Assembly (NCBI GenBank): GCA_025594325.1
Contig: JANHCV010000001.1
Span: forward strand, 3,472,001 to 3,536,000
Length of the DNA stretch: 64,000 nucleotides
Source of the DNA: Blastocladiella emersonii ATCC 22665
Lineage: Eukaryota > Fungi > Blastocladiomycota
Direction of reading: 5' to 3'
Shown: positions 1-64,000 of the stretch, piece by piece
Numbering within the stretch: position 1 is the first letter of the stretch
How the letters are laid out: every line of letters starts with the position of its first letter
Program-made: the position numbers and the translations under genes
Notes under the pieces: model-generated
Told to the model about the DNA's origin: nothing
Databases searched by the model: none
The model's input: only the letters and a program-made list of their open reading frames with translations

Positions 1-1042
1 CGACGGGTTCGCCTGCGCGTGCACGTCGTTGCCGCGCTCGGCGGCGCGGTGCGTGAACATGACCGTCTTGGTCATGGCGGCCGAGTTGCCCGTGAACCGG
101 AACGCCGCGTCGCCCGCGTAGTCGACCTCGTCCGGGTTCTTGTCCTTGTACGGGTTGTCGCGCATCGACCGCGTCTTGGGGTCGTAGTGCGCCGACTCGA
201 GGTCGAGGTTGCGCAGGTACTTGGGGATGTCCTCGCGGATCCGCAGGTTGCGCACCGTCTGCCGCGACTTCATGTCGAGCTTCTGCCCCGCCATGTCGGC
301 GCCCTCGGCGTACTTGTCCTCGTCGGCCTCCTCGTCGCTCGACGTGTCGACGTCGGCCAGCGTCTCGACGGGCCTCCCGCTGGCGGCCTCGGCGGCCGCG
401 CGCGCCTTGAGCTCCTCGTCCATCTTGAGCGCCTTGGCCTTCTTGCGCTGCTCCTCGACGAGCTCCCACTCGCGCATCAGCCGGACGTGCTCGGCCGCGT
501 CGTACCCGTTCCACCGGTCGCGCTTGGCCTCGAACCCGAGGTCCACCTGCTGCACCACCTCGTCGGCCTGGATCGCCGCCTGCGTCCATTTCGCGCCCTT
601 CTTGCGCGGCCGCTCCATGCACTCCTTGGTCTTGTGCGACATGGCCCCGCAGTTCTCGCACGCGCCCTTGCGGAACTTGGTCGCGGCGGGACCCGCCCGC
701 GCGCCGCGCGCGTACCACTTGTCGAGGTCGTCCTTCTTCGGGTCGTCGGTCGCCGAGTACGGCTTGCCGTCGGACCGCTGGTGCTTGAGTGACGGTGCGC
801 CCGTGTCAATGTACCCTGGACGATGACGATGGCCGACGTCGTTGTCAGTCGATGTGGCCAACATCAGGTGCAGAAGAACCAGGGAAGGCCGTACATGGCG
901 CCTGCACAATGTACTGCGGGATGTGCGGGTTGATCTCGTTCCCCTCCTCGTCGACCTCGGGCGGCGCCGTCCCGGCCTTGCGCGCCGCGTCCAGGTCCTG
1001 CTTCTTCTGGTACTCCTCCTTGGACAGCTTGCCCGATTGCAT
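1..1042 (-). CDS. SLU7: Pre-mRNA splicing factor Slu7 (3' end runs off window; intron 816-894)
   Basis: N-terminus [44 protein letters not shown]|YID, zinc knuckle KGACENCGAMSHKTKECMERPRK, KRDRWNGYD, VRNLRIREDIPKYLRNLDLESAHYDPKTRSMRDNP; GTACGG...CCAG intron restores APWYID. Confidence 0.96.
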
Positions 1043-1184
1043 GATGTTACGTGGTGCGCGCGGGCTGGGTGCGCGGCGGTGATGGAGGTCGGAAGAGGTG
1101 CGGCTCGAGGAGGATGTTCATCGCGGCACTGCGTCGGCCGCGGCCCTCTCTCCCCTCCGCGAAGCATGCAACGGAACCCCACCC

Positions 1185-4003
1185 ATGAATGCAAATGAAC
1201 TGAATCGAGCCGCCGAGAGCGCCGTCGCGGCCGACCTGGCCCGGCTCGACCCGGACCCGAGGGTGGCCCTGCGGATCGCAAACGAGGTCGGCCACGGTCC
1301 CCGTGCCCTTCGTCGGGCTGCAGATGCTGACCCTGGCCCACGTAGCTCTGGAAGGTGATCAATGAGGCTATGCAACGGTCTGCCGTCCATTTCGGTGCGC
1401 TTTAGACGACTCTGGCCGCGCGGACGCGACCCTGACGACCACGCCGTAGAGGGACAGGGACTCGAGGCCGCGTTCGAGCTCGTCAAGCAGACGACGCTAC
1501 TGCGCAAGCGGCTTCTCGAGGCGTACAAGGGTAGGTACGTTGGCCCCGCGCCGAGTCGCGACGTCGTTCGCTGACGCGGGGACTCGGCGGTAGCGCACAT
1601 CCTCGCACAGTTTGAGCAGGTCTACAAGGCCAGCATTCTCCGCCTTCTGTCGCGAACGGTACGACACTGTCTCCGTGCAGCTGCGCTGACCGCAGTCTCA
1701 CTCGCTCGCGGAACGAACAGAATGGGCTCAAGCACGCCATCAACGGCCTGCACGCGCGGCGCACCACGATCCTCGCGTGGTACTCGGCCCTCGGCGCGCC
1801 GGACCGCGACGTGCGCGAGATCCGCGACGTCATTGACGTGCAGCACCTCGACCTGCTATCGCCCGAGATCCGAGCCCGCGCGTGCGCCGCGCTGTACGAG
1901 CTCGACGGGTCCTTCAGCTTCCCGCTCGACGAGGCCGCGCGGGAGGAGGTCCTCACATCTTTGAACCTGCCCATCGCGTCGCTGCTCGCGACTCCCGCGG
2001 CGCCGCACCCGCTGATCGCCATGATGCGCGACCTCGGCCTGTTCGACCTCCTGCGCTCCGACCTAGCCGCTGATCTCGAGCAGCGCGTGACCGCCTTCGC
2101 CACCGACGCGTGCGCGCGCGCCGGCGACATGGACCCGGCGCTCCCCGCGTGTCTCGCCGAGCTGGACGCGCGGTGGTTCCCGCGTTTCGCGTACGCGCTG
2201 CACCTCGACACCGCCGCGGGCGCCGCCGCGCGGACGTACCGCGACCTCGTTGGGATTGCGCTCACCACGGTCCTCGCCGCGCGCACCTCGCGCGTTTTCG
2301 ACCTGGTCGCGCTGCGCCCGGCGTTCGACGGCGTCGTCGCCGACCTGCAGACGTGCCTCGCCGCGCGGCCCAGCGATACCGCGCGCGAGGTCGCCAAGGC
2401 CGCGCGCGTCGCGTTCAAGGCCCGGCTCATGCACCCGGGTGCGATGACGGCGGATCTCGTCGACATGTTCGCGCGCGCGGTGCCCGTGTTCTGCGAGCTC
2501 GCGCCGCGCGACGGGGATGTGCTCCTGCACGCGGCGACGCGCGACCTGCGCGGGTACCTAAGGTCGCGCGCCGACCTCGTGCCGTGTATCCTGCAGCTCC
2601 TGTTCGACGGCGACAACCGCGACGTGATGCTCCGCGGCGGCGCCATCGTGCTCGACTCGGACGAGCGGCGGCGCGTGTTCCCGGTCTCGGGCGACGCGGG
2701 GATCGATCTCGCGGCGCCGTGGACGCCGTTGCCGCTGTTCGAGACCCAGGCCGCGGGTGGAGGAGGGAAGAAGAAGAAGCTCGACACGCTCGCGATCCTC
2801 GTCAACATCTACGGCGCCAAAGACGCGTTCGTCGTCGAGTACCAGAAGCGACTCGCCGCGCAGCTGCTCGACTACGACGCCGAGGAGCCCGTCGATCTCG
2901 CGACGCACGCTGACACGGTCGAGAAGCTCAAGCGCCGGTTCGGTGACCGCCTGCTCGCGCACTGCGAGGGCATGCTGCGCGACGTGCGCGAGAGCGCGCG
3001 GATCGAGGCGCAGATCCGCGAGGACAAGGTCGCGCAGGAGGTACGGCCCCGTCGTGCGCTGCTTCGACGGCGGCAGCTCACTGACGAGACTTGTAGAACC
3101 CGGTGCACGCGACCATCATCTCGCGTGAGCTGTGGCCCGAGATGCGCAGCGACCCGCTGGTCGTGCACCCGGACATGGCCCCGTACGTTCCATCATGCTC
3201 CAGCCCGCGTCCCGTCAACTAACACCCACCTCCCGTGTAGTCACTTTGACGCCATCAACTCGGCATTCCAGTCAACCAAAGCCTCCCGCTCGCTCGTGTT
3301 TCTGGCAGCGCAGGGCCGCGTTGACCTGGAACTCGAGCTCGACAACGGACACGCGCTCGCCGTATCGTGCACGCCGGCGCAGGCCACGGTTCTCGCGTAC
3401 TTCCAGACCGCCGGCGACAACGTGTCGCTCCCCTCGCACACGGCATCGCACCTCGCATCCATCACCAAGCTTCCCGAACCGCGCGCCCGCGCTGCGCTGC
3501 AGTTCTGGGTGCGCAACGGGATCCTCGAGCGCGGCGCGGGGCACACTTACGTGCTGCGCTGTTTCGCAGCGGACGACGATGCTTCGCCCGCATCGACCGC
3601 CGCAGCAGCAGCAGCGACGCCGGCCGCGCAGGCGATGCTGAGCGGGTCCGGGTACCTCGCGCCGCACCCGCACGCGATGCTCGTTGACTCGCCGAGCAGC
3701 CCGACGCCCGCGGGCTCGTCCTCCTCGGGCGCGGGCGGAACAGCCGCGGGAGCGACAGCGGCGGCCGACGACCCGCTGGCGGCGCTGACAGCGGCGCAGG
3801 TGGACCAGCTGCGCCAGTTTGTGCACGTCTCGGTGGCGCACGTGGAGCGGAGCGCGGGCGCGGTGCACACGCGGCTGGCCATGATCATGCACCAGAACAA
3901 GCCGACGCTTGCGGCGGTGCAGGCGGTGCTCGACCGGATGGTCAAGGCGGGCGAGGTCGAGGTGACGACGGACGGGACGTACCGCGCCGTGGCGAGTGGG
4001 TGA
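1185..4003 (+). CDS. APC2: Anaphase-promoting complex subunit 2 (cullin-like), multi-exon; start approximate
   Basis: LDTLAILVNIYGAKDAFVVEYQKRLAAQLL, EKLKRRFGDRLLAHCEGMLRDVRES, WPEM..LVVHPD, SRSLVFLAAQGRVDLELEL, C-terminal winged-helix-like segment; several short introns in 1280-1700 and 3040-3240. Confidence 0.9.
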
Positions 4004-4116
4004 TGGGGTGGGTGAGAACAAAACGGCATTTTTGTATACGTGCGTGCAAGTACGAGTGAGGGTAGAGGCAATGAAGATACTAGGTGAGGTTGGGTGAGGA
4101 GAGGGGTCGGCGGCGC

Positions 4117-5284
4117 TTAGAAGGCTCGTGGGCTCTTGGCGAGGTCGAGGAACTTCTTGGGGTTGCCGCCCGAGACGAGCAGCATGCGGGCCACGTCCTC
4201 GGGCTTGGACATGAGCTTGGTCTCGAGGTACAGGTCAATGAGCTGGCTGGCCTCGGCCGTGGTGTATGGCGGGACGTGCACGAACTCGGCGGTCGGCAGC
4301 TTGGCGAGCTTGGCGCCGGGGTACCGCGGGTTGGTCTTGGACGTGGCGCCGATGACCTTGCCCTCGGCCTAGATGACGAGCGAGATGTGAGCTCGGTAAT
4401 TAATGGGGTCGCAGAAGCGAAGGAGGCGTACCTTGCCCTCGAAGAAGGGCAGGAGCGAGTGGCCGAGCACAAACTGCGAGGCGTGCAGCGGCTCCGACTT
4501 CTGGTTGAAGTAGCGGGTCTTGGAGAAGACGGCGTTGACGTGGTCGACGGCGAGGAGGACGTTGGGGCTAAACGACGCGCGAGCGGTCGATCAGCGTGCG
4601 CCATCAAGCTGCAGCAATATGAGCGACGTACTGCTTGGCCAGCTCCTCGAGGACGGCCTCGGTCACGTCCGAGGACCGCTCGTTGGAGCGGGCGCCGAGC
4701 GTCAGGAGGGCGGAGAGGGGCGAGTTGGCGTCAATCTTCTTCTCGCCGAACGCGTAGGCGGCGGTGATCTTGAGCTCGGCGGCGGACGTCTGGTTGTTGG
4801 AGAGGATCGACTGCAGGAAGGCGGACGAAGCGGTGGGCAGCTCCCACAGCTTCTTGGGGCCCTGGTTGTAGATGTAGCGGCCGTCAAACCACTCGGAGGC
4901 TACGGGCGCGTGGCGGGGCGCAGCGTCAGCGAGCAGGCCAGGTGCGATCCGTGCACTGGAGATGCGGCGCACCATCCTTGACGTGAACAATGACGTTGGC
5001 GTCGTTCTGGCTCTCGACCGAGACGACGTGCTCGAGCGTGCACGTCTTGCCGGCGCCGATGGGGCCGTCTACAGACCCAGCAGCAGCGTCAGGGACCGGT
5101 CCGACATGGCCGCATTGCGGCAGCCGTAGCAGGGGTGACGGATCTCACCAATGATCACGGGCTTCTTGCTGTTGAGGGACTTGAAGACGTGGTCGACAAA
5201 GCCGCGAAGCAGCAGACCGCCGGCCGCGGTGGGCGACTCGATGAAGTTGACGGCGACGCCGCCGGCGACCTTGAGCGCTGACAT
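4117..5284 (-). CDS. RSM23: Mitochondrial ribosomal protein mS29 (DAP3/Rsm23), multi-exon; an additional 5' exon is possible
   Basis: P-loop DGPIGAGKT after intron, VLLAVDHVNAVFSKTRY, VHVPPYTTAEASQLIDLY, LLVSGGNPKKFL. Confidence 0.85.
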
Positions 5285-5561
5285 GGTGGTTGATACGTTG
5301 CAGGGAGTGGTATGTGCGCTCTGCAGAGGCTCAGCGGCGTAAAGGGAAGATCAGCGAGGTGAGGTTAGCGCGAGGCAAGCGGCCAACTCGGCGCTCAACC
5401 ACACGCGTGATGCCGACGGGCGTGGCAGGTCGCCCGCCGACGTGACGACGCGCGCGTTCGCCCTGCCCTGCCACCGACGCGACGCACATTTCGCTGCTCT
5501 CCGCCCGAGTTGCTAAACGCCGCACCTCCTGCTACGGATCAACACTGCCCGCAACGCAACC

Positions 5562-6789
5562 ATGTCGAACATCTTCCAGTCCCTGACCGCCCAGGCGGCC
5601 GCCGGCGCCGCGGCCAAGAAGCGGTACCTCGTCGAGTTCCGCGCCGGTCCGTCGCATCATCTGCGTTGCGCTGCCCGGAACGGTCGATCGCTGACGCGGT
5701 GAGATGCTCGTAGGCAAGATGTCCCGCACGACGGGCAACACGGTCGCGCCCGACACCCGCAAGGGGTACGCCACGGCCTCGTGAGCCTGTCATTACGCGC
5801 CAACGCTGACGAGACACCGTTGCCTGTAGCCTGGTCTTTATGGAGATCGGTGAGGACACGCTCCTCCACTTCTACTGGAAGGGTACGCGCTCCGTGGGGG
5901 TCCCGCTCCGTCAGCAGCGTCGCTGACCGCGACTTTGCGCCGTAGACCGCACGACCAACCGCATCGAGGACGACCTGATCATCTTCCCCGACGAGGCCGA
6001 GTTCGTGCGCGTGACGCAGTCCAACGACCGCGTGTACATGCTCGCGTTCAAGTCGTCGTCGCAGAAGCTCTTCTTCTGGATGCAGGAGCCCAAGGCCGAC
6101 CGCGACGCCGAGTTTGCCGCCACCATCAACCGCGTCATCAACGACCCCTCGTCGGCCGCCGGCGACAGCCCGACCTCGCCCAACAACGAGCAGGCCCAGC
6201 TCATGCAGCTGCTCCAGCAGAGCATGCCCATGTACGCGCGCGTACTCGCTGCTCTCACGCGCCCGTGAGCTCGGCCACTGACTCTTCACCGTGTAGTGGC
6301 GCCAACCCCGCGCGCAGCGCGAGCCCGACCCGCGCCGCGCCTGCTGCCGCGACGGCCACCTCGCCCGCCCCCGCCGGCGGCGCCACGAGCGAGCAGATGG
6401 CGCAGCTGCGCAACCTGCTGGCCGGGATCCAGGTGCCGCAGAGCGAGCCCGACGTGGACCTGACCGCGGTCCTCAACATCGAGAACCTGCGCCCCGTGCT
6501 CGGCGACGCGTCGGCCCGCGCCGCCCTGTTCCCGCACCTCCCCGAGAACGCGCCCCACACCACGGGCGAGCTCGAGGAGACGATCCGGTCGCCCCAGTTC
6601 CGCCAGTCGCTCCAGACCCTCGCCTACGCGCTCCGCTCCGGCCAGCTCGCCACCATCCTCACCTCCATGGGCCTCGACCCCTCGTCGGCCGGCACCGCCT
6701 CGGGCGTCGAGGCGCTGCTCCGCGCCGTCGCCGCCTCCCGCGGCCAGCCCAAGCAGGACGACGAGGACCGCATGGACACGGATTCGTAA
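5562..6789 (+). CDS. RPN13: Proteasome ubiquitin receptor Rpn13/ADRM1, multi-exon
   Basis: PRU domain LVEFRAG|KM..VAPDTRKG|LVFM..LLHFYWK|DRTTNRIEDDLIIFPDEAEF..RVYMLAFKSSSQKLFFWMQEP; C-terminal UCH37-binding domain SPQFRQSLQTLAYALRSGQL. Confidence 0.96.
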
Positions 6790-7641
6790 GCCGTGTGAGA
6801 GTGTCTCCTTCCTCCCTCGCCCTCCGTATCTGGCGCGATTGTTGAATGTCATTACGGTGCTTCCCTGCCCCCCTCTCATGTCCCGATTGAGAGCTGGCTT
6901 GCAGATCCTGAGGCGTGTACAGGTCGAGGTCGAGGGCGGCGGCCAGGACGGAGGCCCAGCGAAGCGCGACGCGGCCGCACGCTTGAGGTCGATGCCGTCC
7001 CGAACTCGACCACCTCCCCTCTCCCCCCATGCATCAACCCCCCTTCTCGCGCGTCACACTTGGCGCAATCTTGCTATTTAGTCCCGATCCCCTCGAACAT
7101 GATGAGATATTTAGTGAGCGGAAGGAGCGATCGCCGACAGCCGACTCGCCCGGTCCCCGCACCTCGCTGCGCTCTCCATCCTCTTCTCGGCGTCGCGTCG
7201 ACGCGCGCACAGCTCGCTGCTCCGCGCCGCCAAGAAACGAAGGAAGAGGCGGTGGTGGGGGACCTAGGGTCGGCGGGCACGCTCCAACAGTGTCGAGCTC
7301 AAGGCGAATCTGAGTCGTTGAGGAGGTTCTCAGGCACAACCGCCGCCAAGCGGATCGTGCTTGTTTTTGCTACTTTGGCCGTCTCCCACCCACGCGGCCT
7401 GACTCAGGGCCCGTCATGATGGCCGTCGCGGCCCTGCCCTCGTGCCCTGCCAGGAGGGAGGGAACCGTCGTGCAGGCGGGCCGTGCGTACAAGAAGGCCG
7501 CGCTCCCCTCGGCCCTCCCTCTCGTCCCAATCCTCACCTTGCTCAAACCCACCACTAGCACATCTGCTACGCACTGAATCGCCTTGCACACACGCGACCG
7601 ACGCCCGAGCATCCTTGCACACCGAAATTCACCACCCCACC

Positions 7642-8644
7642 ATGCATCCCATCCTCGCGCTCCTCCTCGTCCTGGTCGCCACGGCCGGCCTCGTCCCCGA
7701 CGGCGCGCACGCGCACTCGTGGGCCGACTGCGTCGCGTCGCGCAACGGCGTGTGCGAGGGCTACCCACGCGTACGTTCTCCTCGGCGACTGATCACGCTC
7801 GCGATCACGGCTCCGCTCACTCACACCCACACGCGACCCCTTCGTGTAGGGCTACCCTGGCCGCGGATGGATGACGCCCATCGACACGCTGTTCACGTAC
7901 CGGATCGACCAGCGCAACAACGCGACGCGGCTGTGCCAGCTGGACCGGCCCGTGTACACGCCGGCGTACCCGGCGCCGCGCGCGGTGCCCGGCGAGTCGC
8001 TCGTCATGTCGTGGAAGACCAACGGCCACTACTACGGCCACCCGAACCCGATCCGCATCGCGTGCCTCAAGAACGACGCGCGCCAGGCCCCGCGCGCCGC
8101 CTTCTTCGACAACGCGGCCGCCGAGCTGCTCGCCCGTGTGCCCTTCGACAACGCCGGGTGCACCAACCCCAACGACCCGTACGCCGACTGCTACGCGTCC
8201 TTCACGCTGCCCGGCGACTGGGCGCCTGGGTCGACCCACACGTGCGTCTGGTTCTGGAACTACGACAGCAACCCCGTTGGCGAGGAGTATACGAGCTGCT
8301 TCGACGTGCTCGTCCAGGCCCCCGCCGCTGCCGCGTCGCCCGCTCCTGCACCTGCACCGGCCGCGGACCCGGCGCCAGCCCCTGCTCAAGTCGACGTGCC
8401 GCCCCCGTCATCGCCGCCGGCCGCCTCGGCCCCGGCTCCTGCTGATCCGCCTGCACCTGTCCCTGCTGCGCCCGTCCCCGCCCCGGCGCCCGCGCCCATG
8501 TCGACGCCGCCTGCCGCGGACCCGGCCTCGTCGCCGTCGTGGATCCCGTCGTGGGTGCCGTCGTGGCTGCGCAAGAAGCTGACGCGCGCGCGGTCGTACC
8601 ACGCTGGCGCGGACGGGTCGACGGCCACCAAGACGATCTACTGA
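7642..8644 (+). CDS. Secreted LPMO-like copper-binding protein with predicted N-terminal His, followed by Pro/Ala linker and Trp-rich tail (intron 7771-7849)
   Basis: Signal peptide MHPILALLLVLVATAGLVPDGAHA then HSWADC; second His in SWKTNGH; C-terminal HTCVWFWNY..GEEYTSCFDV motif; intron GTACGT...GTGTAG joins frames. Confidence 0.7.
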
Positions 8645-8765
8645 GCTCGATGTTGTCCTTCTCCCCCTCCTCGCACCTCCGACCGACCTTCCCACTCGCA
8701 CGAATACCCCCTCCCCACCCATTGCACGCACAACTACCATGAATGAAAAACGAGTCGGTTGGATA

Positions 8766-10298
8766 TCATTGAATCGCACACACGGTGGTATTCGGGTATC
8801 TTGACGCGAGCGACCGCTGCGCGCGGCGGGCGAGGACCGCCGGCTTGAGCCGGTGCCTCAGCGCACGCGTACCGACGACGCGGCGCGGGGACCGCTCGAG
8901 GCGCGACGCCTCGCTGGCCGTCACGTCGTCGGTGAGGAGGTCGCGGTGCGCGGACCACCAGTGGTATAATTCGAGCTGGCCGTGCTCGAGGGCGACGTCG
9001 CGCAGGTCGACGTGGTCGGGCACCCGCAGCACGAGCTTACCCCTCGCGGCCGCTGCGACCCACCACTCGAGCACGCGCTGGTGGCCCGCGGCCGTGGCGC
9101 CCGCGAGCGCGCGGCCCGAGTACCGCAGCTCGATGACGACCTCGCTCTTGCCCCTTGCCGCGAGCTCGGCCGCGTCGAACCACCAGTCGAGGATCGGGAC
9201 GAGCCCGTTGGCGCTCGCCCCATCGACAGCCGCCGCCGTGTACTCGAGCGGCAGCCGGGCGACGCGCCACCACGCGAGGACTGCCGAGTGGCCCGCGGCG
9301 CTCGCGCGGTCCATGGCGGCCGCCGTGTAGAAGAGCGGCACCTTGTGGTACAGGTGGGCGGCGCGCCACCAGTCGAGCACGCCGACGCGCCCGTGCTCGC
9401 TCGCGAGGTCCATGGCCGCCGCGTCGTACGCCATCGGCAGGCCCGACGTGCGCCACCACTCGAGCACGGGGACGTGTCCGCGCACGCACGCGCCCGTGAT
9501 GGCGGCGCGCGAGTACCGCGGGACCAGCGCCGCGCGCGATTTCGGCGCGGCGGTGCACCACCACTCGAGCACGGACACGTGGCCCTCGGCGCTCGCCGCG
9601 TCCATGGCGTGCTCCGTGTAGTCGAGCGGGAACGCGCGCGTACCCCCGGAACCGTCGGCGAGCCACTGCAGGACGTGGACGTGCCCGCGCACGCTCGCGA
9701 CCGTCAGCAGCGACAGCACGCCGGACCCGGGCGCGGCCGTCGGGAACTCGAGCGGCAGCCCCGACTCGTCGCGCCACCACGCGAGCACCGCGACGTGGCC
9801 TGCGCGGCACGCGCCCTGGATCGCGCGCCAGGAATAGGTCATGCGGACCGTCGCGGGCCGCTGCGCGTGTTCCCGTGCCCACCACGCGAGGACCGCGACG
9901 TGTCCAGCGCAGCTCACGGCGTCAATCGCGCCCTCGGGACACGCGACGGGCAGCGCCAGCTCGCGGCGCAGGTCCAGCAGATCGACGCGCCCCGCGAGCG
10001 ACGCGGCGAGCGCGGTGCAGTGCGGCAGCCGCGCGAACACGGCGCGGCGCAGCAGCGTCATGTTCGGCGCGACGAACAGGTACGCCGAGAACTCGGCGGC
10101 GAGCGGGGTCATCGGGGTCGTTGGCGTGGTTGGCGACGGCGGCGGGCTGGAGTTGCTTCTGCGGCCGTTCCCATGGCACGGCGGCGCGGACGCGACGACG
10201 CAGTGCAGCAGGATGGACTCGATGAGCTCGAACGGGAGCCGCGCCCGGGTATGCCTGGTATCATCATCAACCATGGTCGTGGTTGCGGTGCGTTGCAT
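8766..10298 (-). CDS. Ankyrin-like repeat protein (A-S-x-x-G-H-V-x-V-L-x-W-W repeats) with N-terminal F-box-like LPFELIESIL motif
   Basis: About 9 repeats such as YTEHAMDAASAEGHVSVLEWW, YSRAAITGACVRGHVPVLEWW in a 510-aa intronless ORF. Confidence 0.85.
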   Translation of the reverse strand: MQRTATTTMVDDDTRHTRARLPFELIESILLHCVVASAPPCHGNGRRSNSSPPPSPTTPTTPMTPLAAEFSAYLFVAPNMTLLRRAVFARLPHCTALAASLAGRVDLLDLRRELALPVACPEGAIDAVSCAGHVAVLAWWAREHAQRPATVRMTYSWRAIQGACRAGHVAVLAWWRDESGLPLEFPTAAPGSGVLSLLTVASVRGHVHVLQWLADGSGGTRAFPLDYTEHAMDAASAEGHVSVLEWWCTAAPKSRAALVPRYSRAAITGACVRGHVPVLEWWRTSGLPMAYDAAAMDLASEHGRVGVLDWWRAAHLYHKVPLFYTAAAMDRASAAGHSAVLAWWRVARLPLEYTAAAVDGASANGLVPILDWWFDAAELAARGKSEVVIELRYSGRALAGATAAGHQRVLEWWVAAAARGKLVLRVPDHVDLRDVALEHGQLELYHWWSAHRDLLTDDVTASEASRLERSPRRVVGTRALRHRLKPAVLARRAQRSLASRYPNTTVCAIQ

Positions 10299-10634
10299 GG
10301 CGCTTCGACGCGGGAGAGCGGGAATCGCGCGCGGCGCGGGCTTGCCTCTTCAGGCCGGCGGGAACGGTTCGGTTCGGAGCCGACGGACCGGCTTCGACGG
10401 CGGCTATCGAGCTCCATCAGCACAGCACCGCAGCGGAGAGGGTTCGCGACCGCCCACGCTCGCGGACGCGACGGAAAAGTGTCTCCCGCGAGAGACGCGG
10501 TCCGCCCGCCCTCACGTGGGCCGGCCCGCTCATGAAGGGCGCGCTGTCGGTCCATCCTCGCTCCGCCCGGACCACTTCCATGTATCTTACGCACCGATCC
10601 GAGGACTTGCTGCAACGCACTGGATTGAGTCATC

Positions 10635-11810
10635 TTGAAGCTCTCTGCGGTGGATCACCCGCTGGTCTCTTCGGCGACAGCCGCCTCGACGAGGCTGCAG
10701 ATCCCGTTCGAAGTGGCCGAGCGCATCCTCCTCTTCGCCGCGGACGAAGCGTGTCGAGGCCGCCAATCCATCAGAGCCACCTGCGACTGTGGCAAACTGC
10801 CCTTGGACGATGCCGAGTTGCTTGAGCACAGGGTCCGCCCTCCTCGCTGTGACGAGGGCTCGAATTGCGACCTTACTGCCGGGCTGCGCGAGTACCTCCA
10901 CGTCTGTCCCGGCCTCACTCGGCTTCGGGACCGGGTGTTCGAGTACTTTGACGGTGCCTCCGCCTTCCACATACTCCTCGAAGATCGCGCTGATCGGTTT
11001 CGGGTCGCTCTCAGCTCGGTTTCTTTCACCGGTACCAGTTCAACGCCGACCTTGGTGGGTGGTTTGGCCGGATTCTCAGATGCCACACCATGGCTGCCCA
11101 GCATCGAGTATCGACCATCGTCCGAGACTTGCTCCGCGATCCCGTTCCCTTCATTGACGTTGAAAAAACTTGCTGTCTTGGCCGCTGCCGTGAGCGACCA
11201 GGTTGCGATCGAGTCCTGGACAAGGTCGACGAGCTCGAGGCTTCACGAACCCGCCGTGGTCTCGAACATGCTGCACACGGCCACGTCTTCAGCCGTTCTG
11301 GACCTGATTTGGACCGGTACACGGTGCCCACACGACTCTATCACGCTCGACCTTGATCGCCTCGGCATATCAATCTTTCCTGTAAACGAGGCACAGCGCG
11401 GGTCTGACCGGATGAACGCACTAAGCTGGTGGAAGCGGATCAAACACCCGCGCTTCGTCTACACGGAACTCTAATTCGACTCGGCGTGTGCTCGAGGCAT
11501 GGGCTACCTCGCCTTTTGGTGGCTCCGTAGCTCAGAGCTTCCGCTCATGTGTTCGTCGTCGGCTTTCGTGGCGACTCATCTCGGTCCTAACGGGAAACCA
11601 CAAGCGGAAGGACGTGCTGCCGACGGTCCTCAATACCATGGCCGCGCACCCCGAGCATGCCCGGGAGATACAGTACACGGAGGAGGCGTTCTGGTCGGCG
11701 AGAGAATTCGAAAACGTGGCGCTGTTCCGCTGGTAGGTCGACAATGGCTTCACAAGGTCGGCAAGATGCCCCGCACGCTCCGCGACTGGTATTTCAGGAA
11801 GTGCACCTGA
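10635..11810 (+). pseudogene. Decayed paralog of the ankyrin-like WW-repeat gene
   Basis: IPFEVAERIL N-terminal motif; NALSWWKR..FVYTEL*FDSACARGMGYLAFWWLRSSELP with in-frame TAA at 11472-11474; next repeat (IQYTEEAFWSA..VALFRW) in another frame; lower GC3. Confidence 0.7.
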
Positions 11811-12073
11811 GCCGCCCGTGTGCGCTTTGAGCGTTTGTTTCTCGCTGAAGCTGTTTTCGGAATACATCGACGTCTGACGTCCCTCCCGCGCCGAGCGAGA
11901 GAGCTCGAAGACGCGTTGCGCCACCGGCGTGCACGCCGCTCAGGGCCACGTGTGCGAGGACGCCCACTTCACTTGGCGCGCCTTGACCGCCTCCGCTCTC
12001 CTCTCCCCATCGGCTCTGAGGCCCCCATGTATCTTTTTGGACCGCACGACTCGTCGCAACGCATCACCAACTC

Positions 12074-12763
12074 ATGAGCGCTCCGCTGTCCACGATCAAC
12101 GGGTCGACACTCGCACCCAGCGTGTCGGTCCCGCTCGGCCCGCGGCCCACGCTCGTGGCCGAGCCCGCGCTGCACTTTATGCTCATGGAGATGGTCCACA
12201 CGCTAGAGGCTTCGACGCCACACGCCTCGGGCGACCGCGAGGCTGTCTACTTTAAGCTCGAGATGCTCGGCTACAATGTCGGCCAGCGGCTTGTCGAGCG
12301 GTGCCGATTTGCTCCCTGGCACCTACTCCCTAAACCTCGCTGATTTGTAAACCCGTCGCGATAGCATGGCCAAGGACCACGCGCGGTTCAAGGACACGCT
12401 CGACGTGGTCAAGTTCATCTGCAAGGACTTTTGGACCGCGCTCTTCCGCAAGCAGGTCGACAACCTCAAGACCAACCACCGCGGTGTCTACGTGCTGCAG
12501 GATAACAATTTCCGCTGGTTCACCAACGCGAGCTCCGCCGGGTCGCCACAAGACACGACGCGCGCCATGACGCCCGTACGCGTCCCGCCTCACTCGCTTG
12601 CCGCACCGCAACTCACCTCCACCGCGCGACTATATAGTACCTCTGGTTCCCGTGCGGCCTGATCCGCGGCGCCCTCGCTGGCCTCGGCCTGCCAACCGTC
12701 GTCATGGCCGAGTCCGCCGGCCTGCCGCAGTGCACGTTCCAGATCAAGATCGCGTCGCGCTAG
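12074..12763 (+). CDS. TRS33: TRAPP complex subunit Trs33/TRAPPC6, 3 exons
   Basis: KLEMLGYNVGQRLVER, RFKDTLDVVKFICKDFWTALFRKQVDNLKTNHRGVYVLQDNNFRW, YLWFPCGLIRGALAGLG, CTFQIK. Confidence 0.95.
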
Positions 12764-12800
12764 TCGGTATACACATGGATGTACATTTTTCTCTTCTCTC

Positions 12801-14189
12801 TCACGCTTCTCGGTTCCGATCGACCGACCACCGCCGCACCTCGACCTCGCGCAGCTGCGCGCCGCGGACCTCGGTCGGCAGCCACCCCACCGGTGCTGCG
12901 GACTTGGGTGTGCCGTTGGCGGTCGCGGACTTGGCGGCGCTTGGCGGGAGCCAGTGGCCGGTGCGCATCCAGTGCCGCGTGAGCGCGAACGTCGTTGCCG
13001 CGGCGTACCAGGCCACGCACGCCCAGAACGTGAGCAGGGCGATGACGGTCGAGACCGTGGTGGCGTTGTCGTCGGACTTGGTCGTGGCGCGCCCGGCGGT
13101 TCTTGGTGAGGGCAGGGTCACGTAGCACAGCAGAAGGCGCTGCACGATCAATCTCAGTCAGCACCTCGCTCCAGTTCGGTGAGGGCGAACGGCGTACCTT
13201 CTTGGCATGGCTCACGACCCGCTGCGTTGTCTTGAGCCACGCTGCCGGGTGGTCGGTCGGCAGCTCGAGCCGCTGGTGCGCGGGCGTCGGGATCACGACC
13301 ACGGCGTGCACTGAGTGCGCGTACTGCGGGCCCTTGGAGTACAGCACTACACAGATTCAGCGCCGTGAGCCTCCACCCGCCTCGCAAACCGCGCGCAGGA
13401 CGTACGATAGTCGACGCCAAACTTGCTCCCGCACTTGGGCACCCACCCGGCGCGCCGGTAGTACGCGTACGCCGCGTACCGCGCGCGGAACCGTTCCGCC
13501 TCGCCCGCCGCACGCACCAGCTGCTCCCACAGCGTCGGCGTGTCGAGCGTGGCGCGGTCCTCGGTCTCGACGATCAGCAGGTCGAGCGACGCCAGGTACA
13601 CGGCTTCTTCGGGCATCAGGCACAGCGACTCGAGCGCCAGGTCGAGGTCGCCCGCAGCCATTCGCACGCGCGCCGTGAACTGATTCGAGCGGAGCTGTCA
13701 GTTTGCAGCCTCCAAGCGGACTGTGAGTGAAAGACGTGCCTCGGCCACCTTCTTGACATCAAGCACCCCGTCCTCGCCGTACCGCTGCCGCGTGCGGCGC
13801 GTCTTCCGCTGCGCAGCGAGATCCTCGACGTAGATGGCCTTCTCCCTCCCCTTTCCGCCCTCGCTCACCCCCTCCCCGTCTTCCTCCTCCTCGCTCGTCA
13901 CGTCAGGCGTCGGCGCAACCGCCGCCGCCGCGGTGCGGTCCCACCACGTCGGCTCGCTGCGCGACAGCGTGCCGGTGCCGAACGCGCCGTTGGCCCACAG
14001 CGCGGCCATGTCCTCGCGGTTCGTCACGAGGACCGTGAGGTCCGCGGAACCCGGGTGCGCGACGAGGAGCGCGCGCGACGGGCGGTCGGGCAGCATCCGC
14101 AGGTCCTTCTTCTTGACGCGCGGGCGCGGTGCGCGTTTGGCTAGGGGTTCAGGCTGTGCAGTAGATGCATTGGTTGGCGGTGGGTTCAT
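12801..14189 (-). CDS. SEN2: tRNA-splicing endonuclease subunit Sen2, multi-exon
   Basis: LWANGAFGTGTLSRSEPTW, ESLCLMPEEAVYL, RYAAYAYYRRAGWVPKCGSKFGVDY, YSKGPQYAHS, RVVSHAKK, LLLCYV, REVEVRRW. Confidence 0.9.
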
Positions 14190-14430
14190 TGCGTCGAGCG
14201 AGAGAGGGGAGAGGAGGTAGACTTGCGGCAGAACCCCTGCTTGCGGCGCGGATCTGGTCGGCCTCGCCGACAGCGCGAGGGTGATTGGACTGCCAGGGCC
14301 ATCTCGACGTGATGCGCCACAGCGAGGTCAGAATCGATGAGTTTCTACGTTGTTATTGTACATTGTGGGGTGAGTGGGGGCAGCAGCGGCGCAGCAGCCT
14401 CGGCCGAGCCCGCGCGCCAGACCATCCCGC

Positions 14431-16344
14431 TCACGGCGGCGACACGCTCATCGTCTCGTTGATCTCGCCCGCGGCGGTGATGGCCTTGTAGAATCGCTTG
14501 AACTCGAGCGGGTCGCCCTTGCGGCGGACAAACAGCACGAGCCAGAAGTCGTTGCGGACCGCCTGGATGCGCACGTCGCCGAGCAGCGGGCACCGCCGCC
14601 CGTCGACCGTCGAGAAGGTGACATGGCACGCGCCCGCGTCGAGCGCCACCGTGTTGAACTTGGCCAGCATCGACTCGAGCACCGCCGTGAGCCGGGCGTG
14701 CATGTCGCGCGGCGCGTGCGTCGTGAAGAAGCGCGTGAGCCGGTTCGACGGAAGGAACTGGTTGCCCGAGCTCGGCAGCTGGCTCGCCGTGGGTCGTTGG
14801 GACTGCGTTGCCTGCAAAGGTGTGGCGGAGGTCCCGCGGTCAGTGCTGGGACGGAAGGCGGCGGAGCGCAGCAGCGAGGACGTACGTGAAAGTGCTGAGT
14901 GAGCGTGGTCGCAACGGGCTGCGAGAACCACGATATCCGGTCGTGCGCGCCGCCGAGCGTGGACCCGACCGAGTTGATTTCGTCGGGCTGCGAAAAGGAG
15001 ATGAAGACGGGCGCGTTGATGACGGGGTCCTCGCCGGCCGACTCGAGGCGCACGTGCATCTTCTGTAACAGCAGTGACAGGTCGGCGCACCGCCCGTCGT
15101 CGCCGTACAGCGGGTTGGGCTGGGTGGTCCACGGGTCGGCGGCGACCTTGGCGAGGCGGAACCGCAGCTTGGGCATGTGCAACATGCCGAGGACCAGGTC
15201 GCGCGCCGCGGGCGTCATGGTGGTCCAAGGTGGGCCAAGTTTCCCGCCGTCGTACCGCGCCGAGATGAAGGCGACAAACTCGGGGCTGCGGCCCGTCGGC
15301 TCGTCCCACAGCGAGCACCCGTGCAGGAGCACATACAGGATCACGCCCATGGACCACACGTCGCACATTTCGCCGTCGTATTTGCGCTGCGCCACCTCGG
15401 GCGCGAGGTACGGCGGCGACCCGCACGGCGTCGTCAGCGTCCTCCGCTTGCCCTGGTGTCGGTACACGGTCGCGAAGCCAAAGTCGGATACTTTGAGGTT
15501 GCCCTGGTCGTCGAGCAGCATGTTCTACGCGTGCGTGCGGGATCGCGGGAGTGAGCTCAGCCTCCGCAAAGGCGTGAGCGGGCAAGCGTACCTCGGGCTT
15601 CAGGTCGCGGTGCGCGACGCCGCGGCTGTGCAGGTACACGAGGGCGTTGACAAGCTGGCGAAAGTATAAGTGGGCGACCTCCTCGTCGAGGCCAACGTCG
15701 GGCACTAGTCGGGGCGTACGTACGCGCGTGAGTTGACACCGAGTAACCGATCGGATAATGCACGCACCGATCTTGTCAAACAGCTCGCCGCCCGCTGCGA
15801 GCTCCATGAGCAGGAAGCCAAACTGATCGTCCTCGTAGTGGTCGTACAGGCGGATGACGTTGTCGTGCTTGAGGGCGCTGTGGATCGTGATCTCCTTCTG
15901 CAGGCGCCCGAGCGACGACTGGCGCAGGTCGTGCCCGTTGCCGACGGCCGTGGACGCGGGCGGCGCGGCCTGCGTCATGGGGTCGGCCTGCGAATCGGCG
16001 ACCTCGAAGGCGCGCTTGGCCATGATCTTGACGGCGATGCGCTCGCCCGTCACGGCGTTGATGGCGACCTTGACTCTGGACGCGCACGAAGAGTGGATGG
16101 GAGTGAGCCGTCGCACGGGCCCAGGGCGTAAGATGCGCGCGAGACCGTACTTTCCGTAGGTGCCCTCGCCGACCGTCTCCTTGAGCACGAAGCCGCGCAC
16201 GACGCGCTCGGCGAGCGTGCCCGGAATCGCGCTCTCGGTGCCGTCCCAGTCGAGCGCCTGCGACATGGCGAGCGCGGGCTCGGCCGTCGCGGCGGGCCCG
16301 GTCCCGCTCGCGGCGCCAGGGTCTCCGCCGTCGCGCTGATGCAT
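14431..16344 (-). CDS. CHK1: Checkpoint kinase Chk1, multi-exon
   Basis: VGEGTYG, VAVK-like IAVKIM, GGELFDKI|.PDVGLDEEVAHLYFRQLVNALVYLHSRGVAHRDLKPE, LKVSDFGFAT, CGSPPYLAPE; C-terminal KA1 RLTRFF...RRKGDPLEFKRFYK. Confidence 0.95.
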   Translation of the reverse strand: MHQRDGGDPGAASGTGPAATAEPALAMSQALDWDGTESAIPGTLAERVVRGFVLKETVGEGTYGKYGLARILRPGPVRRLTPIHSSCASRVKVAINAVTGERIAVKIMAKRAFEVADSQADPMTQAAPPASTAVGNGHDLRQSSLGRLQKEITIHSALKHDNVIRLYDHYEDDQFGFLLMELAAGGELFDKIGACIIRSVTRCQLTRVRTPRLVPDVGLDEEVAHLYFRQLVNALVYLHSRGVAHRDLKPEVRLPAHAFAEAELTPAIPHARVEHAARRPGQPQSIRLWLRDRVPTPGQAEDADDAVRVAAVPRARGGAAQIRRRNVRRVVHGRDPVCAPARVLAVGRADGPQPRVCRLHLGAVRRRETWPTLDHHDARGARPGPRHVAHAQAAVPPRQGRRRPVDHPAQPAVRRRRAVRRPVTAVTEDARAPRVGRRGPRHQRARLHLLFAARRNQLGRVHARRRARPDIVVLAARCDHAHSALSRTSSLLRSAAFRPSTDRGTSATPLQATQSQRPTASQLPSSGNQFLPSNRLTRFFTTHAPRDMHARLTAVLESMLAKFNTVALDAGACHVTFSTVDGRRCPLLGDVRIQAVRNDFWLVLFVRRKGDPLEFKRFYKAITAAGEINETMSVSPP

Positions 16345-16697
16345 GGTAGAGGGCGTTGCGGGAGGTCAAGCAGCTTGATTCGTGGCAAATGTCGGGAGAA
16401 GGGGAGAGGGGACGATTTCGCCTTTTGAGGGCGGCGAAGAGTGAGTCGGCCAGCGCGCGCCGTTTCAGCCAGCCGCGAGGTCACGCTCGAAACACTTGAT
16501 TTCGCGACGCGTCGCCCCCGCGCCCGGTCCTCGCTCTCCGGCCTCGCCAGAGACTGGGCGGGCCCGGTACACTCGTCCGAATCCGACTCGATCGAAGAAA
16601 GTGTCCTCGTCGGCGACGAGTCGGACGGCGCTTCCTGCTCGCGCGTCGCCGCGGCATGGGCGAGGTCCGGCTCCCCGCCCGTTACCGTGGGAGCTCC

Positions 16698-16916
16698 ATG
16701 GACTCTGCCGCCTTCGCGCTCGAGTCGGTTTGCCTCAAGGGATGCGTCGATACTGCTGCGTTCTCGGCGATCTACGCTGCCGCACCTCCTGCCGTTGTCC
16801 AAGATCATGACCTCGCTTGGATTAAGAATCAAGCCTATCCTGAGCGCATACCGCCCGCTCTGCGGTCCAAGCCGGCCTTGACGACGTGTACTGCCCGTGT
16901 TGGCCTCATGGTTTAA
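16698..16916 (+). CDS. Possible small or multi-exon hypothetical gene between CHK1 and SMC2
   Basis: ATG-initiated ORF MDSAAFALESVCLKGCVDTAAFSAIYAAAPPAVVQDHDLAWIKNQAYPERIPPALRSKP with protein-like composition; no family recognised. Confidence 0.25.
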   Translation: MDSAAFALESVCLKGCVDTAAFSAIYAAAPPAVVQDHDLAWIKNQAYPERIPPALRSKPALTTCTARVGLMV

Positions 16917-17342
16917 TACCTTCCTCACCAGTGCCATCCACGCAGCGCAACGTCGCGGCTGTGTCAGCGGTCGGTCATGGCCAGCTGCGTCAGAGGCCTC
17001 TCGTGGTCAGCCTGTCGTCGAGTGCCTCCTCGCCCGCACTCAGCCGCGGTCGAGGTCGACGACTTCAATCCCTTGACGGGACCGCCCTCCACCGTCCTTC
17101 CTTGGAAACCGCTCCATCACCCTCGGTATCTCACTTCCTCCCCTTGCGCCCGCTGTGAAAGCTACGCACCGGGCACAGGGGGAGGAAGCTCGCTAGCGGT
17201 GGTGCTGGATCGGCGTCTGGGGAAGCGGGCGGCGGCAGGGCCGGGCGCCGGGTCGTGGTCGTGGTCGTGGGCCTGATTGTGTTGTGGATGTGGACGGAGT
17301 GTGTACAGAGATATACGTGTAGTGTGTTGTCAATCCCGTCCG

Positions 17343-20300
17343 CTACCTTCTCGCCGCGGCGCCCGCCGCCCCCGCTGCACCTGCCCGCCCATGGCCGCCC
17401 GCGGGCGGTCCCTTGATGCGGTCGACGGACGAGGTGCCGTCGCGGAACCGGGTCTTGAAGATGACGTGGGCGTTGGAGAACATGCCCTCCTTGAGCGAGA
17501 CGATGATGAACTGGGAGTTGGTGAACCGCGACTTGATGAGGTGGCCAATGTTCTGGGTGTGCGACAGGTCGAGGGCCGCGTCCACCTCGTCGAGAATGTA
17601 CATGGGCGCGGGCTTGAACTGGAGCAGGGCGAGGACGAGGGCGAGCGCGATGAGCGACCGCTGCCCGCCGCTGAGCTCCATGAGCGACTCCTTCCACAGG
17701 TTGCCGAGCCGCACGCGGATCTCGAGCCCGCTCAGGATCCGGTCCGCGTCCACGGGCGTCAGCGTGGCCGAGTTGCCGCCGGGCAGCAGCTCCGAGAAGA
17801 TCTTGCCGAAGTCCTCGTTGACCTTGGCCCACGTCTTGCGCAGCTCGTCCTCCTTGATGTCGTCGAGCTTGGTGATCGTCTCCTCGATCTTCTCCTTGTC
17901 GCGCAGCACCGTCGCCAACTTGGTCTTGAGCTCGCCCTCGCGCTTCTCCGCCACCCCAATCATCTCCATGACGTTCACGTTGACGTTGCGCTTGAGCTGC
18001 GCGTACCGCTTCTTGAGCTCCGCGAGCCGCGCCTGCGCCTCGGCCAGCGTCATGGCCGGCTGCGACTGGCTCGCCGCGACGCCGTCGCCCGCCGCACCGC
18101 CGCCCGGCGCCGCGGCCTCGAGCCACGCATGCGTTGCAAGGAGCCGGCGCACCGACTCGTTGGCGCGCGCCACGTCCTTTTCGACCTTGGCGACCTCGGC
18201 GCGCGCGCGCTGCTGCTCGCCCTCGCACACGGCGAGGTCCTTGCTGACCTGCGCCGTGCGCCGCGCGAGATCCTGCCGCTCCGCGTCGAACTTGGACATA
18301 TTCTTCTTGACGACCTGGAGCTCGCGCGCCGCGGCCGCGTGCTCGTTGCGCGTGGTGGCGACGAGCGCGGCGGCCCGCGTCGCGTCCTCGGTGGCCGCCG
18401 CGACCGCCGCGCGGAGCTCGTCGAGCTGGGCAGCGGCCGTGGCCGCGTCCTCGCGCAGCTGCGCGGCCTCCATGGCGGCGTTCTCGACGGCGACCTTGGC
18501 GGCGGCGAGATCGCGTGCGGCGGCGGCCTGCTCGCGCTTGGCGGCCGCGAGCTTCTTCTTGAACGTGCTCTTCTGCGCGCCCGTGTCCTGGGTCATGTCG
18601 CGCTCCTCGCGCTCGAGCTCGGCGACCTTGGCGCGGGTCCGCTTCTCACGGTCGCGCGCGTCGGCGAGCCGCGCCTCGACGTTGGCGCGCTCGCGCTGCG
18701 CGGTGCGGAGCTGGTTGGCGAGCGAGGCTTCGTCGCTCTGCGACCCAGCAAGGGCCGCCGAGTCGGCGCGCTGCTGGGCGACCGCGAGGCGGCGGCGGCG
18801 GTCGTCGAGCTCGCCGGCGGCCTCGCGCAGGGCGCGCGCCTTGCCGTCGATGACGCGCAGCTCGCCCGTCACCGTGTCGAGCGCCTGCTCGAGCGCGTGC
18901 ATCTCGTCCTCGACCTCGCGCAGGCGCATCAGCATGACGAGCAGGCCCGACGACTGCGGCTTGGACCCGCCCGACAGCACGCCCGACGGGTCGTACACGT
19001 CGCCGGCCCACGTCACGGACCGCGTGCGGATCGCCGCGTTGAAGGTGACCTGGTTGGCCGCGTTGGCGTCTACACGCATACGCGCACGCGTCAGTTGTCT
19101 GCACCCTCGAAGGCTCGGTGGGAAAACGTACCCTCGCAGATGAACGTGGACCCGAACACGTACTCCATGGCGGGGAGGAGCGACGGGTCGTAGCGGATGA
19201 GCGAGAGGGCGAGCTCGGCCTTGTTGCGCGACACCTGGCGCGCGCGGGCGACCTTGTCCTGGCCGACGCGGTGGCCCTGGATCTTGTTGAGCGGGATCAG
19301 CGTGACGCGCTTGCGCAGGCCCCCGTTCTTGAGGAGCTGCGAGCCGACCACCTCGGTATCGACCACAACCTATGCGGGGGCGCGGTAACGTGAGCCGACG
19401 CACGCCGAAGTGGGAAGCAAATGTCGTACGTTGTGCAACCGGCCACCGGCGGCCATCTCGAGGGCAGCCGACTTTTCGTAGTTCTCCTTGTCGATCCCGA
19501 CGAGCGACGCGACGGTTCCGCGGACCTGGGCGCGGTCGAAATTGGGCCGCGGGTCGCGGTACTGGAAGTTGACGACGTGGGCGAGGCGGCTCATGAGCGA
19601 GTCGCGCTCGGCGGCGAGCTCGTTGAGTCGGTCGCGGTGCTGGCGGTCGGCAGCGCGAAGGTCGTCGACGCGCTCGTCAGGCCTGGCGGCGTCGAGCTCG
19701 GCGACGCGGGCCTCGAGCCGGGCGACCTCGACCTGCAGCTGCTCGGCGTCGCGGGCGACGCGGTCGGACGACTCGTGCTCGCGGGCGACCTCGGGCTCGA
19801 GCGCGGCGATCTCGCGGTCGAGGGCAGTGCCGCGGGCGGCGAGGATGTCCATGTCGTCCTTGAGGGTGGCGAGGACGGCGCGCTCCTCGGCGAGCTGGAG
19901 GGCGAGCTGCGCCGCGGCGCTGGCAGCGGCGCCCGATTCGCCGGCGCGGTCGAGGGCGACGAGCGTGTCCTGGATGCGGTCGACCTCGCGCGACTTGTCG
20001 GCGTGCAGCAGAGTGAGGCGGTCGACGTCGCGGGCGGCGGCGGCGTGGCGCTCGTCGGCGTCGAGGATCGACTGGGCAATGGTGCGGCGCGACCCGATGT
20101 GGGCGTCGAGCGCGGCCTGCTCCTCCTCGACGGTGCGGGCCTTGAGCGAGTGCTGGGTGTCGACCTTGGCGAGCTCGCGGCGCAGGTCGGCCTCGTTGCG
20201 CTCGAGCTCCTTGACCTGCGGCGACGCGAGCGAGTCGAGGATGTGGCGCTCCTTGCGCTCGAGCTCGGCGCGGGTCTCCTCGAGGACGGCGTGCTGGTGG

Positions 20301-21091
20301 TCGAGGCGGTCGAGCTCGGCGCGGTGGCGGTCCGCGGTGGCGGCGCTCGTGTCGAGGATGCGGTTCAGCTTGGCGTACTCGAGGACGACGACGTGGCGCT
20401 CGAGGCGCTCCGTCTCCTGGGCGGTCTGCTGGAAGTCGAGGTAGGCGGCGCGCTCGGAGCGCAGGCGGTCGAGCTTGGGAATGATCTCCTCGCGCAGCAG
20501 GGTCTGGATCTCCTCGAGCTTCTTTTCCTTTTTCGCAATGGTCTTGATGGCCTTGTCCTTGCGCTCCTCGAACATGCGGGTGCCGGCGGCCTCCTCGACC
20601 ATGGCGAGGATCTCCATGGGCTTCATGTTGAGGACCTTGGTGATCTTGCCCTGCATGATGAGGAAGTGCGGGTTGTTGACGTTGAGCTGGACGCTCTGGA
20701 ACAGGTTCTGGATGACGTGCTGCTGGGTGGTGTGGCCGTTGACGAGGTACTTGTTCTTGCCGCCGACGACGACCTGGCGCGTGACGACGATCTCGTCGAA
20801 CTGGGCGTAGCCGACGGGCGAGGCGTCCTTGTCGGCATTGTCGAAGATGATGGAGACGCTGGCCTTCTGGATGCCGGCCTGGCCGCGCTTGTAGACGAGG
20901 TCCTGCAGGTTGGTGGCGCGCACGTGCGACAGCGTGGTGATGCCGAGCACGAAGCAGATGGCGTCGAGAATATTCGACTTGCCCGACCCGTTCAGCCCCG
21001 TCACGGCGTTGAACTGCGGGTCCCACCCGGAGATGATGGTGCGCGCCGCGTACGACTTGAAGCCCTCGAGGACCACCTCCTTGATGTACAT
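17343..21091 (-). CDS. SMC2: Condensin subunit SMC2, multi-exon
   Basis: [61 protein letters not shown], hinge, [45 protein letters not shown]. Confidence 0.98.
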
Positions 21092-21400
21092 GGTGCTCTT
21101 GCGGGTGCAATCAGCGCTTCATGGGTTGTGCGTGGTGGTGCGGGTGCGTTGCACCAGGTCGGGTCGCGCAGATCGTCGAGGGGGCAGGGCAGCGAGGGGA
21201 GGAAGGGCGCGACGGACGCGGCCGCGCGAGCCGTGCACGGCTTAAGCTGCACGTCTCGGCCGGCCCACGTGAGGCGGATCAGCCCGCGCGGAGACGCGAT
21301 TCGCGCCGCGCACGCACTCTCCTCTCCCTCCCCTGTGTCTGCCCTAAAGGCGCGCATGTATCTCTGATAAACTACAACTAGCCGCATCGCAGCTCAAAGA

Positions 21401-23627
21401 ATGCTCGGCTCCACGTCCCGCTCGACGTTACGGGCCGCGGGAACGCCGTCGTCGGCCTCGTCGTCCGCGGGGTACCGGCAGTACCGCGGAACGCCGACGC
21501 GCGGCCTTTCGACGCCGTTTGCCGTCGACACGGGCACCTACGGACGCTCGCTCAAGGGAACGCCGCCAGTCCACGGGAAACGTAAGCCCTTGCCGCCGCG
21601 TTCTCGTCCGACCCCTGGCTGACCGTCCCCTGACTCGGTTAGGCCCGAGTCCGTTCAAAAAGGAGCTCTCGTACGCCGCATACTCGCTCCGCGTCGACGA
21701 CGTGCGCCAGCAGGTCGCGGTACGCTCGCTTCCCACTGCCACATGCACCCTGTCGCATCCGCCTCACCGCAATCCTTGATCGTAGGATGCCCTGCGCGAC
21801 CGCGGCGTCGTCGGCGTCTTCGCCTTCATCCGCTCGCTCAAGCGCGCCGAGTTCAGCGGCGAGGTGTCCATGGCGCGCTTCGAGGAGGTGCTCGAGGAGC
21901 ACCGCCTGGGCCTGTCGCGCCCCGACATGGCGCTGCTCTTCAACGAGTTTGACGAGCGCCGCCGCAACATGGTCAACGTCGAGAAGGTGATTGACGCCTT
22001 CCGCATGCGTCTCGAACCGCGCGCCGTCGACCTGATCGAGGCCATCTTCGACTCGTTCCGCTCCATGCACTCGCGCGTCCAGGCCGCCGAGGTTCGCCGC
22101 CGCTTCCACCCGGCCCACCACCCGGCCGTCATCGCCCGCCGCCGCCGCGAGACCGACGTGCTCGTCGAGTTCCTCGACACCTTCACCCATGACCTCGAGG
22201 TCACCCGCTACGACCTCGTCCGCTACTACGAGCTCGCCCGCCTCGCCTGCGCCGACGACGAGGAGATGTACGCCATCCTGCGCGGGTGCTGGTCCGAGTT
22301 TGTCCCGGCGCACGCCGCCGCCGTCGAGGACGAGGCCGTGCAGACCAACGGGTCCGGCCGCCTCTACGACGACGCCGGTGTGCGCGGGAACGGTAACGGG
22401 TCCGGCGCTGCTGCTGGGCTGGATCTCGACGAGGACGACCGGTACCTCGACCACCGGCCACCCGGTGCCCGTGGGGTTTCCGCGTCTGCGTGGCGCGACG
22501 AGGCCGACTCGCGCGCCTACTCGCCCGAACCCATCCGTCACGGTGTCGGTGCAGCTTCCTCCTCGGACCCGACCGTCGCCGAGATGCGCAACCTCATCGA
22601 CCGCGAGGCGCGCCGCCTCGAGCACCTCGCCGTCGACGACCGCCCGTCGCACACGCTCACCACGACGACGACCAGTACGGGCGCCCCCGTCACCATGGAC
22701 CCGACGTCGACCCTCCCGCCGCCCAAATCCTACGTGCAGCGTCCGTGGGACCGCGAGCCCGACCCGCGCCACCGCGCCATCGGCAACTTTACGGGCTCCC
22801 GCGGTGCGTCGCGGCCCGCCTCATCCATGGGTTCGCTGCTGACGAGCCCCGACGGCGCCGGCGTGTCGTCCGCGCGGTCCGCCGCGTACCACCCGGCGGG
22901 TTCCTTCTCGTTCGCCTCGCCCGTCGCCATCGGCGTGCGCGACGGGCAGACGTCCCTGCCGACCGCGGCGATCCGCGAGATCGACGCCCTGCACACGGCG
23001 CGCAACATGTTCGCGTCGCCGATGCGCCCGTTGACGCGCCTGCGCCGCCACCTGCGCACCGTCGCCGCGCGCGACGGGACCGTCGACCTCGACGCGTTCA
23101 CGACCGCGTGGACGGGCGCCGGCGGGCCCGCCGAGTTTGCGACGGGCGTGTGGCGCGAGCTCGTCGCCGCGCACGGGTCTAGCGGGCCCGGGCTGTCCGT
23201 GAACGAGATCATGCGCGCGCTGCGGATCCGCGACCCGACGCCGCGCCGCGTCGCGATCGTCGACCAGGCGTTTGCGCGGTTCGACGCGCTCGGCGACGGG
23301 AAGGTGCCCAAGGAGGTGCTCCGCAGGGCGTACAACCAGACGTGAGTGGGTCAGCCGCTTCAAGGTGATGAGCGACTGACGTTCCTTGCGCTTCTAGATC
23401 ACCGCAGTCGAGCAAGTCGCGGTCCAACCTCTCGAGTGACATGTGGGCGTGTTTTGGGTACGGCTGGCTGACTTTCATGGTGGTGGACAAGTCACTTACC
23501 TTCCGCTGCACCGTGTAGCGACGACGTGACCCGCGAAGAGTTCCAGGACTACTACGCCGACGTCGGATCGACCATTGACGAGGACAAGTACTTTGTTCTG
23601 CAGGTGTGGACCGAGTGGTCGCTCTGA
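21401..23627 (+). CDS. Calcyphosin-like EF-hand protein with two calcyphosin modules, multi-exon
   Basis: LRDRGVVG..EVSMARFEEVL..LFNEFD..RFHPAHHPAV..ETDVLVEFLDTF..VTRYDLVRYY..DDEEMYAILRGCW; second module IVDQAFARFDALGDG..DDVTREEFQDYYADVGSTIDEDKYFVLQVWTEW. Confidence 0.8.
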
Positions 23628-24734
23628 CATTCGTTCATAAACTTTTGACGTATTCTCACGCACGCCGATGATCGCGATGAAGCGCGGCAAGTCGCGGTCG
23701 GGGGACTCCGCACTTCCAACGTGCTAGCGTGCTGCGCCGTCGCCAAGCCTAGGCCACCCAGGCCATGCGCTTGTTCGAAGGAGTTTCTCACGTGTCAATC
23801 GATAATTGATCGAATTTTCCATCGTGTGACTATCTCCCCGCTCTCGAAGCGCGTTTTGACTCACAAATGCGGGGCTTCAAGTCGAACGAACCCCAGCGCT
23901 GTGGGATCAAAAGTTCCGCTACCACACACATTGAAGGAACGGTGCTGCTCAAAAACAACATTTCCTCTCCATATTAATCCAACGTTTGAAGGTCGAGGAT
24001 GAAGTTGTCGAGAACCCTGCGAGATCCTTGGCGTGGGCCACGGCCACATTTGCAGGAGCCGCCCCCGCTCAAATGACCCAGTTCCGCGTCCAAATATCGT
24101 TCAGACAACTATAAAATCTCAATATAGAATGCCGACGGATTTCGAGCTACAAACAATGTGGGTGCCGCAACTGAGGCCGCGAAAGCTGCGCGTCGTGCGG
24201 GGCGCCGCCTCGGCTGCACCCTCTTGACATGCGGTACTTGTTCTTCGCTGTGGTTATGTTTGACATGCGTGCTAGCGCGCGGGGCGTCGCATGCACTCGG
24301 TGAGTGCGGTTGAGCTCGCTGCGAGACAGCCCGCGAGACGCGTTGCGCCACATCACGTGACCGCGTTTTCGTCTCGACCGCGCGATTTGCGGGTACTGAA
24401 GCGTGCGTGAACCTGCCCAACTTGCTGCAATGGACTTTGAACGTAGCTTGGAGAGTTTCTAGGACTAGCTTGGCGAGTTACCATCAGTGTTGATTGTTCG
24501 GCTGGACAGCGAGTGTCACTGCGACGCCGACGACCGAGTTTTCGCAGTAAGAGGCTCAAGTCTTCAGTTTCAACTCTCGATCTTCGCATTCCGGTAGAAT
24601 ACATTCACGCGGTATAGTCGAGGATCAAACTTCAGTCGCACCGCGGCTCTCACTGAGCGCTGCAGCGAGCGCATGACCCGGTCGAGAGCAATGAATATTA
24701 GAACGATATATCAGGTGAAAAAAAGTGCCCGAGG

Positions 24735-25704
24735 TCAGCAAGTCGCGGCGCCCGCGCCCGCGGCGTCGACCGTAAGCAACAACCGCGGCCGGCTCTGGAC
24801 CCTCGAGTCGCCCTCGGACTCGCACTCGCGGTCCCGCTCCCGCAGCATCTTGCGCTCTCGCTGCCGCTCGCGCAGCCGGAGCTGCAGCTGGAGCCGCGAC
24901 CGCCGCTCCAATGCCGCCGGGTCCGTCACGGGCGCCCCTGCGGTGGGCACGGCGTCCTCGGTCCGCGGCCGGTGCCTCGGATGCCTCTTGAAAGCGGATA
25001 GAGACCTTCGGGTATCGGTCAGTCAGTACGAGTGCTTCGGACCGCGCCCGCAGCGCAACGGTGGACGCGCGACGTACGGCAACTGTGGACGACGTGTTTG
25101 GAACTCTCCCTACGCCCCGACATTGGAGAGCATGACGAGCTGGTTCGTCGGTGTTTAACAGCTGCGGGGTCGACTGAGCCCAGCGATGCGAGTGACGTAC
25201 CGGCCAGGCGGACGAGAAGAGCATCGTGATGATGATCGCAGTGAGGCCGCACATCGCCGTCAGGATGTACTTCATCTCGTCGACCCAGTCCGCGTAGCAC
25301 GCGAGGCAAACGAGCAAAGCGGTGATGGTGAAGCCGGTCTGGTACAGGTACTTGACGTATTTCGCGAGTTTCTGGGCCGTCGCGTTGTCGACGGTCGCGT
25401 TCGCGGTCACCTGGCACGGCCACGCATGGTTTAGTGGAACGCCGTCAGCTAGTGCGAAAATCGTTGAGCATTGGTAAGCGTGTCCAAGAGCGTCGCAAAA
25501 CACACGTACCGGCACCCATACTTCGATGGAGGTGTTTCCCGAAGAGAGAGCGCGAGTGCGATAGCGAGGCATCGTGCATGCGCCCCAGCACAGGTTCTTG
25601 ATGGTCGCGGCAACTGTCTCAATAGGGATCGCGTCCTGGCACGCGATGCCGGTCTCCACGACGGCGTCCTCGACAGCAGGCATGGCGTTAAGCGTGCGCA
25701 TCAT
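24735..25704 (-). CDS. Hypothetical two-TM membrane protein with charged C-terminal tail, 3 exons; 5' end uncertain
   Basis: Hydrophobic segments GFTITALLVCLACY and YILTAMCGLTAIIITMLFSSAW; two GTACGT introns (about 25110-25200 and 25006-25077) around a 32-nt exon give a phase-consistent join to the RLRERQRERKMLRERDRE frame. Confidence 0.5.
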
Positions 25705-25906
25705 AGCGGAGACGTGGGCGGCAAACTGCTTGATTACGGAGGTGATGGGATTCTTAGTTTACACGTTAACCTGACGGTGGAGGAGCTGGATCGCTGAGTG
25801 AAGCGAGCGAGGCACCTTCGCGACGCAGCCGTCGTGTGCCCAGCATTCCGCACGAGTCAGACAGTCGCCAACGCACGGCGTTGCCGGGACTACGGCCATT
25901 GTCGAG

Positions 25907-27306
25907 ATGGCTGCGATCATGAAAGCGGCGCGCGGAGCACCGAAGCTCGCCGCGCCGGCGGCTGGCACGGCCAAGGCTTCGGAGCTCATGCACGTCGACG
26001 CCTTCATTTTCGCGCTCGAGGTCGACCACATCAACCTGTTCAAGCTCGCCACCTTCCTGCGCGACAGCCAGCTCCCGCGCAAGCTTCTCGGGTTCGTCGA
26101 AAAGCACGAGGCGCCACCGGCCGGTGCTACAGCGGGTGACACCGACACCATGTCGCGGCACATCTGGCCGCTTGCCGTCTTTGAGCGGCTGCTCACCAAG
26201 CTCATCGCGCCCGACACGGATGGCCGCGTGCTGCACCTCGCTCCCGCCGGCTCGGGTCCGCCGACGCTCAAGTACCTTGCGCTCAACCCCGCGGGCCACT
26301 TTGCCGACATTGTACGCGACGCGCACGCGCTCGTCTTCGCTGGCGGTACCATGCAGCCCGGGTCCGACTTCACAGACTTCCTCATCCCGGACACGTTCGG
26401 GAAGCCGCTCGAGATGTACTCGTGCGGGCACGTCATCCCGCGCGAGAATCTCGCGGCGCTCGTCGTGCCGCGCAGTCTCGCCGGCCGTACGATCCGGTTC
26501 ACGCTCGAGGGACGGAAGGATCCGCAGCTGGTACGCTCTACTTGGCCTCGCATTGCGACATGTGCGTGCTAACCGCGCCTTGCGTAGTTGCCCAGGTAGT
26601 TGCCCGATGTGTGCCAGACGATCTGTAACCTGGTAAACGTGGTCCCGCGCGGCATGGTCGTGTTCCTGCCCTCGTTCCAGCTGCTCGACGAGATGGCCAA
26701 GGCGTTCCGCGAGCAGGGCTACGCGGCTCGCATCGAGCGCAAGAAACGGGTACGCTCCCTGCTCTCGGTCACCACAATTCGACCTAACCCTCACGCACCG
26801 CGTAGATCTTCACCGAGCCGCGCGAGGCCGTCGACCTCGAACGCGTCCTGCGCGAGTACGCGCAGCACATCGACGAGTCGCCGACGAGCGGCGCGCTGCT
26901 CCTGTCCGTGGTCGGCGGCAAACTGTCCGAGGGCATCAACTTCAGCGGCCCACTCGCGCGGTGCGTGGTCATGGTCGGCATCCCGTACCCGAACCTCGGC
27001 TCGGCCGAGCTGCAGGAGAAGCTCAAGTACATTGACGGGCTGCGGGCTGGTGCATCCAAGGAGTTCTACGAAAACCTCGCGATGCGCGCCGTCAACCAGT
27101 CGATTGGCCGCGCGATTCGCAACCGCATGGACTACGCGGCAGTGGTCCTTGTCGACGTCCGGTACGAGGGCGCGGCGGTGCGCCGCAAGCTGCCCGCGTG
27201 GATCGCCGAGACCATGGCGCCGCCTGACCCGGGGCGGCCGTTTGGCCACGCGGTGCAGACGATTGCGCGGTTCTTCAAGATCCCACGAGATGGTGAGCAA
27301 AACTGA
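25907..27306 (+). pseudogene. CHL1: C-terminal half of Chl1/DDX11 Fe-S helicase (5'-truncated; reading frame and introns intact)
   Basis: DHINLFKL, LKYLALNPAGHFADIVRDAHALVFAGGTMQP, YSCGHVIP, VPRGMVVFLPSF, GALLLSVVGGKLSEGINFSGPLARCVVMVGIPYPN, FYENLAMRAVNQSIGRAIR; no Walker A or DEAH upstream. Confidence 0.85.
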
Positions 27307-28079
27307 TGGATATATGTCGAATGACTAAAGGTGGCAGTGTGAGGTATTCCTCGACGCGGGCTGAGCGTGCAAAGTGTTCCTCTATGACTGCGTTCGAGAT
27401 CGAGAGGATGAGGCCAGTGAACGGCGGCGAGAGCACCGGCGCGAGTGCGGAAAGTGGCTCGCTCGGCTCGGGGTCATGCCGACGTGAACGACGCGACCCT
27501 GCTGCAGGCGCACGTGACCCCGGCTTAGACGCTTGAATTTGAGATGCACCCGAATATTTTTTTCTGAGCATTGGATCGTCATCAGGGGCCCTCAGGGACC
27601 CCGGAAATGTAAAAATCGCCGAGTCGACATGTCGGGGTGTCGAGAAGTCGTCCGACCGTGCAAAGTCGAAAAAAACTTTCGGGTTTGGTCGTTCGGACGA
27701 ACTCGGCCCGAAACGGCACTTGGGACTTGGCTTCTTGAATTGGACTATCCGATCCGATCGCGTATAGACACGCCTTGCCCTGCTCCACCCCCACCTCTAC
27801 TCTGCTCGTCCGCCCGATCATGGTACTCGGCCGCGCCGCGCTACGGCGCCCCTCCGTGCCATTGCGCCGCCGAAGCACGGGCGGAATGCGGCGGCCGGCG
27901 GCCGGCGGCCGGCACCACCCGATCGATATTCGGGCGGGCGCGAGCCATTGTTCGCGGCGCGCCACACTCGTGCGGTGTGGCGCGACGCGTCCGCTGTGAT
28001 CGCGTCGATTATTATTCATTATCACCTCGCCGTGTCCGCCCTCCCCTCTCCGATCCCACCGCTCATCCACATTAATCGC

Positions 28080-31000
28080 ATGGCGACTGACACTTGCTGC
28101 AACGCCGACGTCATCCAGGGCTGCTGCCGAGTGCGCCGTTGAGGGCGCGTGCGGCGACCGCGAGGTCGTGGCGATCGAGGGTGTCGCCGCCGGCGCCGAG
28201 GTCGCGCGCGGCGAGACCATCTCGGTCGAGGCCATCATGCACGGAAAGGGGCCCGTGCAGGCCGCGAGTACCGAGGGCGCCACCGAGGGCGCATGTGGCG
28301 GCGAGTCGATTGCCGTCGTCGCGGATGTGGTCAAGGAGACGATCCCCGGCAAGGTCGTCGTCCTCGCCAAGCCCGTCGGCTCCGAGCTCCTCGTCGAGAG
28401 CTCGGCCGACGAGTCCGTGATCCAGGGCGCCACCGAGGGCGCGAGTGCGGCGGCCGTCGCCAAGGCGGGCGAGGTCGCGCATAGCAACGTGGCCGTTGCC
28501 GAGGCGGGCGAGGTCGCGTGCAGCAACGTGGCCGTCGCCGAGGCGGGCGAGGCCGCGGTCGTCGTCAATGTCGTCGGCAAGGAGTCGTGCGTCACGGCGG
28601 CCGTCACCACCGAGGGCGTGAGCGACGACGACCGCAAGGTCGGCACCATCATCGTCAAGGCCCCGGCCGGCGAGACCGGCACCGTGGCCGCCACCATCAT
28701 GGGCTCGTGCAGCAGCACCATCGCCGCGCCCGCCGAGCGCGCCGCTGCCGACGAATGCTCGGGCGACACGGCCGTCGTTTCCAAGGCCGTGCGCGAGGAG
28801 GTCGTCGCCGCCAAGGTCGCCCTCGCCGAGCCTGTCGCTCGCGAGGCCGACGGCGAGATTCTCGCCAAGACGTCGGTCAACGAGGCCGCCGCCAAGGCCG
28901 CCATCAAGGAGTCGTCGTGCGGCACGAGCACGGGCACGGGTACGGCTACCGAGTGGACCGCCAACAACTGCTCGGACGGCACGGCCGTCGTCGTCCAGGG
29001 CAGCGCAAGTACCGTTTCGGTCGCCGTCAAGGTCGCGAGCACGACCGCGATCCTCGCCGAGCCGAGCGAGATCGCGCGCACCCGCGCATCCGCCCCCGAG
29101 ACCAACGTCAAGGGCTCGACCAGCGGCTCTATTCTCCAGGGCGCCACGAGCTCGCGCGGCAAGGTGCTCGAGCCCCTCGGTACGGCCTCGTACGCTGCGG
29201 CCAGCGGCGCCATCAAGGGCGCGAACGGCGACGACAAGATCGTCAAGGTGCTGTCCGACGAGGAGCTCGTCGCCGGCCGGCGCACGGCCGCGCACTCGGG
29301 CATCGAGCTCGTCATTACCAAGGGCGCGAGCGCCGTCGCCACGGCTGCCGCCGAGAGCAAGCCGGTCCTCCTTACCAAGCCCGTCGCCGTCTCCGTCCCC
29401 GTCCCCGTGCCCGCTGCGCGCATGTCGCCGCACGCCGTCACGGAGCCGACGGCCGCCAAGGACGCGACCGAGGTGCAGCACCTCGAGCAGCAGGAGCAGG
29501 CCGAAAAGGTCACCTTCCGCACCGCCGACGTGGCCGTTCGCGACTCGGGCATCCTCGTTCTGACACCCGCCAGCTCGATGACGGTCGAGCGCGCCAGCTG
29601 CACGGCGCAGCAGCATCAGCCGGGGCGGGTCCTCGAGGCCGTTTGCGGGACCGTCGCGACGACCGCGGGACCCGCGGTCGGTTCCGCGGCCGAGCAGCTC
29701 GAGCTGCTCCCGAACGGCGCCATGGAGCGCATCGTCGACGCTGGTATCGCCGCGCATACCGGCTCATCCAGTGGCGGTATCACTAATGCCGGCGTCAACG
29801 TGGTCCAACTCGTCGTGCTGACGCGCCAGGTGATCCAGGAGCCCAAGGAGCACGGGCCCACCACAGTCGCCACCGACACCGCCGCGGCCGTGGAGCTCCT
29901 GCTGCGGTCTACGGATCAGCGCGAGGCCGCAAGGTACGCTTTCGATCTGTCGTGTCCGGATGCGCGATTAGAATGCTAACGCTGGCGCGATTTGTAGAAG
30001 TCTCGAGGCCGCCAACAACATTGCCGCCGCGACCGCCGCCGCCAAGTTCGAGCACACCGAGCTGAGCGGCCAACCCGTCGCTTTCGACAAAAGGCACGTA
30101 TCTCTCCCTCTCTCTGCGGTTTGCTCCAACGGCAGTCAGGCTGACCATAACTCGAACCGTGTGTGTAGTAGCGTCAAGCGCGTCGAGGCGGCGCAGGCCA
30201 AGTCGGACATGGGCACGCACGGCGGCGGCCACGCCGTTGGCAAGGTCGGCAAGCTCGCGCACGTCGTCGCGGCTCGCGGTGCCGCGCAGCCGCACTGCGA
30301 GATCAAGGCGCAGGGCGCCAAGCCGGCGGGCATCACGCGCCAGCCCGACGACGGCGCCGTGGCCGCCGCCCCTACGCCGGGCGCGGGCGCTGCGGGTGTA
30401 GGGCGGTCGCCGGCCGCCAAGTCGTCGTCGTCGTCGTCGCCTCCGCCGCCTGGTCTCGGCGGCAAGCACGGCCGCAAGGAGAAGACGCGGTGGCCAAAGC
30501 TGCCGAAGCTGCCATGGCCAGCAACCCGCAACGACGCGACTCGGGCACACGACCCGACCTCAGCTCGTCGCGCATCGACGGGCTCGCCGCCCTCCTCGCC
30601 GCTCTCGACTGAGACCGTGACGCAGCACGCACAGAAACCAGCGACACCGGCGACACCGGCGACACCGGCGCCCGCGGGCAAGTACGCCGAGTCGGCCGCC
30701 GTCTCGGAGCCCGTGACCGGCCTCGCGGGGCGTACGCGTCGCGCCGCGGCCAAGGTCCTCGGCAGCATCAAGAAGCTGCAGCAGAAGCAGCAGCAGCAGC
30801 GCCAGTCTCGTTCCCCCTCCCGCGGCCGCGTCGGTGACGATCTTCCGCGGGGCGAGGGCCACGACGCGCTCGGGTCTGTGGGGCCCATCTCGGCGGGCGC
30901 GACGGCCGCAGCAACGGGTACAACGAGCACGGGCGCTACCACGTCGGTCCACGTTTCTGCCGCAACGCCGGCGGCGCGGCCAGCGCCACGACGCGCGCTC

Positions 31001-31852
31001 CCGCGCATGCTCGCGCAACTCGGCAAGGATGTCGAGATCGAGACCGCGCTGGACGTCATGGCGACGCACCACGACTTCCTCGCGCGCCGAACTCGCGAGC
31101 TGGCGGCCAGCAACCGGTCCACTCGCCCGAGCGCCGACGTCGAGCGAGAGCGCGAGGACGCGACCATGGGGTCCAAGCGCGCGACGCTGCAGGGGGACCC
31201 GGCGTGGCTCAAGACGTTCCTCGTCGCCCTCGAGGAGGAGGTCCCGACGTCGATGCTCGACTTCCTCGGCATCTGGGTCCAGGCCCGCGCGACGCCGCTG
31301 CTGACCGAGGAGCAGGCGGCGCGCCTCTGCGAGGTTGCCTCGCAGCACCCCGAGGCCTGGCAGCACCACGCTCATGCGCTCAAAACTCGCCAACTTCTCC
31401 CGACCGACCCCGCCTTCCGCCTCGCCTTCTCGCTGGGCGGCGCGCAGGACCCGACGGATCCGGCGCTCGTGGCGCTCGACTGCGACCTCCTGGCCGTGTT
31501 CCAGAAGTTTGACGACTGGTCGAGCCGCGAGGCCCTCGGCCACTACCTCGACTACCTCCACCAGCTCGCCGAGCACCTCATCATCGACAAGTCGCAGCAG
31601 TACAGCGGCAACCGTACGGTCCAAGGGCCGCCCGCGCAGGTCCTCGTCAACATTTGCGCGGTGGCCGCCCACCACCTCGCGTGCGGCAAGCCGTTCGATC
31701 CGCCCGCCACGGACGACGGCAAGACCATGGACACGCTCGACTGGTCCCGGCTCACGCTCGAGACGCAGTCGCTGCTCCAGCTTATGCTCGTCCTGCTCGG
31801 GTTCATCGAGCGCCTCGGTCAGCGGTACCTGGCGGGGGCCGGGCCCGTTTGA
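28080..31852 (+). CDS. Large hypothetical protein: Ala/Val/Glu/Thr/Cys-rich low-complexity N-terminal region plus C-terminal helical domain; apparent frameshift near codon 14, introns 29934-29997 and 30094-30168
   Basis: Strong G/C third-position bias through ORFs 28168-29979 and 30161-31852; introns with CTAAC/CTGAC branch points join them in frame via a middle exon. Confidence 0.6.
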
Positions 31853-32400
31853 CGGGGCGGACGGCTTTCCACGATTTCCCTTTCTCTCTCTCTCTCTGTG
31901 AATGTTTGATTTGATGTTGAATGAATACAATCCAAAGTTTCGTTTAATTATGTTATAGCTCTTGTTCCTGACCGTACTTGCCCGCAATTTCGCCGCTGGT
32001 GAACTCGCTCTCGCCGTACACAGCGGTTTCGGGTGTAGTGGAACCGCGGCAGCGCCGCGAGTAGGGGATGGCGGAGCCTTGGACGGAAACGCTCCGCGGT
32101 CGGCCACGACGTTGATGGTGGCGGAAAGCGGTCTTATTGCATGGTATCGCTGCGTTGCATCGAGTCTAGTGTCAAGCGGAAGCGTTGCGTTGCAAGTCCC
32201 GGAGAGGAGCGAGGTCCCTCGCAGGAACGACGGGGAGGCCAGCAGCAGCAGCAGCGCCAGCAAGCGAGCAGCGCCTGCGCCTCGACGACCACGACGCTCC
32301 TGCTCTCGCTCTCCCTCACCCTTTTCATGAAGCACCACCATATACCATGAAGCGAATGAACTGGCTGCAACGAACACGGCGGTGCTTTCTGCGGCCTCAG

Positions 32401-32770
32401 CCAGCCGTGATCCCAGCGGGGCGCGACTACTGCTTCCCCTTCCCGCCGTACTCGATCCAGGTCGGCGTCATGAACACCCTGCACCTCAAACACCGATACG
32501 CGTGGCGCAACGCGTGGCGCAACGCGTCTCCGATCGCTCTTGGCCAAGCCGCGACCCAGCACGCGTCCGCGGGCCCATCGTCCAGTTGTCGTTGGCGCCC
32601 GTGAAATTGTCGGAGTTGCTGAACTCAACAATCGCTGCGCTGAAGTTTCCGAGGCCCGACCCTTCCGAGCCGGCGCCACGTCTCGCCAGCGGACCTGGCG
32701 TCGCAACACGCAAGACGCTTGTGGGCGAGCTTTCTCACACGCCGAGCGAGTTTCCCTCGGTTCGCACACT
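32401..32770 (+). pseudogene. CHL1: Decayed fragments of the Chl1/DDX11 N-terminal region
   Basis: DYCFPFPPYSIQVGVMNTL (Q-motif region, 32425-32481); LVGELSHT then RVSLGS in a shifted frame (32718-32764); ELNNRCAEV (about 32621-32647). Confidence 0.55.
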
Positions 32771-33231
32771 TTGAGGCCCGCCCGCCTCGTGCTGAGAGTT
32801 TCCGACGTGACAGTCTCGCAGCGATGCATAAAGCTCGTCGCCGCCGCCAAGGCTCACGCGTCGCGAAGCTGTCCAGGTTCGCTCTGCTGGCTCGGCGCTC
32901 CTGAACTCGAGCCCACCACTCTCACCCGCTTCCGAGATGTTGGTCTAACGTCAAACTTGCGATTGCTTCTGTTTTCGGGTCGGATGAGGTAACTGTGTGT
33001 GCCATGATGATGATGATATGCAAGCGATGGGGGAAGGGGAGGAGGGACGCGAGGGTGAAGGTAGGGACGGATACACGATGAGGATGATGGAGAGGGAGTC
33101 GCTGCTCGCCCGGCGGCCCATGACGGCGCACACGCTGCAGATCGCGCAGCGCGTGCACAGCTGGCCAGACCGCGAGCGAGGACGTGGCGCTGAGTAGGCG
33201 GAACCTGCCCGCCCGCCCGCCCAGTGCTGCA

Positions 33232-36200
33232 CTACGCCGTAGGCGCGCGCATCAGCCTCGCCCTCGCGGCCGCGTCAGCGTCGGGGTTCCCGGTCCCGCC
33301 GCCACCGTTGTTGATCGACGGCGTGCCGTACGCGGCGAGCACGTCGAACGACGCGTCGCTGCCGCGCGCGCTTCGTGGCGGCATGCTGGCCGAGGACGAC
33401 TTGACACCGGGCGGCGCGAGCGCGGCCGACGCGGCCGACGACGACGGGTCCTCGCCCGTTGGCGTGCGCCCGTCCATGTACAGCAGCGACGAAAAGTCCA
33501 TGAGCGCGTCCGACGGGAGCCCGAGCGACGGCAGGTGCAGGCGCGGCAGGGCGATCCCGGTCCCGTCGTCGCTGGCGTGGTGCTGGTGGTGGGCCGGGGG
33601 CGGTAATGGCGGCTGCTGCTGCGCCGCAGCGGCGGAAGCGGACCCGAACAGCGCCGTGTGGTGCTCGAGGAGGAACTCGACCACATCGATCGAGCCCATG
33701 TCAAAGTAGGCCTCGCCGCGAGCGGGGTCGCGCATGAGCGTCGGGCCGAACACGACGCCCAAATTGTGCGGCGTCATGCGGGTCAGCGCATGGTTATCGG
33801 CGACGCGGCGGAGGTGCGCGAACAGGACGTGCAGAGTCGCTGCATGCGCGGGCGGGAGCTGGGCGACGGCGCGGCGCATCGCGGCCTGGCGGGCCGCGAG
33901 CTCAGCATCGTCGGCGGCCTCGTCGCCGCCGTGGTCGCTCGCCGTGGCGCGCATCGCCTCCTTGACGAGCGGGTACACGCCGAACGTGATGAGCGGGTTG
34001 GGCAGGTCGCGCAGGTACTGCTTGAGGACCGACGTGGCCACGGTCACGTCGCCGTACACGTCCTCGTCGGCGAGGTTGGGCAAGTGCCCGCGGTCAAAGT
34101 CGGCCACGGCCTGCTTGACGAGGTTGAGCGGGCCCGACTTGCGGTACACGCCCTCAAAGTCCATGCCGATCGCCTCGACCGCGGCCACGCACCGCGCCAC
34201 GACCGCGGGCACGCCGTGCGGGTCGCCGGCCATGGTCTGGGCGAGGTCGACGCCAAACACCTTGACCGGCGGGCCGCCCGCGTTCGCGCCCGCGGCGCCA
34301 GCCGCCGCTGCAGCAGCCGCTGCACCCGCGCCCGCGGACCCAGCACCGTGCTTGCCGGCCTTGGCCTTGAACCCCTTGCCGTCGGTGATGTGGGCCTCGA
34401 TCGCGCCGGGGCACCGTGGCGGGACCATGGGCGCGCACTTGGTGTGGGCAACGAGCCCGCAGCACCGGCAGCTCATTTCGCGCGCGCCGCCCATGCCCCA
34501 GATGCGGTCGCCGCACTGGTGGCACTTGACAATCTTGTTGAACGTGGTGGCCTGGAAAATGTGCGACTTGTCGCCCGACGTCATGGCGTTGCTGGACCCG
34601 AGCGCGACTGAGCGGATCGACGCCGCGTCGTCGTCGAGCGACCCGGCGGGCGGCGGCGACGGCGACGGGAACTGGCCGCCGGAGTGCAGCTGGCCGGCGG
34701 GCGACGCGTTCGGGCTGGGCCCCGTGCCAGTGCCAGGCGGTTTCGCCGACATCTTGCGCCCGCCGGGCCCGTACCCGGGCGTCGGCGGCATCGACGCGGT
34801 GCCGGCCGACGACGCATACCCGCTACTCCCCCCGCTGCCGTACGCGCTATCGTCCTCGGCCGTCATCTTGTCCTTGATCTTAGCGAACGCGGACGTGACG
34901 CCGGCGAGCCCGAGGTTGAACTTGCTGGGCTTCTTGGGCCGCTTGGGCGCCGGGAACGTGAACGTGTGCTCGCGCGACGGCGACGACAGCGGCGTGATAT
35001 CGTACGAGGGCCGGCGGTACCCGGCGCCGACGAGCCCGAGCGTAATCCCGCCGGGCCCGTGCGCGGACGAGCCCATGACGGCGGCGGGGCTCGCGCCGGC
35101 AGCCCCAATCTCGCGGAGCGAGGGCACGGGGGAGGGCGCTGCGGGCGACGCCTTGACGGCGGGCGAGCCGCGGACGACAACGGGTCCCGGGCTCGGCCCC
35201 GCGGCGCGCGCGGCCTCGAGGGCCTCCTGGTGCGGGTTGACGACACGCGGCGAGGTCGGCGCGCTGAGGCTCCCGCCCATGCCGCCGTCGGCGCGGCGCG
35301 GGGACCCGATGCCGGGCGTCGGCGACATGGGCTCGTCGGCGGGCCGCAGGGCGGCGGCGGCGTTGGGCGAGTTGGCGAGGATCGAGGGGCCCGAGCGCGG
35401 CGGCGGGACGAGGATCGGCTCGAGCGTGATGAGCGCGCGCCGCTCGGCGCGCGTCAGGCCGTCGAGCGACTTGGACGCGCCGAGCGTCGGCGACTTGACG
35501 CTGTCGAGGCCCGGCGTCGGCGCGCGGTCGGCTGCAGCGGCGGCGGCGGCCGGGAGCGCGGGGACGGGCGGGATCTCTTCACTGGGCGTGCCCGGGTTGC
35601 TACCGCCTGACGCAGCGGCAGCGCTGTTGCTCGTGTCGAGCGGGTACGACGCGGTGCGGGGCGGGCGCACGAGGACAGTGGCGGCGCTGACAGTTTCGCG
35701 GTGCAGCGACGCCTCGCGCGGCACGTCCTCGGCGTGGATGATGGTCGAGGCCGAGAAATTGGCGGCGCCGTTGGACGGGGCCGCGCTGACGGGCGAGAGG
35801 CCATCCTGGGCGCCAGCGGCGGCGGTGGGCGGGAGGAGCGGGAGGTCCTTGGTCGGGAGCGGCGGCGGGGTAGCCGCTGTGCGGTCGCCCTCGGCTGCCG
35901 CAGCGACGACGGCGGGAGCGGCGGTAGCGGGGACGATGGTCGTGGAACTGCTGCCCGAGGGCGCGGGCGACGCCGTGTTCCGGGGAGTCGCTTCAAGCGA
36001 CGCCACGTCGCGCTGCAGGCGCGCGCGCAGGGCCTCGAGCTCCTCGACCTCGCGCAGGAGGTTGCGTTTGCGCTGGATGAAGATCTCGTCGGTCGACGTC
36101 GCCGCAGTGGGCTCACCCGATGCGTTCTCCTCATCCTCGTCCTCCTCGGGAACCGACTCGAGGTCCTTGACCGACGACGCGGCGGACCCGGAACCGCGGG

Positions 36201-37418
36201 TCGCGGCGGAGCGCAGGGTGTCAGGGAGCTGCGGGACGGGCGGCGCGGCGGGGTCGGTTTCGAGGGGACCGGGGCGGTCGAGGGACTCGGTGAGGGCGGT
36301 GACGATCGAGGTGACGATGGAGCGGTCGTCGAGGTCGTCGTCGACGGCGTTGGCGACCACGCTGTCGTTGGGTCCAGCGGCCGAGTCCTCGGCCATGCGC
36401 TTGGCGGCAGGGCTGCGCTTCGCGTCGTCGTCGGCGCGCAGGCCACCCTCATCGTCGTCGCTGTCCTCGGCGGGCCGCGCAGGGCGAGCGGGGCGTGGTG
36501 GGCGGACGGGCGGCGTGGATGCGGGGGTAGCGACGGGGGACGCAAGACCGTGGTGCGGGCGCATCGAGGGCGACGTCGCCGAGATCGCAGCGAGCTCGTC
36601 GCGAGCAGCCACGAGGTCGGCCTCGAGATCGTCGCGCTCGCGGCGGGTGGCGCGGAGGTCGTCTTTGATGTTCTCGAGCATCTCCTCGAGGCGCTCAATG
36701 TACTCCTGGTCTTCGCGCATCTGTGCGCGGAGGCGCTCGGCGGTGGCCGAGGCGAGGGCGAGCTCGCTGGCAAGGCGCTTGCGCTCGGCGACCTCGTTGG
36801 CGAGGGCCTTCTGGGCGGCGGCGTGGGCCGTGTCGGCGTCGTGGCGGCGGTTGCCCTCGGCGCGCAGCTCGCGGCGCAGGCGGTCGATCTCGGCGTAGGC
36901 GGCCGAGGCGTCGGCGCCCGTGCCGGAGCCGGCGGGCCCGTTGCCGTTGGCGAAGAGCGAGCGGGTGGCGATCTGCGGCGAGCCCTGCGGCGACGCGGCG
37001 GCGGTGGCGGCGGCCGACGAGTGGGCGCTGGAGGCGCCGGCGGCGGTGGCCTGCAGCAGCTGCTCGAGGTGCTTGCGGCGCGTGGCCTCCTTGACGAGGT
37101 CATCGTGCACGGCGGCGAGGCGGTCCTCGACGTCGGATCGCGCGGCCGACTCGCGGGCGAGGTCGTCCTTGACCCGGTTGAACTCCTCGAGCGCCTTGCG
37201 GCTAATCGTCTGGCGAGTACGGGAGCGGAGGCGAAGTGAGTTGGATGGACCTTGTCCGACTCGGCCGGGCCGGAAGCCAGGGACGGACGGGCGGATAGAG
37301 GAATGGAGGGACGCACCTTGAGCTTGGCAAAGTGGGTCTCGGCGTCGACGAGCTGGCGCTTGGTGGCGTCGAGCTCGGCCTGCAGCGCGGCCGCGGCGTC
37401 GGGCGGGTACCCGGACAT
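33232..37418 (-). CDS. Rho GTPase-activating protein: coiled coil, low-complexity region, C1 domain, RhoGAP (intron 37210-37316)
   Basis: C1: HIFQATTFNKIVKCHQCGDRIWG..CRCCGLVAHTKCAPMVPPRC; RhoGAP: VFGVDL..VPAVVARCVAAVEAIGMDFEGVYRKSG..KQYLRDLPNPL..RMTPHNLGVVFGPTLM. Confidence 0.93.
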
Positions 37419-38277
37419 GGTGGCGGCGGCGGCGGCGGTCGGCCCGAATCAGGACAGGGAGGAGGAGGAAGGAAACGGGTTGGCGATGGGTCGGTTGGGT
37501 TGAATCAGCAGCAGCAATCGGCGGCAAAGCGGGAGTCTGGTGCCGGTGCCCGGAGAAGCAGCATGCAGGGCGACGACGGCGGCTGGCTGGGCCACGGGCA
37601 GCGACTAGAGGTGCAGCGGACGTGAAGCGTCAGGACGCTGCTGCTGCCGTGGTAGTGGTGGTGACACTCACGAGTGCGAAGCGGTGGTGGTGTCGACGAT
37701 GGCTCCCCTCGGCGGATCCGGATCAGCAGAAGCCCGAGCGAGCGAGGTGCAGTGCAGGGCGGTGCAGTGCAGGTTGTGCGTGTGCGTGTGCGCAAGTCTA
37801 GCGATGGGTGTGCGTAGTGGGCCGAGAGAGGGGGAGGAGGGGAGCGAGAAGGGATCAGCACGCAGCCCACACGGCGAGGGCGGCGAAGCGGCCGCCGCCA
37901 CACGGCGGCCCACTGGTTCAAGAACCCCACGTGATTCGGCGTCGACTCGCCGGCCGCGGTCGGTCGTCGCGCGGCCCGCGTGGCCACCGTCGTCGTCGCC
38001 CTCCTGCAGTCGCGGCCGCAGTCGTGGCCGTGGTCGACCAGGTGGTCGACCTCGCCGCTGTCACCACGGCGACCATCCTCGCGCGCCTCCCTTCCTTCCG
38101 CCTTGGCCGCGCCCCTCAACACAAGCTCTGTGATGACTTGCCGGCTCTTCCGGGACGCCGTCTATTTCCGGCACCACGGTGTGGCTGCGACGTCGCGCAT
38201 GCACGTCGCGCAGCACCACGCCTCGTCTCATGTTTCACGTCGCGTCGACGCGTGCCGCAAGCCAACGAAGGTCCATT

Positions 38278-39222
38278 CTACACCACCTGCGCCTGCACCT
38301 GCGCCCCGGCCGCGCCGGCCACCGTGTACAGCTGCCGGACCACAACCTCGAGCGCGGACGTGCGTCGGCGGAGGACCGCGCCGTTGGCCGCCGCCGCGAG
38401 CGCCGCGCGCCGGTCCGCGTCGAGCAGCGCCGCCGTCGGGCTGTGGTACGGGTCCGGGTACGCCATGAGCGTAAACGCCGCCGCGATCGCGTTGGCCACG
38501 GCCGCGTCGCTGCCCTGCTGCACGTACGCGGCCAGGTGCTGCTGCGAGAACCGGAGGGCCGCCAGCGCGTCGCCCGACCGCACGTGCTCGACGAACGCCT
38601 GCACGTCCAGGTGCACGCAGAGTGGGACCGTGTCGTGGCCGATGGGCGTCGCGAGGGACCACGGGAAGTGGTGCGACAGGAGCGACTTGGCGGTCTCGAT
38701 GGAGCCTTCGAGGATGAGCGACTTGATCTCTACGTTGTCGTTCGAGTCAGCGAGCGCGCTCAGGGACCGCAACGGGAGCCCGTACCCTTGCGCCGCCTCA
38801 GGGACCGCAACGCGGCGCCGTGCCGGTGGACGACGGCGTCGACCGACTCGGACCCGGACACCTTGCGCTCGCGCTTGAGCGGGTTTTCGGCCACGGCGAC
38901 CAGCACCTCGTCGTCGCTACCGCTGTCTTCGACCATCGCGTCCTCCTCGGGTTCCTCGAGCGCGCGCACCAGGACGGGATTGTGGCCGTACATTGCGCAC
39001 AGGGTCTTCTCGTGGCTACACTCGTGCAGCAAGATGAGCTCCTGGCGCGAGAGTCGTACCAGCGGCGGGACTGGACCACTCCACGACGAGGTAGTCGACG
39101 ACGAGGTCGCGCGCCTGCGCGTCCACCACCAGTTCCCTTGCCACCACGCCGTCGTCCTTGTCGGCGGCAGGGCGCGTTGCACCGAGCTTGGTGCGCTCGC
39201 CGACCTGGAGGTGGGTATTCAT
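38278..39222 (-). CDS. LisH-CTLH-CRA domain protein (GID/CTLH complex, Gid8/TWA1-like), 3 exons
   Basis: LisH ARDLVVDYLVVEC|HEKTL; CTLH RRK|EIKSLILEGSIETAKSLL; CRA LDVQAFVEHVRSGDALAALRFSQQHL..LMAYPDP..LLDADRRAALAAAANGAVL. Confidence 0.8.
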
Positions 39223-39454
39223 TTGCGTGCGTCGTGTCCGTTGCCGGGAGCGAGAGCGGTTGTTCCCTCAACCGAGCTTTCGCGCGGAAGTGGGCGACGC
39301 GTCATCGCTCGACCGATCGCGCGACGCGCTCTCGAGGCATGAGTGATCATCACGGCGGCCATCAACGGGACTCTGGACTCTTTGTTTGCTTCGCACATGC
39401 TAATCGACGACGACGACGACGACGACGACACCGACAAACTCACTACAGCAAACC

Positions 39455-40147
39455 CTACTGCTTGATCTCGGGCGCCGCGGGCCCTGTCTTGATCGTCTGC
39501 GCCTGCTCGGGGTGGCGGTCGCCCATGTACGCGCCGGCGTTGACGCGCGCCACGGCGTGAACCCCGCCGGCCTCGCAGTCGGTCGCCGCGTTGGCCGCGC
39601 CCGCCTCGCCGTTCCCGAGCGCCGCGGCCTCGGCCGCCTGGGTCTCGGCGAGCTCGGCGCGGCGCGCCGCGATACTCTGCGCCGCCGCCTCGCCCTGCAC
39701 CGTGAGCGGGTTCATCTTGTCCTGGATGAACTTCTTGGCTTTGGCGAGCGGCGACGTCGGGTTGGCGAGGTCCGGGTCCGACACGGGCGACGCCAGCGCC
39801 TCGTGCAGGAGCGCCGCGGGACCCTCGCGGTCCGGGTGCGGGACTGGCGCCCGCTGGTGTTCTTGGGGAGGAAGCGGTGGGCGCTCGATGCGCGTCGTCG
39901 CCGCCGGGTCCGGCTCGCCCGCGTCGAACCGCGGCGGCTCCATGCCCGGCGTCGTCACCGTCGACGACGCGAACGCGCGGCGCAGCGGGTACATCTTGAA
40001 CACGCCCGGCGCGGTGGGCGGGGCGGCGCGCGGACGGCGGCCGAGGCGGCGCAGTGCGAGCCGCGCGCGCGTAGAGACCGTGGTCGGCGTCGTGGTGGTG
40101 GCCGCGCGCGAAAAGTGCCGGCGCAGCGTCGCGAAACGAGAATACAT
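39455..40147 (-). CDS. Hypothetical protein with mitochondrial-presequence-like N-terminus
   Basis: 230-aa ORF, Arg/Ser/Thr-rich N-terminus MYSRFATLRRHFSRAA, coding-like codon bias. Confidence 0.6.
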   Translation of the reverse strand: MYSRFATLRRHFSRAATTTTPTTVSTRARLALRRLGRRPRAAPPTAPGVFKMYPLRRAFASSTVTTPGMEPPRFDAGEPDPAATTRIERPPLPPQEHQRAPVPHPDREGPAALLHEALASPVSDPDLANPTSPLAKAKKFIQDKMNPLTVQGEAAAQSIAARRAELAETQAAEAAALGNGEAGAANAATDCEAGGVHAVARVNAGAYMGDRHPEQAQTIKTGPAAPEIKQ

Positions 40148-40363
40148 GGTCGTGGTGGTGGAACTCGAGCAGCAGCAGTTGGTGTATAGCTATGATCTTG
40201 ATCGTGATGATGGGAGGGGAGGGGAGGGGAGGGAGAGAGGGAGCGCGGCAGGGCGAGCGGACCGAGGGCGTGGTGGTCTCACGGACGCGTCCGCCGTGCT
40301 GAGCCAGATTCACACGCATCACCGCGCCGATTGATCCCGAGACCCCTCCCCCTGCCTGCCGTC

Positions 40364-41686
40364 TCAAGCGATCGGCAGCACCCGTTCCAGCGCCTGCGCC
40401 AGCGGCCGGGTCGCGAACGGCAGCACGCCGAGCCGGCCGTGCAAGTCGGCGAGCACCTGCCGCGCAGGGCCCGTCATCGCGCCGCCCGGCCGCCCCCGCG
40501 CGAGGAACCGCGCGAGCAGCAAGAGGTACTCGAGCCACTGCGCCGACTCGAGGAGGAGGTCGACCAGCACCGTCGCGTCGCCGCCGAGGACGTCGCGGAC
40601 CACCGTCTCCCACACGGCGAGCGGGGTCGTGGCCGCGACAAGTTGGAGGCGGCACGGCGATCTGGGGCCGTCGCCCGCGTGGATCTGCAGGTGCGCGAGC
40701 ACGAGCGCGGCGAGGTGCTTGTCGTTGATGGCGCACAGCGCGAGAGCGTCGCCAGCGGCCGGGTCGAACTGAGGGGAAGGACCCGCGCACAGGGCACACG
40801 CGGCGGCGGGGCCAACCGCGGCCGCAAACTCGAGGTGCGCGAGAAGCGCCGTCGCGACGCACTCGAGGTCCGTGGCCGCGGCCGTCGCGACCAGCTCGGA
40901 CCGGTTACGCGCGAGGTGGGCATCCACGTTGAACCCGGCGGGGAACCGCGGCAGGAGGTAGGGCAGGGCCGCGGCGAGCGACGCAAGGAGGGCCGTGTCA
41001 CCGCGCGACCGGGCGTGGGCAACGAGAACTCGCGCGAGCCGCACGACACGGCGAACAACGGCTGCATCGGCGCCGGTCGCGGGGACGAGCGACCGCACCA
41101 AGCTCGACAGCGACGCGACGAGCGTGCCGAGCGCCGCGAGCTCGCTCGGGACGCGGTTGATGCCGAGCCACCGGACCGCGTCCACGGCGACGCGGAAGAG
41201 CGCGACGGCCACGGCGGCGGCGAGCGATCCCGTCTGCGCGGGACCCGGCAGCCAGCCCGTCGCGCTCGCCACGAGGCGCGGGACCACGTCCGTTGCCCAC
41301 GCCGCGAGCACCCCCTCGAGCGGCATGAGGTCCACGTCCAGGACGTCGAGCTGGTCGCCGAGCGACTGTGCACTATCCCCGCCCGCCGTGACGGGTACGG
41401 CGGCGAGCGGCGGCTCGTCGGCCGCGTGCCGGGCACACTTGAAGGCGCGGTGCACCGTCGACAGCACGCGGAACTGCGCCCCGCGCAGCCACCACGGTCG
41501 GGCACCGCCGTGCTGCTCTAAGAAGAGGGCCGCCGTGAGGTACTCGAGCGTCTTGCGCGCCTGATCAGCGTCCTGGAGCAGCAGCGCGAGCAGCGTCTCC
41601 TCGGTCTCGGCGGCAACGGACGGCGACCCGAACAGCGACACGAGCCGCGCGTCGGCGCTCTCGCCGTTGCTGGCAGTCGTGTTCAT
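40364..41686 (-). CDS. Lines (LINS1)-like armadillo-type protein
   Basis: C-terminal VLGGDATVLVDLLLESAQWLEYLLLLARFL and LGVLPFATRPLAQAL resemble the Lines_C motif as recalled; AINDKHLAALVL resembles Lines_N. Confidence 0.6.
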   Translation of the reverse strand: MNTTASNGESADARLVSLFGSPSVAAETEETLLALLLQDADQARKTLEYLTAALFLEQHGGARPWWLRGAQFRVLSTVHRAFKCARHAADEPPLAAVPVTAGGDSAQSLGDQLDVLDVDLMPLEGVLAAWATDVVPRLVASATGWLPGPAQTGSLAAAVAVALFRVAVDAVRWLGINRVPSELAALGTLVASLSSLVRSLVPATGADAAVVRRVVRLARVLVAHARSRGDTALLASLAAALPYLLPRFPAGFNVDAHLARNRSELVATAAATDLECVATALLAHLEFAAAVGPAAACALCAGPSPQFDPAAGDALALCAINDKHLAALVLAHLQIHAGDGPRSPCRLQLVAATTPLAVWETVVRDVLGGDATVLVDLLLESAQWLEYLLLLARFLARGRPGGAMTGPARQVLADLHGRLGVLPFATRPLAQALERVLPIA

Positions 41687-42192
41687 GGTTGCGTGGAAGC
41701 GGAAGTGGCGGCAGCGGGGTAAAAGTGGAGCTGGGCCGCTCACGACGTTGGGGGGAAGCCTCCCTCGCGGCGGTCCCGAGGAAGCTCTTCATCGCCGCCG
41801 ACACCACGCCCTGGCCCGCCCCACGTTGGGGGAGAGGGAGCGTGGGGAGGATGGCGAGGCGGAGATGGTGACCCTCGCTTCACGTGCCCCTCGGCGACGC
41901 GTCGCGAGGGGCGAGCGGATGACGCCGACCCAGCCTCGCCGCCCTGCCTCGGCCGCGGCCGCTGCTTGCGATGATGACTCGGGGAACGGCAAGGTTTGTG
42001 CATCACAGAACCGGGATCCTCCGAGGTGGCGACATCGGCTGCAGGATTCGTGCAGGATTCGTGCTGGGTTGGGAACGTCCCCCAGCAGGCGAGCACGAGC
42101 GCGAAACGCGTGCCTTTGGCCGCGGCCCCGAGCCGACCGACCGCCGCCGCCGCCCGCGGCCGTGGCCACCGCCGCCCTCGCTCCCTCCCCCC

Positions 42193-42199
42193 TATAAAA
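42193..42199 (+). promoter_or_regulatory. TATA box upstream of small ORF
   Basis: TATAAAA in GC-rich context about 115 nt upstream of ATG 42308. Confidence 0.5.
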
Positions 42200-42307
42200 C
42201 GCGGCCATCGCCCCCGACCCTCGCCACGACATCGTACCAACCACACGGAAACCACCTTTGCCCGCCAGCTTCCGCCAAGGCTTCCACCCACCTTCCACCC
42301 GTCCAAG

Positions 42308-42610
42308 ATGTTCGCCACCAAGCGCCCCCTCGCCCTGCTCGCCAGCCGCTTCGGCGCGATTGGCAAGATCCACACGTCGGTCCCGGCCGGCGCCGACGTG
42401 TCGCCGACGATGCAGGCCGCGCAGGCCGTTGCCGCGGCCGGGTCGTCGTCGCGCTCGCTCAACGCGGTGGCGTCCGAGTCGGCCAGCTTCCCGCAGGTGT
42501 CGTCGGCGTTCGTCGGCAACATGGTCGTGGCGCCACCAGCGCCCGCCGTCAACGAGCACGCGGCCGCCGTCGAGATCGAGTTCATCCCCGTCGAGATCGA
42601 CTGCGAGTAA
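42308..42610 (+). CDS. Small (100 aa) hypothetical protein, mitochondrial-presequence-like N-terminus
   Basis: MFATKRPLALLASRFGAIGKIHTS..., strong codon bias, TATA box upstream, acidic C-terminus EIEFIPVEIDCE. Confidence 0.65.
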   Translation: MFATKRPLALLASRFGAIGKIHTSVPAGADVSPTMQAAQAVAAAGSSSRSLNAVASESASFPQVSSAFVGNMVVAPPAPAVNEHAAAVEIEFIPVEIDCE

Positions 42611-42847
42611 GGATGCCCATCGTCGTCGTCGTGGGTGCGGGGCAGGCCACCGATTCCAAGTGTATATAGCCTTCCCACACCCTGCCCCTCGCGCCCAGAG
42701 TCGCCGTTGTCGTTGTTGCCGCTGCTGTTGTATTGAAGTACCCGTTCTATCATAACCGAGTCGTTTCGTGCCCTCCTCCTCTCTCTGTCCGTCTGCAGCC
42801 TCGTGCGAAAGGCTCCCATCTCATATATCACAGTTTCCTCGTCCAAT

Positions 42848-43707
42848 CTACCGGGCGAGATCGATGCGATGCCGCTGATGCCCCGCGACAACATGTACCG
42901 TCTCGTACGGGACCAGGGCCATACGGAGCTCGGCGCCGTGCTCGCGCGACATCCGCTCGCACACCTCGGTCCACCATGCCTCGTCATCGCTCTCCCCGAC
43001 CACCGTCCACGCGATTGAGACGTGGAACCGCGGCGTCTCGTAAAACTCGGGCCGGTGGAACCGCGCGAGGACGCCGTCGATCCGCCGCGCGCTGCGCGCG
43101 AGCGCCGGGTACCCGGCCGTCGCCTCGAGCACCACGAACCGCCGCGTCGCCGTGTCGTTGACGAGCGACGCCACCAAACCCAGCTGCAGCGCCCCCGCGC
43201 GGTCGCCTGCGAGCGCGGACCAGACGCCGGAGACGAACGCGTCGAGCTGTGCCCGCGGGAGCCAGTGGCCCGCGCGCATCAGCGAAAAGTGTGGCGTCCA
43301 CCCGCCCGGCGGCTGCCACTCGGTCGTCGACGGCGGCGGGTCGGCAGCCGAGCCCGGGAGCAGCGAGTGGAGGTCGGGTGCACCGGTGGGGAGGGAGGCG
43401 CGGAGCGTCGTCAGGATCGTGTCGGCGACCTGCGCCAGCGCGGGCGGGAGCGTCGCGTCGGCGTAGACGTGCACCGGCCACTGGCCCACGGGCGCGCGGT
43501 CGACGGCCGCTGGCGTGGGGCGGTCGCGGTCGCGGGTTTCTGGAAGATTGTCCGAGTCAGAGCCAGAGTCCGAGTCGTAGGAGACGAGCGGTCGCGACCT
43601 AGACGACCCGAGCGGGGTCAGCCTTCCGTGGCCCCGAGCTGCGAGGCCGCGCCGCCGCGGCGGATACGTGCCTCGCACCGCGCCGGTTTCCCGTATATCA
43701 GTTACAT
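42848..43707 (-). CDS. USB1: U6 snRNA phosphodiesterase Usb1 (2H family); start codon unresolved
   Basis: PLVSYDSDS N-terminal motif, WPVHVY, two HxS motifs (HFSL and FYETPRFHVSIAW). Confidence 0.85.
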
Positions 43708-43974
43708 TTTGCGTCTAATGCATCAAGTCGCTACGTTGCGAGTGGCTTATACGCCGTTGTGAGGGCAGCGTCGGCCGGTAGCTGCGAAGCGCGCGGGATT
43801 CATGATCAGCGCGCCGCCACGTGCGCCTTGCCCGCGCTCGTCATCGTCGGCCTGCCGTCGCGTCGGTTGGCCGCGCTTCCTTTCCGCGACGCGCTCCCCT
43901 CTCGCTCGCCGCATCGCAACGGCACCCCGACCGCACGCAACGCAACGTATCGAGAGCCCACGCAACGCACCGCC

Positions 43975-45457
43975 ATGAGCGAGAACGCCATTGCCCGGAT
44001 CCCCGACATGGGCCTCGCCCAGGAGCTCTTCACGCTGCTCCACGGCGCGCCCGCCGCCCGCGACGCCGCCAAGACCGCGCTGTGGGCTGCCATCACCAAG
44101 GACGGTGAGTGTGCTTCACGTTTTGGGTTACGTGATCGGCGCTGACCCCGAGCCTGGTAGACATGGCGCCCTTCTACTCGCACGTGTGCGAGGTGGCCAA
44201 GATCCCCGTCGACGCGGCGCTGCTGGCCAAGCTCGAGGCCGCCAACACGGCGCACCTCGAGTCGCTCGCCGCCAAGCTCAAGGAGGCCGAGGAGAGCGCC
44301 GGCGAGACCGAGATTTCGGACGCGCTCATTGCCACGGCCGACTACCTGGCCAAGATCGGCGAGAAGGTGTGTTTTGTTGTTCCCGCGTGGGCGTTCGGAC
44401 CCGATCGCTGACGCGTCCTCGGACCGTGTGTAGGAGAAGGCCCTGTCCGCGTACCGGACCGCGTTTGAGAAGACGCCGGGTGTCGGCGCCAAGATCGACC
44501 TCGTCTTTTCGCAGCTCCGCATTGGTCTCTTCTACGGCGACCGCGAGGTGGTGCTGCAGCAGTTGGAAAAGGCCAAGGGGTTCGTGTCCCCAACCGCGTC
44601 GCGCGCCCTCGGCGACCGCCTCGCTCACGACTCCGTGCCCGCCGTGTAGCCTGATCGAGAAGGGCGGCGACTGGGACCGCCGCAACCGGTGCAAGGTGTA
44701 CGAGGCCACCTTCCTCATGTCGCAGCGCGACTTCAAGGCCGCCGCCGCCCTGTACCTCGAGACCCTCGCCACCTTCACGTCCACGGAGCTCATGGACATG
44801 AAGGACTTTATCTCCTACACGGTCATCATGAGCGTCATTGCCCTGCCCCGCACCGAGATCAAGGCCAAGGTACTTTTGGGGTGAGCGTGTCCGCCGTGCG
44901 ACTCCTCGGCTGACCTCGACCCCCCTGCACCGCGTGTCTAGCTCCTCGAGTCGCCCGAGGTGCTCGAGGTCGTGCACCAGATTCCGCACCTCGAGGCCTA
45001 CATGCGGTCACTGTACGAGTGCAAGTACAACGTGTTCTTCCAGACCCTCGGTACGCTCGCCTCGCCCTCTCACCGCCGCGCCCGAGTCCTAACCCGCCAT
45101 CCCCTCCGTGTAGCTCACATCGAGCAGGTGCTCAAGGCCAACGTGTACCTGCACGCGCACTACCCGTACTACGTGCGCGAGATGCGCATTCTCGGCTACG
45201 CGCAGCTGCTCGAGTCGTACCGGTCGCTCACGCTCGAGTACATGGCGTCGGCGTTCGGCGTGTCGCAGGAGTTCATTGACCGCGACCTGTACAAGTTCAT
45301 CTCGGGCGGCCGCCTCAACTGCGTCATCGACAAGGTGCGCGGCATCGTCGAGACCAACCGGCCCGACGCCAAGAACGCGCAGTACCAGTCCGTCATCAAG
45401 CAGGGCGACCTGCTGCTCAACCGCGTCCAGAAGCTGAGTCGCGTCATCAACATCTGA
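43975..45457 (+). CDS. RPN7: 26S proteasome lid subunit Rpn7/PSMD6, multi-exon
   Basis: [99 protein letters not shown]. Confidence 0.97.
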
Positions 45458-45638
45458 GAGTGCTCGCTGGGATGGGCGACGAGTCGTGGTGGGATCCGGA
45501 ATAGTTGAAAATTGCGTTTTTTTCTCTCGAAGCAGCGGGTGGTGACAATGGGCAGACTATTGTATGGGATGCGAGTTGGTTGGTTGGGGAAGAGAATCAG
45601 ATGAAATGGAGGGCGGCGGCGACGCTCGTCGTCCCGAT

Positions 45639-46445
45639 CTACCAAAGGCCGTGGCCCTTGAGGCGCAGGTCGCCGGGCACTGGCGGCGACGCGAGCGTCG
45701 GGAAGTAGGTCTGCTCCTGCGCGGCCTCGAGCAGCGTGTCGCACTTGTTGTCCTCTACACGATGGAGTGAGTTCGGTGGGTCGAGAGAAGCGAGCACGAG
45801 GGCGCGATCGACGTACTGATGCGCTTCTTCTCGAGCTCCGAGGGGTCAAACTTTGGCCGCGGGATCTCGAGCGACGACAGCTTGGAGATGCGGCGGCGGA
45901 TCAGCTTGCCCGTCGCGGGGTCCTCGACGCGCTCCCAGCGGACCGAGCACGGCTGGCTACATTTCCGACAAGAACGCGAGGTCAGCGTGCTGCGCGCGGG
46001 TTCGAGGACGCGGCGTGGCGAGGGCGTACCCGTCCTTGGGGTCGATCAGGGCGACGTTGGAGACGTGGATGCCCGACTCCATCGGGTAGGTGCCTCCCCG
46101 TGGGGTCTGCGGCGTGATGGGGATGTGCTTCTTGATCTACACGTCGGGAATCGCGAGCGCGGAGGGGCGTCAGCGACGTGTGGAGTCCGTCCAGCCGAGC
46201 CAGGACCGAGCACGCACCAGCTTCTTGCCTTCGACAAAGACCAGGTTGCGCGACTTGTCGATGTTGATGACCTTGCCCTTCTCGCCCTTGTTGGCGCCGG
46301 ACATGACCATGACGTCGTCGTGCATGAAGATGTTCCACCGTTTGACCACGTCCTTGGGCTGGACCTTGGGCACCTTGGGTTGGATCAGGTTGTAGCCCTT
46401 GAGCTTCCAGAGGGGCTGCGAGACCATCTTGTGGTACTTGGACAT
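45639..46445 (-). CDS. MRPL24: Mitochondrial ribosomal protein uL24m, multi-exon
   Basis: KOW motif WNIFMHDDVMVMSGANKGEKGKVINIDKSRNLVFVEG, MESGIHVSNVALIDP, RRISKLSSLEIPRP. Confidence 0.9.
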
Positions 46446-46773
46446 GGTCGCGAAATGATTCCGGGGCGTTGATGCGTAGCAGGGGGTCGTGTGTGGGCGG
46501 CGCGCCGGGGATCCGGTTGCGTTGCGTCAAGTCCGCTGGCGGCAGGAGGGGTCGATAGCGTAGCAGTGCGTCGTCGTCGGCGAGGGCATCAAGCGTGGAG
46601 GACTTCGAAATTTTGTTGCGATCAGCCTTCTGGGCGATCACCTGTGGCCACATGCGAGGCGTTGCCGCTGCCGCTGCTCTTGTCGAGGCTCCTCGCAAAC
46701 AGCTCGGCTGCCGTGACCTCCAGCACGACGTACCGGCGCTTGAATCGCCGACGTAATCCGCCCACTCGTTGCA

Positions 46774-47247
46774 ATGATGTCTCTCCGGTCCCTGGTCGCC
46801 GCGCGCTCGCTGCGGAGCTTGACCCGCGCCTACTCGTGTGAGTACTCTTCTTGCGCCCTTGTGCTCGCTGCTCGGGCTGGCCAATGTCGGCGAGGAACTG
46901 CTCTAGCCCTGTCATGATGGGAGAGTAACCTTGCCGTCTGTTGCACCGACCGTGAGCGAGCTCTCGACACCCTCAACCGGCCGCTGACCGCTCGGCCCGT
47001 CCGCGATCCGCATCGTCTAGCGCGCCCGGCGTCGATCCTGCCCGCGGGCACGCCCATCACCGTCAACTACCTCAAGGACGCGCAGCACCCGGTCGCGCTC
47101 AGGGACGAGGAGTACCCCGAGTGGCTGTGGACGATCGCCGACCCGCCAAAGAAGGACTGGGCGCCCGAGGAGAAGCGCACCAAGGAGTACCTCAAGTTTG
47201 CGCGCACCCAGGACATCAAGCTCAAGAACTTTATCAAGGGCCGCTAA
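46774..47247 (+). CDS. MRPL54: Mitochondrial ribosomal protein mL54 (intron 46838-47020)
   Basis: SILPAGTPITVNYLKDAQHPVALRDEEYPEWLW, ARTQDIKLKNFIKG; presequence MMSLRSLVAARSLRSLTRAYS joins in phase 1. Confidence 0.9.
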
Positions 47248-47311
47248 ACCGCAACCGCGTCGGGGGGATCTGTTCATTTGCGTTTATCTATCTAGTCATT
47301 ACTCGTCACGT

Positions 47312-50092
47312 CTACGCCTTGGCCGCGGCTCCCGCATCGCCCTCGAGCTCGGCGAGGTACGCCGCGACGCCCGCCGCCGCCGAGTTGAGCTTGAGCAGGA
47401 CCTCGTCCCACTCGTCGGCGGGGTCGCTGAGCGCGACAATAGCGCCGCCCGCGCCCACGGCGATCTCGCGGATCGCCGGGTCGTACGTCGCGGTGCGAAT
47501 CACCACGTTGAAGTGCGCGGTCCCGCACGCGCTCAGGAACCCGATCGAACCAGAGTACACCCCGCGCGGCGCCGGCGCCTCGAGCTGGTCCTCGAGCAGC
47601 TGCACCGTGCGCAGCTTGGGCGCCCCCGTCATGCTGCCCGGCGGGAACGAGTGACGCAGCGCGTCGACGGCCGTCAGGCGAGGGTCTAGGTCGCCCTGGA
47701 TCGTCGAGACGACTACATGGGAGTGCGGCGCGAGGTGAGTGGTTTACGAGGACGTCGTGAGGGAGCGAGATGAACGTACGCTGGTGGACCGTCTCGTACG
47801 ACTCGACGTGCATGAGGTGCGGGACGCGGACCGTGTCGGGCTTAGAGATGAGGTTCAGGTCGTTTCGGATGAGGTCGACGATCATGAGGTTCTCGGCGCG
47901 GTCCTTGACGTTGTTCTGCAGCGCGTCGCGGATCGCCGCGTCCTCGTCGGGCGTAGCCCCGCGCCGCGCGGTACCCTTGATCGGCTTCATGGTCACGGTC
48001 CCGTCGCGGTCGAGGCACAGGAACCGCTCGGGCGACGAGCACGCGATCCAGCGCGCGGTCCCGACGTCGTCGCCGATCTTGAGCAGCGCGCCGTACGGCG
48101 CCGGGTTGCGCTGCCGGATGCTCCGGTACAGCTCGAACGGGTCGACGCGGGTCCCGACGGGGACGCGGTGCCGGAACGTCGTCGTCATGCACACCTCGTA
48201 CGTCTCGCCCTGGTCGATGAGCTCGCGCGACTGCGCGATCGCCGCCAGGTACGCGTCGCGGTCGAGGTCCGGCGTGAACAGCGTGTGCGGTTCGACGGCG
48301 AGCGGGACGAGCGCGCGCGGCGGAAGCTTGAAGGTCGTGTTCATGCTCGTCGACACATCGCGCAGCCAGTCGAACTGCGACTTGCTCAGCGGGCCGAGAC
48401 CCGGCACGTTATCGAGCAGCGGCGTGTCGAGGATAGCCGCGTACACGGTCAGGGTCTTGTGGTCGAAGCACAGGACGCGGTCGAGGAGGACGAAGCTGGC
48501 GTCGGGGAAGCCCGTCTCCTTGGCGTGCGGCGGGAGCGACAGCGACTCGGCCTTCATCTCGTACCCGACGTACCCGGCGAGCCCGCCGAGGAACGGCGGC
48601 AGCGCGTCGCGGCGGAGCTTGATCTGCTTCCCGAACCGCGAGTAGACGGTCGGGCCGTGCTTGAGGTTGATGCGGAACTTCTGCTGGACCTCGTTCAGGT
48701 GGTCGAAGAACGAGTCGACCCCGCGCTGCACGTCGATTGCGCGGTCCGACGCCGGGTGGTACGTGGTGCGCAGCGACTTCATTTTGGCCGAGTAGCTGAG
48801 CGCGAACCCGTGCATGGACATGGCGCCGATGTAGCTCCACCGCGTCGCGCCCTCGACGCGCGCGCTGTCGAGCCACACCGTGTACTTTTCGTCGGCGTAG
48901 AACTTGGCGTACACGGCCTCGGGGTCCGCCCAGTCCATCTCGTACACGCGGCACCGCGCCGGCGCCGCGCGCTCGTCGCGCGTGGGGTCCACGGTGGGCG
49001 CGTAGAACGACGGGACTACCGTGTGCTGGTTGACGAGGCCGGCCCACGCCGCGTCGCTGGGGCCGGCGAGCGCGGCACCGCGGCAGTTGCGGTCGTCGAG
49101 GGCGAGCTGGCAGAAGTTGGTGATGATGGTCTGCCCGTGCTCGGAGCAGATCGACTCGGGGTGGAACTGCACGCCGTACTGCGGGGAGTAGTGGTGGTGC
49201 AGGCCCATGATGATCCGGCGGCCCGTGGACTCGTCGGTGGTCCAGGCGTCGGCTTCGATGGCGGGGGACAGGCGGTCTGTGCGGACGTGGCGTGTGAGCA
49301 ACGGGTGCCGTGGTAGGAACGGCGAGCAAAGCGCACCTTCATCGACGATGAGCGAGTGGTACCGCACGACGTTGAACGGGGACGGGATCCCGGCGTAGAG
49401 ACCCGTGCCGTTGTGCTGGACGGCGCACACGCGGCCGTGCATGACCTCGGGCGCGCGCACAACCTTGCAGGCGAAGGCGGCGGCGATGCCCTGGTGGCCG
49501 AGGCACACGCCGAGCACAGGGAGTTGCTGGTACTTGATGATGTCGCGGCAGATGCCAAAGTCCTACCCGGCGCGAGTGCGTCAGGCAGTTGAACGAGCCC
49601 GCACCGGCTCAAGCGGCCGTACCTTGGGATTTTCAGGGTGGCCAGGGCCGGGCGACACGATCACGGCGTCGACCTGCGGGAGGATGGTCGACTTGAACGT
49701 TGGCCTGAAAGGTCGTGGCACGGAGGCAGGGTCAGCGCTCCTGCACGCACGCCACGAAGAAGCCGCGACCGCACGAACCAATCAAACTCGTTGTTGCGAA
49801 TGACGAGTGGAGGGTTCTCGAGCGATTTGCAGAGCAGCTGGTAGAGGTTGAAGGTGTACGAGTCAAAGTTGTCGACGATGACCACGCGGAGGGGGAACCG
49901 CTTCGGCGGCGCGGGCGGTTCGGCCGGCTCGACCTTGGCCGCGGCGTCAAGGTCCGACGACGCCTGGGCGACGGCGGCAGCGGCAGCGGCGGCGCGCTCA
50001 CGCTCACGGTCGCGCCGGTACTCGCGCTCGAGCTCGTACTTGACCCCCTGCGCGCAATACATGCGATGGTTGATAGCTTCGTAAGACTCCAT
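47312..50092 (-). CDS. ABZ1: Bifunctional aminodeoxychorismate synthase (PabA-PabB fusion), multi-exon
   Basis: IVDNFDSYTFNLYQ, SPGPGHP, LGVCLGHQ, RYHSL, GVQFHPES; MKPIKGT, KDRAENLMIVDLIRNDL, PPGSMTGAPK, GAGGAIVALS. Confidence 0.95.
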
Positions 50093-50343
50093 GGTAATGC
50101 ACTGAGCTAAGTTACATGGATGGCCGTGTTGATGGCCGTGAGGGAGAGTTGGGATGAGGTGCGGGGGGACTCGGAAGTGATGGAGGTCGGCGCGATCGCG
50201 GCTTTCCGGTCCATGCCGCGCGTGGCATTTCTGCTCGCGGCCGGCAGGGCGCCCTGACAAAAGTCTAGGTCATGTATGGACCGAGGGTCGCGTCTATTTT
50301 ATCTTTTTCTAGGGTAGGGATATGGGGAGGGAGAGAGCGACAT

Positions 50344-50958
50344 CTAGATGGCCTCGACCTCCTCGAGCGTGTCGGCCACGACAAACTGGCGCGCGTCGAG
50401 GGCAAAGTCGGTGGGCGAGTCGAGCAGGTCGGCCAGGTCGATGGTGGCCTCCTCGACGCCGTCCTCGAGCTGGAACAGGCGGTGGCCGTCGTGGTCGGCC
50501 GCGTCCTCGAGGTGCATCTCGCCCGACGCGGCGGCGGCGCGAACGTAGCGCGGCGCGGTGCTGAACGACGCGAGGTCCTCGCCGTCGTCGTCGAAGGACG
50601 GGAGCACGAACCGGGCCTTGGTGCGGGTCGTCGTCTGCACAAACTGCGGGATGTGGTCGAACCCGGACAGCGTGTCGGCCGGCGCGCGGTCCGACTCGCG
50701 GCCGTCGAGGTCGGTCGGGCGCGGCAGGTACACGGTGACGGTCGTGGTCGCCTTGGCCTTGGGCGCGCCGGCCGCGTCGCCGTCGCCGAGGAACGAGCTC
50801 GGGGCATCGTCGGACTCGCGGTTGTTAACGCTGTTGCGCAGGGCGTGCAGGATCCGGTCGAGCGGGTTGGTTGACGGGTACGGCGTCGCGGCGGCGAGGC
50901 GCGGCGCGAGCAGCGCGAGGAGCAGCAGCGCGTTGAGGATGAGCGTGGTCGTCCGCAT
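50344..50958 (-). CDS. Hypothetical secreted acidic protein
   Basis: Signal peptide MRTTTLILNALLLLALLAPRLAAA; 204-aa intronless ORF with coding bias; Asp/Glu-rich. Confidence 0.7.
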   Translation of the reverse strand: MRTTTLILNALLLLALLAPRLAAATPYPSTNPLDRILHALRNSVNNRESDDAPSSFLGDGDAAGAPKAKATTTVTVYLPRPTDLDGRESDRAPADTLSGFDHIPQFVQTTTRTKARFVLPSFDDDGEDLASFSTAPRYVRAAAASGEMHLEDAADHDGHRLFQLEDGVEEATIDLADLLDSPTDFALDARQFVVADTLEEVEAI

Positions 50959-51394
50959 GGTGGTGGTTATTTTACTTGGTGGATGGTTGTTGATACGTGA
51001 TCTAGGGGAGGAGGGGAATTTTTTGCGGGCCGTGATGGATGAGCTCGTTCAACGCGTTGGAGCCGGCGCGAGACAGCGGTGCGAGACATTTCTGCAGAAA
51101 CACGTGCGCGCGAGGGACGGCAACGGGGGCATGTGACCGAGCGTGAACCGCGTACACACGGGTGCGGCGCGGGCGCGGCAGGCGTGTGGCGCGGGGGGTC
51201 GCGGCCGGGGGCGCCGTGCCGGCCCCTGCCCGCCCTGCCGCGCGCCGTTCCCATGTCGCGCGCGGCGGCGCATCCCCCCACGCTCTCCTTGACGAATCTC
51301 ACTCGACTTTTCGCCCCGCCGCACTCGCCAACCTCCGAGCGCCGCGCCCCCCCTACACTAGCCCACCCCCTACCCGACTTTTCCCTCGTCCACC

Positions 51395-53516
51395 ATGGTT
51401 TCCGCGAGTAAGGCCAAGCGTCTGGCCAAGAAGGCCGACAAGAAGGGCGCTTCGGCCAAGGACATTGCCGCCGCCGCCGACGCCATGGCCTCGCTCAACG
51501 TCAAGGGCTCGACCTCGGAGCTCGACGCCCACATGCTGCGCACCGTCACGGGTGTGCTCACCTCGCTCAAGACTTCGCGCGACGTCAAGGTCGAGGGCCT
51601 CACGCTCTCTTCGTTCGGCAAGGTCCTCCTCTCGGAGACCTCGCTCGAGCTCAACTTTGGCCGTCGCTACGGTCTCCTCGGGTACGGTCTCCGTCCGCCC
51701 GGTGACTGGCGCAGCGGCAGCGGCACCGCGCGAGCGGCGCCACCCAGCTCCTCTGGCTGGCAAGCCCTCGGCACCGCTGCTGCCTGCTCAGCCACCCTCG
51801 CAGCGTGCATGAACCGCGGAAAGCTCATCCTTGTCTATCGCATTCCACGCGCGTAGTGAGAACGGCTCGGGCAAGACGACCATGCTCCGCGCCATCGCCG
51901 CGCGCGAGGTGCCCATCCCCGAGCACATCGACATCTACCTGCTCGACGAGCCCGCGCCCAAGACCGACATGACCGGTCTCGAGTGGGTCCTCGACGAGGC
52001 CAACAAGGAGATGAAGCGCCTCGAGGACCTGGCCGACAAGATCCTCGTTGAGGAGGGCCCCGAGGACCCGAACCTGCAGGACATCTACGAGCGCATCGAC
52101 GCCATGGACCCCTCCACGTTCGAGTCGCGCGTCTCGTCCATCCTCTACGGTCTCGGCTTCGACGCCAAGATGATGCCCCGCGCCACCAAGGACATGTCCG
52201 GTGGCTGGCGCATGCGCGTCGCCCTCGCCAAGGCCCTCTTCGTCCGCCCCACGCTCCTCCTCCTCGACGAGCCCACGGCGCATCTCGACCTGGGCGCGTG
52301 CGTGTGGCTCGAGCGCTACCTCGCCAGCTACGACCGCATCCTCGTCATTGTCTCGCACTCGCAGGACTTCCTCAACGGCGTGTGCACGGACACGATCGAC
52401 CTCCGCAAGGACAAGCTCTTCTACTACGGCGGTAACTACGACACCTACGTGCGCACCCGCACCGAGAACGAGACCAACCAGATGAAGCAGTACCACAAGC
52501 AGCAGGAGGAGATTGCCCACATCAAGGCCTTCATCGCCTCGTGCGGTACCTTCGCCAACCTCGTGCGCCAGGCCAAGTCGCGCCAGAAGATCCTCGACAA
52601 GATGATCGAGGACGGCCTCATCGAGGAGGTGGTCCCCGACCGCCTGCTCACGATCCGCTTCCCCGAGATGCCCAAGCTCCCGCCCCCGGTCCTCGGCTTC
52701 GACAACATCTCCTTCTCCTACTCGGGTGACCTCAAGGACGCCCTGTACAAGAACCTCAGCCTCGGTGTCGACATGGACTCGCGTATCGCGCTCGTCGGCG
52801 CCAACGGTACCGGCAAGGTGCGTTTTTCTGCTATGATTCGCCCGCGGTGATGACCGAAACTAACTTCGTTCCCTACCCGCTCGGTTCGCGCCATCTAGAG
52901 TACTCTCCGTACGTGTTCTCCTCCTGTGCTTAGACCACCCACGATCAACCGATGCTAACGAACGCTCTTCGCTTCCGTAGTCAACATCATGATGGGCAAG
53001 CTCAACCCGCAGGAGGGCCGCATGCAGCGCAACTCGTCGCTCAAGATCGGCCACTACTCGCAGCACTCGGCCGATGTCCTCGACCTCGAGAAGTCGGCGC
53101 TCGAGTTCCTGCGCGACAAGTACCCGACCATCTCGCAGGACTTCCAGTACTGGCGTGGCCAGGTCGGTCGCTTCGGTCTGACCAAGGACGCGCAGACGGC
53201 CAAGATCGGCACCCTGTCCGAGGGCCAGAAGTCGCGCATCGTGTTCTGCATGCTCGCCATCGAGTCGCCCAACATCCTCCTCCTCGACGAGCCGACTAAC
53301 GGCCTCGATATGAACGCCATCGACTCGCTCGCCGACGCCATCAACCACTACTCGGGTGGTGTCGTGGTCGTGTCCCACGACTTCCGCCTGCTCGACAAGG
53401 TCGCCAAGGACATTCTCCTGGTCGAGAACAAGAACATCCGTCGCTGGGAGGGCGACATTCAGTCGTACAAGAACTACCTCGCCAAGCAGGTCGAGAAGTC
53501 GCTCGTGACGGCCTAA
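51395..53516 (+). CDS. ARB1: ABC-F family ATPase Arb1/ABCF2, 3 exons
   Basis: [27 protein letters not shown]|[31 protein letters not shown], second [22 protein letters not shown]; no TM segments. Confidence 0.96.
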
Positions 53517-54611
53517 ATCTGTGTGTCGTTGTCGTCGTCGTTTTGTATCCATGAACTAGCCCCCACTTAGCCCCTCCCCAAATCCTTTGTTCCATACTCT
53601 TCCCCTCTGTTTCTCTCAGCCTTCTATAACAATCACGTTGCAACCCACGACTCGCCCATGACCACCAAACTGAATCCTGTCGTCAGTCTGGCTTGGACGG
53701 TGGTCGCGGTCGTGGCCTCGGTGACGCGACGCTTCGCGTGCCCTCATCGTCACCAGATCCGTTTCGCTAGATCCGTTTCGCTAAACACGTAGGATTACTT
53801 CTAATTGGCTCGTGAACCTTGTGAATCGCCATAACGCAAGCGTGCTACGGCCGAACGAGCAGCGGTGTCGATGACCGCGGAAGGACCGTGGCCGTTGCCG
53901 CCGCGCAACGCATCCGTTCGCGTGCTCTGCCGGCTTGATCATCGTCACTTTAGGCGCCAAACCCTGCCCATAATCCACTGCCTTGTGTTTTAGGAGTGGT
54001 GATATGGTGGGTAAATTCACAGGAAAGGCGTACGCCTACCGAACGAGCGGCTATGGTGATGGTCGCGACGACCGCGACCATGGCCATGGCCAGCGCGTGA
54101 CGCGTCGCTTGGCGTAGTTCACTGAGGCAAAAGGTCGTACATGCCAGCGCCTTAGCGATGAACGCTCCCGTTCCAGGTCAATTTATTTACGAAGCAACAG
54201 AGACAGCTTATTTATTCATGAGGCAGGCGGAGGAAGCCCTAGCGAGCGGCATCTGGTGATGCGACGCGTGAGCGGTGACCGTGGCCATCGCGACGCGCCA
54301 TCTGCCGATCGGAAGGCCATGTGAGTGCATCTGCCGTGAGGTGCTGAGGGCGCAAGGTGGAGTTAAACGAAGGGATGCTTAATGAAGCTGAGAAACCTTT
54401 CTCAACAACATCTGGTCACTCACGAAGGGAGAACGACCAGCTATGCATCGCTCGAGCGGAAAAAGAGCGATCACACTCAGGAGTCGACACACAAGTAGAG
54501 TAGGAACAAAGACTATGAACCATTGAGTACAAAGCTCACCAGTAGCAGTGGAGGGAGCAATTCGAGCGAACAAGAAGATGGGCGACTCGATTCGACCGTC
54601 AACCGCTTCGC

Positions 54612-55445
54612 TTAGCAGCAGCCGTGGTTGATGGGCAGGATCGTCACGTCGCAGTCGTTGTTGTTGATGGGCATGATGTGCATGTCGCCGCCGTTGCCGG
54701 TGGTGCTGCAGTCGCCCGAGGGACCCCAGGTGGCGGGGTTGCCGCCAACGAAGCCGTCGGCCGAGTGGTGGCCCTGGAACTGGGTCTGCGACTGCGACTG
54801 CGACTGGAACGCGTCGCCGTGGCCGTTGGACCACTGGCCCTGCGACTGCGACTGGTGCTGCGCGGCGTCGCCGTGGCCGGTGCCCCACTGAGTCTGCGAC
54901 TGCTGCTGGGACTGCGACTGAGCACCGTGACCGCCGAACTGGGCCTGCGACTGCGACTGGGTCTGGTCGACCGAGTGATGGTTGCCCCAGTTGCCCTGGA
55001 ACTGCGACTGGGACTGCTGCTGCGCGGCGTCGCCGTGGTGGTTGCCCCAGTTGCCCTGGAACTGCGACTGCGACTGCGACTGAGCGGCGTCGCCGTGGCC
55101 GTTGCCCCACTGCGACTGGGACTGCGACTGCGACTGCTGCTGGGCACCGTGGCCGTGGCCGAACTGGGTCTGCGACTGGGACTGGGCCTGGTCGACCGAG
55201 TGGTGGCCCTGGAACTGCGACTGCGACTGCGACTGGGACTGCGACTGCACGGCGTCGCCGCCAAACTGGGACTGCGACTGCGACTGCGACTGCGACTGCT
55301 GCTGGGCGCCCGAGCCGTGGCCGAACTGGGTCTGCGACTGCGACTGCGACTGCGACTGAGCGCCGTGGCCGCCAAACTGGGCCTGCGACTGCGACTGCGA
55401 CTGGGTCTGGACGGCGGGGACGTGGATCGGGGCGCAGAAGGTCAT
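54612..55445 (-). CDS. Gln/Ser/Gly/His-rich repeat protein, copy A (277 aa)
   Basis: ATG after CACCAC..AAG leader; MTFCAPIHVP then 12 (QS)n-aromatic-Gly/His units; ends PINHGCC; strong codon bias. Confidence 0.85.
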   Translation of the reverse strand: MTFCAPIHVPAVQTQSQSQSQAQFGGHGAQSQSQSQSQTQFGHGSGAQQQSQSQSQSQSQFGGDAVQSQSQSQSQSQFQGHHSVDQAQSQSQTQFGHGHGAQQQSQSQSQSQWGNGHGDAAQSQSQSQFQGNWGNHHGDAAQQQSQSQFQGNWGNHHSVDQTQSQSQAQFGGHGAQSQSQQQSQTQWGTGHGDAAQHQSQSQGQWSNGHGDAFQSQSQSQTQFQGHHSADGFVGGNPATWGPSGDCSTTGNGGDMHIMPINNNDCDVTILPINHGCC

Positions 55446-55551
55446 CTTGGTGGTGGTGGTGGTGGTGGCAGTGTTGAGGGAGCGAGCGGTGGTCAAGAAA
55501 GCTGCTGAGGGTGCTGATCAAGTGGAAGGGGAAGCCGGGGCACGCCATGTT

Positions 55552-55557
55552 CTTATA
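55552..55557 (-). promoter_or_regulatory. Putative TATA element of copy A
   Basis: TATAAG about 110 nt upstream of ATG; mirror of 60929-60934. Confidence 0.4.
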
Positions 55558-57499
55558 CTTCTTCGCTCGTTCGTTCGCTCACCGACGATTCCGACTCGGA
55601 GTAGAGAGACGCGTCGCTAAAAATTGTCGCTCACCCCCACGAAGCCGTCGCGTCGTTTCAGCAGCGGCCGACCGACCCGTCGAGCTCGACCGCTCACCGC
55701 AAGGCGCGCAGCGGTCCGCGGTTCGGCAGCACCGACCCACACGAGTGGACTCGCTGCGGAAGCGCTGCGGATCACTGCTCGGTGTCGTGTCAAGTTCTTC
55801 AAGCCGCCGCTGCTGACGAACAGCCGAGCTAGAGCAGGTGGATGCCGTTTCCTCTCCATAGCGCAGGATGGCCCTCAGCGTGGTGTGGCGCAGGCGACGG
55901 CCGTGATCCATTCGAGTGCATTGCAGGGAGTAGGCGACTTCATGGTTGCGGGGTTGTGAGGGAGCAAGAGAGGGAGCATCGAGGTCGGTCGCCGCCAGCG
56001 AGAACCGGCCGATCAGCGCGCTGTCTCGCCCCGCTCACGTGTTTGTTCGACGCGTCTCCGCTTCTCGGGTCCGCATCCTTGCGCAGTCGAGACACGAGAC
56101 ACGAGACACGAGACGATCGAGAGAGATAGGAAAGTACGGGATGCAGTCTATTCGCACACACAGTTCACGGGCCAGCCGACGCCGGCGCTCAGTCGCACGC
56201 GTCGACGCATGGTCGCGCCCTCCCGGCCGGGCGAAACGAAACGAGAACCGACGCGTCCCCGCGCTGCTGTACGAGCAAAAGAGTCAAGTCGGAGAGAGGG
56301 GCGGAGCGTGGTGAGAAGGAGGAAGGGGGTCCCGATTAAAGGGAACTGCGACACCGCCGCCACAACGCACTACTCGGGATGCACCAAGGATGGCCGCCCC
56401 ACCGACCCCAAACGCGTCAGACCACGCAGAACACACCGCCCAAGCCGTACAGCACTCGGTGGTGCACACCGACCCTAGCCGGCCAGCAGAAAGGGTCGCA
56501 TACTCGCAGAGGTGCATGCGATTCAGCGGTCCGGCTACTCGCTAGGCGAGGTCACTGCGCGAGACGGGGAATGCAGCACATGCGTCGGAAACCCAGCTGC
56601 AGCGCGGCGCAGGAGACGATGGCGAGCCGAGGAGAGGCAAGGAAACGATGGGTATACGAGGAGGTTCGTAGGATGGACGCGCGCAAGAGGCAGTGAGGCA
56701 GCAGCCGACAGCGAGTGCGGCACACCCCGGATGCACCCGTTTTGCACGCCGCGGGTAGGCTGATACAATGGGTTGGCTTCCCGGACGGGATGCGAGGGAA
56801 ACATCAAGGAGGTGGGTAGTGGGGTGGGGGTGGGGTGGGTCGCGATGCATGAGCCGTACCAGGTGGCGATGGACACGTTACGCGCGCGCGAGCTAGACGA
56901 TGCGCGAGCGAGCGATCGGTTCGACGACGTGTACCAGCCCGCCAATGGTGGGCGAGACGAGCAGCATGTTGAGGTTGTTGATGGTCTTGATCGAGACGCG
57001 GAAGTGTGCGCGGGCGGGAGGCGAACAAGAGTTAGCGAGTAACACTCGGGATGCGGGTCGGAGGTGAGTCGTACCGAGTCCCAAAGTAGACGAAGAGTTG
57101 AGGTGCGCGACGGTCCCACCGCGAGCGCGAGTACTTCTTGAGCCGCGCGGGTACACGTGGCGCTGTTGAAGATTCGGTCGGCCGTGGTGCTCGCGGTGGT
57201 GGTTGGTGCCTCGTATCGGCGACGTGCACCAGAGTCCGACGAGAGGTGGAAGATGTGGTCGCTACACGAGGCAGCGATGTGAGCACGCGATCGGTCGACC
57301 GTGATGCGAGCAGGGCGTACGAGAGGCGAGAAACCCTTGATGATCACCGCAGACCGCCGAGAGCGTCGAGCCACGCGCGACTGTCGCCGATCAAGTGCGC
57401 GAGCGCGTGAAGGCGACTCGGCCGTCGCGTTAATGGCGAGCGAGCTGGCGGACATGGCGATAGTGGTCGAAGGTGTCGTCGAGCTCGGCAGGGCGTGTG

Positions 57500-58140
57500 G
57501 ATCGAGCCGTCGTGATGGGCGCCGCCATTCGGCGCGGGATGCGGGATGCGCGTACTGGAGCCCGCCGAGATGTCGAAGGCCGAACCACCGCTGTATTGAT
57601 GCGGAAGCCGACGAGAACACGCCGCGCGCGAGTGCGCGGGGCGACGACCGTGGCCGTACGTGGTTCGACTAGTCGCGTGGTGGCTACACGAAGCAAACTG
57701 GTGAACACGCGATTGGCTAACCACACACTGATCAGGACATACGAACGCTGAAGCGTGACCTGTGCGAGAGTGTCGAGCCGTGGACGCCGTCGACCGGGTA
57801 CGTGAGGACACGATGATGACCTGGTCGGCCTTGATGATGACGGCGGTGCTTGGCGCCGCGCATGCCGCCGCGCGTACTCGAACCCGACGAGATGGTGAGG
57901 TCGAGCCACCACTGGATCGACAACGCGGGAGCAGCCGAGAACAGGTTGCGCGCGCGCGAAGCGAAGTCACGATGCCGTGCCGTGATAGTGCTGCAGCTAC
58001 ACGAGGTCGAGGGTTGAGGAGTGAGCGCACAACCAGACGAGCACCCAGAGATCAGGTCGTACGAACGTTGAAGCCGAACTTGTTCTTGGTAGCCGTGAAC
58101 TGCGCGAGTGTCGAGCCATGGCCGCCGTCGATCAGGCGCG
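57500..58140 (-). pseudogene. Diverged tandem duplication (about 320-bp period) of an exon-intron-exon module; probable decayed gene in palindrome spacer
   Basis: GATCAGGxCxTACGAACGxTGAAGC at 57730 and 58050; GCGCGTACT..CCCG.CGAGATG at 57548 and 57870; both units have GT(A)...CGTGTAG introns on the minus strand; frames broken. Confidence 0.5.
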
Positions 58141-60928
58141 CGAGAGCGTGATCTCGCCGAGCTTGTCGCCGAGCATGTCCGGGCGATCAGGTCGATCCGT
58201 CACGACGGCCACGAACACGCCACGGCGGCCGCGAGCATGATGCGGTGGCCACGATCATGGTGCGGGCGAGACGAGAGAGGAGGAGAGGAGCAAGATGAGG
58301 AAGATCGAGTTCTACACAAGAGTTACGAGCGGGATGACAGGAGGATAACAAACGGGAGTCAGCAACATGCGAGACATCACGCGGGCGGCGCGTGCACGCC
58401 AGGATTGACGTGTGCGTTCTCGTACAAAAATTTGAGCATCATGTTGGGTTTCTACCTGGTGTCAATAATCGTACTGGAATCGGCTTGGATTGTGGAGAGC
58501 GAACGTGTTGCTTACACCACGTGACCAGTTGCTGAGTGCTTTTGACTTCGTCACCGCCTCGCCAGTCGCTGCTCTCTCACGTACCACTGATGTCGAAGAT
58601 GATTATCCTCGAGTCTATGAAACATATGCACAAACACTCCGGGAACTAGCTGCAACGACGTCTCCGCATCTGCTACGCCCGTTTTGACTGTTACCGTTGG
58701 TTGCCATCATCTCGCCTGTGAGCAGCAGCACGGCGCGCTAGACCATGTCAAGCGTAGCGATCTCACCGCTCCAGATGTGCCACCCGTACCCACTCGGCTA
58801 CATCTGGGCCGACTTGCGTGAGCATCGCCACATCACCGACCTGCGTCATCCGCGAGCCACGCGCGTCCCGCCTGCATCGTCTTCATCATGCATGATCCTA
58901 TCATCGTATAGAGAAGGTTTGGAGCAGACAGCGAGTGGGGCGAGACGGGGCAGCCGCGTCAACGAGTTCTGCTTCGCTCTCGGGCTCGTGCGGCTCGGTG
59001 GCCAAGTAGCGCGTGCAACGGCCCGTACTACCCCTTCGGCCACGGAACCGCTGAAGGTCCGGTCGGCATTTTGCTCCATGTGCCTCCGGGCTGGACACTC
59101 CCGCCGTCTGATAACGGCGACCTCGTGTAGAGCGCGAGTCGCGCGGGGACAAACGCGTCGCGCGACGCGGCTCCTGCGGGTGCAACGTGATCGGCGCCCA
59201 CGCCTGTGCTCGATGTGGTCCGCGCTCCGCCGACGATCACCGCTGGTACGCTATCGTTGTCCCCACCCTCGATGCCCGATCCGCGCTCACCGCACATGAC
59301 TACATGCAACAGAACTCGCGCCGTGACGGCTCATGGAACTCGAACGTAATACATGGGAGCAACCCGCTCTGCTTCTCCCCGAACGCGCCACATCTCGCCT
59401 GAGTCGACCGGACCCGCCTTGGGTCTCGTTTTTGGAGCGGTGTACCGATCCCGATCGATCTTCTTCTACGACATGCGTCTGTCCGCGCCAGCGTAAGGCG
59501 GCACCGCCTCCTCGGCCGGGCTCGCACCAGTTGTGCGCCCAACAGCGACGAGTACACCCTTCGTACCGCGTCAGAGGCCCGCCATCTTCCTCGCGTCTAT
59601 GTCAGCGACGCAAGCACGGGCCCAGAGCAACGGTGGCGCTGATCTGGTATCAAGGGCGGTAGAGTGCGAGAAGGGTCCGTTGTCGTCGAACGCGTCGAGG
59701 CCATCTTAACCGGCCTCAAGGCGCTCAGGACGCGCTCACGGACTCTCGGGCTTGTTAACCACTCTTCTCGATCACAAGCCCTGGAAATGTCACAATCCGG
59801 CCATGATACGCACGCTACGAACCTCCTCGTATACCCATCGTTTCCTTGCCTCTCCTCGGCTCGCCATCGTCTCCTGCGCCGCGCTGCAGCTGGGTTTCCG
59901 ACGCATGTGCTGCATTCCCCGTCTCGCGCAGTGACCTCGCCTAGCGAGTAGCCGGACCGCTGAATCGCATGCACCTCTGCGAGTATGCGACCCTTTCTGC
60001 TGGCCGGCTAGGGTCGGTGTGCACCACCGAGTGCTGTACGGCTTGGGCGGTGTGTTCTGCGTGGTCTGACGCGTTTGGGGTCGGTGGGGCGGCCATCCTT
60101 GGTGCATCCCGAGTAGTGCGTTGTGGCGGCGGTGTCGCAGTTCCCTTTAATCGGGACCCCCTTCCTCCTTCTCACCACGCTCCGCCCCTCTCTCCGACTT
60201 GACTCTTTTGCTCGTACAGCAGCGCGGGGACGCGTCGGTTCTCGTTTCGTTTCGCCCGGCCGGGAGGGCGCGACCATGCGTCGACGCGTGCGACTGAGCG
60301 CCGGCGTCGGCTGGCCCGTGAACTGTGTGTGCGAATAGACTGCATCCCGTACTTTCCTATCTCTCTCGATCGTCTCGTGTCTCGTGTCTCGTGTCTCGAC
60401 TGCGCAAGGATGCGGACCCGAGAAGCGGAGACGCGTCGAACAAACACGTGAGCGGGGCGAGACAGCGCGCTGATCGGCCGGTTCTCGCTGGCGGCGACCG
60501 ACCTCGATGCTCCCTCTCTTGCTCCCTCACAACCCCGCAACCATGAAGTCGCCTACTCCCTGCAATGCACTCGAATGGATCACGGCCGTCGCCTGCGCCA
60601 CACCACGCTGAGGGCCATCCTGCGCTATGGAGAGGAAACGGCATCCACCTGCTCTAGCTCGGCTGTTCGTCAGCAGCGGCGGCTTGAAGAACTTGACACG
60701 ACACCGAGCAGTGATCCGCAGCGCTTCCGCAGCGAGTCCACTCGTGTGGGTCGGTGCTGCCGAACCGCGGACCGCTGCGCGCCTTGCGGTGAGCGGTCGA
60801 GCTCGACGGGTCGGTCGGCCGCTGCTGAAACGACGCGACGGCTTCGTGGGGGTGAGCGACAATTTTTAGCGACGCGTCTCTCTACTCCGAGTCGGAATCG
60901 TCGGTGAGCGAACGAACGAGCGAAGAAG

Positions 60929-60934
60929 TATAAG
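60929..60934 (+). promoter_or_regulatory. Putative TATA element of copy B
   Basis: TATAAG about 110 nt upstream of ATG 61041. Confidence 0.4.
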
Positions 60935-61040
60935 AACATGGCGTGCCCCGGCTTCCCCTTCCACTTGATCAGCACCCTCAGCAGCTTTCTTGACCACCGC
61001 TCGCTCCCTCAACACTGCCACCACCACCACCACCACCAAG

Positions 61041-61874
61041 ATGACCTTCTGCGCCCCGATCCACGTCCCCGCCGTCCAGACCCAGTCGCAGTCGCAGTCG
61101 CAGGCCCAGTTTGGCGGCCACGGCGCTCAGTCGCAGTCGCAGTCGCAGTCGCAGACCCAGTTCGGCCACGGCTCGGGCGCCCAGCAGCAGTCGCAGTCGC
61201 AGTCGCAGTCGCAGTCCCAGTTTGGCGGCGACGCCGTGCAGTCGCAGTCCCAGTCGCAGTCGCAGTCGCAGTTCCAGGGCCACCACTCGGTCGACCAGGC
61301 CCAGTCCCAGTCGCAGACCCAGTTCGGCCACGGCCACGGTGCCCAGCAGCAGTCGCAGTCGCAGTCCCAGTCGCAGTGGGGCAACGGCCACGGCGACGCC
61401 GCTCAGTCGCAGTCGCAGTCGCAGTTCCAGGGCAACTGGGGCAACCACCACGGCGACGCCGCGCAGCAGCAGTCCCAGTCGCAGTTCCAGGGCAACTGGG
61501 GCAACCATCACTCGGTCGACCAGACCCAGTCGCAGTCGCAGGCCCAGTTCGGCGGTCACGGTGCTCAGTCGCAGTCCCAGCAGCAGTCGCAGACTCAGTG
61601 GGGCACCGGCCACGGCGACGCCGCGCAGCACCAGTCGCAGTCGCAGGGCCAGTGGTCCAACGGCCACGGCGACGCGTTCCAGTCGCAGTCGCAGTCGCAG
61701 ACCCAGTTCCAGGGCCACCACTCGGCCGACGGCTTCGTTGGCGGCAACCCCGCCACCTGGGGTCCCTCGGGCGACTGCAGCACCACCGGCAACGGCGGCG
61801 ACATGCACATCATGCCCATCAACAACAACGACTGCGACGTGACGATCCTGCCCATCAACCACGGCTGCTGCTAA
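61041..61874 (+). CDS. Gln/Ser/Gly/His-rich repeat protein, copy B (277 aa, identical to copy A)
   Basis: Same translation as 54612-55445. Confidence 0.85.
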   Translation: MTFCAPIHVPAVQTQSQSQSQAQFGGHGAQSQSQSQSQTQFGHGSGAQQQSQSQSQSQSQFGGDAVQSQSQSQSQSQFQGHHSVDQAQSQSQTQFGHGHGAQQQSQSQSQSQWGNGHGDAAQSQSQSQFQGNWGNHHGDAAQQQSQSQFQGNWGNHHSVDQTQSQSQAQFGGHGAQSQSQQQSQTQWGTGHGDAAQHQSQSQGQWSNGHGDAFQSQSQSQTQFQGHHSADGFVGGNPATWGPSGDCSTTGNGGDMHIMPINNNDCDVTILPINHGCC

Positions 61875-63169
61875 GCGAAGCGGTTGACGGTCGAATCGAG
61901 TCGCCCATCTTCTTGTTCGCTCGAATTGCTCCCTCCACTGCTACTGGTGAGCTTTGTACTCAATAGTTTATCGTATTTATCTTCTATCTGCCCCCGTCTC
62001 TTCCTGAATCCTGCCTCCGTTTGATCGACGCGTCGCGCGTGGGTTTCGCACGCAACAGCAGCCGCATGAGTTGCGAATGGGTCAGGCTTCCTGGGTGTGC
62101 GCGCCACGCTGCCTTAATTCCTTCGACCAACATCTCGTCATTCTTTTTGTGCGTTAGGTTTTTATCATTTCGTGCAGTCGGTCGTGATCGCCGCGATTTT
62201 GAGCGGCGCGCGCGATGGCCACGGCCGCGAAATCCTTTTCGCTCAAACAAGATGTGACCCTGTTCCACATGCTCGCTCAGCGTATCGAACACCCACCAGT
62301 TAGTGACGTGCTTAGCGTGAAAACCTTCAAGTTACAGAGGAACTTGAAGTTCGAAGCGATGCGCCGCGCGTTTGCCATGGCCACGGTCGCAGCGCGCCGC
62401 CATCACCAAGGTCGCTTGGTTGGCCGTCGTTCGTCTGCTCAATGAATGAAAGCCTGATCCCGCTGCTGCTCACACATGTTAGTAGTGCTTCGGCACCGTT
62501 TAGCGGTATCGCGCCCAATGGGATGGCGATCGAGCTGGCAAAGAGTGCGAATCGACTCGTTGCGCGATGCGCCACAGTCACCGTCCCACCGCGGCCATCA
62601 CTACCGCTGTTTGCTGGGTTGTGGCTAGCCTGCCTGATGGTGAAAAACCTGCGCATGTTGCTTCTTAGAAGGTTTACAACTATATCAGAGGCGATCCTAC
62701 CGCTTGGCATCAACCCAAGGTCGACCCCGCTTGGCCTCGACAGCAACTACATGCATCAATTTTCTTGCTGCAGAATCGCGCTTAGCCCGCTCGAGGTGAC
62801 TCGTCTCGCTTTCAAGGCCCGGACCTTCGGCCCTGCTTCAGAGGATGCGACATGAAATATGTGCGATCTCATGTTATTGGGCTCCAAGCCCTTCCACAGA
62901 GCCTGGAGTCCTTGGGGGCCTCCCTTGACGCCGTCCTCAAACAGATTTTCCGTCCGGCGATCTCAGAAGCACCTTTTACGACAAGTTACGCATCGTGTAC
63001 AACCAGATCTCATCGCAGGATCGCTCATCCAACAGTCTCGGCTGTGGCCGTTCGCGCGGATCAGCTGAACTGGCCTCACGTGTCTCGAGTCGTCCCTGCA
63101 GCTCCTCATCGTCCGTTCGCTCTATCCACGCGCTCCTTCTGCATCAAGTTCCATGGTGGCGCAGCGCAT

Positions 63170-64000
63170 ATGTATTCAGTTCCGAGCAGAGTAGCGGCAA
63201 CGCGAGCGCTGCTCGCTCGAGCGCCCGTGGCGATGCGTCACGTGTGCCGCTCAACAAGGCTGATTGCGACGCCGCCCGCGTCGCCCTCGCCTCCACCACT
63301 GCCACAACGACGACGTCGACATCTGTCGAGCACCCTAGTCTTTGCAACGTCATCAACGCCAGTCGCGGCACCGCGCGCTCCACCCCATCTCCCCGTCGAC
63401 AACCTCGAACACCCGGAAATGGCGCAGGGCACGACCACGTTCAACGACCAGGCGTTTGCCACGATCACCGAGGGCCAGGCGACGATCCTGTTCCCGACCA
63501 ACAACGAGGTGTTCTACAACCCGGTGCAGCAGTTCAACCGCGACATGTCGATTGCGGCGATCCGCACGTGGCGCGACCTGGTGTCGCAGGAGAAGTGGGC
63601 CAAGGCGCTCAAGAAGGAGGGCCGCACCGTCGAGGAGGCCACGGCGGCCGGCGAGACGGCGCCCGTGTTCAAGCCCAAGATCCTCGAGGCGCTCGCCGCG
63701 TCGGGCCTGCGCTCGGTGCGCTACGCCAAGGAGATCCCGGACCTCGACCACATCCTGTGCAACGACCTCGACGCCGAGGCCGTCGCGTCCATCAAGCGCA
63801 ACGTCGAGTACAACGGGCTGTCCGAGGAGCTCGTCCGCCCGAACCTCGGCGACGCCAAGTACGGTCCCCGATACGTCAGGCGTGAGGTATCGCCGACGAG
63901 GCTGACCGCGTCCCATTGTGTCTAGGATCGTCATGTACCAGCACCTGCCGCCGCAGCTCAACTACCACGTGGTGGACCTCGACCCGTACGGCAGCGCGAC
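63170..64000 (+). CDS. TRM1: tRNA (guanine26-N2,N2)-dimethyltransferase Trm1 (3' end runs off window)
   Basis: ITEGQATILFP..EVFYNPVQQFNRDMSIAAI, ILEALAASGLRSVRYAKEI, NDLD, VVDLDPYGS; in-frame ATGs at 63170 and 63419. Confidence 0.95.

Follow-up and report, generated by a model that had tools for sequence, protein, structure and literature searches.

An exact palindrome with one gene in each arm lies on contig JANHCV010000001.1 of Blastocladiella emersonii ATCC 22665 (~3.5265-3.5340 Mb, with the contig ends far away). Within the window, by which we mean the whole 64,000-nt stretch of DNA that was analysed and to which all positions refer, the segments 54522-56671 and 59815-61964 are perfect reverse complements of each other (exact alignment: 2,150 of 2,150 nt, 0 mismatches). 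The arms enclose a spacer of 3,143 nt (56672-59814), giving a structure of 7.4 kb as a whole. Both arms are real chromosomal copies. The history that we favour, with a probability of roughly 0.6, is that of an old inverted duplication in which gene conversion between the arms has recently homogenised the core that bears the gene; that conversion was the homogenising process, and that it acted recently, is what we infer from the state of the arms and of the DNA flanking them.

Arms, spacer and the genes they carry

The features of the palindrome are as follows.

54522..56671, minus strand: arm A, holding the Q/S-repeat CDS with 1,226 nt upstream of it and a 3' flank of 90 nt; mirror of 59815-61964
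59815..61964, plus strand: arm B, exact mirror copy of arm A
56672..59814, no strand: spacer, apparently non-coding and present in single copy; its diverged direct repeats, ~320-340 nt long, lie at 57548-58144
54612..55445, minus strand: Q/S-repeat gene copy A, 277 aa, single exon, annotated in GCA_025594325.1
61041..61874, plus strand: Q/S-repeat gene copy B, identical 277 aa, annotated
55552..55557, minus strand: TATAAG, a putative element read from the sequence, 112 nt 5' of the ATG; mirror at 60929-60934 (plus strand)
56088..56114, no strand: (CGAGACA)x3.9 microsatellite of arm A; mirror at 60372-60398

A first-pass annotation of this DNA had described mirror-image arms with sharp ends, and exact alignment bears this out. 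At the inner ends identity ceases immediately; at the outer ends a further 14 nt match at 10 of 14 positions before the positional match drops to background level, which is why a repeat search returned 2,164 nt at a rounded "100%". No third copy of the arm was found within the 64-kb window. The contents of the arms are likewise as had been described: each holds the full CDS, 1,226 nt upstream of it including the TATAAG, and 90 nt downstream of the stop codon, and the two genes do point apart, being divergent (head to head) with their 5' ends toward the spacer. The same annotation had pointed to slippage-prone repeats that look alike in both arms. Arms A and B are indeed identical both in the microsatellite and in the hexamer/54-nt repeats of the CDS, but this is less remarkable than was implied, because the arrays are short (only 27-29 nt of pure repeat).

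The Q/S-repeat CDS has a GC3 of 0.96 and a codon score of 0.37 per codon, in that frame only; this extreme codon bias is the sole hint that the gene might be highly expressed. Exactly two places in the collection searched encode its identical 277-aa product, and both of them are on JANHCV010000001.1. The protein has no Pfam family, its relatives among 1.84 billion representatives come from B. emersonii only (plus two low-complexity marine matches), and an Atlas search returned only hornerin-like low-complexity look-alikes with scores of 0.75 or less. An AlphaFold model built on a four-sequence alignment was unusable (pLDDT 38.7). In the arms, a search of Rfam (E up to 0.1) gave no match, and no tRNA was found. 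The suggestion that the palindrome preserves a dosage-critical gene is therefore unsupported, the protein being without known function and its family confined to B. emersonii; any gene-dosage benefit from two copies is something we could at most infer.

The locus does draw attention to that family. Members of this B. emersonii-restricted group of Gln/Ser/Gly/His repeat proteins occupy at least five loci and share an extreme codon bias; they vary in repeat number (153, 168 and 277 aa), and the purged assembly may contain fewer copies of them than the genome does. Those other members that we compared have only the CDS in common, at 70-77% nucleotide identity, and do not share flank DNA. Given this level of identity and the variable repeat number, the family evidently diverges when it is not homogenised. 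Segmental duplication has expanded it elsewhere too, as at the loci L002 and L003.

The spacer between the arms appears to be empty. In none of its stop-free segments does a GC3 of at least 0.85 coincide with a clearly positive codon score. None of its 10 ORFs has a Pfam domain, no gene is annotated in it, and searches for Rfam families (E up to 0.1) and for tRNAs gave no match; nor is there mirrored similarity between its two ends. We also considered that it might be a decayed repeat-domain gene: its direct repeats are real, but codon statistics give no coding support.

Read evidence for two chromosomal copies

Read evidence took the form of k=31 contigs from four read sets (X1-X4), all from one strain and one sample, probably the one that was assembled. 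X2, the 2022 run, is probably the HiFi set, and X4 carries what we take to be a 454 paired-end linker. Contigs of this kind collapse at the 2,150-nt arms. Left-flank contigs in X1 and X2 end at 54551, 30 nt into the arm (arm start plus k-1), and thereby mark a branch at k=31. One contig of X4 carries the joint of right flank and arm, the four outer mismatches included; its loose letters agree with the minus strand at 61979. The junction between arm B and the right end of the spacer is present in X1, X2 and X3, in contigs that link 56671 with 59814 in opposite strand orientation. Across the four read sets, three of the four junction types were found; the remaining one, between arm A and the left end of the spacer, is not among the listed pieces.

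Read depth over the arms, which the first-pass annotation had put forward as a check, comes out at about twice that of unique sequence overall, as two copies predict. Unique sequence has a depth of ~40-43 in X1, 112-128 in X2 and 5.5-6.6 in X3, compared with 82-94, 343-350 and 10.7-11.9 for the arm unitigs. Mixed contigs of arm and spacer have depths of 55.4 (X1) and 174.7 (X2), where twofold arm plus onefold spacer should give ~63-68 and 175-200, respectively. In X2 there are no variant letters or paths across the non-repetitive 1.25 kb of the arm, so in the reads, as in the assembly, the arm copies do not differ. There are also hints in the reads of one or more further near-identical copies of the cassette, the location of which was not found, and the history of the locus may therefore involve more than two partners.

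Might the palindrome nevertheless be a product of assembly or polishing, with only one real copy, two diverged copies homogenised by Pilon, or a chimeric fold-back behind it? Palindromes reported in other genomes have sometimes turned out to be artefacts, and every read considered here comes from a single sample. Furthermore, the assembly was heavily post-processed, with 247 contigs reduced to 21 and then polished by Pilon using 65-nt reads (PMC9730499). A fold-back or polishing artefact is unlikely, however, because three junction types and about twofold arm depth are present in read contigs from across the four runs, and the absence of variant paths in X2 also speaks against homogenisation by polishing. 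Since the gene on the left flank is ABCF and that on the right is TRM1, the structure is not a haplotype fold-back either. Finally, at 7.4 kb the whole structure is shorter than the mean HiFi read (10.5 kb). Taken with these observations, an artefactual origin strikes us as very improbable.

Diverged flanks and the history of the arms

Why should two arms of 2,150 nt be identical? The first-pass annotation had offered either a very recent inverted duplication or conversion between the arms. That the structure is real stands; as between the two histories, sequence outside the arms favours conversion acting on an older duplication, because diverged homology, mirrored and in register, flanks them on either side.

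53826..54299, no strand: left outer flank, proposed remnant of an older inverted duplication, with degenerate ~186-nt modules
62205..62643, no strand: right outer flank, mirror counterpart of 53826-54299, with mirrored matches

Between these flanks, stretches of 139, 65 and 21 nt match at 68% (E 8e-10), 78% (E 3e-9) and 95% identity, respectively. The matches average ~74%, span ~220-700 nt outside the arms and have local-alignment z scores, against shuffles, of 22 and 7.5. Modules within a flank resemble each other less strongly (E 0.01 to 0.1), and the ~186-nt modules were not found elsewhere in the 127 kb searched. At the divergence of the flanks we would expect ~560 differences in 2,150 nt; the arms have none. 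Mirrored homology of ~74% outside an identical tract may mean that the duplication is older than the arm identity implies, although it is read in one strain only and across a homology-free gap of 120-220 nt.

Under the conversion history, an inverted duplication would first have arisen with arms of at least 2.85 kb, extending leftward to 53826 or beyond and rightward to 62643 or beyond. Recently, the inner 2,150 nt of each arm would then have been made identical by intrachromosomal non-allelic gene conversion, in a tract whose outer limits would lie 90 nt beyond the stop codons and whose inner limits would fall where detectable homology ends. The outcome would be two identical, divergent copies of the Q/S-repeat gene, each keeping its own 1.2-kb upstream region. 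Some observations sit uneasily with this history. If the boundary simply fell inside an old duplicate, identity should drop straight to ~70%; instead, the first 120-220 nt beyond each arm show no detectable homology (local alignment against shuffles, z = -1). In addition, the degenerate flank modules could be members of a dispersed repeat family.

The same homology-free stretch is what one might expect had a 2.15-kb gene cassette been duplicated in inverted orientation very recently, possibly within 70 years of laboratory culture, so that there was no conversion and the arms are merely young. Such an event would also account for the complete absence of differences, repeats included, for the sharp inner ends and for spacer ends that lack mirrored homology, and the family has a record of segmental duplication at other loci. 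A fresh 2,150-nt copy does not, however, predict diverged homology that is mirrored and in register 220-700 nt further out, and we consider recent duplication a reasonable but rather unlikely account. Much less can be said for a transposable element, foldback-type or composite, whose terminal inverted repeats would be the 2.15-kb arms. Long terminal inverted repeats together with internal tandem repeats do recall foldback elements, and additional cassette copies, as hinted at by the reads, would suit a mobile element. Yet the structure is not framed by a target-site duplication (the left flank closes with CTATGAACC, whereas the right flank opens with AGTTTATCG), searches of the spacer for coding signal and Pfam domains turned up no transposase, and the supposed terminal repeat consists of an annotated host gene, codon-optimised and accompanied by its promoter. 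Moreover, these two places alone encode the exact protein, and other family members compared share no flank DNA. The missing target-site duplication and transposase, along with arms made of a host gene, led us to reject a transposon.

Imagine, finally, that the spacer were a programmed invertible segment, flipped by recombination between the arms in order to regulate one or both genes. The geometry fits, with identical inverted repeats around a unique segment between two divergent promoters. Against it, no recombinase lies in or beside the segment: the spacer has neither coding signal nor Pfam domain nor annotated gene, leaving a recombinase-driven switch unsupported, and the neighbouring genes are ABCF and TRM1. 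Because the 1.2 kb upstream of each gene lies within its own arm, inversion would alter distal sequence only. A regulatory switch is thus an extremely remote prospect. A crossover between the arms could possibly invert the 3.1-kb spacer all the same, but it would move no recognisable gene or promoter and would probably bring about no functional change. With nothing recognisable in the spacer, any inversion would best be seen as a passive by-product.

Significance and comparison with known systems

Taken by itself, the locus belongs to a known kind of structure: it is a small and ordinary case of inverted segmental duplication in which the arms have been homogenised. Its value lies in being a compact and clean case, with one gene per arm, an empty spacer and a total length below that of a HiFi read, so that the limits of the conversion tract, the orientation of the spacer and the copy number should be readable directly from existing long reads. 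A broader proposition, which we advance tentatively and consider doubtful, is that B. emersonii keeps gene-bearing palindromes identical throughout its genome by frequent arm-to-arm conversion. If true, this would parallel, on the autosomes of a fungus, the Y-chromosome strategy in which genes are preserved or doubled without meiotic exchange, and the 7.4-kb locus would represent its minimal unit, one gene plus promoter per arm. To our knowledge, no sexual cycle has been described for B. emersonii; its genome paper makes no mention of palindromes or inverted repeats.

Palindromes of the mammalian Y and X chromosomes (P1-P8 and the X palindromes) are described as more than 99.9% identical through arm-to-arm gene conversion (PMC3723533, PMC8981503, PMC4233959). 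The B. emersonii locus resembles them in its near-perfect inverted arms, unique spacer and intact genes inside the arms, in having the same microsatellites in both arms, in the potential of crossovers to invert the spacer, and possibly in an arm identity above what the age of the duplication allows, here as judged from one genome. It differs in being 10 to 1,000 times smaller (2.15-kb arms) and in lying in the interior of an ordinary large fungal contig rather than on a sex chromosome. Nor is there an arm-specific GC-biased signature: GC content is 63.5% in the arm upstream DNA, 62.3% in the spacer and 55.5-56% in the outer flanks, figures that are not decisive for GC-biased conversion.

A second comparison is with the long inverted repeats of Candida albicans, which are of kilobase scale and high identity, contain ORFs and are substrates for mitotic recombination. 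A review describes long inverted repeats in C. albicans and other fungi as mediating inversions and copy-number change (PMC6895784). What the two share are kilobase-scale, high-identity inverted repeats that carry ORFs on an ordinary fungal chromosome.

Two identical arms and their gene

Base-by-base comparison bears out exactly the inverted arms proposed in the first-pass annotation, and the exact alignment that it had named as a check, now run, found identity over 2,150 nt with 0 mismatches, an agreement that cannot be due to chance. In a repeat search the dominant inverted pair in the window is 54508-56671 versus 59815-61978, with no further arm-like sequence found elsewhere within the 64 kb. 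At the outer ends 10 of the next 14 bases still agree, and the inner ends show an immediate loss of identity.

Palindrome features (window positions; record coordinate = window position + 3,472,000)
54522-56671 (-): arm A
59815-61964 (+): arm B
56672-59814: spacer, 3,143 nt
54612-55445 (-) and 61041-61874 (+): arm gene CDS, 834 nt, single exon
Each arm: 90 nt of downstream DNA past the stop codon
Each arm: 1,226 nt of upstream DNA, with TATAAG 112 nt before the ATG and a (CGAGACA)x3.9 microsatellite

The palindrome occupies approximately 3,526,522-3,533,964 of JANHCV010000001.1 (5.14 Mb), well inside this contig; the published B. emersonii ATCC 22665 assembly has 21 contigs (PMC9730499). The annotated order is ABCF ATPase (597 aa, +), a 277-aa hypothetical protein (-), an identical 277-aa protein (+), TRM1 (540 aa, +), a small GTPase and a dynein heavy chain; a para-aminobenzoate synthase ORF, another neighbour, agrees at 96% with the protein of B. 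emersonii ATCC 22665. The GCA_025594325.1 annotation leaves both the spacer and the upstream DNA of the arms without a gene.

The two arm genes are oriented head to head. Their CDS consists of degenerate 54/60-nt units encoding Q-S-Q-S-Q-S-Q-x-Q-(F/W) followed by Gly/His-rich turns, between an N-terminus (MTFCAPIHVP...) and a C-terminal region common to the Q/S family. GC3 (0.96) and codon-usage score (0.37 per codon), high in the Q/S frame only, show that this is a genuine coding gene; with GC3 at or above that of neighbouring housekeeping genes, they also hint at high expression. Note that at window 55011 (mirror 61475), within the coding repeats, most read contigs carry C where the assembly has G: probably these contigs are off-register or paralogous; less likely, the assembly consensus is in error.

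Searched exhaustively with HMMER, 1.84 billion representatives yielded three matches: two B. emersonii proteins (P0001 and P0002) and a marine metatranscriptome protein with only the Q/S repeats in common. P0006, a further B. emersonii protein, came from a word-indexed search. P0001 is a 428-aa model (L001:10001-11955, JANHCV010000001.1, about 4.84 Mb) whose last ~145 residues open with MTFCAPIHVP after an unrelated 283-aa part, so that it looks like a merged gene model. P0002 (153 aa) and P0006 (168 aa) sit in a segmental duplication on contig 4 (JANHCV010000004.1; L002:5460-12373 and L003:7277-11906, opposite strands, ~970 kb apart), an older one at 80-85% identity, or 77-85% over several kb. 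In these three genes the CDS alone resembles the arms (70-77% nucleotide identity), their loci showing no flank similarity to the arms, and the number of repeats varies among them. The arm protein has no Pfam family, its AlphaFold model has a pLDDT of 38.7, an Atlas search gave low-complexity look-alikes only, and a look-up of RNA runs found none; the earlier description of the gene as dosage-critical is therefore unsupported.

Read contigs across the arms

Might the palindrome be an artefact of assembly? A haplotype fold-back is ruled out because the two flanks carry different genes. We aligned Logan contigs from four public runs (X1-X4; one sample, one strain) to 53815-59814, which contains one arm only, so that both arm copies pile up there; the evidence consists of contigs rather than reads, and k-mer contigs have no power to show spacer orientation. 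Entering the arm from the left flank, the X1 and X2 contigs end after 30 nt, at 54551, as expected of a k=31 graph at a branch point. An X4 contig spanning 54508-54637 carries precisely the four outer mismatches, and its 47 loose letters are right flank (minus strand, window 61979); it spans the point where right flank meets arm B. In X1, X2 and X3 one contig connects 56671 to 59814 on opposite strands, bridging arm B and the right spacer end; the corresponding bridge between arm A and the left spacer end is absent from the contig pieces listed.

Depth, another check named earlier, agrees with two arms.

Contig depth by run
Unique sequence: ~40-43 (X1), 112-128 (X2), 5.5-6.6 (X3)
Arm unitigs, 55423-56039: 82-94 (X1), 343-350 (X2), ~11 (X3)
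Mixed contig (641 nt arm, 498 nt spacer), observed: 55.4 (X1), 174.7 (X2)
Mixed contig, expected for 2x arm and 1x spacer: ~63-68 (X1), 175-200 (X2)

X2 contigs hold no variant letters in non-repetitive arm DNA. X4 contains loxP-type linker letters, which we take to be the 454 paired-end linker, and X2 (2022) is probably the HiFi run, in which case the agreement extends across more than one sequencing technology. The mean HiFi read (10.5 kb; PMC9730499) is longer than the whole palindrome (7.4 kb).

The contigs also branch, have loose ends or take alternative paths in the arm's non-repetitive upstream DNA (55685/55714, 56018-56066 and 56327), two alternative paths substituting for 55715-56009 in contigs on 55423-56400; their letters match nothing in the window or in the three fetched family loci (L001-L003). 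Together with a depth near 3x in X2 unitigs at 55423-55930, this indicates that at least one more promoter-and-gene cassette, at 95-99% identity, is present in the reads. The assembly pipeline dropped 226 of 247 contigs (PMC9730499), so this copy may be missing from the final assembly.

Spacer, outer flanks and the age of the duplication

The spacer has no stop-free segment with the genome's codon signature; searches against Rfam and for tRNAs gave no match in it, and the ten ORFs examined contain no Pfam domain. Diverged direct repeats at 57548-58144 (period ~320-340 nt, 75-82% identity) give no coding signal in codon statistics, leaving an exon-intron module reading unsupported. GC dips to 0.53-0.54 at ~58250-58750, the only clearly low-GC part, against ~0.64 around it. 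Summed contig depth is 2-3x at 59016-59414 and 56672-56773, and at 59219 the contigs split into two paths (T/C), both at close to single-copy depth; a short spacer piece probably recurs elsewhere in the genome. Inversion of the spacer via arm crossover is mechanistically possible and would move only distal non-coding DNA, since each arm carries its gene together with 1.2 kb of the DNA upstream of it.

The outer flanks were aligned against each other as mirror images.

Mirrored flank features
53826-53963 vs 62643-62505: 68% over 139 nt, E 8e-10
54046-54110 vs 62416-62354: 78% over 65 nt, E 3e-9
54279-54299 vs 62224-62205: 95% over 21 nt
53700-54300: three to four degenerate tandem modules of ~186 nt, intergenic, downstream of arm A; mirror counterparts downstream of arm B

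The three matches are in register, their distances from the arm ends agreeing within ~20 nt. Against 300 shuffles, mirrored alignment scores reach z = 22 (380-720 nt out) and z = 7.5 (120-400 nt out), compared with z ~3 for same-strand controls. The flanks are made of degenerate ~186-nt modules, which were not found elsewhere in the 127 kb of B. emersonii genome searched, and similarity between mirror counterparts far exceeds that among modules of the same flank (E 0.01 to 0.1 for the latter). Our interpretation is an older inverted duplication extending ~680-700 nt past the identical arms, where identity would now be ~74%.

The first-pass annotation had left two options, a very recent inverted duplication or arm-to-arm gene conversion. 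The mirrored, diverged flank homology tells against the former on its own and favours conversion acting on an older duplication: at ~74% identity some 560 differences would be expected in the 2,150-nt arms, and 0 are observed. The simplest account would thus be an older inverted duplication followed by recent arm-to-arm conversion over gene and promoter. This reading is weakened by the lack of homology in the 120-220 nt next to each arm on its outer side (z = -1), by the modules having been surveyed in 127 kb and by the use of one isolate.

Relation to known palindromes

A transposon identity for the palindrome was rejected, and it shows no sign of a programmed switch. It belongs to an already known kind of structure: conversion-maintained palindromes are described on mammalian sex chromosomes (PMC3723533, PMC8981503 and PMC4233959), and the working principle in B. 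emersonii would be the same. Unlike its mammalian counterparts, the B. emersonii palindrome is much smaller and lies on an ordinary fungal chromosome.

Follow-up and report, generated by a model that had tools for sequence, protein, structure and literature searches.

QS277, a low-complexity Gln-rich repeat protein of Blastocladiella emersonii with a predicted beta-prone core

Cohesive FG domains combine an uncharged Gln/Ser/Gly composition with regularly spaced aromatic-Gly motifs, and FG domains form hydrogels with inter-chain beta structure. Silk fibroin (GAGAGS), the squid suckerins and the His-rich beak proteins are built from beta blocks joined by Gly/His-rich linkers, the His residues conferring a response to pH. 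Here we analyse QS277, a protein of Blastocladiella emersonii that can be set beside these systems. Like the block-copolymer proteins, QS277 alternates dipeptide-periodic, putatively beta-forming blocks with Gly/His-rich linkers. Like the FG domains of Nup98/Nup100/Nup116 (GLFG), it is uncharged and Gln/Ser/Gly-rich, carries an aromatic-Gly motif every 15–20 residues and has repeats devoid of Lys, Arg and Glu. Like CsgA of curli, it consists of imperfect repeats of ∼18–23 residues with Gln/Ser/Gly/Asn and a predicted Gln ladder. Judged by its sequence, QS277 would belong to the low-complexity, Gln-rich, beta-prone repeat proteins.

Coding sequence, repeat architecture and inverted duplication

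The QS277 coding sequence occupies positions 61041..61874 (+ strand, copy 2) of the window, the 64,000-nt stretch of DNA that was analysed as a whole; it is a single exon, stop included, with a 277-aa translation. The NCBI gene calls on assembly GCA_025594325.1 (strain ATCC 22665) contain this 277-aa single-exon gene twice on contig JANHCV010000001.1. Translation and a composition count confirmed the absence of Lys, Arg, Glu and Tyr from all 277 residues, as originally predicted, and gave 73 Gln (26.4%), 45 Ser (16%), 39 Gly, 20 His and 19 Ala. With Gln and Asn making up 31% and no Lys, Arg or Glu, QS277 is Q/N-rich and charge-poor in the sense applied to prion-like domains. Its 20 His are accompanied by 12 Asp, and its five Cys are located in the caps. 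The computed charge is about +7 at pH 5 and about −11 at pH 7 (pI 5.8).

The protein consists of a repeat core between two non-repetitive caps. The N-terminal cap (61041..61076, + strand; residues 1–12) reads MTFCAPIHVPAV and is kept in all paralogues. The core (61077..61730, + strand; residues 13–230) was resolved by a regular expression into exactly 12 (Gln-x)n-Phe/Trp units, with starts spanning residues 13 to 214. The C-terminal cap (61731..61871, + strand; residues 231–277, about 47 residues) contains GFVGGNPATWGPS and a doubled [H/T]I[M/L]PIN, and terminates in Cys-Cys. Tandem Repeats Finder describes the doubled HIMPINN / TILPINH as a 36-nt unit present 1.9 times at 61790–61859. The number of units, their aromatic ends, the turns that had been quoted and both caps (FCAPIHVP, here within MTFCAPIHVP, at the N-terminus, the doubled motif and the terminal Cys-Cys) are thus all as the original prediction described them.

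Each segment of the core is 9–15 residues long, with Gln at every second position and Phe or Trp as terminator, and is followed by a Gly/His/Asn/Asp turn of 4–11 residues such as GGHG, GNGHGDA, GNHHGDA or QGHHSV(D). Segment variation is restricted to the Ser face, the alternate positions being Gln throughout; this invariance is demanded by the regular expression itself, and the real result is that such units tile nearly the whole repeat region. The non-Gln register is filled by Ser (38), Ala (10), Thr (6), Gln (4) and a few others, and the terminal aromatic always falls in this Ser/Ala/Thr register and never in the Gln register. A column-for-column alignment revealed a higher order, the 12 units forming three super-repeats of four (residues 13–85, 86–160 and 161–230), each closed by HHS[VA]D. 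At the nucleotide level, the word (CAGTCG)3 with at most one mismatch occurs 26 times in the window, always within the two gene copies, against an expectation of 0.01, implying that the repeat pattern is not due to chance. Every Ser and Thr of the core (window 61077–61730) precedes a Gln, which gives 38 SQ and 6 TQ sites, formally an extreme SQ/TQ cluster (the ATM/ATR-type kinase consensus) that is probably a by-product of the repeat, though a candidate site of modification.

The original prediction had placed the gene in a palindrome, and self-comparison of the window bears this out; its further suggestion, that the palindrome keeps the dosage of the gene, is speculative. A second copy of the coding sequence (54612..55445, − strand, copy 1) lies head-to-head with the first and is identical to it letter for letter; the two divergent copies sit in a perfect inverted duplication with a left arm at 54508..56671 and a right arm at 59815..61978. 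The arms are 2,164 nt long and separated by a 3,143-nt spacer, and each comprises the coding sequence with 1,226 nt ahead of it and 104 nt past the stop. The boundaries are sharp, arm identity breaking off abruptly at both. About 420 nt outside both arms there is a similar patch of ∼45 nt (GCCATGGCCA.GGTCGC...CCATCACCA) at 62390–62440 and, as reverse complement, at 54050–54100. The genes flanking the inverted duplication encode an ABC-type ATPase and TRM1.

The Gln-Ser frame and its paralogues

Across the repeat, open stretches of at least 265 codons occur in five of the six frames and the longest ORF lies in a frame other than that of QS277, so ORF length is uninformative here. That ORF, the longest starting with ATG, extends from 60938 to 61966 (+ strand, 342 aa) and has a mirror at 54379–55548 (− strand, 389 aa); it is Pro/Val/Ala/Arg-rich, has a GC3 of 0.64 and no conserved counterpart in the paralogues, and could be a trap for gene callers based on ORF length. 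Such frames are what is expected if QS277 is an untranslated, non-functional ORF within an expanded CAGTCG hexanucleotide repeat that lacks stops in most frames. The gene calls sit easily with this reading too, being NCBI models of this assembly, and in the genome paper (PMC9730499) a word search met with neither RNA-seq nor a transcriptome.

Codon composition points the other way. GC3 reaches 0.90–0.96 in the Gln-Ser frame of the family (0.95 in QS277) and only 0.43–0.66 in the other two forward frames; the neighbouring genes, at 0.85–0.95, are in line with the Gln-Ser frame, and the QS277 codons (CAG, TCG, GGC, CAC) are those preferred in the window. A higher-order repeat of 54–225 nt with ordered turns is also unlike a simple microsatellite.

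Conservation among relatives carries the argument further. B. emersonii holds at least six QS277-like genes with four distinct sequences, both window copies included; the further paralogous genes, at least four with three distinct sequences, are P0001, P0002 with its near-identical copy P0010, and P0003. All four diverged sequences keep the ATG, the frame and the N-terminal cap, and three of them the C-terminal cap, in place of which P0001 carries four GG[DN]PxTW repeats. The conserved ATG is found in the Gln-Ser frame only, at a Met-Thr-Phe shared by all family genes, and M1, T2, F3, P6, I7, P10, V12 and Q13 are invariant in the N-terminal cap (alignments A1 and A4). The closely related P0002, P0003 and P0010 share their stop codon as well. 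Non-repetitive caps, start, frame and stop preserved in this way argue against an untranslated repeat, as does the coding sequence being much better conserved than its flanks: P0002 and P0003 are 96% identical over the coding sequence, and 81% and 73% over their 300-nt flanks. They differ by one indel, of 45 nt, and show a pN/pS of ∼0.55, a value drawn from only 18 differences. The identity of the paralogue coding sequences could be owed in part to gene conversion rather than to purifying selection. Taken with the caps and the codon composition, the sequences make it very probable that QS277 and its paralogues are a genuine protein-coding family, and we regard the untranslated repeat as highly improbable.

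Over ∼740 residues of diverged paralogues, Glu, Arg and Tyr do not occur and Lys occurs once, although a single base change would turn CAG into a codon for Lys, Glu or Arg; this near absence suggests that the uncharged core is under selection.

The paralogues differ in their surroundings. P0001 corresponds to the NCBI model H9P43_001837 (428 aa; positions 4001–5955 of locus L003), whose Gln-Ser part covers 5518–5955; the intron of this model ends one base before the conserved ATG (5518) and joins it to an unrelated upstream ORF (4270–5055), so that it is probably a fused gene model. P0002, P0010 and P0003 lie in segmental duplications (L004, L007 and L005, at ∼0.75, 0.82 and 1.72 Mb of JANHCV010000004.1); L004 and L007 are 95% identical across more than 5 kb, and do not differ at all (100% identity) in the 300 nt that precede the Gln-Ser gene. 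These three genes are accompanied by a co-duplicated upstream gene of ∼300 aa, which starts with MSASIVLAAP and has no Pfam match; it was rejected as a conserved partner, being absent near the window copies and P0001.

Members of the family can be described by the pattern MTF[CG](A)PI[HF][VI]P[AT]VQ, followed by (Gln-x)n-F/W units with G/H/N/D turns, H[HNS]SVD, and GG[DN]PxTWxP[SA]. QS277 and its paralogues conform to it (alignments A1 and A4), and a family profile retrieves only them at E<1e-30. The protein had been called unrecognised, and database searches uphold this, no family outside B. emersonii having emerged from Pfam, NCBIfam, PDB or exhaustive HMMER searches. Pfam returned no family for QS277 at E≤10 and likewise none for the paralogues, and scans of NCBIfam and PDB sequences gave compositional noise only; the only curated models to score were the ClfA/ClfB Ser-Asp repeats, with 21–24 bits against cut-offs of 999–1150 bits. 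When the profile was run exhaustively with HMMER against 1.84 billion representatives, four proteins were retrieved at E≤0.001, two of which are the family's own clusters; the remaining two, P0006 and P0007, match through the short GG[DN]PxTWxP motif alone, with His pairs nearby. The family is therefore taxonomically restricted within the libraries searched, and by sequence it was detected only in B. emersonii. Apart from two marine-eukaryote VWA/chitin-binding proteins, a word-index protein search yielded only same-species paralogues; those two were rejected as relatives, QSQSQ low complexity being all they share. ESM Atlas searches with the whole of QS277, the C-terminal repeats of P0001 and P0007 gave no usable match. 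In the literature we found no Gln-rich, amyloid or prion-like protein described from Blastocladiella, and the string QSQSQSQS appeared in unrelated papers only.

In its extended form the motif reads [IVFL][IVFY][GS]G[DN]PxTWxP[ST], usually accompanied by a His pair at a distance of a few residues, and in QS277 it lies at window 61731–61769. It occurs once in QS277, P0002 and P0003 and four times in P0001 (residues ∼345–420). P0007, from a Planctomycetota MAG, has a signal peptide and carries the motif in tandem repeat; P0006, also with tandem motifs, is N-terminally anchored, and its gene shares a compact metagenome contig with genes for XRN, patatin and PAN. The motif could be an undescribed mini-module or a case of convergence.

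P0006 and P0007, sharing this motif and bearing an N-terminal anchor or signal, raise the question of whether QS277 might act outside the cell as a wall, cyst-coat or adhesive matrix protein, getting there by unconventional export or through a missed upstream exon. Its composition resembles that of silk-like or suckerin-like structural proteins as generally known, and in all paralogues an AG dinucleotide lies just ahead of the ATG, as a splice acceptor would. The position of this AG is off by one base in P0001, which makes a shared splice acceptor of constant phase unlikely. A TATAAG box at 60929..60934 (+ strand; mirror copy at 55552–55557, − strand) lies 112 nt upstream of the QS277 ATG, and the same hexamer is found at −103 in P0003; a TATA box ∼100–110 nt upstream of the ATG speaks against a further exon. 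An upstream signal-peptide exon was rejected on these two grounds, the AG without constant phase and the close TATA box. All paralogues, moreover, start at the same conserved Met-Thr-Phe. By inspection QS277 has no hydrophobic N-terminal stretch, no membrane segment and no Arg, and hence neither a classical signal peptide, in agreement with what had been noted from the sequence, nor a mitochondrial presequence; no other family member has a signal peptide either. Export by whatever route thus appears improbable.

Two further elements accompany the genes. QS277, P0002 and P0003 have in common TTGATCA(TC)AGC.CCTC, located ∼40–75 nt before the ATG in a C/A-rich leader (window 60960–61040; ∼5930–6000 in L004/L005), which may mark the transcription start region. 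All three genes also have a word CTTGTA[AC], ∼70–85 nt past the stop, that may signal the 3' end. No heat-shock element was found upstream of QS277 or of any paralogue, and a heat-shock-type inverted gene pair was no longer considered for that reason.

Predicted structure and possible assembly

A structure prediction of the monomer had been proposed as a check on the original prediction of an amyloid-like beta ladder. We ran AlphaFold2 twice, on QS277 and on P0002, with the family alignment as input. Strands were placed on 10 of the 12 units of QS277 and on all six units of P0002, that is, on nearly every unit, at a mean pLDDT of 36.2 and 37.5 and a pTM of 0.27–0.28. At a pLDDT of 36–37 these models establish no fold; they would suit a monomer without order as well as a protein that acquires order only on assembling, and prove neither. 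The beta-ladder claim is thereby borne out in part: the two-faced strand-plus-turn sequence and the strands placed by AlphaFold2 agree with it, while the self-assembly it includes is drawn from composition. With that basis, we tentatively read QS277 as a beta-prone protein of the cytoplasm, one face of which would be a Gln ladder and which may self-assemble, and would not be surprised to see this reading fail.

The main rival is a soluble, intrinsically disordered, hydrophilic protein, similar to cohesive FG domains or to a stress protectant, which would at most enter a liquid or gel condensate through Phe/Trp-Gly stickers. A pLDDT below 40 in both models agrees with it, as do a GRAVY of −1.2 and fifteen F/W-G, F/W-QG or WSN motifs spaced ∼18 residues apart in a Gln/Ser/Gly background free of Lys, Arg and Glu. 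A sticker-spacer polymer, however, has no need of a strict dipeptide periodicity with one invariant face, and FG spacers are irregular; a match to Pfam Nucleoporin_FG is absent, and caps that are conserved and free of repeats hint at a defined structure or a partner. We consider a disordered polymer or protectant not likely in itself, yet to be taken seriously.

The turns lend themselves to another reading, in which QS277 buffers or stores a metal (Zn, Cu, Ni or Cd) through His and Asp and the Gln-Ser segments are mere spacers. The 20 His and 12 Asp cluster in the turns (GNGHGDA, GNHHGDA and GHHSVD, for example), their pairing there is kept in the paralogues, and the QS277 caps hold five Cys. 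The paralogues have only 6–11 His, however, and P0002 and P0003 have no Cys; upstream words resembling metal-response elements are few, with none common to the paralogues, and a spacer role leaves the invariant Gln face unexplained. We give this alternative little credence.

If QS277 is a self-assembling beta-prone protein, its behaviour might be as follows. The absence of a signal peptide and of a membrane segment suggests that it would stay in the cytoplasm. Each (Gln-x)n segment would form a two-faced beta-strand, and strands of the same and of different molecules would stack into an assembly of the cross-beta, beta-arch or beta-meander type, one face offering a hydrogen-bond ladder of Gln side chains and the other a dry interface of Ser/Ala/Thr and aromatic residues. 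All the charge of QS277 (12 Asp, 20 His) is confined to turns and caps, the core being uncharged, which makes it possible that assembly is gated by pH or divalent metals through the His/Asp turns. The paralogues, with a pI of 4.1–4.9 against 5.8 for QS277, imply that a pH gate near 6 is not a property of the family. Twelve in-register Asp, besides, would repel one another unless neutralised, which speaks against assembly. Assembly would yield a material within the cell, solid or gel-like, possibly linked to the non-growing zoospore or sporangial stages. In its most specific form, this reading makes QS277 a Blastocladiella-specific intracellular functional amyloid or beta-solenoid of novel design, with three layers of four long (Gln-x)n strands, an invariant Gln ladder, caps at both ends, a pH or metal switch in the His/Asp turns and a stage-specific solid in the zoospore or sporangium; in so much detail it is doubtful.

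Lipidation or disulfide linkage of the terminal Cys-Cys, which the original prediction had allowed for, did not survive comparison with the paralogues. Their chains end in -GLA or -CLF, without Cys-Cys, and the Cys position of the N-terminal cap is Gly in three of them; since the Cys are not conserved, neither prenylation nor disulfide capping can be the mechanism of the family. Rab-type geranylgeranylation of the C-terminal CC of QS277 was rejected in view of the lack of a GTPase domain (Pfam) and of a terminal CC in the paralogues.

If QS277 is made and assembles, it would be a cross-beta material evolved de novo in a eukaryotic cytoplasm with an unusually clean sequence code, namely an invariant Gln face, a small-residue face, an aromatic terminator and His/Asp turns. 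It would then serve as a convenient natural system in which to study polar-zipper assembly and amyloids gated by pH or metal, and would mark cell structures not yet described in an early-diverging fungus. Should it prove to be no more than a disordered orphan, it would illustrate a common course, in which a hexanucleotide repeat gives rise to a low-complexity gene that segmental duplication then multiplies.

Comparison with known systems

Two bacterial systems offer themselves for comparison. The Ser-Asp region of staphylococcal ClfA/ClfB resembles QS277 as dipeptide-repeat low complexity, a compositional match and not a membership. The QS277 turn Q-[FW]-G-x-[GH]-G-[AD]-A-x-Q is reminiscent of Q-x-G-x-G-N-x-A-x3-Q of curli, a likeness that serves as a lead only; a Pfam scan at E≤10 gave no Curlin_rpt (PF07012) match for QS277. 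Unlike curli, QS277 is eukaryotic, lacks a signal peptide and has an ABC ATPase and TRM1 as neighbours instead of a csgB/csgG-type operon. Its unit is one long (Gln-x)n strand where that of curli is strand-loop-strand, His/Asp take the place of Asn in the turns, and the caps are its own.

The block-copolymer proteins come from animals, are secreted, carry signal peptides and have an Ala/Gly/Tyr chemistry, and no sequence relationship of QS277 to silk, suckerin or beak proteins was detected. Sup35, Rnq1 and other prion-like domains are, like QS277, rich in Gln, Ser and Gly and poor in charge, and cross-beta assembly would be expected in both. Yeast prion domains, however, are aperiodic, Tyr/Asn-rich and joined to a functional domain, whereas QS277 has no Tyr, a period of two residues, and nothing but repeats and short caps.

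Like the FG nucleoporins, QS277 has aromatic-Gly motifs within uncharged polar spacers, a likeness of composition only. In contrast to them, it has neither a Nucleoporin_FG match nor a domain for anchoring to the NPC, its repeats being accompanied only by the 12-aa and 47-aa caps; its spacers are strictly periodic, Trp occurs besides Phe, and the turns are His-rich. QS277 thus falls in neither the curli nor the FG group, since it does not match their profiles and differs in cellular context and repeat grammar. By analogy, its mode of action, if it has one, would be most like that of curli-type/polar-zipper amyloids or of cohesive FG hydrogels.
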